Source of the DNA: Macrostomum hystrix
Lineage: Eukaryota; Animalia; Platyhelminthes
Assembly (NCBI GenBank): GCA_950097015.1
Contig: CATNEN010000025.1
Span: 5,580,001 to 5,644,000, forward strand
Length of the DNA: 64,000 bases
Direction of reading: 5' to 3'
The translations under genes were made by a program, and so were the position numbers. Under the pieces are notes generated by a model. The model was not told the DNA's origin. It saw only the letters and a list, made by a program, of their open reading frames with translations, and did not search any database. Positions 1 to 64,000 of this stretch are shown piece after piece; position 1 is the first letter of the stretch; each line of letters opens with the position of its first letter.

Positions 1-632
1 CCATGATAGTCTGATGATCCCATATCATTCTGGTCCATATCAGTCTGATGATCCCATATCAGTCTGATCCCATGTCAGCCTGATCCCCATATCAGTCTGA
101 TCCCATATCAGTCTGATCCCATATCAGTCTGATCCCATGTTAGTCTGATCCCATGTCAGTCTGATCCCATATCAGTCTGATCCCATATCAGTCTGATCCC
201 ATGATAGTCTGATGATCCCATATCAGTCTGATTCCATGTCAGTCTGATCCCATATCAGTCTGATCCCATGATAGTCTGATGATCCCATATCAGTCTGATC
301 CCATATCATTCTGGTCCATATCAGTCTGATGATCCCATATCAGTCTGATCCCATGTCAGCCTGATCCCCATATCAGTCTGATCCCATTTCAGTCTGATCC
401 CATATCAGTCTGATCCCATGTTAGTCTGATCCCATGTCAGTCTGATCCCATATCAGTCTGATCCCATATCAGTCTGATGATCCCATATTAGTCTGATCCC
501 ATATCATTCTGGTCCCATATCAGTCTGATGATCCCATATCAGTCTGATCCCATGTCAGCCTGATCCCCATATCAGTTTGATCCCATGTTAGACTGATCCC
601 ATGTCAGTCTGATCCCAAGTCAGCCTGATCCC
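1..632. repeat. Minisatellite, ~16-bp unit CAGTCTGATCCCATAT (HTT intron)
   Basis: Direct reading; ends about 10 nt before the acceptor at 643. Confidence 0.95.
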
Positions 633-643
633 TTCCCTTTCAG

Positions 644-2566
644 GCGCTGCTGCTTTCAAATCAGCTCGCCGCTATCCAATCGGGTACGTCTTCGTCAGCC
701 GCATCCGGCTCTGTTGGCGAATCGCCGGCAGGTGGCGAACAGGCCACCGCCCTAGTTAGCCAGTCCTGGTCGCGACTGGATCCGGCTCTGCGGCAGCTGA
801 GTCCGACCGACTGTCCCCTGGTTCAGATGGGCTCGCTGCACGCCGCGCTTTACCTGCTGCAGTGCCGACCGCCGCCAAGCCAGGAGGCTCTGGCTCCGCT
901 AGTCAGCTTCCTCGAGGCCGAGGTGGGCAATTTGGCGCTGACAAACCGAAGATCGGAGCGGCTGGCGTTGCTGGCTCTGTCGGCTGCTTTTCAGGTGTGT
1001 TTGAGTTTGCAATTCTGAAGTTGGGAATCACCTTTGATCTCAAGCTGGGAATCCCCTTTGATCTCAAGCTGGGAATCCCCTTCTGATCTCAAGTTGGGAA
1101 TCCCCTTCTGATCTCGAGTTGGGAATCCCCTTTGATCTCAAGCTGGGAATCCCCTTCTGATCTCAAGTTGGTAATCCCTTCTGATCTCAAGTTGGGAATC
1201 CCCTTTGATCTCAAGCTGGGAATCCCCTTCTGATCTCAAGTTGGGAATCCCCTTCTGATCTCAAGTTGGGAATTCCCTTCTGATCTCAAGTTGGGAATCC
1301 CCTTCTGATCTCGAGTTGGGAATCCCCTTTGATCTCAAGCTGGGAATCCCCTTCTGATCTCAAGTTGGTAATCCCTTCTGATCTCAAGTTGGGAATTCCC
1401 TTTGATCTCAAGCTGGGAATCCCCTTCTGATCTCAAGTTGGGAATCCCCTTCTGATCTCGAGTTGGGAATCCCCTTCTGATCTCAAGTTGGGAATTCCCT
1501 TCTGATCCCAAGTTGGGAATCCTTTTCAGATCTTAATGTATATGTTTATTACTTATATTTCGAGCCTATCTTGGGAACTAAAAAATATTATCTTAATCTT
1601 CTTTCTTCCTCTTAGGTTGCTCCTCTCTACGATGACGTCACATCTGCTCTGGTTAGCGCCACAGCCAAGCTGTGCGCCAGTCCGCGCTTGAACTATTTTG
1701 TCCAGTCCTGTTGTTCGCATGGCTGGCAGCGTCTAGTTGAACAGGCGGCCGTGCCTCAGGCGGCGCTGCAGACTCTGATAGCCAAGGTGGCGCTGAGTCC
1801 TCGCGGACCCGGCCTGTGCCACCTGACGCCTAGCCTGGCCCTGCTCGTAGCCTCCCTGGCCAAGTGTCCGGAATCGGCGGCTCTGGAACGCGTCGACTCG
1901 GCCTGCAAACTGTTGGCCAAAGCCGCCGATCCGTCCGAGGGCCTGCTCTGGTCGCGCGCTCTGCCGCCACTCATGCTGAGACTGTTTGGCCGGCAGGCCG
2001 CTCTGAACAAGGCGCTTAACCTGTTTCTGACGGCTCCAATCGCATCGCTGCCCTGGTCGGCCGCCTTGCTATTTAACACTCTAGTCGCAGACTCTCTAGT
2101 GACTTTGTCGCCTTCCAACTCCGCGTTATCCGACGACGCTAGCATAAAATTAATCTCATCAGCGTCCTCTTCATCGTCTACATCGTCTCAACTGCTGACG
2201 GAGCTGGTGATGCCTTCGTTGTCGGCCCTGCTAGTCAAGCAGGCAAAGCCATGGCCGGCTCTGTGGGCCACCACCGTTGTCCTAGCCGCCCTGTGCCCAG
2301 ACGCTTGGCTGCGCGCCGCTGGAGCCGCCCTAGTCGAAGCCGGCCCGTCCGCTTCGGTTGTGTCCGTTGTTGGCCCGGCAACCAGGTCGCTTTTCGCCGC
2401 ATCGTCGCGTCGACTTGCCAGACGATTGTCGGCCGGCGATCCGGAGGGCCGGCGCGGTCTGGACGGCATCCTGCGCTCGCTGGTTGAACTGGCCCAGCAG
2501 AAGCCGGAAGAGGACGATCAGCAGGTTGGCCAATCGGCCGCTTCCGTGATGCGAGCTCTGAGCTGA
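644..2566 (+). CDS. HTT: Huntingtin-like protein, last two exons (644-994, 1616-2566); gene starts upstream of the window
   Basis: AG/GT-bounded exons join in phase 0. The translation tracks the huntingtin C-terminal HEAT region: QMGSLHAALYLLQC ~ RVGALHGVLYVLEC; HGWQRLV ~ RGLERLL; ALERVDSACKLL...SRALPPLMLRLFGRQAALNKALNLFL ~ AMERVSVLFDRI...[26 protein letters not shown]. Stop TGA at 2564-2566. Confidence 0.8.
1017..1525. repeat. Minisatellite, ~25-bp unit GATCTCAAGTTGGGAATCCCCTTCT (HTT last intron)
   Basis: Direct reading, ~20 copies. Confidence 0.95.
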
Positions 2567-3249
2567 CTTAAGTAGTGCTCTTTGTTCGTTAGACTCTTTG
2601 TTGACACGATTCCTGTAAAGATTATTTTGAGGATATTCAGGTTGGAGGCTTACCTTTTCCTTGTTTAGTTTGTTTTTTTCGGCCAGTTTTTCGGAGATTT
2701 CCCCTAGCCCCTGTATTTTAGAAGATATTTTCAAATACAAAACTCAGAATAAAATCGATAGTGTCTATCGCATAACTAGTTAATCACAATCGATCGTTAA
2801 TTGCTTTAACCTTCATTTCGCGTGTCACTCTCACTTAATCCCATGCCATTTGTCTGCCTGGCTGATTTTCTCAATCTTTTTCTCACTAGTTTTTCTCTTA
2901 ATCGTTTAAGTCGTTATTGTATACTACTTATGAAACTCAATGTATAAGTAGCTAATAAGTGCATGGTTATGTTCTATTTTTTCCTTCAAAAAATTGTTTC
3001 TGTTGTGAATGCGTAATCTATTAAATTAAGCGTACATTCCCAGTCTATTTTTTTAGATACAGACATCCTATCGGCATGCAAGAATACTTTTATTACGTAT
3101 ATAAGACTATTTTGCTTCGCCATCCGCTATGTACTTGAAATTCCTTTCCTTATTTAACAAGTTTTATAATTAAATATGAAATAATTTAGAGACGAAAAAT
3201 CTGCATGAAATCTTGCGTCGCAAAGTGACCCTCTCAATCTATTTAATGA

Positions 3250-4028
3250 ATGTAGGAGCCTCGACAAACCCCCAGCCACTCACCCTCGCTAATGTACGCA
3301 GGAGCCTTGACAAACCCCCAGCCACTCACTCTCGCTAATGTACGCAGGAGCCTTGACAAACCCCAAGCAACTCACCCTCGCTAATGTACGCAGGAGCCTT
3401 GACAAACCCCCAGCCACTCACTCTCGCTAATGTACGCAGGAGCCTTAACAAACCCCCCAGCCACTCACCCTCGCTAATGTACGCAGGATCCTTGACAAAC
3501 CCCCGCCACTCACCCTTGCTAATGTACGCAGGATCCTCGACAAACCCCCCAGCCACCCACCCTCGCTATGTACGCAGGATCCTCGACAATCCCCCAGCCA
3601 CTCACCCTCGCTAATGTACGCAGGATCCTCGACAAACCCCCCAGCCACTCACCCTCGCTATGTACGCAGGATCCTCGACAAACCCCCCAGCCACTCACCC
3701 TCGCTAATGTACGCAGGATCCTCGACAAACCCCCCAGCCACCCACCCTCGCTATGTACGCAGGATCCTTGACAATCCCCCAGCCACTCACCCTCGCTAAT
3801 GTACGCAGGATCCTCGACAAACCCCCCAGCCACCCACCCTCGCTATGTACGCAGGATCCTCGACAATCCCCCAGTCACTCACCCTTGCTAATGTACGCGG
3901 GATCCTCGACAATCCCCCCAGCCACTCACCCTTGCTAATGTACGCGGGATCCTCGACAATCCCCCCAGCCACTCACTCTCGCTAATGTACGCAGGATCCT
4001 CGACAAACCCCCAGCCTCTCACCCTCAA
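3250..4028. repeat. Minisatellite, 46-47-bp unit (HTT-MMD spacer)
   Basis: AATGTACGCAGGATCCTCGACAAACCCCCCAGCCACTCACCCTCGCT, ~16 copies. Confidence 0.95.
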
Positions 4029-4664
4029 CCCTTTAAATTAGTTGTATTTCTTAAAGTTCTAAAAAATCAAATCCAGAATTTTTTAAATTATGTTTTCCTT
4101 GTCAACATCGGTACGAAGCGATGTTTTAATAAATTGCATAGTATCCTTACTTATTACACCCTTCAGAGTATATAACTACCAATAATTGAAGCTCTGATTA
4201 TCGTTGATGTTACAGACTCGTCAAACCATTGATTAGTTTATGATAAACTATTATTTGTGTCTTCATAGTTTTCGTCATTATATCTGTGTTTTTTTTATAT
4301 TATTCATATTTATTTCAGTTTTTTAATAAACAATATGTTTTTTGTGAGGAAAATTAATATTTATCTTGCTTATTTCCATAAAATCTTTGTTATATTATAC
4401 TCGTACAACCTTGTTTAGTTCTAGAAAGAATTTTCACTGACAAAGACATAGACAAGAAAAAACTTTATCTCTTTTTCTATTACTAGAGTGACTACCCTAC
4501 TCTTATTAGTAGTGTAGTTAGCACAGAAAGCATTAAAAACAAAAATTGAAAATATATTTAAACGGATTTTTTTCAGCGACCTCCTACTGACTCTCAGTTG
4601 AAGGCCGACCTATCCCAATAACCAAAGATAATTGGTTCCAATTGCGGCTCCAACTCTTGTTGAC

Positions 4665-7600
4665 ATGGTTGGTCTTCAGAAACAGCTAGTTAAATCAGCT
4701 AGCCAACTGAATCTTGGCAGGTAATTTGTTCATTGTTTAGCTTCCTTCATTTGTTCATTTGTTCATTGTTTTGCTTCCCCATTTATAAATTTTTCAGGGT
4801 TCATGTTAAAATGCCCCTGATATTGTCTCTGAAATTGTCGATTGTCTGTCTTTTGTACGTCTTTAAAGTTGGTGTGGAACGAAAAACACAAGTAATGAAG
4901 AAAGCGCTGCTAAAAGGGGTGGCTGCGCCGCTGTGCGGTGCGGGCCTGAGATTTTCCGTGCTGGTCTTTATAAGCGTCTTAGCCAGAGGGCGATTGCTAT
5001 TGGCTGAGGGTTATCCGAGCTCTCTTATTGGCTGGATTGAAGTTGCGAACGGAAATTCCGCGGGTTTGCCGTAATAATGGTGAAAAAACCATGGGAAACT
5101 GGCCAATGCACAGAGGCTGGCGGACACTTTAAGATTCAAGTCTAGCTTGATAACCCACTGTAAATATGTACAGAAAATATAATGTTCCAGATCAATTATG
5201 CCTTTCTTGCACTACTTACAGAATAATTTTAAAAAACTTTAAAAGTTAATCAGCTCTCTTTTCCCTCTTTCGCATCAACACAACTTAACTAGCTGGAGCC
5301 TGCTTACCAAAATAAGCAAGGCTTTTGGTAAGAATTTACATTTTGGCAAATATTTGTATTTTTTCCTGGCTTCCCAATTCCTATTGTCCTACGTGATCAT
5401 TTGTTTTATTGCGTTGATTTTCTCTGCTTTTGTCATATTTTTAATCAAAAAAAGCGTTTTTTGGAGAAGATATCTTATGAATGGTTTTTTAAATCAGTTT
5501 AAATACCACAATTATAATTGTGTTTAGAAATTTTTTGATTTAACACAGCAGTTAATGGAAGATATCAAACCGTAAATTAGCGTAATCTTAAACTGTAAAT
5601 TGCCTATCCTTAATTGTACAATCAGCTAGACTCACCTAGTTACTAATTATGCATTTACTACCAACTTTGTGTTTCTATACTTTGTATAAGTTATTTTTCA
5701 ACAAGTCTATCCAGTATCTACACACCACTATATTTTACCCGTAATATTCCTGTAGTATACCTGGAACGTTTGTGACCTAAGCTCAACTGAAATCTGCGAC
5801 CTCCTGTCCTCTTCCCCAATCTACCTCTTACCTATAATCTGTCATCTGCCCACTCTACCCCACCTAGAATCTGTCATCTGCCCACTCTACCCCACTTAGA
5901 ATCTGTCATCTACCCACTCTACCCCACTTAGAATCTGTCATCTACCCACTCTACCCCACCTGCAATATGTCATCTACCCACTCTACCCCACCTACAATCT
6001 GTCATCTACCCACTCTACCCCACTTACAATCTGTCATCTACCCACTCTACCCCACCTACAATCTGTCATCTACCCACTCTACCCCACTTACAATCTGTCA
6101 TCTACCCACTCTACCCCACCTACAATCTGTCATCTACCCACTCTTACCCACCTACAATCTGTCATCTACCCACTCTACCCCACCTACAATCTGTCATCTA
6201 CCCACTCTACCCCACCTACAATCTGTCATCTACCCACTCTACCCCACCTAGAATCTGTCATCTACCCACTCTACCCCACCTAGAATCTGTCATCTACCCA
6301 CTCTACCCCACCTAGAATCTGTCATCTACCCACTCTACCCCACCTAGAATCTGTCATCTACCCACTCTACCCCACTTACAATCTGTCATCTACCCACTCT
6401 ACCCCACCTACAATCTGTCATCTACCCACTCTTACCCACCTAGAATCTGTCATCTACCCACTCTACCCCACCTAGAATCTGTCATCTACCCACTCTACCC
6501 CACCTAGAATCTGTCATCTACCCACTCTACCCCACCTAGAATCTGTCATCTACCCACTCTACCCCACCTACAATCTGTCATCTACCCACTCTACCCCACC
6601 TAGAATCTGTCATCTACCCACTCTACCCCACCTAGAATCTGTCATCTACCCACTCTACCCCACCTAGAATCTGTCATCTACCCACTCTACCCCACCTAGA
6701 ATCTGTCATCTACCCACTCCACTACCCAAAAAAAGGTTCAAGAACCAGCGCGCGAAGCCCGGCCAGCCGTACGTGCCCACCAGCCAGGAGCATGTGGCCA
6801 ATATTGTGTCGCACATATTCATGATACCGGCCACACTATATCGGATGTGGACTCTGCTAAGCCGTTGCTCGGACGGAACCCAGGCCGTCACATCCCTAAT
6901 CTATGGCATTGCCGGCGTCTGCTTATTTCTCATCTCGTCGCTGTTTCACTTGTTTGCCTTCCGCGGCGGGCCTTGGTTAGATTTTTTTCAAATATCGCTA
7001 CTTTCTACTTTCAGTAGGACAAGTCGTATACTCGTATTAAAATGTAATGCAATTGAAAAAATATTTTTAGCCTACTGAGAGAGATATTTCATAGAGGCGA
7101 TCGAGTCTTTATCTACATTTTTATCGCCGCCAGTTATACACCCTGGTAAGTGTGTCTGCTACTCAAAAATTTTTTTGCAGTCGACGAAAATCGATTTTAT
7201 CTTTTTGCAGGCTGGTGCTGCGAGATTTTGAATTCAACACGGGTATTAGGTGCATGTACGCTATCTGGTTTGCCGCTGTGTTGGGCATCACCTATCAGCT
7301 GATTTTCCACGAAAAGTAAGAAAATAACTTTCACCAAACATATACAGTATAAATATCAGCCACGGTCTGAAGATAGGACAGTCTAATATTTTTGTTAGCC
7401 CATCAAAGTGAGCCTGAAAATAAGGCAGATAATTAGGCTAGCTAATAAAATTGAGCCTATGGGATAGGCAGTAGATTATAATATCCCGGCCAATCAGAAG
7501 TGAGCCTTAGAATAGGGCGGTAGAAAATAATCGCCAGCCAATCAGAAGTGAGCCTTAGGATAGGGCGGTAGAAAATAATCGCCAGCCAATCAGAAGTGAG

Positions 7601-8222
7601 CCTTAGGATAGGGCGGTAGAAAATAATCGCCAGCCAATCAGAAGTGAGCCTGAGGATATGGCGGTAGAAAATAATCGCCAGCCAATCAGAAGTGAGTCTG
7701 AGGATAGGGCGATCGTTTTCTTTGTTTGTCAATCAGTTTGTATGGAATTAACACTAGAGAGAGAAGCATAATTATTTAGGTAAGCAGAGGAGCCCTGATG
7801 GTATTTTATGAAAGCTAAATCAATAATTACCTGTTAGTAATTTGGGATCTAGAATGAAACCGATTTTTTTCAGGCACAAATGGCTTGAGGTCATGCTCTA
7901 TCTAATTGTTGGCATCGCGCCCGGTGTCGTCGTCAGCCTACGGATGGTGAGCTTTTGTATCTACTTGTTTATTTTACAGGTAATAAAATGCTGTCTTTGT
8001 TGACATGATTATTAACGACTGCAGAAAAATCCCGACGGCCTGACAGAGATGGCTGTTGGCGGCGCTGTCTACGTTTTCGGCGTCATCTTTTTTAAACTGG
8101 ACGGCGTGATTCCATTTGCGCACGCTATCTGGCATCTATTTGTAGTGGTTGGCGCCGTAGTCCATTTTGATGCCGTGGCCACTTATCTTGTTGGTCGCAT
8201 GCACGACGATATGGGGTTTTGA
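4665..8222 (+). CDS. MMD: MMD/PAQR (haemolysin-III family) 7TM protein; exons 4665-4720, 6737-6975, 7071-7145, 7211-7315, 7874-7946, 8025-8222
   Basis: All six exons join in frame at GT-AG introns. Motifs [48 protein letters not shown] and [19 protein letters not shown] match MMD/MMD2. Confidence 0.92.
5830..6722. repeat. Minisatellite, 32-bp unit (MMD intron 1)
   Basis: TAGAATCTGTCATCTACCCACTCTACCCCACC, ~28 copies. Confidence 0.95.
7487..7712. repeat. Minisatellite, 48-bp unit (MMD intron 4)
   Basis: CCAATCAGAAGTGAGCCTTAGGATAGGGCGGTAGAAAATAATCGCCAG, ~4.5 copies. Confidence 0.93.
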
Positions 8223-9322
8223 TTTAAGTGTCACATTTTTTTTCCTACAGTTTTACAGATTCACATACCCTTCATAAAAACTCCAAATTTATCAACCAAT
8301 CAGCGGTTTGCTGATGGGGTTAGAAATCGAAAATTGTTTTCAGCCAATCAGTTGTGGCTAAAAGGTTAGAAGTTGAAGAATTATCAGCCAATCAGTGGTG
8401 GCTAAATGGTTTGAAGTTGAAGAATTATCAGCCAATTAGAAGTTAAAGAATATCAAAAGAAGAAATGTTTTCAAAGAACGGAATTCAAAGAATATTAGCA
8501 TTCGCGAGAACATTACGCTCAGTAGTTTTAAAATAATTTATCAACGAAAACACAGTTATGGACATCATTTCCTTATACGGATTTTTTCAAACAGTCACAC
8601 TGAGGCATGTCCCCATAATGATATCCAGTATTTTGATTTTCTATAATATCAGTTTCGGCATTGAGTATTTGAATATTCAATATTTTACACAGATTTCTGC
8701 ACTCATTTACTTACTTACTTTAATGCAAGACTTTGTTAATTTATGTTAATGCTCACAGACGCACGCATAGCAACTGGTTTTTATTTTGCAAGGCCTTCTT
8801 CCTGCCTTTCCAAGTGGCCACTTTATCCTTTTTTATAGTTTTGAGCTTCTGTTGCCGGGTTCTTCTATGTTTACAATGCTTTCATTTTTAACAAGCATTT
8901 CCCTCAGTTGTAAAAAACATGTTTTATCCCTAGGAGTACGCTCGTGCACCATCGAAAATGCTGGTGCACTCCTAGTTGCTTTTAAGAATCTCAACGCCCG
9001 ACTTATAAGTGTGCTACTTTGCTTTATTAAGACAGGTGAGACACGTGAACGCAATGCTTTTCTTTAGTGGATTCTAGTGGTGCGACAGCCAATTAAATAT
9101 CTGATCGTCGGCAGCGGCAGATAAATACACTGGCATTGCTTTAAGCAACTGGTCTGCACTAACAGCTCCCTTGTTTTCTAACTCCTTCAGTTTTCTAAGC
9201 TGAACTTTTTGTTTCATAAATGCTTAAATCGGTTTTTGTTTTCATTTTTAGTTCCTTTTTAACAGAAAATACAGTTTTATTTGTAATATTTTAGGTTATT
9301 GAGGGTCTGTCTGACATTTTTG

Positions 9323-10925
9323 CAGTCTGTTTTGAGTGTCCATCGGTTGTGGGAGTCTGTTTTGAGTGTCCATCAGCATCAGTTGTGAGAGTCTGTTTTT
9401 AGTGTCCATTAGCGTAAGAGTCAGTTTTGAGTGTCCATCGGTTGTGAGAGTCTGTTTTTAGTGTCCATTAGCTGTAAAAGTCTGTTTTGGGTCTCCATTG
9501 GCTCTAAGAGTCTGTTTTGGGTGTCCATCGGTTGAGAGAGTCTGTTTTGAGTGTCCATCGGTTGTAAGAGTCTGTTTTGAGTGTCCATCGGTTGTGAGAG
9601 TCTGTTTTTAGTGTCCATTAGCTGTAAGAGTCTGTTTTGAGTGTCCATGGGTTGTGAGAGTCTGTTTTGAGTGTCCATCGGTTGTGAGAGTTTGTTTTGA
9701 GTGTCCATCGGTTGTGAGAGTCTGTTTTGAGTGTCCATCGGTTGTGAGAGTCTGTTTTGAGTGTCCATCGGTTGTGAGAGTCTGTTTTGAGTGTCCATCG
9801 GTTGTGAGAGTCTGTTTTTAGTGTCCATTAGCTGTAAGAGTCTGTTTTGAGTCTCCATTGGCTATAAGAGTCTGTTTTGAGTGTCCATCGGTTGTAAGAG
9901 TCTGTTTTGAGTGTCCATCGGTTGTAAGAGTCTGTTTTGAGTGTCCATCGGTTGTAAGAGTCTGTTTTTAGTGTCCATTAGCTGTAAGAGTCTGTTTTGA
10001 GTGTCCATGGGTTGTGAGAGTCTGTTTTGAGTGTCCATCGGTTGTGAGAGTTTGTTTTGAGTGTCCATCGGTTGTGAGAGTTTGTTTTGAGTGTCCATCG
10101 GTTGTGAGAGTCTGTTTTGAGTGTCCATCGGTTGTGAGAGTCTGTTTTTAGTGTCCATTAGCTGTAAAAGTCTGTTTTGGGTCTCCATTGGCTCTAAGAG
10201 TCTGTTTTGGGTGACCATCGGTTGAGAGAGTCTGTTTTGAGTGTCCATCGGTTGTAAGAGTCTGTTTTGAGTGTCCATCGGTTGTGAGAGTCTGTTTTTA
10301 GTGTCCATTAGCTGTAAGAGTCTGTTTTGAGTGTCCATGGGTTGTGAGAGTCTGTTTTGAGTGTCCATCGGTTGTGAGAGTTTGTTTTGAGTGTCCATCG
10401 GTTGTGAGAGTCTGTTTTGAGTGTCCATCGGTTGTGAGAGTCTGTTTTGAGTGTCCATCGGTTGTGAGAGTCTGTTTTGAGTGTCCATCGGTTGTGAGAG
10501 TCTGTTTTTAGTGTCCATTAGCTGTAAGAGTCTGTTTTGAGTCTCCATTGGCTATAAGAGTCTGTTTTGAGTGTCCATCGGTTGTAAGAGTCTGTTTTGA
10601 GTGTCCATCGGTTGTAAGAGTCTGTTTTGAGTGTCCATCGGTTGTAAGAGTCTGTTTTGAGAGTCCATCGGTTGTGAGAGTCTGTTTTGAGAGTCCATCG
10701 GTTGTAAGAGTCTGTTTTGAGTGTCCATCGGTTGTAAGAGTCTGTTTTGAGAGTCCATCGGTTGTGAGAGTCTGTTTTGAGAGTCCATCGGTTGTAAGAG
10801 TTTGTTTTGAGAGTCCATCGGTTGTGAGAGTCTGTTTTGAGAGTCCATCGGTTGTAAGAGTTTGTTTTGAGAGTCCATCGGTTGTGAGTCTGTTTTGAGT
10901 GTCCATCGGTTTGTTTTGAGAGTCA
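9323..10925. repeat. Minisatellite, 30-bp unit GTCTGTTTTGAGTGTCCATCGGTTGTGAGA
   Basis: ~53 copies; a variant block recurs at a 690-bp offset. Confidence 0.96.
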
Positions 10926-12995
10926 AGTCTGTTGCAGATTGTAGCCTCAGTTATACATTAGTTATACAGTCAGCTTGTCTTGCTGCTTTTCGCTTTAGGT
11001 ATCGTTAGCGGCGGTAATGGCAAAAGCAATACGCATTGCACTGAACCAGAAGAATGCACTGCACACGCGCACTTTTTACGTATTCTCTAAGAAGATTTGG
11101 CATTTCAGCTTTTCAAGAAGATGCCAACGTATAGACTAGTTACAAGTTTTTAAAAGAAGAAAAGAGAAAAAAAGTAACAAATTGTCTGTTTCTTTTAGTC
11201 TTGCTTCGAGGGAATAGAAAAAAGAATATCAACAGTAACGCCAATAATATTTATTATTCACTCACCTTTAGATTATGAAGACCAAAAGAAATGTGCTGTG
11301 TTATCAAATGACAAATATTGTTATTAACAGTATAACTAATTAAATAATAAATAGAGCAACTAGTCACATTTAACTATATAGAAATAGAAAAATAAGAAAA
11401 ATTAAACGACAAATGATTGGAACATTTGCATACTACTACAAAGTAACAAAGTAATAAAAGTGGAGAGATAAAAAGAGAACGTACGATAGGTCTAGACTCT
11501 AGATGTTTACAAACAAAGCCTTTTAGCACCCAGCCAAAGCAGCGATGTAGTAGTGCAACTAAAATGAAAAGTGACCAGGTTAGTTCTCTACTCATAATTT
11601 TGAGGGCGGCAAACAAGATTAGCAAACTGAAAAATAAATGACAGCTACCAGGTTCTTCAGGCCATCGCTCCTTGTAAAATTCCGTTTTGTCTGATAGTTT
11701 AACTCAGCCAATAAGAAAAGAATTAGCAGAAAATATAAAGAAAAAAAATACAACAGCTAGAGAGATGCTTAAACAAGAGTTCATTTAGTCATATTGGGGT
11801 AGTAAGTAAGTAAGATCAAGGGATAGAATGTTAAGCAGCATTATAGTATAAGCAAAAGGCACTTTTCAATTTCTTTTTCTATTATAATTTCTTACTCTAT
11901 TTGTTTATAGCAATCAAAAATTTAAAGTGTACAGTATCATAACAGTTAAGTACAAATATCAGATTTTAATATAGACTTCTTCTAATAGTAGACACAGCCA
12001 GCTGTCATCAATAGCGATCTGATTTGCAAACTTTTGTCCAATCAGATTGGGAGAAGTAGAAAGGAGAGAAAAACTGCGCGAAGCAAATAATTGTGACTTA
12101 AAATAAGGAAAATATCATTAGATACTTATAATATAAATAGCAGTTTGATTAAATTTGTGCTAAACCGTTTGTTTATATAAATAATGTAAGTAAAAACGAA
12201 AAATATCTATATAGAGAATATTATCATCTTTGATTGATGATGGTTGAACGATTTCTTGCTTGGTTTAATACGGGCTAGCTTGTGAAAGAGACTTAAACCA
12301 CACTGCTCAAAAAGTTCTCAAAAAAAGTTATTTTCTTCGCAAAACAAAAAAGTTGCTGAATCAAGCGGCCGAATATAAATATATATATCAAAGATTAATA
12401 ATAACAATAAGATATGAGTTTGCCTCAATCTGCTTTTTATTTCTCGAAAATCCTAATTATTTAGTGGTGACGAAACGCGAAGAAAATATTGTTGCCTAAG
12501 TCGCCTTCTTGCCCGTCTCTTAGCCCATTGAGACAGAAAATAAACTAGCGAGATAGAATTAAAAATAGTAAGATAATATGATAGACACTATATTAAAGAG
12601 AAGACAAAAATGATTTCTATTATTTAGTACTAAGCAGGTTATAGTGGAGTAAATTACTCAGATATGATAACTCTAATTTTTTTAATCTCTCATTCTTTCT
12701 GTAAGCATCTGTAAGAAAATTATTTTACAACATTATATATCCTATGGGACTCTCAAAAAAGGTTTTTGAGAGATTTCCCATTCCCCAAGGACACGCAAAT
12801 TTGTTTCCCTTGTAAATGGGATTTCCCTATAGGATTCCCTAAGGAAACGCAAGGCGCAAAAACGCTTAAAGGGATTTATTCTCCAAGGAATTCTCCAAGA
12901 AGCAATATAGATTCCCTAACAATTATTCTCCTCCAATCGGTCTTAAAAAAAGAAAAATAGTTCATTTCGAAATGAGCTAAAAATAGTCGTCAAGT

Positions 12996-23150
<10,155 letters not shown>

Positions 23151-26100
23151 GGTCACTTTTAGCTTCTGTTAGAAGGGAGTGTGGCTGTTTAGCTGGACTG
23201 AAAATAGGTTTTAACATTACTTGGATTAATAATATTACCTAAGCTTTCTATATGCACTTTAAAAATAGCAATAATTTACCAATTATAAATGGTTTTAATA
23301 TTTGCATGTGGGCTGTTAGCACTGACACATCATTTTGTGACTGTAGATCTATAGCCAGTGAGATTTAGCAATATCTGCTGACTAAACACACATATGTACC
23401 AATAGAGACATGAAACACAGGCACACAGTCACATAGGGGTGTATATCTAATTGATATATTAGATCTATTAGGTTTGAGAACAGAAGGCAGGTACAATCAT
23501 GATTCTACCATTTATGCCAAAAATTATTTTAAAGAATTCATTAGTAGCCAAGCTACGGTAGAAATAATGTTTTGTATGAATTTGTATTGAAATAAAAAGT
23601 TAAATGTTAAATCTATATTTGATAAGTTGAATGCCAAATTACCAAACATATTGTGAACCTAGACAAAGTTAGTAACCATTTTTTATAATTAAAACAATTT
23701 AAATATACCTCTTTATTTATAGAAAAAGGTAACTACTGACTTAGTGGCTGACTGACTTAAATTAAGAATTAAAACAATAATTAACACTATTATTATTTTC
23801 ACTAATTCACTTCTATTGATCATTAAATGACATCTTTAAGTTTAATTTCACATGCAATTAATTACAATCATTTTTTCCAATGGCTGCTGATTCCTTTTGC
23901 TTGATATTTTATTGTATGCAGTATTTCAGTATTTAAAATACAGAAATAGCAGCAGAAATGTAAAAAAAACAATTAAATTATACATTTTTGTTCCAATATA
24001 TGCATTATTCTTTGATATTGAGAAGCGAGAGAATTACTGAATTTGTCAATAGATAAAAGGGAAAATAATGACTGTCACATGTAAAATATAATAAATATCG
24101 CAAAATAAAATGTTACAAATACCTAAACTTTTTTCACATATAAATCAACTACTCCAAAATAAAAAAAACTGTATTCTATAATTTTGTTACTAAAGTTATC
24201 ATCGTGGTTTGGGTTCAAATAGATAGAGCTCAAAGGAAACCCAATTTTTCTGTAATTAGAGGTTTGTTAAGGCAAGATAGACCGTACTATAGACAGTACC
24301 AAGTGTTATTTCGTGTATTTTATTTCAGCGATAAAAAATAACCTGAGGTTTTACTAGCAATCTTTCAGCACAAAGCAACGTTCGACCTGTAAAAATTTAT
24401 CTCACAAGAACTGTATACCTTGAAATTATGCCTAATAAAAACACTTTCAATACAAACAAATGTATTTTTTAATTTATATACCAAATAAATAATTATTTTT
24501 GCTTTTCATTACATAAGTTTGTGTAGAAGCTACAATACATTTTAATTGCAAAGAATTTTTGTTATAGTCTGGTAATTTCCGTATTGTAGTCCGGTTTCTC
24601 AATAAATACTCGAATTGGATGGATGTAATGAGAGCTGTTTAAATTCTATATGTAGATTTTATTTCAGAAGTCAAACAGGCAAAATGTTTTATACCATTTT
24701 CTTGCTTCTTCTTTTTTAATTAGCAACTAGCTATACCATGCGGTCACACATATTGAACCCATAATCATAATATTATTTATAGTTAAAATAAAAAAATTCG
24801 GTTATGCCATCAAGTCTATAGAAAGTGCTCAGCATAACTTTAAAATATCAATTTTATTTCTTAAACTTATCTATTGATTTGGCTAAAGCGAAATTCGTGG
24901 ACTACAATAATATGAAAATGCTACTATTGATGAATATGATAGGAGGAAGAGGCCAATTGCTAAAGGAATACAATAAAATGGCATTATAACTGGGATATAT
25001 TCGACAGTTAATCGGAGAGATTAGAGGGCGGGGTCTTTATGCCGGTTTAGGAGCCTACCTATTTTTAATTAAAAGCATATTGTTTTTGTTGTTTCTATCG
25101 TTTGCTTTACGAGAGGAGTCGACCGAGTAGCATGCAAGGATCACAGTTTTAGTAACTCCTGTTATACTACAGTGGTCCTTGGCCATAGTTACATGTATTG
25201 TTCACAAATTGGGTGGACTAAATAGAGTGTCGAGTGTTTTTAGTGCGCAATGAAATATTTAAGTGTAGCCATGTGCCGGTTATAAATTCTAGTTTGTTTG
25301 TGATTGCAGTCATGATAGTCACATGAATTATCGTAATTGTGATTTAGCGCCGATTTGAAGTTTTATTTCTTGCAATCATTTTGAAGGTAAAGTCGTCGTC
25401 GCAAGTCGTAGATCGTTCAGCTGTTTCTCGTGCCTATTGATTACAGAGAGTCTATATAGACATGTAAACATGCTTGGTAAAACTTTTATTAGACACTTCA
25501 TTAGACACTTATGACGTAGACGAACCTGTTTTTAGAGATCTAATATTTGTATAAAACTATAAATAAATTGTTACACATTGTAAATAAGATTTTTATAGAT
25601 TATTTTAGGGTGCAGCCCGTGTTGCAGTCCGTATATGATGCAAACTAATATATGAGGTTCGAGTATTTAAATTATTTTTATTACTATGTTCATTTTATTA
25701 ATGTCAGTGATGTAACAAGTAAAGTTCAAAGCATAGTTTCAGTTTCCTGCTCTAAATTCTTTTAGCACCATAACACATCTTTAATTACCAATGACTGGGA
25801 CCCTAACAACCCAGAAGTAGAGGCTGATATACTTTCTGTTGTATACTTGTATGTTTTTATTTCTTAGTTCTTGTTTCTAATGAAGTATATTCTTATTAAC
25901 TTATTTAGGTCAATGAGTGGTAAGTTTGACTCCAGCGGTGTTAAACCTTCTCTTAGGTGATATAGGCCTATTTCCAATCGTATTATGGATGGTATTCAGG
26001 CAATCACAAAGGTGGTAAGCAATCAGTATACTAAGTAAGAAGCAGTCTGGAACATGGTACTTATCAGATTTGTCAAATATTCAGCAGTTCAAGGCTAAGG

Positions 26101-26519
26101 CCTGTTGTCTAATAATTGAGTCTATAGTCTGGTTGACTGTTAGAACTTTAGATTGGTCTGCTAGTGAGGCTAGGAGTTGGAAGAAGCTAAGGTAGTGGGA
26201 AACGGTTGACTGCTTTGCACTTTTGTATGTTGTATATATAGCATGGTGTTAGGCTATTATTGGTAGCCTGCATTTAGCAAATCAGCACATAGGCCCCTAT
26301 GAACTGGTGCATTGAAGAGATTAAGCTAGAACACATTTGGTGTGAGTGGCTACATCTCAAGGCATTTAAAGAATGAAGAGCAAGTCAAGTCATAGAGATA
26401 AATAAAATAATAGTCAGGATAATAATGTGTCATCAAATATAGGTTATGGAGAATGTTGCCAAACTGATGCTTAGGGCACCACATGAATTCTTTGAGTTAC
26501 ATCTCTAAGGTCTTGCTAG

Positions 26520-27324
26520 TGTCCTAGGGCTCTTACTAAATTCAATATTACTCCTAACAATGTCACCAAAGTTGTTGTAGGGCTAAATTAATTCTACTGC
26601 TGTTACCAAAGTTGTTACAGGCCTTTTATACTTTTGTCAATCTTATGAATGTCTTTTAATTATTCGCTTTATGTATTTCTTATCTCAATTCAAATTGGTA
26701 GCGTTTATGTATTCAAATATGGTAGCGTTATATATATTCAATCTGGTAGCGTTATACTTTTAGTATGGCCGGTATCTTTACTGTATATTCCTTTCTGCTT
26801 ATAACTTTACTGTATTATTTCTATAAATACTTCGTATCAATCTTTATCCGTATTTATCAGTCTTTATCCGTCTTTATCAGTCTTTATCCGTCTTTATCAG
26901 TCTTTATCCGTCTTCAATTATCATTCAGTTAACCTTCAATTCAATCTTCAGTTCAGTCTTCAATTTCAATCTTCAGTCCGTTTCATAGGGCTTTCCAGTG
27001 GATCTAGAGTTACAGCTCTTCTTCACTTTATTTACTTCTCTTTCGCAAATAACTTCAATATAACACTTTAAGATTCAAGCTTTCTTTTACTCTGAACTCT
27101 TTTCCCAATCGAGGTGGTACGAGTTGGTTTTTCTCTCTTCGCTTCGGGTGTATTTATACTAAAAATTCCCTTCATCTCCGCGACTTCAGTATAACTATTT
27201 TAATTTTCGGTGCAGACAAACAAATGGTGCATTTAAACAAAATTTACGTAACATTAAAACAAAAATATTTAATTTCGCGGGAACACTTTCTAGGAAAAAT
27301 AAAACAATCGGAAACCCTATCTCA
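26520..27324 (-). repeat. 3' LTR (805 bp)
   Basis: Same sequence as 34435-35239 with no difference seen by eye. On the - strand there is a TATA-like TATAAATA near 27150 and AATAAA near 27030. A short purine-rich tract AGTAGGGAGA lies just upstream (about 27330-27339). Confidence 0.95.
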
Positions 27325-27602
27325 ACTGATCTCCCTACTAGACATATTTGAATGCATGCAATAAGTGAAAATATGGCTAAGCAACACATGAATTTACACA
27401 AAATAGGATAAATGGCACTAAATGGCTAAAATACAGAAAGAACACAGTAAAACACGTTTATACAAAAGTAGAATATATGGTATTAAATGGTTAAAACACA
27501 TGAATTTATACAAAATAGATGACACTAAATGACATAGAGCAAAATACAACACAAAACCTTTCACCAAAAATGTAAGTCCATAGTTGTCTCTCCTCTTCAT
27601 AT

Positions 27603-28421
27603 TCAAAATGCGCATGGGGCCGGCAGAGCTCTGTAATATGGCCAGCCGATCTGCTTGAAGGCCCACCGGAACTCCATATTTGTTACCTTCCGGTGAAGGA
27701 CTACCTCGCTTGATGTTGAACTGCGGTGCACGTTGTGTGCCACCGCTTGTAGTACCGTGACTGCCTGGTGTTGTGGCAGACTTCTCAGAGCCGTCATGCT
27801 CTTCCATACATGAGCCCTTTGCGGATAGGACTGCTCATATGTATGGAAGGCTACTTTTTCCATGTATTCTGTTAAGTCATGTACCATCTTTTCTTTTTCC
27901 TCGTCCTCTGGCGTAGGCTGAGTCACCTGCACAGGCTGGAGCACCGTGGGCGTCGTTAGTGGCGGTTGCGGCACAACCTGTGGCGGCTGAGGCACAACTT
28001 GCGGCGCCTGAGACACCGCTTGCGACGGCTGAGGCGCGGCTCGTGATGGCTGAGGCACGGCTCGTGATGGCTGCGGCTTGGGCTGCATTTCTCTCTTGGC
28101 CCTAGATTCCATCGGTACAGGCCGCAGTTGCTGCGGCGCCGGCCCAGCCAAGTTGCGACTAGCAGATGCGCCATCCCTTGTAGTTAGCCGAATTACCGAT
28201 TTAAGGCGATTTCCGCCATCAGTCGCGCATGCCGCTTGTGCCGTCTTTGCCTGCTTGATCGCCACCGGCGATGGTGTCCGTAGCCTTTTGGATGCCATAG
28301 ATACGGCGACTGGCAGTTTGGGTCGCGTAGCCACTCTCTCTGGTGCTGCTTCCATGTTCTCTTGGGCAGATCCTCCTTCACTTAACAATTCTTGTAGAAA
28401 GTCGTCTAAGTCACAATCCAT
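27603..28421 (-). CDS. Third ORF of the Gypsy element (about 272 aa from the first ATG), function unknown
   Basis: Intact ORF between pol and the 3' LTR, same strand as pol. Acidic N-terminus, Pro/Gln heptad repeats, putative globular C-terminus; no signal peptide or TM segment. Confidence 0.65.
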   Translation of the reverse strand: MDCDLDDFLQELLSEGGSAQENMEAAPERVATRPKLPVAVSMASKRLRTPSPVAIKQAKTAQAACATDGGNRLKSVIRLTTRDGASASRNLAGPAPQQLRPVPMESRAKREMQPKPQPSRAVPQPSRAAPQPSQAVSQAPQVVPQPPQVVPQPPLTTPTVLQPVQVTQPTPEDEEKEKMVHDLTEYMEKVAFHTYEQSYPQRAHVWKSMTALRSLPQHQAVTVLQAVAHNVHRSSTSSEVVLHRKVTNMEFRWAFKQIGWPYYRALPAPCAF

Positions 28422-28824
28422 TGTTAGCAATTTTCACGTCTTTGGCACCTTCTTAACAGATTTCTCTGGCGGGCTCTAGGTGGTCTTATTATACATACTA
28501 AAAACTGGACCGCATCATTGTGTCCGGGCTCCCCAGGGATCTGAGGGCCACTTTTGACAGTCTTATTCTGCCATGTCATATATCACACTCTTTTCAATTC
28601 AATTTCCGACTTTATTAATTGCAATTTTACTTTCATGTTTGGATTCTTTTTATAGATCTTAATCTCCTGAATACATTGGTCTTTTTTATTTTTTCAATAT
28701 CTTTTTCTTATCAATTTTTATTTGCTTTTTAAGTTTTTCTTATTTTAAATCTTAATTGTTTAACATTGGTTTAAATGCGAATCTGATTCAACTCGCCTCC
28801 CATTGTTCTCTATTGTTTTCGAAA

Positions 28825-31800
28825 TCACTGGGGTAGATATTTTCTGTATCGCTCCCGAGGCACGAAGCCGTGAGTGACTGGCTGGGTGTTGCGTAACACT
28901 CCTCTTCCTGGGGTAGGCTCTCCCCTGTTCAATTGTTCATTTCTGTCATTTCGTGGTCTGAGATTATAGCCATGGGCTCCTTCTGTATGTACATTTCTTT
29001 CTTCTTCATGTTCAATCTCTGACTCATTCATGTTCATTTCTTCGGTCTTGTCCATTTCGCTGTCTGTTTCTTCTTGCTCTGACTCATTCGATTCTTCTTG
29101 CCTTTCGCTTTCATTGTCAGGGATTGCTTCCTGTTCTGCATAGTCTTCGTCTTCGGATTCTTCATTTGGCATATTAGCTCTCCATCTTATTCTGTCTTCT
29201 TCTTCGGATTCGTCTTCTTCTTCATTAATGACAATTACATTTTGTTTATTTTTATTTGAGGTGGCCTGACCTCCCTTAACTTTTGACCGTGTGGTGTGAC
29301 TAATTTTGTGATCTTCCTTTCTTGTTTGTTCTGCGGATTGTAATGTGATCTGTGTGTTTGGCACTGGTGTGATGTTATTTCTATGCACAATTAATTTCTC
29401 TCCTACTCTTTCTCCTTCAATTTCTCTCTGAACACGATAAACTGTGTCGGATAACTGAGCAAGTACTCGGTACGCGGCTCGCTTTTTCCTGTGAAACTTA
29501 TGGCTCTCATCCTGATGTAGCTGAGGATTATTTAACAGTACTATTCCTCCAATAATAATGTCTTTTGGCTTCTTGGCTACTTCAGCCTTTTCTTTTCTTT
29601 GTTCATTAATCTTCTCTAGCTTCTGTTTGACAATCTTATTAGCTTTCTCCAGTCTTTCGGCATGGTCTTTTACATAACTAGGATAGTTAGCGAATTCATG
29701 CGGTCTTTTGACTATATTGTCTATGGGCAAAGTTGCTTCACGCCCAAATAATAGATAGTGAGGCGAATATCCGGTGGATTGATTAATACTCGTTCGCACT
29801 GCTACGAGCGCGGCTGGAATCATGAGATCCCAATCAGAGTGATCCTTGTTAATCAGACATGTAACTATCGATTTGACTTGTCCATTAAATCGTTCAACTA
29901 AGCCGTTACTTTGAGCATGGTAGGGTGTGGTGCACGTGTGCTTGATCCCATACAGCTCACAAAATGCTTGAAATTGTCGGCTAGTAAATGACTTTCCATT
30001 ATCAGTATGGATCCATTTGCATTGTCCGTATTCTGCGAATACTCTTTCTTGCAATATCTTAATCACAGTATCTGATTTCTGGTTCCTGGTCGGAAAAGCG
30101 AATGGGAATCTAGTTGTACTATCGACTATTGTCAGTACATACTTGTGCCCTCTTTTGCTGTCCTTGGACACAGGTCCAATGAAATCTATATGGAGGCGCT
30201 CAAACGGCTCACAAATCGGAAAATTCTGCACAGGTGCTGGGATACGCTGTCCCGCTTTACTCTCTAAACACGTTATACATTCTGAAATGTACTTCTCAAT
30301 TGCAGTGACTAGTCCGGGTCTCCAAAACCGTTCACGCACTCTCTGCGTGGTTTTATCACGGCCTAGGTGACCTGCCAATGGGCTGTCATGCAGTTCTCTA
30401 AACACAGCTTTTTCAATGCTCTTTGGCAACACAATTTTTCTGATTCCTTCTTCTTGAATCGTCAATAATTCATCTTCGAACTTCATCTGTTCGTAGTACT
30501 TTAACATCTTCTTCAATTCTTCTGACAATTTGTCTCCTGTCGGTTTCTCTACTGCACTCTTCTTCCAATTTATCAGTGTTCTCACTGAGGAGTCTTCTTG
30601 CTGGGCTTGCACCAACTGCTCCTTCTTGAGTGGAACCTCGAGATAATCAGTAAGAAGTTTCCGACATCTCTCTTCTTCAATTTCTTCATCTTCGACATAA
30701 TCTCTCGCATCTTCGAATACATCATCATCATCTTCATCATCTTTGTCATCTTCCTGTACTTTCTGCTCTTTGAGAATCTCCAGATCAGTCTGACAGCTTT
30801 GATGCTTCAGTGAGCTTCTGCTGGTCAACTGTTTTGCTGGCATCTCTTTCTCAATTACACAATCATTGCGGACATCGGTGCCGGTTTCCTCGATTTCTTC
30901 AGGTGGCTGAATCAGTCCTAGCTGGCTGTCTGGTAAGCTCACCTTCGGTTCACTTCTTTTCAATTCTAATTCAGAGTCCATTTTTCGGTCAATTTGTGTT
31001 GGCTTTGTAATTTCGGTCTCAGCAGGTCGTCGGGATAAACTGTCAGCGTTGCTGTGCTTGCTGCCCGAACGATGCTCGATGTCATACTGGAACTCGCTTA
31101 GCCGCTCGATCCAACGACCAAGAATTCCTTGCGCTTCAGTCTGGCGTAGAAGCCATAGGATCGCCTTGTGATCAGTGCGGGCTAAGAATCGCTTGCCAAT
31201 GAGATAAAATCGAAAGTGCTTCATCCCATCAACCAATGCTAACAACTCTTTTCTGGTGATCGGATATCTCTTTTCGGAATCTTTCATAGCTCGGCTAAAG
31301 TACGCAATCGGCCTTTCAGTGCCGTCGGACTGTATCTGTCCAAGACAGGCGCCGATTCGATTGTCGCTAGCATCGACATCTAGGACCATTCGTACTTTTT
31401 CATTCTCAGAAAACTCTGGATAGGCAAGCACTTCAGTGGACATTAACTTTTGCTTTAACAGTTCAAATGACTCAGTATGTACTTTAGTCCATTTTTCTTT
31501 GAAATTCTGCACTCCCTTCTTAGTTAATTGAAATAATGGGTGTGCGGCATCAGCATAATTCTTAACAAATCGGCAATAGTAATTGCATAATCCAAGGAAG
31601 CTTCTTAGTTCTTTAACATCTTTAGGCACTGGCCAAGTTTTAATAGCTTCAATCTTTGCCGGGTCTGTTCTTATTCCATCGACTCCGACTACATGTCCTA
31701 AGTACTTTAGTTCTTGCTGAAACAAGTTGCACTTTTTAGGTCTTAGTTTCAATCCAGCTGTTATCAATCTTTGAAATACTTCTTTCAGATGACTGAGATG

Positions 31801-33384
31801 TTCTTCAAAAGTCTTAGAGTAAGTCACTATGTCATCAATGTAAGACATGGCAAACTTGTGCTGAATGCCAGTCAGGACTAGGTTCATCAGTCTTTGAAAA
31901 GTACCGGGCGCATTAGACAGTCCTTGCGCCATGACTTGATATTCAAATTGGCCTCTCGTTAACGTAGAAAATGCTGTCATGTACTTGTGTTCCTCCTTTA
32001 TGGGAACTTGCCAATAGCCCGAATTAAGGTCAAGGCTGCTGAAGTACTGGCTTCCGGTTAGATGTGAAAATGTCTCCTGGATGTTCGGTAGAGGATATGG
32101 ATAGTAATCCACTCTTGAGTTTAAAACTCGAAAATCACTGACAATTCTGATGGTTCCATCCTTCTTAGGTACGATGACCAATGGTGTTGAATAAGTACTA
32201 TAGCTTGGTCTTATCAAGTTCTTAGCGAGCATGTCGTCTAATTGATCATCCACTTGTTTTTGCAAATGCGGCGGAATCCGTCTGGTAGGAATTCGAACCG
32301 GTGTGGTGTCTCTCAATGAAATTTCGTGGGTCACCAGGTGGGTCAGACCCATTTCTTGGCTGGTCTGAGAGAATGCCTCTCTGTGCTCTTTTATCAACTC
32401 GATAACTTGGTCTTTCTGTTTGTCAGTCAAATCTTCTCCTAGATTGATCTCAGTGATCCAATCTTCTTGGCTTAATTGCTCGCATTTCGCAGTCTTGACA
32501 TGTCCATTGGGTTTGACTTTTTCTGTTTGTTCTTGCTCGGCATAGTAAGTTAAGTCTTTAGCTTGCAATGGCTTGGCAAATCCGATAATCGTAGATCTCG
32601 ATAGCGGTATGTCGTCACTCTGCTTATTAATAACTTCAATGACTCCTGTTCCATTACTCATGGTTACTAGAGTCGGTATTACATCCAAAGTACCTTTCTT
32701 GGTGTTGATCTGTCCTCTGATTGGTTCAATAGTCATTGGCGTGCCATAATTGGCTTCGGCATTTTTCGGCAATTTAACAGAAATTCTAAGTGCACTATTA
32801 GCTGGCACAATTACTTTTTCAGAGCAATATACTCGACAAACACGAACTGGCAATTTAGTAAATTGAATTGGGATGCACATATTACTTCTTAGTACAAGCA
32901 TGCCTGTGGCAAAGTTAATATTATTGCAATAATCTTGGAAAAATTCCATTCCTAGGATATCGTCACAGTCGTGATGGCATAAGAGAAATTCGGTCTCAAT
33001 TTCAACTTCTCCAAATTTTACTTTAACAGTTACTTCTCCTGCAATCTTTACAGTTGCTCCATCAAACGTGGTCACTCTTCGATTGCTTGGCTCAATTTCA
33101 TTGTCTTTAACCATCTTCTTCCAGGAGTTCTTTCCTAGGAAGTTATGTCCTGCACCAGTGTCTAGCAAAAATGTTACTTTCTGATTCCGAATCTCGCCTT
33201 TCACAACTGCTTCACGACCTTTCTTCTCTGCACTAGATTCAGTTTGTACTTTCTCAGAGCTTACATTATCATTTACATTAGGTTTCTGCTTATTACTTGC
33301 CAGTTTAATTGAGGCCTGAGTTTCGCTGGCTGTACTTTTAGAGGGGCGTGGCCTCGCATCTCGTCCCTCACGAATCAGTTTCCC
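28825..33384 (-). CDS. pol: Pol polyprotein (protease, RT, RNase H, integrase), probably expressed as Gag-Pol by -1 frameshift
   Basis: LLDTGA (protease); YIDD (RT); DVDAS..ELLAL..TDH (RNase H); HHCC zinc finger and HIDF/TDNG/VERFN (integrase). The frame is open without stops from the GGGAAAC site at 33384-33378. Confidence 0.95.
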   Translation of the reverse strand, partial: GKLIREGRDARPRPSKSTASETQASIKLASNKQKPNVNDNVSSEKVQTESSAEKKGREAVVKGEIRNQKVTFLLDTGAGHNFLGKNSWKKMVKDNEIEPSNRRVTTFDGATVKIAGEVTVKVKFGEVEIETEFLLCHHDCDDILGMEFFQDYCNNINFATGMLVLRSNMCIPIQFTKLPVRVCRVYCSEKVIVPANSALRISVKLPKNAEANYGTPMTIEPIRGQINTKKGTLDVIPTLVTMSNGTGVIEVINKQSDDIPLSRSTIIGFAKPLQAKDLTYYAEQEQTEKVKPNGHVKTAKCEQLSQEDWITEINLGEDLTDKQKDQVIELIKEHREAFSQTSQEMGLTHLVTHEISLRDTTPVRIPTRRIPPHLQKQVDDQLDDMLAKNLIRPSYSTYSTPLVIVPKKDGTIRIVSDFRVLNSRVDYYPYPLPNIQETFSHLTGSQYFSSLDLNSGYWQVPIKEEHKYMTAFSTLTRGQFEYQVMAQGLSNAPGTFQRLMNLVLTGIQHKFAMSYIDDIVTYSKTFEEHLSHLKEVFQRLITAGLKLRPKKCNLFQQELKYLGHVVGVDGIRTDPAKIEAIKTWPVPKDVKELRSFLGLCNYYCRFVKNYADAAHPLFQLTKKGVQNFKEKWTKVHTESFELLKQKLMSTEVLAYPEFSENEKVRMVLDVDASDNRIGACLGQIQSDGTERPIAYFSRAMKDSEKRYPITRKELLALVDGMKHFRFYLIGKRFLARTDHKAILWLLRQTEAQGILGRWIERLSEFQYDIEHRSGSKHSNADSLSRRPAETEITKPTQIDRKMDSELELKRSEPKVSLPDSQLGLIQPPEEIEETGTDVRNDCVIEKEMPAKQLTSRSSLKHQSCQTDLEILKEQKVQEDDKDDEDDDDVFEDARDYVEDEEIEEERCRKLLTDYLEVPLKKEQLVQAQQEDSSVRTLINWKKSAVEKPTGDKLSEELKKMLKYYEQMKFEDELLTIQEEGIRKIVLPKSIEKAVFRELHDSPLAGHLGRDKTTQRVRERFWRPGLVTAIEKYISECITCLESKAGQRIPAPVQNFPICEPFERLHIDFIGPVSKDSKRGHKYVLTIVDSTTRFPFAFPTRNQKSDTVIKILQERVFAEYGQCKWIHTDNGKSFTSRQFQAFCELYGIKHTCTTPYHAQSNGLVERFNGQVKSIVTCLINKDHSDWDLMIPAALVAVRTSINQSTGYSPHYLLFGREATLPIDNIVKRPHEFANYPSYVKDHAERLEKANKIVKQKLEKINEQRKEKAEVAKKPKDIIIGGIVLLNNPQLHQDESHKFHRKKRAAYRVLAQLSDTVYRVQREIEGERVGEKLIVHRNNITPVPNTQITLQSAEQTRKEDHKISHTTRSKVKGGQATSNKNKQNVIVINEEEDESEEEDRIRWRANMPNEESEDEDYAEQEAIPDNESERQEESNESEQEETDSEMDKTEEMNMNESEIEHEEERNVHTEGAHGYNLRPRNDRNEQLNRGEPTPGRGVLRNTQPVTHGFVPRERYRKYLPQ

Positions 33385-34394
33385 TGATTCTGCGCCTGCG
33401 GCTGGTTCTGCCGAGGAGCTCTGCAGTGTTTCGCGATGTGTCCTGTCTTACGGCAATTGTAGCAAGTTAGTGGAGGTCTCGCCTGCTGCTGCTGGGACTG
33501 CCACTGCCTCTGCTGCTGTTGCTGTGGGTATTGCTGCTGTGTCGGTCGCTGAAATTGCTGCTGCCGATATTGCGGCTGCTGATATGGCTGACGCTGCTGG
33601 TATTGCTGTTGTTGCTGACTATTTGGCCGGTACGAGTTTACAGCCTGAGCATAAGTCTGTTGTTGCTGTTTGTTGGCCATCAGTTCTTGTAGTGTCTTCT
33701 TCTGCAATTCGAGCTGAGCTTGCTGCTGTCTGATGACTTCCTCCAGTCGATCTTGCTCGCTTCGTCGTCGTTCAAGTTCTTCCTCGCCTTTGGCCATTCT
33801 CATGCCGATGTTCCGATGAGTCATATTCCATGCAGCTTCCATCCGTCTTAACATTCGTCTGGCCTCCTGTAGGTTAGCAGGCTGAGCAAAGATCAATTTC
33901 TCTCGCGTTTCAGCGGATATTCTTACTCCTTTAATAAACTGTTCCACGATCTCTTCTTCCTTCTGTTCCATATTCATGTTTGGAAAAGCTCTAGCAGCTA
34001 ATTCGATCAGACAATCAGAGAAGGTTTCGACTGACTCATTCTTACTCTGCATTCGTCCTCTGAATTCTTCACGGAATTCGGCGGAGCTGCCGATTCTTCC
34101 GAATCGTTCAATTAATCTGTCTTTAAATTCTTCATATTCCAAATCATCTGGAAGATTCAGTCTTTGCACTGCGGCAAAAGCTGTGGTTAGGTCTAAATTG
34201 GCCAACAATTCCTGCTTTCTATTGTCTTCCTCAATACCTTCTGCTTCACAGCGTTGATCAAAGGCGGTAAGCCAAATTCTGATATCTTGTCCAGGTGTGA
34301 ACTTTTGAATTTTTACATGACGCATAGGTCCAATTTCGAGTCGATTTCTCAACTCTTCTGCCAACATAGCGATTGCATCTTGTGCTTGATTCAT
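33375..34394 (-). CDS. gag: Gag (capsid plus CCHC nucleocapsid), 339 aa
   Basis: Begins just after the PBS; retrotransposon gag-like helical region; Q-rich linker; zinc knuckle CYNCRKTGHIAKHC. Confidence 0.93.
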   Translation of the reverse strand: MNQAQDAIAMLAEELRNRLEIGPMRHVKIQKFTPGQDIRIWLTAFDQRCEAEGIEEDNRKQELLANLDLTTAFAAVQRLNLPDDLEYEEFKDRLIERFGRIGSSAEFREEFRGRMQSKNESVETFSDCLIELAARAFPNMNMEQKEEEIVEQFIKGVRISAETREKLIFAQPANLQEARRMLRRMEAAWNMTHRNIGMRMAKGEEELERRRSEQDRLEEVIRQQQAQLELQKKTLQELMANKQQQQTYAQAVNSYRPNSQQQQQYQQRQPYQQPQYRQQQFQRPTQQQYPQQQQQRQWQSQQQQARPPLTCYNCRKTGHIAKHCRAPRQNQPQAQNQGN

Positions 34395-34417
34395 TTTGCG
34401 CTGTTTCTAGATCCTTT

Positions 34418-34430
34418 ACCGCTGCCACCA
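34418..34430 (-). promoter_or_regulatory. Primer binding site complementary to the tRNA-Leu 3' end
   Basis: The - strand reads TGGTGGCAGCGGT 4 nt after the LTR end. This is complementary to ...ACCGCTGCCACCA, the 3' end of eukaryotic tRNA-Leu. Confidence 0.8.
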
Positions 34431-34434
34431 AAGT

Positions 34435-35239
34435 TGTCCTAGGGCTCTTACTAAATTCAATATTACTCCTAACAATGTCACCAAAGTTGTTGTAGGGCTA
34501 AATTAATTCTACTGCTGTTACCAAAGTTGTTACAGGCCTTTTATACTTTTGTCAATCTTATGAATGTCTTTTAATTATTCGCTTTATGTATTTCTTATCT
34601 CAATTCAAATTGGTAGCGTTTATGTATTCAAATATGGTAGCGTTATATATATTCAATCTGGTAGCGTTATACTTTTAGTATGGCCGGTATCTTTACTGTA
34701 TATTCCTTTCTGCTTATAACTTTACTGTATTATTTCTATAAATACTTCGTATCAATCTTTATCCGTATTTATCAGTCTTTATCCGTCTTTATCAGTCTTT
34801 ATCCGTCTTTATCAGTCTTTATCCGTCTTCAATTATCATTCAGTTAACCTTCAATTCAATCTTCAGTTCAGTCTTCAATTTCAATCTTCAGTCCGTTTCA
34901 TAGGGCTTTCCAGTGGATCTAGAGTTACAGCTCTTCTTCACTTTATTTACTTCTCTTTCGCAAATAACTTCAATATAACACTTTAAGATTCAAGCTTTCT
35001 TTTACTCTGAACTCTTTTCCCAATCGAGGTGGTACGAGTTGGTTTTTCTCTCTTCGCTTCGGGTGTATTTATACTAAAAATTCCCTTCATCTCCGCGACT
35101 TCAGTATAACTATTTTAATTTTCGGTGCAGACAAACAAATGGTGCATTTAAACAAAATTTACGTAACATTAAAACAAAAATATTTAATTTCGCGGGAACA
35201 CTTTCTAGGAAAAATAAAACAATCGGAAACCCTATCTCA
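34435..35239 (-). repeat. 5' LTR (805 bp)
   Basis: Direct repeat of 26520-27324, followed on the - strand by the PBS. Confidence 0.95.
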
Positions 35240-36233
35240 CTAGTTCCATTATACCTTTGATCATATTTCTGTTGGCTTTGTTCTGGGTGGGTTGTTAGGG
35301 TTCCCATAATCTGTTTAATTGTGTGTTAAAATACATGAAGTGTATAGTGGCAAACTGAAACTAAGCAAAGTGCAAGTCTAGCTATCTTTATTATTATAAG
35401 TTTTATTTAGCTAGCTAAAAAAGAAAACCTTATAGTTAAGATGAAGTTTTGGAGCAATAAAAGAATATTTTTTTGCTAATCCTTCTAGGCTAATACATAA
35501 TACAGAAATTGAAAAATTGCTTTAGTAATATACTTTTTTTGGAAAAAATCGAGGTTAACTGGTTATCTAAATCTAAAGTAAACTAACAATAATACATATT
35601 TAAAGCCCTAGGCCTATTTTTAATTATTATAGCTATTCAACATTTAAATGTTATGATACTTGAATGTTATGATATTATGATACAACTTCAAGTGATTATA
35701 CATTATTGTATCAAATAAAAAAATCATTAATTGTTGTGTATAGAGAGTTTCAAATCATTTTTAACAAGACTTTCTATCTGAATGCCTTTTAAAACCATGT
35801 TTTTACACATGATAGTATGATAGTATCTAATGGAATTCATTTTTTTAAAGCACTGTATCTAGCTAGATAGATAGTGGAGATAACTATATAATCAGTTGTT
35901 CTAGTAAATAGGGCATACCTTGCTATCTAAATAATTTGTAGCAATTATTTAGTTTTGATAGGCTTTTGATTGACTGACTAAGCAACCACCATGCCACAAT
36001 TCAAGTAAAGTGTGCTGGATTCCATTTAGGAGAATATCAACTTTTCTAATTGGGTCTAGATAAATGGTTTTTACAGTTGGTAAGATATTTTCTATTCAAT
36101 TACGTGATGGTTTTATATTAAAGATTTTCTAGAAGTGCAGAGTGATATATGCATTTTATTTGACTACCTATACTAATTTCAGATCTCTAAACTCCAAACT
36201 GTTTTTGTCCAATAATATCACCCTTTAATATCC

Positions 36234-39200
36234 ATGGCCGAATCGGCCAAAAGCCTGCTGGCCACAGTTGCCATGGTAACACTTCTGTGGCTACTGTACA
36301 TAGCCTGGCTAACCAGCCGTCGCCTTCCACCAGCTAGTCCACTTGACATCCCAGCGAATGATGCGCCAGTGCTATCCAAGGTGATTCATCCAGTTCCTGG
36401 TGTCAACTTTAGTTTGCGAGACATGAAATGCACTTATCACGCCTGCTTCGATATTGACGCCTGTCGTTTAGTTGGCGAGCACAGGATCGGTGTCTACATA
36501 TATCCCAGTGTGCACTATTACACTCCCGGTGGCCATAGACTATTTGCATTTCGCAGTAGACAATTCGACAGTTTGATTAAGGCCATTAGAGCGTCGCCTT
36601 ATTATACAGCGGACCCATCGAGAGCCTGCGTGTTCCTGCCAGACATTGACACGCTGAATCCGCACGCCTACGAATTTGATTGGTTGCCCCAGTATCTATA
36701 CCAGCTGCCAGCCTGGTCTGGCAACGGCGCCAATCATCTACTATTTGAAGCTTTCCCAGTTCGAGTTGCGCTAGTTAGGCCGGGTGCTACCATTCTTCGA
36801 TTGCCATTGTCGCGAGCTATGGTTGCCAGCGCTAGCTTCACTGAGCGCACCTATCGATCTACATTTGATATCGCATTGCCCACCCTGTCTGCTGGCCCGT
36901 CCAGCGCTAGCCTGACAGATAGTGTGAGTGATTATATCAAATTCATTACAGATTACAATGGAACTGAACAATAGAAAACAGAACAGGATGGTAAAAAAAC
37001 AGTACAGGATGGTAGAAAACCGTACAGGATGGTAGAAAACAGTACAGGATGGTAGAAAACCGTACAGGATGGTAGAAAACAGTACAGGATGGGAGAAAGC
37101 AGTACAGGATGGGAGAAAACAGTACATGATAGGAGAAAACAGAACAGGATGGTAGAAAACAGTACACGATGGTGAAAAACAGTACTTAACAGTAGAAAAC
37201 AGAACATGATGGTGGAAAACAGAACATGACTGTAGAAAACAGAATATAGTGGGAAAAAAACAGAACATAATGGGAGAAAATAGAACATGGCGGTAGGAAA
37301 TAGAACATAATGGGAGAAAATAGAACATGGCGGTAGGAAATAGAACAGGATAGTAGAAATCAGTACAGGATGGGAAAAAACAGTACAGGATGGGAGAAAA
37401 CAGTACAGGATGGTAGAAAACAGAATATGGTGGTAGAAAACAGAACAGTATGGTAGAAAACAGAATAGGGTGGTAGAAAACAGAACAGTATGGTAGAAAA
37501 CAGAATAGGGTGGTAGAAAACAGAACAGTAGGGTAGAAAACAGAGCATAGCGGTAGCAAACAGAACTTGATGGGAGAAGACCGAACATGATGGGAGACAA
37601 CAGAACATGACTGTAGAAAACAGAATATAGTGGGAAAAAAATAGAACATAATGGGAGAAAATAGAACATGGCGGTAGGAAATAGAACATTGCGGAAGAAA
37701 ACAGAACATGGCGGTAGAAAACAGAACAGGATGGTAGAAAACAGAACAGGATGGTAGAAAACAGAACAGGATGGTAGAAAACAGAACAGGATGGTAGAAA
37801 ACAGAACAGGATGGTAGAAAACAGAACAGGATGGTAGAAAACAGAACATAATGGGAGAAAATAGAATATGGCGGTAGGAAATAGAACAGGATAGTAGAAA
37901 ACAGTACAGGATGGGAGAAAACAGTACAGGATGGGAGAAAACAGTACAGGATGGTAGAAAATAGAATACGATGGTAAAAAACAGAACAGTAAGGTAGAAA
38001 ACAGAATAGGGTGGTAGAAAACAGAACAGTATGGTAGAAAACAGAATAGGGTGGTAGAAAACAGAACAGTATGGTAGAAAACAGAATAGGGTGGTAGAAA
38101 ACAGAACAGTATGGTAGAAAACAGAATAGGGTGGTAGAAAACAGAACAGTATGGTAGAAAACAGAATAGGGTGGTAGAAAACAGAATAGGGTGGTAGAAA
38201 ACAGAATAGGGTGGTAGAAAACAGAACAGTATGGTAGAAAACAGAATATGGTGGTAGAAAACAGAACAGTATGGTAGAAAACAGAATAGGGTGGTAGAAA
38301 ACAGAACAGTATGGTAGAAAACAGAATAGGGTGGTAGAAAACAGAATAGGGTGGTAGAAAACAGAATAGGGTGGTAGAAAACAGAATAGGGTGGTAGAAA
38401 ACAGAATAGGGTGGTAGAAAACAGAACAGTATGGTAGAAAACAGAATAGGGTGGTAGAAAACAGAATAGGGTGGTAGAAAACAGAATAGGGTGGTAGAAA
38501 ACAGAATAGGGTGGTAGAAAACAGAACATGACTGTAGAAAACAGAAATACTGTCGTTTATTCCAAAAATGGAAATCTATTTGGGCCTTCCCTTACAGGCT
38601 GATGAGTTCATAAGCGACGCCTCCTCAGACTATGCTGAGCGGCCCATTTTGCTAGCCTCAGCGCCACCTAGCGCCCCGGGTCCGTTGAAGCGTCTTCTAC
38701 GTCGCCTAGGCAACAAGCGCTTCCTAGTGTTGAATTTCTGCCAGTCGGAAGCAAAAACAGCAACTTCTGAGTCTCGATGCAGTAACAATGGAACTCAATT
38801 TAACTATCCTGATATACTATCGAAGTCAACATTCTGTCTGCTGTTTCACACCCAGATGACTGGCTCGGCCGCACTAATAGACGCAATTAGTCGACAATGC
38901 ATTCCCGTTATCTTAACTAACACGAATGTGTTCCCATTTCACGAATTGATAGAATGGAATCGATTCAGTATTCGACTAAATAGAGAAGCGGATCTGTTCA
39001 GTCTGCCTAGGATGTTAACTAAATTTTCGCGTCAATACGTGGCCTTTATGCGATATCAGATGCGCCTGATTTATCAGAGATACTTTTCTAGTCCGGCCGC
39101 GGTGGCATTGGCAGTACTGCAGGTGCTTAATGATCGCGTGTTTCCTTATATGGCACCCTCTATGCAGGTTAGTGCAATATTAATTTTGTAATGATATCGT

Positions 39201-41551
39201 TTGTGATTCTTAGCTAGACTAATCTTGTACTTAATAATCATATCTTACTCGATATTCATATATGTTTCGATAGTCCTATCTGTACTCAATAATCCTATGT
39301 GTATTAAATAATCCTATCTGTGCTCGCTAATCCTATCTGTACTCAATGATTCTATCTGTTCTCAATAATCCTATCTATGCCTAATAATACTATCTGCACT
39401 TAGTAATCCTATCTGTACTCAATAATCCTATCTCTGCTCAATAATCCTATCTGTTCTTAAAAATCTTATCTGTGTTCGGTAATAATATCTGTTCTCGATA
39501 ATTCTTTCTGTTCTAAATAATCCTATCTGTTCTCAATAATACTGTCTATTCTCGATAATCCTTTCTGTGCTCAATAATTATATCTGTTCTCAATCATCCT
39601 ATCTGTGCTCAATAATCCTTTCTGTGCTCAATGACCCAACCTGTACTTAATAATCCTATCTGTACTCAATAACCCTACCCCTAGTGCTCAATAATCCTAT
39701 ATTTACTTAATTATCTTATATGTGCTCAATAATCATATTTTTATTCAACAATCCAATAGTTTCTAGATAATTAACTGTTCTTGATAATCCTATATGTGCT
39801 CAAGAATCCTGTCTGTGTTCAAGAAAACCACAAATATGTTTAAAAACCACACCTGTACTCAAGAACACCAACTATAATAAAGAAACACTCCTATACTTAA
39901 ATGCTGGTGTACTTAAGAACTTATAATATGGATAAAACCATCTCTACTAAAAACCTATCGTACCTAACAACCGTTTCGAAAAAGCCATCTCAATCTGTGC
40001 TCAAAAAACACCAGGAGGCCAACGGTCCGCCACCGGGTGCTCCCGTGTCTCCGCCGCCGCCGCTATTTCACACAGCTCCATTGAACTCTAATCAAGGCTA
40101 CACGGCAGTCGTGCTCACTAATCGCCATGACTTTGACACTCTCAGTAGAACTTTGAGCAGTCTTTTAACTGGTCATCGATTGGGATTGAGTCGACATCTA
40201 CGCAAGATTGTCATAGTGTGGAACGGGCAGAAGGCTGTGCCGCCTACGCTAACGTTAAGCAGTATTATGCCCTCTGTGCCGCCTGGTGTGACCCTCGAAA
40301 TCATTCGCAGCGGAGATAATCGTCTCACTAATCGATATTTGCCCTACGACGCTATTGAAACAGACGCTGTACTTTCCTTGGACGATAATTTTGATTCACT
40401 GCTTCCTGGTAAATTGTGTTCTGTTCTCTTATCTGTAGATGCTTAGATTCCTGTCTTTTTAGTTGTCTAAATCCCACAGTTAATTTCAGACTCCTGTATT
40501 CTACTCTCATATTGTGTTTACTTATTATGTCTGACTGCCGTCCGCGTATGGCTGACTCATGTCCGTAGATGTCTGACTCATGTCCGTAGATGTCTGACTC
40601 ATGTCCGTAGATGTCTGACTCATGTCCGTAGATGTCTGACTCATGTCCGTAGATGTCTGACTCATGTCCGTAGATGTCTGACTCATGTCCGTAGATGTCT
40701 GACTCATGTCCGTAGATTTTTGACTCATGTCTGCTGATGTTTGACATCTTCGTAGATGTTTGACATCTCAGTAGATGTTTGACATCTCAGTAGATGTCAG
40801 AAAACTTTCCATAGATGTCAGACTCATGTCCGTAGATGTTTTACAAGTCCGTCTGACTCATGCCCTTAGATGTCTGACTCATCTCCGTAGATGTCTGACT
40901 CATGTACGTAGATGGCATACCACTTTCTGTAGATGTCTAACTCCTGTCCGTGGATGTCTAATTATCATTCTTGTGTATCTAACTCCTGTCTATAGATGTT
41001 TAGCTGCTATCTATCTAGATGTCAAACATTCATCCTTAGTCACAAGTATATAGTAATTCTCCCATTCCGTTATTAAAGGTGAGCTTCTCCTGGCCTATCA
41101 CGTTTGGCTAGAGAATCCAGACTGCATCGTTGGCTTTCCGCCAGTTCTTCGCAATCACTCCCTTGGAGGGTACTCAGAAGAACTGTCTATGGTACTAACC
41201 AGCGCGGCATTCTATCACAAGCAGTACGGCGCCCTATTTCACGACACCCTGCCTGTAGATCTCATCGACTATATCGACTCAATTGGCGACTGTGAAGATA
41301 TCGCAATGAACTGTCTAGTAGCTAACCTCACTGGCAAGGGTCCAATCAAAGTTGGTCCGCGTCTAAAGTTCCCTAGCAACCGTAGCAGCCGGCCCAGATC
41401 TGCTTGCCTAACGGTTGTTAAACGACACTTTGGCATCGCGGCCCTGCCAGTGCAGCCTGTGGCTTTCAGAGCGGACCCCGTGTTATTTAAGACGGCCTAC
41501 GCTAACTGGTCAGCCAATGCCGACTATGCCGACTTAGATGGCATTCTGTGA
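36234..41551 (+). CDS. EXT2: Exostosin-2-like heparan sulfate polymerase subunit, 708 aa; exons 36234-36923, 38598-39167, 40015-40408, 41079-41551
   Basis: N-terminal TM anchor. Motifs CTYHACFDIDAC, SPYYTADPSRACVFLPDID, LQVLNDRVFPY, NRLTNRYLPYDAIETDAVL, SMVLTSAAFYHK and CEDIAMNCLVAN match EXT2. Exon phases join to 2127 nt. Confidence 0.9.
36965..38545. repeat. Minisatellite, 20-bp unit GGTAGAAAACAGAACAGGAT and variants (EXT2 intron 1)
   Basis: Fills almost the whole intron. Confidence 0.95.
39230..39890. repeat. Degenerate ~20-bp minisatellite AATAATCCTATCTGTGCTC (EXT2 intron 2)
   Basis: Direct reading; old and diverged. Confidence 0.85.
40545..41030. repeat. Minisatellite, 21-bp unit ATGTCCGTAGATGTCTGACTC (EXT2 intron 3)
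   Basis: Perfect core with degenerate 3' part. Confidence 0.92.
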
Positions 41552-41689
41552 TCACTTGCTCAGCCTCATTCACTGTCTGTCTGTTTTTTACTGTCTGTTG
41601 TATCTTACAGATAGTAGCAGCAGAACTCTATTTTAGAGTTCTGTTATTATTCTGATATGAAATATGAATATAATATGCTGTCATATTCT

Positions 41690-41995
41690 GTTTTCTTACT
41701 GTCTTGTTCTGTCTTCTTGCTGTCCTGTTCTGTCTTCTTACTGTCCTGTTCTGTCTTCTTGCTGTCATGTTCTGTCTTCTTGCTGTCATGTTCTGTCTTC
41801 TTGCTGTCATGTTCTGTCTTCTTGCTGTCCTGTTCTGTCTTCTTGCTGTCCTGTTCTGTCTTCTTGCTGTCATGTTCTGTCTTCTTGCTGTCATGTTCTG
41901 TCTTCTTGCTGTCATGTTCTGTCTTCTTGCTGTCATGTTCTGTTTTCTTACTGTCCTGTTCTGTCTTCCTGCCGTCATGTTCTGTCTTCTTTCTG
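41690..41995. repeat. Minisatellite, 21-bp unit TGTCATGTTCTGTCTTCTTGC (3' of EXT2)
   Basis: Direct reading. Confidence 0.93.
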
Positions 41996-42344
41996 TATTC
42001 CATTGTCTTAATTAGTATTTTTTTGTTTTGTTCTGTACTCTCTCTAGTTCAGTTAAATCACACTGTACTAAATTGATATCCTAATTATGGATCAATTTTT
42101 GTTTCAGGTGTGTTTGTCTCTCTTTCTGTTAAAGAGAATTTTTGCAAGTTTTTGTAGAACATCTTCCATTAATTGTCCTCTTACCCGACCTGTCTTTCTG
42201 CCTTGTCTACTATGAGCGTGTACAATAATTGTAATTAATACTTATTAGCAATTAAATGCATGTGCGAGACAATTCACAAACTGTATTAATTTTATTTCTG
42301 TTACTCTATTGGCACATGCTTATTACGTCACAACGAACACTTAA

Positions 42345-42654
42345 TTATAACAATTATTATAATTCCGGGGGCTGGGGGCAATGGCACATCATTTAGTGGC
42401 ACTAGACCCACAAGCTGCGAGGAGGCAGTTCTGCCCATTTCGTTGACTCCTGAGCACACGCTCACACAGTTGTGTACATCTGCCCTGACATTCTCATCGT
42501 CAGGCAGTGTACACTTCACTGTGCCTTGGAGGGAGCCCCCAAGCCTTCTCTCCGCGACTGCGCCCCAAATGAATGTGGCCTCGCCGCGGAATCGAGCTCA
42601 GGGACCTCGGTGCGAGAGGCAAACGCGTTAGACCGCGCTGCCACAGACGGCCCC
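42345..42654 (-). mobile_element. tRNA-derived SINE family 2
   Basis: Head GGCCGTCTGTGGCAGCGCGGTCTAACGCG...GAGCTCGATTCC on the - strand; AT-rich tail; body homologous to 44779-44995 in the opposite orientation. Confidence 0.65.
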
Positions 42655-42849
42655 ACTAGTCATAGTAATAGTAATATACGCAATCGTAATAATATTCACA
42701 CGAGGACTGCGTATACTTGATTATCTTGTGTACAAGTGAATCCGCAGCCAGATCCCATTCCACGGATTCGAGCTCAGGGACCTTAGTATATACTACTGTT
42801 ACTGGATAAGTAGTACTGTTAGCTCCTAATCAAATTAATTTTCAGCCAG

Positions 42850-45800
42850 ATGACAGCTAAGGGCAGCAGTCGGACCGTTAGGCTTCGACAGGCCTTTTTT
42901 CCAAACGCCGACGACGATGGCGACGCATCAGCCGGCACCAGCGGCTGTGTTCTCCGACTAGCCGGTCCATGTGAGTCGTTGGCATTCGCCATCGACCTAC
43001 TGCTAGACTATCAGGCCGATGCGGACGCCGCTATTGAGGCAGCCAGTCATTTGACCGACTTACTCGCCATCGCCTCGCCGTCGACGTCGGCTCGCGGGGC
43101 TGCAACTCTGGCGGCTCTGCTTAGTCGAAAGCAGGCGTGTCGATTAGCATTCGCCGATCGTCCCGATCTGCTAGTTGCCCTGCTGGACCGTCTGCTGCTG
43201 CCTGACTGCGAAGGAAGCAGCGATGGCGATAGCGCAAATGTTGGCGAAGACGCCGAGGAGACTCTCCGACTGTCGGCAGTCGTATTGTGCCACGTCAGCC
43301 AATCGGAGCGCGGCTGTTTGGCTATCTGGCGCTGCGGTCGACTGTCTGGAAGGTGACCGTCTATGTTAACCCTAAAAAGGGCCGATTTAAATTGACAAAT
43401 TAAACTTAAGTTTAGACAAGCTACTATCATTTTCAAATACCCAAATTATTCCTTTCTTTCTGAATCTTACAAAATATTCAACGAGTCGCAATGAAAATCC
43501 GAAACAGAAGCAAAAATTTTTCATCTAGAATCACAAGGCATTAGCATCGTCGAGATATTCAGCGATTCTCGTCGGAGTGTCTGATGGCAAAAACCACCAA
43601 TATAGGCGGCGGGTATTTGAATACCCCCGTGATCTGTCTACTGTTTAGTATTTTTAACTCGGTACACAGGTCGCCAACGGCCGCCCTGCTGTCGGCTCTG
43701 ACACATCCGCCGGCATTGGCTCACGCTTTGACCTGCCTCCGGCGACTGTTGGCCAGCGTGCCGGAGTCGCGCCGCAGCGCCCGGCCCGGGCTGGCTCTAC
43801 TAGCCGGCCTGCTGGGCCTGGCCGATCGGCGACTGCTGGCCGCCGCCGCCGACTGTCTGCAACTGCTGGCGTTCGGTAAGAGTGGTGGGACAATTGGAAC
43901 TACTGTACAATGTCATCGTCTATTTGGTTGGCTTAACAGAACACATTGTGCCCTTTTACGACGACTTGAAGGTCGGTGGTTCGATTCCCGACTCTACCTG
44001 ACCAATTTTTGTCTTTTGGCAAGACACTTAACTCTGCGTTGCTTCAGTTCACCCAGCTGTTGAATGGGTGCAAGCATTAGAGTAATTGTGGGTGGGTGTA
44101 GCGTCCCCCCAGTCCATGGACTGAACAGCCGTACGCAGCCTTCAGATGCGCCGCGCAATAGCTGCAACCAATTGAAGTAGTTATTATACCATGAAAACAC
44201 ATTGAAAAAATTGTTTCGGTACATTGTTTTCTTACAAGTTGCTATTTAAATAACTTTACTGGTAACCTAGGCAAATTCCACCATAATTAGTATTACTGCT
44301 ATTGAATGTTTTCACCTCTTAGCCTAAAATAATAAGCTATCGGCATCTATTAATGACCCCACAGACACAACAACGCACTCAACATAGACTTAACCTCGTG
44401 TTAATAAATTCCAAACGTAATGCTTTGTCAAGGCGACCCCGAGACAAAACGTCGCCTGCTTGAACTCGACGTGCAAAGTCGTCTAGCCGACCTCCTTCGT
44501 CGGCCGTACTCTCGCAACGATGACCAAACTGATGAAGCTTCGGCGAGCATCGACGAAAATTTGCTAGTTGCGGTCGCGCGTCTCATTCGCTCCCTCACGG
44601 TGGAACCCGTTGGCAAGTCGGCCGCCATACGCGCCGGCTGCTTTGAAGCTCTGGCTGCTTACGCCGCTTCTGACGGCGCCACTCAGCGACTGCTGCTCAG
44701 CTGCCTGTGGCCTCTGCGCAATCTCAGCAACTGCTGCTGCTTTGAAGGCTCCCTTGCTTCCGGTGAGTTTCGGGGTGAGTGGCAGAGCGGACCAACGGTG
44801 AACAGTGAGAGTGTACACTGCCTGACGATGAGAAAGTCAGGGCAGATGTACAAACCTGTGTGAGCTTGTGCCTGCGTACAGTATCTGTGTGCGTGTGTGC
44901 TCAGGAGTCAGCGAAATGACAGCAGAATTGCCTCCCCGCTGGCTGTGGGTCTAGTATCCCCGAATGATGTGCCATTGTCCGCAGCCCTCCTGAAAATTAA
45001 TTTTTTTTTCCAGTGAGTCCTAGGATTCGAACTTGCCAATATCCTCAATCATCCATTCAGACTGCATCATGAACCTTCTGGCTCGCCTGACTCGCCTGCT
45101 GGCCTCCGAGGATGCGGACACGGCCACCTGTTCCGCCGGCCTGTTGTGCAACCTCACCTGCGGCAGTCGGCCCTGCAAAATGGCCGTTGTTGAAGCCGGC
45201 GGTGCCGCCGCTTTGACAATCGCTTTAGTAGCGTCAACGGCTGCCACTGGATTTCGGGAAGAATTCGCCGAACCGTTGGTGTGCGCTCTGCGTCACGTGA
45301 CGAGTGATCATTCGCTGGTTAGTTTTTATTAATGTTTTTGTTCTCATTTATGTAAGTAAATAAAAAATATTCTGTTTCGATCCATGAAATCCAAGATGAG
45401 ATCTAAACCAATCTCACATGAGATCTAACCCAATCTCACATGAGATCTAACCCAAAGTCACATGAGATCTAAACTAATCTCACATTAGATCTAACCCAAT
45501 CTCATATGAGATCTAACCCATCTCACATGAGATCTAACCCAATCTCACATGAAATCTAGCCCAATCTCACATGAGATCTAACCGAATCTCACATACAATA
45601 TCAATAAAACCTTAAATGAAATCAATGAAATCCTTGAGATCAGGGAAATCTGACATGAGATGAAACCGAATCACTGATGAGATGGATTCTCATTCTCACG
45701 TGTGATTATATCAAAGCCAATTAAATTATTAATTTTTTTCTAATAAAGGCCAACAAAGCTGCCGAGGAATTCTTTGCACACCGCGGGTCGGCTGCGTTGC

Positions 45801-48800
45801 ATCGCCTACTGAATGGCGAGGTCGGCCGCAATAGCTGCTCAAAGCTCTGCGGCAAGCCACTACTGAAGGCCATCCTAGGCCTCTGCCACAATATGGCCTG
45901 CCTCGGCAATCGCTGGCGAGCCGTTCTCATCGACAGTCGCCTCGCCGACTCGGCCGCTGTTGCAGTTCGTCGAGAAGCCGACTATTATAATCCCGGCCCG
46001 TCTTCAACCCTAATTGATGCTGACTGCGGCGTCAGCCCTGAAGAGGTTCAAGAGGTCGGATTGGCCTGCCTGACGGCGCTGGCGGTGATGCCAAAGTCGG
46101 GCAGTTCAACATTTGCAGCGTCGACTGCGTCTAGGAATCTGTCGTTGTCGGCTGCTTCGCCAGATTTTCTAGCCGCTCTGGCAAGCCTGATGCGCTCCAA
46201 GAGACTGTCGGTGGCAAGCGGAGCCGCAGAGCTGCTCGACCGACTGCGCTCAGCTTCGGCTTCTGCTGCTGCCGCCGCCGTTGCTTCTCCCCCATTGATG
46301 TCGCCGTCCGCATCGTCAGCCGTTGCTTGTTCTTCTGACAGCCGTAGTCGTCTAGTCGATAGTACAGGTCATCATCGGAAACCATATACGACTCGTTCGT
46401 CTGGCTGGGAGTACTGCGGCGTCGGGCATCGGCGTGACAGTAAGTTCCGGTTTGATTACTCACATCAGATAGTTTTGAGTTTAGATCGTGTCAGCTCAAA
46501 TCGTGTCAGTTTAGATCGTGTCAGTTCAGATTGTGTCAGTTCAGATTGTGTCAGCTTGGGTCGCGTCAGTTCAGATCGTGTCAGTTCAGATCGTGTCAGC
46601 TCAGATCGTGTCAGTTCAGATCGTTTCAAACTGTGTCAGTTCAGATTGTGTCAGCTTGGGTCGCGTCAGTTCAGATCGTGTCTGTCCAGATCGTGTCCGT
46701 TTAGATTGTGTCAGTTCAGATTTTGTCAGTTCAGATTGTGTCAGCTTGGGTCGCGTCAGTTCAGATCGTGTCAGTTCAGATCGTGTCAGTTCAGATCGTG
46801 TCAGTTCAGATCGTGTCAACTTGGGTCGTGTCAGTTTAGATCGTGTCCGTTTTGTTTATGTCAGTTCAGATTGTGTCAGTTCAGATTGTGTCAGTTCAGA
46901 TTGTGTCAGTTCAGATCGTGTCAGTTCAGATTGTGTCAGTTCAGATTGTGTCAGTTCAGATCGTGTCAGTTCAGATCGTGTCAGTTCAGATCGTGTCAGT
47001 TCAGATCGTGTCAGTTCAGATCGTGTCAGTTCAGATCGTGTCAGTTCAGATCGTGTCAACTTGGGTCGTGTCAGTTCAGATCGTGTCAGTTCAAATCGTG
47101 TCAGTTCAGATCGTGTCAGTTCAAATCGTGTCAGTTCAGATCGTGTCATTTTAGATTTGTCCTTTATACAGTTATATCTTCAATGTTTATTTCCTATCGA
47201 TAAACAGTTTTGGCCATTAATAGCAGAACTAGTCAGATTAGATTTGGTCTCATTTGCCAGTCTCATTCAAATGATAGATTCATGTTATTCTGCTTATCGA
47301 ATGGACGCCAAATTGGTCTTGACGTTACAAATAATGGCAGCAAATGAAGTCCCAAATTGATACGAATTTGCAAAAGCAAATTCAAGCAAAAGGCTAAGAT
47401 TCTATTTCAAATTCAGCCAGATAGGGTTGCCTTAATAAAACTTCAACCACCATATTCATCGCTCAATCCTTTCCTTTCAACATTTTAAGCTTCCGATGTA
47501 TTGATTTGATTGCCTATTAAGTGAAACAGGTGAAACTTTCTTATCAGGATATCATGATTGTTCAATTAGAATCTTTTGTCATTCTCCGTATTCCGCATGC
47601 GTGCAATAGTTGCAGATTCATGATTTGCAGCACAGTGTAATGCACAGATTTCCCTAATTCAACACTCTAATCGGATTGTATGCTCTTTAAAATCCTTCAA
47701 ATATTTCATCTCCTTTCAGACTTCCATCCCCTTCAAATCTCCTATCCCCTTCAATCCCTTCAAATCTTCCACCCCCTTCAAATCTTCCACCCCCTTCAAA
47801 TCTTCCATCCCCTTCAATCCCTTCAAATCTTCCACCCCCTTCAAATCTTCCACCCCCTTCAAATCTTCCACCCCCCTTTAAATCTTCCACCCCTTCAAAT
47901 CTTCCACCCTCTTCAAAGCTTCCACCCCTTCAAATCTTCCACCCCCTTCAAATCTTCCACCCCCTTCAAATCTTCCATCCCCTTCAATCCCTTCAAATCT
48001 TCCACCCCCTTCAAATCTTCCACCCCCTTCAAATCTTCCACCCCTTCAAATCTTCCACCCTCTTCAAAGCTTCCACCCCTTCAAATCTCCCATCCCCTTC
48101 AAATCTTCCACCCCTTCAAATCTTCCACCCTCTTCAAATCTTCCACCCCCTTCAAATCTCCCACCCCCTTCAAATCTCCCATCCCCTTCAAATCTCCCAT
48201 CCCCTTCCATCCCTTCAAATCTTCCACCCCCTTCAAATCTTCCACCCCCTTCAAATCTCCCATCCCCTTCAAATCTTCCACCCCTTCAAATCTTCCACCC
48301 CCTTCAAATCTTCCACCCCCTTCAAATCTCCCATCCCCTTCAAATCTTCCACCCCTTCAAATCTTCCACCCCCTTCAAATCTTCCACCCCCTTCAAATCT
48401 CCCATCCCCTTCAAATCTCCCATCCCCTTCCATCCCTTCAAATCTTCCACCCCCTTCAAATCTTCCACCCCCTTCAAATCTTCCACCCCCTTCAAATCTC
48501 CCACCCCCTTCAAATCTTCCACCCTCTTCAAATCTTCCACCCCCTTCAAATCTTCCACCCCCTTCAAATCTCCCACCCACTTCAAATCTCCCACCCTCTT
48601 CAAATCTTCCACCCCCTTTAAATCTTCCACCCCTTCAAATCTTCCACCCTCTTCAAAGCTTCCACCCCTTCAAATCTTCCACCCCCTTCAAATCTTCCAC
48701 CCCCTTCAAATCTTCCATCCCCTTCAATCCCTTCAAATCTTCCACCCCCTTCAAATCTTCCACCCCCTTCAAATCTTCCACCCCTTCAAATCTTCCACCC

Positions 48801-51800
48801 TCTTCAAAGCTTCCACCCCTTCAAATCTCCCATCCCCTTCAAATCTTCCACCCCTTCAAATCTTCCACCCTCTTCAAATCTTCCACCCCCTTCAAATCTC
48901 CCACCCCCTTCAAATCTCCCACCCCCTTCAAATCTCCCATCCCCTTCCATCCCTTCAAATCTTCCACCCCCTTCAAATCTTCCACCCCCTTCAAATCTCC
49001 CATCCCCTTCAAATCTTCCACCCCTTCAAATCTTCCACCCCCTTCAAATCTTCCACCCCCTTCAAATCTCCCATCCCCTTCAAATCTTCCACCCCTTCAA
49101 ATCTTCCACCCCCTTCAAATCTTCCACCCCCTTCAAATCTCCCATCCCCTTCAAATCTCCCATCCCCTTCCATCCCTTCAAATCTTCCACCCCCTTCAAA
49201 TCTTCCACCCCCTTCAAATCTTCCACCCCCTTCAAATCTTCCACCCCCTTCAAATCTCCCACCCCCTTCAAATCTTCCACCCTCTTCAAATCTTCCACCC
49301 CCTTCAAATCTTCCACCCCCTTCAAATCTCCCACCCACTTCAAATCTCCCACCCTCTTCAAATCTTCCACCCCCTTCAAATCTTCCATCCCCTTCAAATC
49401 TTCCACCCCCTTCAAATCTCCCACCCCCTTCAAATCTCCCATCCCCTTCAAATCTCCCATCCCCTTCCATCCCTTCAAATCTTCCACCCCCTTCAAATCT
49501 TCCACCCCCTTCAAATCTCCCATCCCCTTCAAATCTTTCACCCCTTCAAATCTTCCACCCTCTTCAAATCTTCCACCCCCTTCAAACCTCCCCCCCCCTT
49601 CAAATCTCCCACCCTCTTCAAATCTTCTACCCCCTTCAAATCTTCCATCCCCTTCAAATCTTCCACCCCCTTCAAATCTCCCACCCCCTTCAAATCTCCC
49701 ACCCTCTTCAAATCTCCCATCCCCTTCAAATCTTCCACCCTCTTCAAATCTTCCACCCCCTTCAAATCTTCCTCCCCTTCAAATCTTCCACCCTCTTCAA
49801 ATCTTTCATCCCTTAAAATCTTTCATCCCTTCAAATCTCCCACCCCCTTCAAATCTTCTATCCCTTCAAATCTTCCACCCCTTCAAATCTTTCATCCCTT
49901 CAAATCTTCCATCCCTTAAAATCTTCCATCCCTTCAAATCTTCCACCCTCTTCAAATCTTTCATCCCTTAAAATCTTTCATCCCTTCAAATCTTCCACCC
50001 CCTTCAAATCTTCTATCCCTTCAAATCTTCATCCCCTTCAAATCTTTCATCCCTTCAAATCTTCCATCCCTTCAAATCTTCCATCCCTTCAAATCTTCCA
50101 CCCCTTCAAATCTTCCACCCCCTTCAAATCTTCCACCCCCTTAAAATCTTTCATCCCTTCAAATCTTCCACCCCCTTCAAATCTTCTATCCCTTCAAATC
50201 TTCATCCCCTTCAAATCTTTCATCCCTTCAAATCTTCCATCCCTTCAAATCTTCCATCCCTTCAAATCTTCCACCCCTTCAAATCTTCCACCCCCTTCAA
50301 ATCTTCCACCCCCTTCAAATCTTTCATCCCTTCAAATCTTCCACCCCTTAAAATCTTCCACCCCTTCAAATCTTCCACCCCCTTCAAATCTTCCACCCCC
50401 TTCAAATCTTTCATCCCTTCAAATCTTCCATCTCTTCAAATCTTCCACCCCTTTAAATCTTCCACCCCCTTCAAATCTTCCACCCCCTTCAAATCTTCCA
50501 CCCCCTTCAAATCTTCCACTCCCTTTAAATCTTCCACCCCCTTCAAATCTTCCATCCCTTCAAATCTTCCACCCCCTTCAAATCTTCCATCCCTTCAAAT
50601 CTTCCACCCTCTTCAAATCTTCCACCCTCTTCAAATCTTCCACCCTCTTCAAATCTTCCATCCCTTCAAATCTTCCACCCCCTTTAAATCTTCCATCCCT
50701 TCAAATCTTCCACCCCCTTCAAATCTCCCATCCCCTTCAAATCTTCTATCCCTTCAAATCTTCATCCCCTTCAAATCTTTCATCCCTTCAAATCTTCCAT
50801 CCCTTCAAATCTTCCATCCCTTCAAATCTTCCACCCCTTCAAATCTTCCACCCCCTTCAAATCTTCCACCCCCTTAAAATCTTTCATCCCTTCAAATCTT
50901 CCACCCCCTTCAAATCTTCTATCCCTTCAAATCTTCATCCCCTTCAAATCTTTCATCCCTTCAAATCTTCCATCCCTTCAAATCTTCCATCCCTTCAAAT
51001 CTTCCACCCCTTCAAATCTTCCACCCCCTTCAAATCTTCATCCCCTTCAAATCTTTCATCCCTTCAAATCTTCCATCCCTTCAAATCTTCCATCCCTTCA
51101 AATCTTCCACCCCCTTCAAATCTTCCACCCCCTTCAAATCTTTCATCCCTTCAAATCTTCCATCTCTTCAAATCTTCCACCCCTTTAAATCTTCCACCCC
51201 CTTCAAATCTTCCACCCCCTTCAAATCTTCCACCCCCTTCAAATCTTCCACTCCCTTTAAATCTTCCACCCCCTTCAAATCTTCCATCCCTTCAAATCTT
51301 CCACCCCCTTCAAATCTTCCATCCCTTCAAATCTTCCACCCTCTTCAAATCTTCCACCCTCTTCAAATCTTCCACCCTCTTCAAATCTTCCATCCCTTCA
51401 AATCTTCCACCCCCTTCAAATCTTCCATCCCTTCAAATCTTCCACCCCCTTCAAATCTTCCATCCCTTCAAATCTTCCACCCCCTTCAAATCTTCCACCC
51501 CCTTCAAATCTTTCATCCCTTCAAATCTTCCATCTCTTCAAATCTTCCACCCCTTTAAATCTTCCACCCCCTTCAAATCTTCCACCCCCTTCAAATCTTC
51601 CACCCCCTTCAAATCTTCCACTCCCTTTAAATCTTCCACCCCCTTCAAATCTTCCATCCCTTTAAATCTTCCATCCCTTCAAATCTTCCACCCCCTTCAA
51701 ATCTTCCATCCCTTTAAATCTTCCACCCCCTTCAAATCTTCCATCCCTTCAAATCTTCCACCCTCTTCAAATCTTCCATCCCTTCAAATCTTCCACCCTC

Positions 51801-52771
51801 TTCACATCTGCTTATTCAGTTTCTGGCCATAATATAATGGCTCTAGAAATTTCAAGTAATTTTGAATTTGTTTCATGTAATAAATATTGTATTACTTTTA
51901 TCATTGCACGCTGTGTACTGAAGTAAGTGACAGAATCTATAAGTAAAATATTGGTATATAATGAGCGTTTATTAAGTTTTCTAGTCCAAAACTTTAAATT
52001 TTCATAAAATACTGAAAAGAGAGGGTTGTAGACTAGTGTTTCGGCTCAAGACTTGAAGGTCGGGGGTTCGATTCTCGACTACACAAGAACAATCTGTGTC
52101 CTTTAGCAAGACACTTAACTCTGCTTGGCTTCAGTTCACCCAGCTGTTAAATAGGTACCAGCATCAGCTGGGGTAATTGAGGCTGGGTGTGGCGTCCCCC
52201 CAGTCCATGGACTGAACAGCCGTACGCTGCCTTCAGAGGCGCCGCACAATAGTTGCGGCTGTGCTGTCGGCTGCACATCTGACCCAATTAGTGCTGGCGT
52301 AATCAATTATTGTTACTATCATTCAAATGCTTCATCGGAAGGGATTTTCCATGAAAAGTATTATAAACAATCCTTATAGCAGACTGAATCATCATTTTTT
52401 AATGAAAATCTACTATGCGTACATATTTACATGATTTCACTCGATCAACTGGTCAATTATTTTGCTTAAGCTGCGCTAAGCACGTGACTCTTAAAATTGA
52501 TTTATATATAGTTAAATCAACTAATAGCATTACTAAAAGCTGGCTTTTAATTTTCAAGTTTTTTGTTAAAATTGTAGCTCAATGCAGCAGCGGCAGCACT
52601 AGCGATAAAATCACGGATTTTTCTTCTCTGGCCAGCTATTTCAAAGGCCAGAGCAGCAGTTTCAATCGTTGCACTCTGCGCTGCTGCCAGGCTCAGCAGA
52701 GGCGCCAGTATGCTTACAGCTATCGGCAGCAGGCTTGTTGGACTGCGACTACTCTAGGCAATGGACATTAG
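42850..52771 (+). CDS. CTNNB1-like: Divergent beta-catenin/armadillo-family protein; exons 42850-43352, 43670-43875, 44433-44762, 45061-45317, 45749-46439, and probably 52578-52771
   Basis: RLRQAFFP ~ RVRAAMFP; [22 protein letters not shown] ~ [22 protein letters not shown]; [14 protein letters not shown] ~ DCLQILAYGNQESK; CLWPLRNLS; [10 protein letters not shown]; [12 protein letters not shown]. Phases join throughout. The last exon is supported only by phase-1 compatibility across a 6.1-kb intron, so it is less certain. Confidence 0.85.
43962..44170 (+). mobile_element. SINE family 1 copy (beta-catenin-like intron 2)
   Basis: Same B-box and CORE-like block; palindrome at 44110-44123. Confidence 0.78.
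44779..44995 (+). mobile_element. SINE family 2 partial copy (beta-catenin-like intron 3)
   Basis: AGTGTACACTGCCTGACGATGAGAA..TCAGGGCAGATGTACA..TGTGGGTCTAGT..ATGATGTGCCATTG is the reverse complement of blocks in 42375-42510. Confidence 0.65.
45395..45595. repeat. Minisatellite, 22-bp unit CATGAGATCTAACCCAATCTCA (beta-catenin-like intron 4)
   Basis: Direct reading, ~9 copies. Confidence 0.9.
46475..47150. repeat. Minisatellite, 15-bp unit TCAGTTCAGATCGTG
   Basis: Direct reading; starts about 35 nt after the donor at 46440. Confidence 0.95.
47700..51805. repeat. Large ~4.1-kb satellite, 17-18-bp unit CCCCTTCAAATCTTCCAC
   Basis: Direct reading; strongly pyrimidine/C-rich on +; block duplication at a 740-bp offset. 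Confidence 0.97.
52025..52320 (+). mobile_element. SINE family 1 copy (in last beta-catenin-like intron)
   Basis: GGTTCGATTCTC B-box; GCAAGACACTTAACTCT..CTTCAGTTCACCCAGCTGTTAAAT resembles the MIR CORE; palindrome at 52201-52214. Confidence 0.8.
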
Positions 52772-53216
52772 AAATCCTCATTCTTAAGCAGTAGAAAGAC
52801 TGACACTGTTTTCCCCATAAACACCACGGGGTATTTCAAATACGACAGCTCCCAAACCGAATGACCGATTTTCGTGAAAGTCCACGAGTTCTTGAAAGTT
52901 CTTGAATGGGAAAAATGTGGAGTGTTTGAAATACCCCCCTGGTGGTGTCTCTATTGTTGACTATTTTTTGTTAATGTTAAACTTAATCTTAAATTTACTA
53001 GGTCAAATTCGCTTATCTGTTTTTCTGAGACGCATTAGGTCAGCAAGTATTTACTATCAAATCAAATTCTCGAGTTGATTTCTCCTCCGAAGGAGTAGTT
53101 CCGCTCGTGCTATGTAAGGGGTTAGTAAAGCCTTCTTTGTGCATGTAAGACACGAAATCATGTCAAACAGTGCACTCATTAATTCTATTTTAACTTCTTT
53201 TTTTTAAACTGCACAG

Positions 53217-53735
53217 TTTTAACAGTAGAACTACCATGGGGGGTTTTCCCTGACACCCGAACGGAACAATGCAAGCACACGAAACTCAAGAACACGGGCC
53301 AACTTTTTGTTGCGCATCTTCTGAAATAAGAAACAAGTCGCCAGCTCTTCAGACCGTCGAGATATTCAATGTTTCTGGCCGAATGTCCGATTTTTTCCAT
53401 AAGAGCTAGTGTATTTCATACACCCCTCAGTGGGGCCTTGCCAGGCCTTCAAAATTTACAGCATGTCACCCGAGTGTGCCTGCATCATCTCCGTCTTCGG
53501 TGGTCACCTACCTTTATCTAGACGCACTGCTGGACCTTCAAGGGCTACAACAGGTGCAACTAGGCCACTATGAACACCCTGACGCGAATTTCTCAAATTT
53601 CAATGCTCAAGCCAAAATATTAGGCGCAGCTCAACCACAGGACACCATCGCCTAGTCTGTCAACCAATCAGTCACCACCCAACGCTGTTAGCATTCGGGC
53701 GCTGCCAAAAAAATTGTCTGGGGCCTTGGTATAAA
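53217..53735. mobile_element. Non-autonomous TIR element (MITE-like), copy 1
   Basis: About 400 bp of colinear homology with 60855-61274. The right end AAAAAATTGTCTGGGGCCTTGGTAT is the inverse of the left end of copy 2. Confidence 0.6.
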
Positions 53736-54489
53736 AACGGGCGGCAAAATGGCTTGGTAGTCCTGCTGTTAATTATTTTTTTAATTTGCGCCGAAATCGC
53801 TTCAATTTTTTCTCTAATTTTATAAACAAAATGTATACACCCACGCTATTCCTTTACTGCAAGTAGCTATGCAAATTTACTGAATTAATCGAATTATACT
53901 CGTAATTTACTGTTTCTATGTGCAATCATTTATTCTTGTCTTCAAACAGTTGCCACAAGTCAGTCAATAAATGCTCATTGTTTTTTTTCTTCAATTGCAG
54001 CTTTTGTAGCAAGATGTTTTTTAGTGTCACACTGCAATCTCAGCAAATTTATGCAAAACACATTTATTACTAGTTTCTTACTTAGTCGCGTACTCAACTG
54101 CAACAGATTTAACGGCCAGGTTTTCTGTTGTTGAAATTTTGCCATTCGATGTTTTACTTAAACCAGCTATATCTCAAAAGTATTTGTATTTTTGTGCAAT
54201 GATCTTTTAAAAAATATATATATATATACAATTACCAGTAAAAAAATGTATGAGTATGTTTTCAGCTTGGCTTCATTCGTTCTAAACGCGAATCGCAACA
54301 ATTTATACTACTTATTAAATTTATCGCCGTTGCCCAATTTTGGGAAAGTATTATGATTCTTTGATCAATGATTTTTTTAATTGTTTTCTAATATTGTAAC
54401 TTTAATAATCAGAGGTTGAAAAATATAAGCATATAGAAGTTATTTCAACAGGTTTTTTAAATACTGCTTGGACTTTTCAGTTTCTTTGG

Positions 54490-55470
54490 CCACCCACCTC
54501 ACTCCTTCCGTTTCTGCCGACACCACCTCACTCCTTCCTTTTCAATCGACACCCACCTCACTCCTTCCTTTTCAATCGACACCCACCTCACTCCTTCCGT
54601 TTCTGCCGACAGCCACCTCACTCCTTCCTTTTCAATCGACACCCACCTCACTCCTTCCTTTTCAATCGACACCCACCTCACTCCTTCCGTTTCTGCCGAC
54701 ACCCACCTCACTCCTTCCTTTTCTGTCGACACCCACCTCACTCCTTCCGTTTCTGCCGACACCCACCTCACTCCTTCCTTTTCTATCGACACCCACCTCA
54801 CTCCTCCGTTACTATCGACACCCACCTCACTCCTTCCGTTACTTTCGACGCCCACCTCACTCTTTCCTTTTCTATCGACACCCACCTCACTCCTTTTGTT
54901 TCCATCGACACCCATCGCCACACTCCTTCCGATACTATCGACACCAACCTCATTCCTTCCTTTTCTATCGACACCCACCTCACTCCTTCCGTTACTATCG
55001 ACACCAACCTCGCTCCTTTCGTTACTATCGACACCAACCTCACTCCTTCCGTTTCCATCGACACCCACCTCACTCCTTCCTTTTCTATCGACACCCACCT
55101 CACTCCTTCCGTTACTTTCGACGCCCACCTCACTCTTTCCTTTTCTATCGACACCCACCTCACTCCTTTTGTTTCCATCGACACCCATCGCCACACTCCT
55201 TCCGATACTATCGACACCAACCTCATTCCTTCCTTTTCTATCGACACCCACCTCACTCCTTCCGTTACTATCGACACCAACCTCGCTCCTTTCGTTACTA
55301 TCGACACCAACCTCACTCCTTCCGTTTCCATCGACACCCACCTCACTCCTTCCTTTTCTATCCACACCCACCTCACTCATTCTTTTTCTGCCGACACAAC
55401 CTCACTTCTTCCGTTACTATCGACACCCACCTCACCCCTTCTGTTTCTACTGACACCCACCTCACTCCAT
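54490..55470. repeat. Minisatellite, 30-bp unit CGACACCCACCTCACTCCTTCCTTTTCTAT (upstream of FUNDC)
   Basis: Direct reading; ~273-bp higher-order duplication. Confidence 0.95.
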
Positions 55471-55557
55471 TCTGTATTATTACAAAGCCAGCCAACTCAC
55501 TCCAATCGATTTACACGGTCAGTCCATCCACACCCCAAAATAACATTTCTCTTCCAG

Positions 55558-56061
55558 ACCCAGCATAGCACAAACCAAGAGCCCGGCCAGGAAGATCCGG
55601 CCGACGATCTTCTTGCGCCGCCGCCTTCGCACAGCGATGCCAGTAACAACCATAGCTTCGATTCGAGCAGCGGCGTTAGCAATCAACTGGCCGCTGCGGC
55701 CGCCGAAGCCTCTCGCCGATTGGCCAGCGCTACGCCCGGCCAGCAGGCTATGATTGGCGGAGCCGGCGGCTGTTTCACCGGCTACCTGATTGGTCGGGTC
55801 GGCCGCACAGCGGCGCTAGCCGTTGGCGGCGGGATAATCTGCCTACACTTGGCCCAACAACGCGGCTTTATAACCGTCAACTGGGCCAGACTGAACCAGA
55901 TTCGCCAAAGTTTCGTTCGCGACGCTGAAGCCGCCGCCGCGGTCGGCGGCGGAGGCGGCTTCGCACTGATTGAACGGGCCAGACAGTTTGTTGTCGGACC
56001 CAACGCCTGCTTTGGCACTACATTTGTTGGAGGCTTCTTTATTGGACTGGCCTTTGCCTGA
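55558..56061 (+). CDS. FUNDC1: FUN14-domain (FUNDC1/2-like) mitochondrial outer-membrane protein; start codon not found in the genomic sequence
   Basis: QAMIGGAGGCFTGYLIGRVGRTAALAVGGGIICLHLAQQRGFITVNW...FVGGFFIGLA matches FUN14. The frame is open from the acceptor TTTCTCTTCCAG (ends 55557). Confidence 0.85.
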   Translation, partial: TQHSTNQEPGQEDPADDLLAPPPSHSDASNNHSFDSSSGVSNQLAAAAAEASRRLASATPGQQAMIGGAGGCFTGYLIGRVGRTAALAVGGGIICLHLAQQRGFITVNWARLNQIRQSFVRDAEAAAAVGGGGGFALIERARQFVVGPNACFGTTFVGGFFIGLAFA

Positions 56062-56177
56062 ACACTCGCACTGCCATTTAGGATAAATCTTATCGTTCTT
56101 GTGCTTTCGTCTATCTTTTTGACGTCATAGGAAGGGATTGGGGACAATTTCTTGTTGACGTTGAGGAATTTTTGTTT

Positions 56178-56525
56178 GGGTATGGGATTAGGCCTTGTTG
56201 GGGTATGGGATTAGGCCTTGTTGGGGTATGGGATTAGGCCTTGTTGAGGTATGGGATTAGGCCTCGTTAATGGTAGGGGATTAGGCCTCGTTAATGGTAG
56301 GGGATTAGGTCTTGCTGAGGTATGGGATTAGGCTTTGTTGAGGTATGGGATTAGGCTTTGTTGAGGTATGGGATTAGGCTTTGTTGAGGTATGGGATTAG
56401 GCTTTGTTGAGGTATGGGATTAGGCTTTGCTGAGGTATGGGATTAGACTTTGCTGAGGTATGGGATTAGGCCTTGTTGAGGTATGGGATTAGGCCTTGTT
56501 GAGGTATAGGATTAGGCCTTGTTGA
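56178..56525. repeat. Minisatellite, ~23-bp unit GAGGTATGGGATTAGGCTTTGTT
   Basis: Direct reading. Confidence 0.93.
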
Positions 56526-56882
56526 GCTTGAGAATGGGTTTAATGTTAATAATTAAATTATGTAAGATTCCGAATTGTTCAAATCAAGCTTAGTTTGTTA
56601 GTATGCACTTTAGCAGTTTGTTATTAGTGTCTATTGTGTATAATTTGTGTATAATGTTTGCATGTTATAATTGCTTTAAAAATAAAGGAATTTCAGAGTA
56701 TGTCTACAACTTACCATTCGAATCGAGTCAGCGACCTGTTCAATTTGTACTTTTAATAGTTATCGTTTCAGCAAAGTCATTGTTTGTCATATTTTTTTTA
56801 TATTACTGACCTTAAGAACTTTCTTTTAAGTTGGCTCTATTATTGCACCTTAGTTCGAGTACTGGAATGATTCGATTCATCC

Positions 56883-57645
56883 CGTCACTCACACAGCCTC
56901 TCCTGTCACTCACACAGCCTCTCCTGTCACTCACACAGCCTCTCCTGTCACTCACACAGCCTCTCCTGTCACTCACACAGCCTCCACTGTCACTCACACA
57001 GCCTCCACTGTCACTCACACAGCCTCCCTGTCACTCACACAGCCTCCACTGTCACTCACACAGCCTCCCTGTCACTCACACAGCCTCTCCTGTCACTCAC
57101 ACAGCCTCCCTGTCACTCACACAGCCTCCCTGTCACTCACACAGCCTCCCCTGTCACTCACACAGCCTCCCCTGTCACTCACACAGCCTCCCCTGTCACT
57201 CACACAGCCTCCACTGTCACTCACACAGCCTCCCTGTCACTCACACAGCCTCCCCTGTCACTCACACAGCCTCCCCTGTCACTCACACAGCCTCCACTGT
57301 CACTCACACAGCCTCCCCTGTCACTCACACAGCCTCCCCTGTCACTCACACAGCCTCCCCTGTCACTCACACAGCCTCCACTGTCACTCACACAGCCTCC
57401 CTGTCACTCACACAGCCTCCCTGTCACTCACACAGCCTCCCTGTCACTCACACAGCCTCCTTGTCACTCACACAGCCTCCTTGTCACTCACACAGCCTCC
57501 CTGTCACTCACACAGCCTCCTTGTCACTCACACAGCCTCCTTGTCACTCACACAGCCTCCCTGTCACTCACACAGCCTCCCTGTCACTCACACAGCCTCC
57601 ACTGTCACTCGCGCAGCCTCCCCTGTCACTCGCGCAGCCTTCCCT
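56883..57645. repeat. Minisatellite, 20-21-bp unit TGTCACTCACACAGCCTCCC
   Basis: Direct reading. Confidence 0.95.
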
Positions 57646-58029
57646 GTCTGAGTGTAACTATGCGGTAAAGTATTACTCATATATCAGTAGTGTCTATAGT
57701 TTCTTGTTAAACGCTAACCAGCTGCATTACCTATGGTTATACATTCGTTCTGTATTTTCATGTGTTAATTGATAACCGCTGGACCTGTGTAACATGGGCT
57801 GATTTTATCTGAATATCTTGGTGAAAAGCGATACGTTTTATTCAAATATTTTCGACATTTTCATTAGGCTCCGCTTTAAAGTTAAAAATATATCGACAAT
57901 GTAGTTTCTAAACTACAGATGAATGATTTTTCAATGAAATTCTATTGCTTTTTACAGACTTGAAAATTAAATTTTCATTTCAAAACCCTGGTTTTTTCTG
58001 CATTTAGAAATATGGAATGCGGATATAGA

Positions 58030-58530
58030 ATTCTTAATGCGGATCCTGCTGCGATTATTAATGCGGATCCTGCTGCGATTCTTAATGCGGATCCTGCTGC
58101 GATTCTTAATGCGGATCCTGCTGCGATTCTTAATGCGGATCCTGCTGCGATTATTAATGCGGATCCTGCTGCGATTATTAATGCGGATCCTGCTGCGATT
58201 CTTAATGCGGATCCTGCTGCGATTCTTAATGCGGATCGTGTTGTGATTCCTAATGCGGATCCTGCTGCGATTATTAATGCGGATCCTGCTGCGATTATTA
58301 TTGCGGATCCTGCTGTGATTCCTAATGCGGATCCTGCTGCGATTCTTAGTGCGAATCCTGCTGTGATTCCTAATGCGGATCGTGCTGCGATTCCTAATGC
58401 GGATCCTGCTGCGATTCTTAATCCGCATCCTTCTGCGATTCTTAATGCGGATCCTGCTGTGATTCCTAATACGGATCCTGCTGCGATTCCTAATGCGGAT
58501 CCTGCTGTGATTATTAATGCGGATCCTGCC
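58030..58530. repeat. Minisatellite, 24-bp unit AATGCGGATCCTGCTGCGATTCTT
   Basis: Direct reading. Confidence 0.95.
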
Positions 58531-58634
58531 TGCGTGTCTGCGATTAATCCTAAAAGCCTATTCCTGATAACGCACAAACTATGTCTACTGCATGCTAGTA
58601 ACGAATGGGTATCAGCTTACAGACGGAGTGGATA

Positions 58635-60095
58635 ACAGCTGACAGACAGGAAGTGGATATCAGCTGACAGACAGGAAGTGGATATCAGCTGATAGAAAGG
58701 GAGTGGATAACATCTGACAGACAGGAAGTGGATATTAGCTGACAGACAGGAAGTGGATATCAGCTGACAGACAGGAAGTGGATATCAGCTGGCAGACAGG
58801 AAGTGGATATCAGCTGATAGAAAGGGAGTGGATAACATCTGACAGACAGGAAGTGGATATTAGCTGACAGACAGGAAGTGGATATCAGCTGACAGACAGG
58901 AAGTGGATATCAGCTGACAGACAGGAAGTGGATATCAGCTGACAGTCAGGAAGTGGATATCAGCTGATAGACAGGAAGTGGATATTAGCTGACAGACAGG
59001 AAGTAGATATCAGCTGACAGACAGGAAGTGGATATCAGCTGACAGACAGGAAGTGGATATCAGCTGGCAGACAGGAAGTGGATATCAGCTGACAGTCAGG
59101 AAGTGGATATCAGCTGATAGACAGGAAGTGGATATTAGCTGACAGACAGGAAGTAGATATCAGCTGACAGACAGGAAGTGGATATCAGCTGACAGACAGG
59201 AAGTGGATATCAGCTGATAGAAAGGAAGTGGATATCAGCTGACAGACAGGAAGTGGATATCAGCTGACAGACAGGAAGTGGATATCAGCTGACAGACAGG
59301 AAGTGGATATTAGCTGACAGACAGGAAGTGGATATCAGCTGGCAGACAGGAAGTGGATATCAGCTGACAGACAGGAAGTGGATATCAGCTGATAGACAGG
59401 AAGTGGATATCAGCTGACAGACAGGAAGTGGATATCAGCTGACAGACAGGAAGTGGATATCAGCTGACAGACAGGAAGTGGATATCAGCTGACAGACAGG
59501 AAGTGGATATTAGCTGACAGACAGGAAGTGGATATCAGCTGATAGAAAGGAAGTGGATATCAGCTGACAGACAGGAAGTGGATATCAGCTGACAGACAGG
59601 AAGTGGATATCAGCTGGCAGACAGGAAGTGGATATCAGCTGACAGACAGGAAGTGGATATCAGCTGACAGTCAGGAAGTGGATATCAGCTGATAGACAGG
59701 AAGTGGATATCAGCTGATAGACAGGAAGTGGATATCAGCTGATAGACAGGAAGTGGATATCAGCTGACAGACAGGAAGTGGATATCAGCTGATAGACAGG
59801 AAGTGGATATCAGCTGATAGACAGGAAGTGGATATCAGCTGACAGACAGGAAGTGGATATCAGCTGACAGTCAGGAAGTGGATATCAGCTGATAGACAGG
59901 AAGTGGATATCAGCTGATAGACAGGAAGTGGATATCAGCTGATAGACAGGAAGTGGATATCAGCTGACAGACAGGAAGTGGATATCAGCTGACAGACAGG
60001 AAGTGGATATCAGCTGATAGACAGGAAGTGGATATCAGCTGACAGACAGGAAGTGGATATCAGCTAACAGACGGGGGTGGATATCAGCTGATAGA
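58635..60095. repeat. Minisatellite, 25-bp unit CAGCTGACAGACAGGAAGTGGATAT (upstream of the amidase)
   Basis: ~58 copies, ending about 100 bp before the amidase ATG. Confidence 0.96.
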
Positions 60096-60199
60096 AAGGG
60101 AGCGGGTTTGTAACTCGCACATATTCTGGAATTCATGTCGCGTATGTTTAAGTCGCTTATCTCATACAGCTTGAACTCAATACATCAACAGTCACAGCC

Positions 60200-62609
60200 A
60201 TGAGCGCCGCTCGCTTTGCCCGCACCGCCTCCGCCTCGACGCGCCGCCGCCTGTCCTCCTTCTACAGCCGGCAGGCGGTGCGACAGCCGTCGCTGGCGGA
60301 GCTGCGCCGACTGTCGGACAAGTTCGGCTTCGGCGCAACTGACTCGGAGCTGGCCTCCTACCAGCAGCTTATCGGCGAGCTGTCCGCCTCGCTGACTTCA
60401 CTGGACAGAACGGAAAATCCGCTGACTGCCGCCTCCGGCTTGTCGTCAACGTTGCCACGGAGCTGCGGGTATCGGGCCAGAGCAAGTGACAATCCGGGCA
60501 ACGCCTGGTACTGGCGCTGCGACGTAGCCGACGCTTCAGCGCCGCGTGACGGCCTTCTGGCCGGCAAGACCCTGGCGTTGAAGGACAACCTGAGCCTGGC
60601 CGGCGTCCCGATGATGAACGGCTCCAAGCTGCTCGAGGGTTTCGTGCCAGTCCAGGACGCCACGGTGGTCAGCCGGATCCTCGGCGCCGGCGGCCGCATC
60701 GTCGGCAAGGCTGTCTGCGAGGATCTGTGCTTCAGGTACATTTTCAGATTGACCTTTGTTATTGTTAATAAGTCTGGGGTAGAACACGGGACCCTTTTAC
60801 GGGCCCTGCTGCCCCTCGTGTCAGCCAAAGCTCTTACGATACCTTTTTTTGAGTATTTAACAGTTGAAATACCAAGGCAGATTCCCAGACAATTTTTTGT
60901 GCTGCACCCGAACGGAGCCAACTTTTTGTTATGCATCCTTTAAGACGAGAATCAAGTCGCCAGCTCTTCAGACCGTCGAGATATTCAATCGTTCTGGTGT
61001 TTTCCCATAAGCGCTAGTGTATTTCATACACCCCTATACACGAATTTGCCTTCAAAATTAATCAGCATGTCACCCGAATGTGCCTGCGTCATCTCCGTCT
61101 TCGGTGGTCACCTACATTTGTCTAGACGGACTGCTGGACCTTCAAGGGCTACAACAGGTGCGACTAGGCCACTATGGACACCCTGACGCGAATTTCTCCA
61201 ATTTCACTGATCAAGCCAAAATATTAGGCTCAGCTCAACTACAGGACACCCTCGCCTAGTCTGTCAACCAATCAATTATCAATTTTTTGCTATTTTACTT
61301 TGAGTGTAGTTTTATTTTTCTTATGAAAATATGTATTTAATTTTTGAAACATTTAATTAAATTTAGGAGCATGCCAGAGCCCAACAGTGTCCTACTATGA
61401 GTAGCATAGAAAACTTAATATTGATTACATTGCGCCATGCGACCGAAAGATAAATTTATTTAGACTATTTTCACCCTACTGCAAGTAGTCTATTCTGTTC
61501 CCTAAAACTCCAGCGGCGCCAGCCACACCAGCTTCAAAGGAGCCGTGCCTAACCCGCACTCGGAGCTGCACTCGGCCGGCGGCTCGAGCTCCGGCTGCGG
61601 CTACCTGGTTGCCAGGGGGCTGGTTGATATGGCGATCGGCGGCGACCAGGGCGGCTCTATCCGCATTCCAAGCGCCTGGTGCGGCATCGTCGGACTGAAG
61701 CCGAGCTTCGGGCTGGTGCCGTACACTGGCGCGTTCTCCATGATGCGCGGCATCGACCACCTAGGCCCGATGACGCGCACCGTGACGGACGCGGCTCGGC
61801 TGTTGGAGGCGATCGCCGGCTGGGACGGCGGCCTCGACCCGCGGCAGCCGCGCGACATGCGCACGGAGAATTACACTGGCCTTCTAAAAGGTGACCTCGC
61901 TAAACATTCGTTCGGCGTCCTTCGAGAGGCCTTCCACGGCGTCGATGAGGAGGTCGACTCGGCCGTCTGGTCGCTGGCCAGCCGGCTGAAGAGCGCCGGC
62001 GCCCGCGTGTCGGAGGTTTCGGTGCCGCTGCACAAGCAGGTGGACGCGTTCTACCTGCCCTACCTGCTGCACGGCTTCCGGGCCACCTACCTGACTGACG
62101 GAGCCCTGCCAGTTGATGACGCCTACGTCAATCCCGACGCTGTCGATGCCATGTTCAAAGGCCGTCGCACCTTCGCGGCCGACAATCAGCACATTGTGAA
62201 GGTTGTGATGCTGATGTCCGAGTTTCTAGCCAACGGCTACGGCCTCAAACAGTTCAGCCAGGCCGCCGCGTGGATACGGGAACTGCGGCGTTGCTATGAC
62301 AACGCACTGACCGGCGTCGACGGTGTGGACTTCCTGCTGATGCCGACACTGCCAATGCGTCCGCCGCTTTTAATCGACCAATCGGTCAGCGTGACGGAGG
62401 TCTTTCATCACGGGCTCGGCATGATCGCCAACACCGCCGCCTTCAACGCCACCGGCCATCCGGCCATCACCATCAACTGTGGCCGGACCGGAGGCCAATA
62501 TCGACTGCCGATCGGCGCCATGCTGGTCGGACGACACTTTGAGGATGCCAAACTGTTGGATGCGGCATTCGGCGTCGAGCAACTGTGCGGTAGTTTTAAC
62601 AGCGCCTAA
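60200..62609 (+). CDS. Amidase-signature family amidase; exons 60200-60735, 61514-62609
   Basis: LKDN (catalytic Lys), GGSSSG and [25 protein letters not shown] (Ser-cisSer-Lys triad). The phase-2 intron rejoins CFSGASHT. Confidence 0.92.
60855..61274. mobile_element. Non-autonomous TIR element (MITE-like), copy 2, in the amidase intron
   Basis: Shares CAAGTCGCCAGCTCTTCAGACCGTCGAGATATTCAAT, CATCTCCGTCTTCGGTGGTCACCTAC and CTGCTGGACCTTCAAGGGCTACAACAGGTGC with 53217-53735. Confidence 0.6.
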
Positions 62610-63189
62610 TCGCATCGATTTGGAACCATTCAGTGATAACAATTAGATACTAAGTTAACGCTTTATTACTCGAAATTTTCCATCGATTGCTAACTTTACT
62701 ATTAGTTTATTTTTCAGTATTTTTGCTTTTTTAACCAACCGTTGCTTAACCAACGAGTTCTAATCAGGCAGTTTTTCGATTCGATAAATAAACTATACAA
62801 TCTTTTCTTATTGATGATCTCTTAGCAGAGTTAAATGGCCTAGTTTATCTCTCACTTTCGTAAACGCAGTACAGAATTTTCTTTGATGCGCATTCCACCA
62901 GTTTTCCGTGTCACCGTCAATCATTTGATGACAGCTGATGTCGCATGGGTCCAACTGTGACCTATGTTTGTTAGCTTCAACCGAATGAATAGGCCAGTCT
63001 GAAAAGTAGTTTAAGGAATCTTTGAGCCGAACTATTCGACCGAATTGTAATGCCGGCCTGGATTTTTTTGGTGTTTAACCTTCAGCATGCGCACTGCAGA
63101 TAAGAAATTAATCGTATTCAGTTTGTTGGTTCTGAGAAAAAAATAAACTGACAAAAATCGGCCCCAAACCGAAGCATTTCTTTAGAAAC

Positions 63190-64000
63190 ATGAAAGAGAA
63201 CACCGCCGTAGAAGCGACTTCGACGCAGCTTCGCGATGATTCATTTACGAGATTCCACGGATTGACCTGCCTGACCGGCTTCCTGTTGCTGGTGTTTGGC
63301 TCGCTAATCATACTGAGCGGAATGTTCCTGAATGTGCGACCATTCAACTGCACTGCGGCTGCTGGAGAGCCGAACAATACGGACTCTGAGCCTGAGCTTG
63401 CCTGGTCCGAGTACCAGGGCTTCCGCTCCTCGCTAAGCCTGCAGTACCGACTCTGCTGGCAGGCCACAGGAGACCTCACTAATGTCGCCTTCCTGATTGG
63501 CACCATCGTCGGCTCGCTGCTGGCCGGCCCGACCTCGGACACCGTCGGCCGCAAGCCCTGCATCCTGGCTGGCCTGATGTCCACCGCCCTGGCCAGCCTG
63601 CTTAGCAACTACGCGCCCAGCCTGGAGCTGCACCTGGCCAGCCGGGCACTGGCCGGCTTCTGCCTGATGTTCGCCCAGTGCGCAGTCCAGGTCTACGGCA
63701 GCGAGGTGCACAGCCCGCGCCACCGAAGTCGCTTCCTGGCCGCCTGGAGCTCCGGTGTCTCAGCTGGCACCCTGGCCTCCGGCGTGCTGGCCCACCTGAC
63801 CAGGGATCACCAGCTCTACGTGCTGCTCGCCTGCTGCCTGCCAGTCGGCCCGCTGCTCATGGCGCTCTGCCTGCCGGAAAGTCCGGCCTGGCTCGACGCT
63901 CGGGGCCGTCCGGCCGACGCCGAAGCCGCCAGGCGACGCATCGAAGTCATCAACGGCCGCGGCTCCAGTCAGCCGCCTCCACCGGCATCGTCGCCGTTCA
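63190..64000 (+). CDS. SLC22/MFS organic-ion transporter-like protein, 5' part; runs off the window
   Basis: The frame is open from ATG 63190 to the window end: MKENTAV...; TM1; luminal loop with NCT/NNT sequons; GSLLAGPTSDTVGRKP (MFS motif A); SEVHSPRHR; LPESPAWL. Confidence 0.85.
   Translation, partial: MKENTAVEATSTQLRDDSFTRFHGLTCLTGFLLLVFGSLIILSGMFLNVRPFNCTAAAGEPNNTDSEPELAWSEYQGFRSSLSLQYRLCWQATGDLTNVAFLIGTIVGSLLAGPTSDTVGRKPCILAGLMSTALASLLSNYAPSLELHLASRALAGFCLMFAQCAVQVYGSEVHSPRHRSRFLAAWSSGVSAGTLASGVLAHLTRDHQLYVLLACCLPVGPLLMALCLPESPAWLDARGRPADAEAARRRIEVINGRGSSQPPPPASSPF

Follow-up and report, generated by a model that had tools for sequence, protein, structure and literature searches.

A third beta-catenin paralogue of Macrostomum hystrix with a retained ligand groove and no N-terminal degron

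The window analysed here comprises 64,000 nucleotides of the Macrostomum hystrix contig CATNEN010000025.1 (positions 5,580,001 to 5,644,000 of the forward strand), and all coordinates below refer to this stretch. Positions 42846-52771 of its forward strand are an expressed six-exon gene, the third beta-catenin paralogue of this flatworm. The coding sequence starts with the ATG at 42850 and ends with the TAG at 52769-52771, and the product has 726 amino acids. Upstream on the same strand lies an EXT2-like gene, whose final coding exon with the 3′ end occupies 41189..41588 (stop at 41551) according to the open reading frame and RNA contigs. Its contigs stop at 41588 in three runs and reach 41734 in one further run, and this 3′ end limits where an upstream beta-catenin exon could lie.

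RNA contigs from four runs contain the GT..AG joints 43352/43670, 43875/44433, 44762/45061 and 45317/45749 of the third paralogue. Exon 1 (42846..43352, delimited by phmmer, the GT donor and the RNA joint) encodes what is left of the alpha-catenin-binding helix, followed by ARM1-2, and exon 2 (43670..43875; phmmer, RNA joints) ARM3-4. Exon 3 (44433..44762; RNA joints, alignment) covers ARM5-7 with K312, K345R, K354 and W383/R386/N387 as well as a Cys-rich insert. The best-conserved exon is exon 4 (45061..45317; phmmer, RNA joints), which encodes ARM7-8 with N426, K435 and R469/H470. Exon 5 (45749..46439; RNA, alignment) continues with ARM9-11, including K508, and then a low-complexity Ala/Ser stretch; at its 3′ end a motif conserved with Macrostomum lignano is followed by a GTAAGT donor, and the RNA contigs depart the exon at this donor after 46439. 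Intron 5 (46440..52577, 6.1 kb) is filled with tandem repeats according to a repeat scan, with a 15-bp unit at 46478-47156 and an 18-bp unit at 47756-51809. The RNA contigs do not enter 46440-46900, and the 273-283 contig letters past 46439 fall outside this interval. The coding part of exon 6 (52578..52771), 64 codons followed by TAG, lies outside the read coverage and was assigned from phase and from the M. lignano orthologue. The acceptor at 52578 is the only AT-rich acceptor that is phase-compatible with the exon 6 reading frame. Together with the 273-283 contig letters and the M. lignano tail, which ends in AYSYRMASCSTTGNRH and a stop, this acceptor backs the terminal TLGNGH that the first-pass annotation had predicted.

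In the RNA contigs the 5′ end of the mRNA falls on a splice acceptor (TTTCAG, 42840..42845) that precedes the ATG by 4 nt. Contig X2-rec9 leaves the genome at this acceptor with 23 further letters not placed on 41000-42844. The acceptor matches the Macrostomum spliced-leader acceptor motif [T/C]TNCAG (PMC8629364) and is probably a spliced-leader trans-splice site. The 35-nt spliced leader (SL) occurs 149 times in the M. hystrix genome, and its 3′ end is a G, in agreement with the single extra aligned base at 42845. We suggest that the acceptor takes this leader, and the junction would then read ...TTGCATG/CCAGATGACAGC at 42846. The AUG of the M. hystrix leader itself would be out of frame and yield just MPDDS before a stop. 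In M. lignano, unlike in M. hystrix, the leader AUG would be in frame and add MPAS. If the acceptor indeed receives the leader, no upstream coding exon would be expected.

The 23 unplaced letters could also be the 3′ end of a cis-spliced upstream exon which supplies a normal degron N-terminus, but this is very improbable. The start methionine and the directly adjoining acceptor are conserved between M. hystrix and M. lignano at 64% protein identity, and the annotated M. lignano model begins at the equivalent place, that is 6-9 nt 5′ of the equivalent methionine, at CTGCAG/CCAGCCAGC ATG. The SL motif of the acceptor and the leader-terminal G that fits base 42845 likewise speak against such an exon. 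Between EXT2 and the ATG no block is conserved between the two species, the motif D[ST]Gxx[ST] does not occur from the EXT2 stop (41551) to 42850, and on the same strand just 1.1-1.26 kb lie between the end of the EXT2 transcript and the gene start. We therefore regard a hidden degron exon as unlikely, and the earlier claim that an N-terminal degron is missing stands. Two degron-like matches were rejected. A DSGMSS at about 32600 is a chance match (about 1.6 are expected in the region scanned); it lies 10 kb upstream, beyond the EXT2 exons, and its surrounding frame contains stops. The DSGKDS matches upstream of the M. lignano gene are a translated 20-bp microsatellite. A word-index protein search with exon 1 gave a single match, one M. 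lignano fragment.

The searches and the fold and complex predictions were made with single exons or with the M. lignano orthologue, and the joined protein was used only in the alignment, the dN/dS analysis and the tree. Each exon was used as a separate phmmer query against the PDB chains. The match of exon 1 is to residues 88-199 of zebrafish beta-catenin (E 8e-7); exon 2 matches beta-catenin 238-308, exon 3 333-392 (E 1e-5) and exon 4 397-475 (E 2e-22); exon 5 has no significant match among these chains. The zebrafish chain index plus 1 gives the human numbering, as checked on K435 and N426, and thus the third paralogue starts at human residue ~83-88 with an equivalent of M88, in line with the start at vertebrate ~86-88 noted before. 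For the model of the orthologue, the best structural matches are without exception beta-catenin or plakoglobin (VIA: Z 30, rmsd 4.0; model residues 62-565 aligned to human 151-629). These collinear matches and the fold of the orthologue confirm the assignment as a beta-catenin paralogue.

In the orthologue fold 11 of the 12 ARM repeats are present, and the tail 565-648 has a pLDDT below 40 in the predicted model. According to this model the third paralogue is a fold of ARM repeats 1-11 with a disordered tail; it has neither ARM12 nor helix C, and the transactivation region and a free PDZ motif are missing too. In the alignment, no helix-C sequence is found in the third paralogue, while paralogue A keeps it. 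Pfam searches with single exons gave just a sub-threshold Arm match on exon 4, and the full M. lignano orthologue has no Pfam match at all, thus no Arm match at the E 0.01 cut-off, which paralogues A and B pass. The branch of the third paralogue in the tree is very long, 2.31 substitutions per site. Judged by its sequence, the protein is a very divergent and fast-evolving beta-catenin.

The orthologue is M. lignano BOX15_Mlig034493g1 (P0034), annotated as "hypothetical protein, partial". It shares the six-exon structure, the start and the tail of the M. hystrix gene, and the neighbourhood EXT2 / beta-catenin / FUN14 is common to both species; the M. lignano neighbour gene encodes Exostosin_GT47 and Glyco_transf_64 domains. 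Compared with its orthologue, the M. hystrix protein is shorter by 27 residues in ARM5 and by about 16 in the ARM10-11 region. Between the two species dN is 0.28 and dS 1.45, giving a dN/dS of about 0.19 with dS near saturation; in the groove exons 3-4 omega is about 0.09-0.13. The dN/dS value indicates that the third paralogue is under constraint. Another candidate, P0005, is a canonical-type fragment of an unrelated run and was set aside.

The first-pass annotation had described the ligand groove as intact. This is true for K312, W383/R386/N387, N426, K435, R469/H470 and K508, and K354 and R376 are kept as well, but K345 is replaced conservatively by R. R515 is H in the M. hystrix protein. 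The proposed replacement of Y654 by G did not hold: ARM12 is missing or unalignable, the MAFFT column holds Ala, and there is no Tyr at this site. Other partner sites are altered. The Axin/TCF-helix pocket in ARM3-4 is lost (F253A, H260R, K292R, F293L, K335N, W338V), as are the BCL9-binding acidic residues (D162I, D164S in the phmmer alignment of exon 1). The alpha-catenin helix (118-146) preserves V122, R124, L125, A126, P128, L132 and Y142, has G in place of T120 and differs at many further positions. In the equivalent helix of the orthologue, residues 30-52, the confidence of the model is low, with block-mean pLDDT values of about 40-58. The Cys-rich insert of exon 3 and the end motif of exon 5 are conserved between M. 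hystrix and M. lignano and are lineage-specific. A complex prediction of P0034:40-565 with the tail of an M. hystrix classical cadherin (L018:1372-1701:-) gave a score of 0.02, which speaks neither for nor against binding. A genome search with the Pfam domain CTNNB1_binding (TCF N-terminus) gave no match and is uninformative, since the controls gave none either.

We suggest, as the best reading and with moderate confidence, that the protein is stable and insensitive to Wnt and serves, with only the groove at its disposal, as a competitor, buffer or scaffold. As both the CK1/GSK3/beta-TrCP region and the pocket for Axin contact are missing, control by the destruction complex would be excluded. 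The independence from this complex put forward in the first-pass annotation is thus plausible, given the missing degron and the changes F253A, H260R, F293L, K335N and W338V. Likewise, with neither the BCL9 knob nor the C-terminal activation module present, transcriptional activation would be excluded. A constitutive activator, one of the roles considered there, is unlikely as ARM12, helix C, the C-terminal transactivation tail and D162/D164 are all missing. The K312/K435 buttons and the Asn/Arg/His/Trp ladder of ARM5-9 appear to be retained under purifying selection, and such a groove would most likely still bind extended acidic peptides from groove ligands, for example TCF, cadherin tails or APC-like repeats. 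Competition for TCF would be possible; the changed F253, F293, K335 and W338 could, however, also weaken TCF binding. The region 34-87 of Arm/beta-catenin, which is missing in the third paralogue, is reported to promote nuclear translocation via IFT140 (PMC11311196).

A different fate would be a neofunctionalised ARM scaffold which has abandoned the Wnt and cadherin systems and whose groove and new motifs serve lineage-specific partners. The extreme stem branch, the missing Pfam Arm match at E 0.01, in which it differs from paralogues A and B, and the motifs conserved between the two species (the Cys-rich insert and that of exon 5) would fit evolution toward new partners equally well, and many classical partner sites are altered. 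We nevertheless regard this fate as rather unlikely, since the invariant residues are exactly the classical ligand-contact ladder of K312, K435, N426, W383/R386/N387, R469/H470 and K508. The intact groove would also suit a protein for adhesion only, similar to planarian beta-catenin-2, that would form the junctional link between classical cadherins and alpha-catenin and could do without a degron. The genome encodes three to four classical cadherin tails, and V122, R124-A126, P128, L132 and Y142 of the alpha-catenin helix are preserved. Such a role is improbable in view of T120G and the many other helix changes and of the missing ARM12 and Y654 region, which contact cadherin; moreover, paralogues A and B better preserve the adhesion features.

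That the gene is a functionless, decaying duplicate which is transcribed just as a passenger of EXT2 is hard to reconcile with an unbroken reading frame of 726 codons, with five introns all correctly spliced or conserved, and with an intact M. lignano orthologue of identical structure. The omega of about 0.19 also argues against decay, though dS is near saturation. We consider this explanation highly improbable, even if the RNA contig depth over the gene is low (about 5-9), the divergence is high and EXT2 lies within about 1.26 kb on the same strand.

Returning to the groove-only competitor, a comparison with canonical CTNNB1/Armadillo, which supplies all best sequence and fold matches, is instructive. 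Both have the ARM superhelix, the repeat order, the K312/K435 buttons and the groove ladder in common. The third paralogue differs from CTNNB1 in that it starts at about residue 88, so that DSGxxS, the CK1/GSK3 sites and residues 34-87 are all missing, in its altered BCL9 knob and Axin pocket and its 11 repeats only, and in the loss of helix C, the transactivation tail and the free DTDL end. Engineered beta-catenin of the deltaN87-90 type is stabilised and a strong activator, and retains ARM12, helix C and the activation tail. The third paralogue starts nearly at the equivalent residue and loss of destruction-complex control is therefore expected, but unlike the engineered forms it lacks all three of these C-terminal elements. 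The nematode proteins HMP-2, BAR-1, WRM-1 and SYS-1, of which HMP-2 was itself matched in sequence and fold, are similar in that beta-catenin functions are split among divergent paralogues in a lineage-specific manner; they arose, however, by independent duplications. In flatworms, too, beta-catenin has repeatedly been split into specialised copies. Planarian Smed-beta-catenin3/4 are C-terminally truncated, keep their GSK3 sites and compete with beta-catenin-1 (Su et al. 2017, PMC5643146). They resemble the third paralogue as natural flatworm proteins without the C-terminal transactivation domain but with the binding surface for Wnt components. The truncated planarian inhibitors of the Wnt pathway invoked as a precedent in the first-pass annotation do exist, but their truncation is C-terminal and the N-terminal GSK3 sites are kept (PMC5643146), whereas the third paralogue is without any N-terminal tail; the comparison is one of features. 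If our reading is true, the loss of both the degradation and the activation ends around a selected groove would be a new solution akin to the planarian inhibitors.

The absence of DSGxxS is not unique to the third copy, since paralogues A and B of M. hystrix and of M. lignano also lack it. The three Macrostomum copies group together in a tree made without planarian sequences. That all three are without DSGxxS raises the question of how Wnt sets beta-catenin levels in this early-branching flatworm lineage. The doubly truncated natural beta-catenin might be a constitutive, Wnt-blind decoy that sets the threshold for beta-catenin/TCF signalling or for cadherin/APC occupancy in a genus whose three beta-catenins are without the canonical DSGxxS. 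We hold this more specific idea to be unlikely; if it is true, the absence of DSGxxS from all three beta-catenins would imply a non-canonical control of turnover in Macrostomum. Since transgenesis and RNAi are available in M. lignano, the competitor hypothesis is directly testable in that species.

The third, divergent beta-catenin paralogue of M. hystrix is expressed and spliced. Stop-to-stop translation gives five open blocks on the plus strand. A single 2020 study supplied four public runs, the contigs of which were placed on window positions 41000-46900; their GT..AG joints identify them as RNA. After alignment cut shifts, the contigs join the plus strand at 43352|43670, 43875|44433, 44762|45061 and 45317|45749; the splice sites are all canonical and the frame is maintained across them. 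Two contigs run to 46439, the end of exon 5 in front of GTAAGT, and continue with 273 and 283 letters which are absent from 46440-46900. A sixth exon therefore lies further downstream. The terminal open reading frame offers a single AT-rich acceptor in the correct phase, at 52578. The annotated M. lignano orthologue (BOX15_Mlig034493g1, here P0034) has the same six-exon layout, and its tail, ...AYSYRMASCSTTGNRH*, has a 20-residue counterpart in M. hystrix. Because of this in-phase acceptor and the same exons and tail in P0034, we accept 42850-52771 as the coding sequence (726 aa), with exon 6, outside the read-covered stretch, taken from acceptor phase and P0034.

The first-pass annotation had called the gene a beta-catenin paralogue, and we agree. 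Each exon was searched singly against protein chains. Exons 1 to 4 match zebrafish beta-catenin in order from residue 88 to 475, namely 88-199 (E = 8e-7), 238-308 (7e-4), 333-392 (about 1e-5) and 397-475 (2e-22), and exon 5 gave no significant match in this single-exon search. Human numbering, used below, is the chain index plus one, as verified at N426 and K435. With Pfam, single exons gave just a sub-threshold Arm match for exon 4, and full-length P0034 gave no family; the close protein relatives are all from M. lignano. An AlphaFold2 model was made of P0034 as a stand-in for the M. hystrix protein; its confident part runs from about residue 40 to 564, followed by disorder at 565-648. The best 50 Foldseek matches of this model are all beta-catenin or plakoglobin, and its residues 62-565 align with human 151-629 (Z 30.0, rmsd 4.0, 451 residues). 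From the model and the structural alignment it follows that ARM1-11 are present and that ARM12, helix C and the activation tail are absent. What the gene encodes is a conserved beta-catenin-like protein that has ARM1-11 and neither of the regulatory ends.

At the N-terminus everything before residue 88 is absent. The earlier claim that there is no N-terminal degron (DSGxxS) also stands: the stretch from the EXT2 stop to the ATG has neither a D[ST]Gxx[ST] motif nor a conserved block, blastn similarity being confined to its EXT2 side and to the sequence beginning with the ATG, and the RNA shows an acceptor just before the ATG at 42850 (aattaattttCAG|CCAG ATG). It is very improbable that an upstream coding exon is hidden from view. 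The genome match of RNA contig X2-rec9 begins at 42845 and leaves 23 additional letters unplaced. For M. lignano a 35-nt spliced leader has been published (PMC8629364), which has 149 matches in the M. hystrix genome at up to three mismatches (at least 23 exact). The leader ends in ...GCATG, and its final G would account for the single aligned base before the cut. Both acceptors, TTTCAG in M. hystrix and CTGCAG in M. lignano, match the motif [T/C]TNCAG reported for leader acceptors in Macrostomum (PMC8629364), and leader trans-splicing affects about 20% of the genes in M. hystrix (PMC10468722). The P0034 gene model begins ASMPACGSRAARLQQAFFP, 6 nt upstream of the homologous methionine. With the leader attached, its AUG would be out of frame in M. 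hystrix (MPDDS*), the first in-frame AUG being that at 42850, and in frame in M. lignano, adding four residues.

RNA of EXT2, which lies on the same strand, reaches to 41588-41734. The spacing to the beta-catenin gene (41588-42846) is 1.26 kb, of which about 0.7 kb are repeats, and the repeat-adjusted distance is about 540 nt. By the operon criterion for M. lignano (PMC8629364) the two genes would form an operon pair if the beta-catenin gene is trans-spliced. An older M. lignano model, P0004, fuses both genes. The microsynteny EXT/beta-catenin/FUN14/amidase is kept in M. lignano.

What the first-pass annotation observed on the residues is confirmed with two small corrections. In the ligand groove K312 (DPETK), K354, R376, W383/R386/N387 (CLWPLRNLS), N426, K435 (RPCKM), R469/H470 and K508 are kept; K345, listed earlier as kept, is a conservative arginine. 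The replacement of Y654 by glycine is not assignable, ARM12 being absent. In the alpha-catenin helix T120 is changed to G, and V122, R124-A126 and Y142 are kept. Further changes are D162I, D164S, F253A, H260R, N261R, F293L, K335N and W338V and, in M. hystrix only, R515H. Downstream of ARM11 follows Ala/Ser low complexity. The end lacks a DTDL-type PDZ motif, as had been stated: WTATTL, similar to the ancestral W[YF]DTDL, is here followed by GNGH, so that there is no free PDZ ligand. A Cys-rich insert in the ARM6/7 loop (44730-44762; P0034 residues 305-316) is identical in both species and absent from every other beta-catenin aligned.

The proteins of the two species share 64% identity across 626 aligned positions. 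By the Nei-Gojobori method dN is 0.28 and dS 1.45; omega, a rough value as dS is near saturation, is about 0.19, with about 0.09 for exon 3 and 0.13 for exon 4, the groove exons.

The earlier interpretation, a degron-free protein with an intact groove acting as constitutive activator or TCF competitor, holds in its first two parts. An activator role is unlikely since ARM12, helix C and the activation tail are absent. The protein would escape Axin/GSK3/beta-TrCP control and would not activate transcription; as its groove would still bind ligands, we infer a stable competitor or scaffold. A complex prediction of the P0034 ARM domain with an M. hystrix cadherin tail scored 0.02, which speaks neither for nor against binding. 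Region 34-87, absent here, is reported to help nuclear import via IFT140 (PMC11311196). The truncated planarian paralogues invoked as precedents differ: beta-catenin3/4 are C-terminally truncated inhibitors which retain the GSK3 sites (PMC5643146). We found no prior description of this paralogue in the accessible literature. Hall et al. (2024) used a single common dsRNA against 'all three homologs', which suggests near-identical copies as targets, not this divergent gene.

Two further beta-catenin genes are found in the M. hystrix genome, type A (contig C33, orthologue P0003 in M. lignano, with helix C) and type B (contig C3, orthologue P0002). Neither D[ST]Gxx[ST] nor DSGxxS was found in either type in either species, so that degron loss is genus-wide; what sets the present copy apart is that it has no N-terminal tail at all and has in addition lost the C-terminal end. 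For type A, the two species are conserved from the ATG on, and the stretch between it and the preceding gene shows no conservation. Type A (G000:C33:4423197 onward) begins MASYEVRQYTTTT..., a Thr/Ser cluster which may be a remnant of GSK3/CK1 sites. A maximum-likelihood tree, with Macrostomum as its only flatworms, biased composition and a long branch, unites the three Macrostomum types in a single clade (100/100), type B being sister of the divergent type (100/99), whose stem measures 2.3 substitutions per site. Beta-catenin-binding domains of classical cadherins (PF01049) occur at C39:7938707, C3:5400457, C37:2566379 and C41:976983, all four over the family cut-off (three at 54-58 bits, the fourth at 24.6 against 24).

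Intron 5 spans 6.1 kb, mostly 15-bp and 18-bp tandem arrays. The array of 18-bp units (CCCTTCAAATCTTCCACC; 47756-51809) makes up most of it, with 4 kb, about 234 copies and a GC skew near -1. These arrays are unrelated to that in intron 5 of M. lignano (L015:13450-15063), where a 45-bp piece from the end of exon 5, coding 14 residues, recurs in tandem in more than 25 copies. Copies of a dispersed repeat lie at 42369-42772 (+), 43955-44151, 44762-44987 (-) and 52136-52306, with a summed RNA-contig depth of 1,200-6,800. The repeat may be a SINE-like element; a scan of 42300-45000 found no tRNA in the copies there. Two inverted copies, complementary at 94% over 62 nt and at 82% over 66 nt, bracket exons 1-3.
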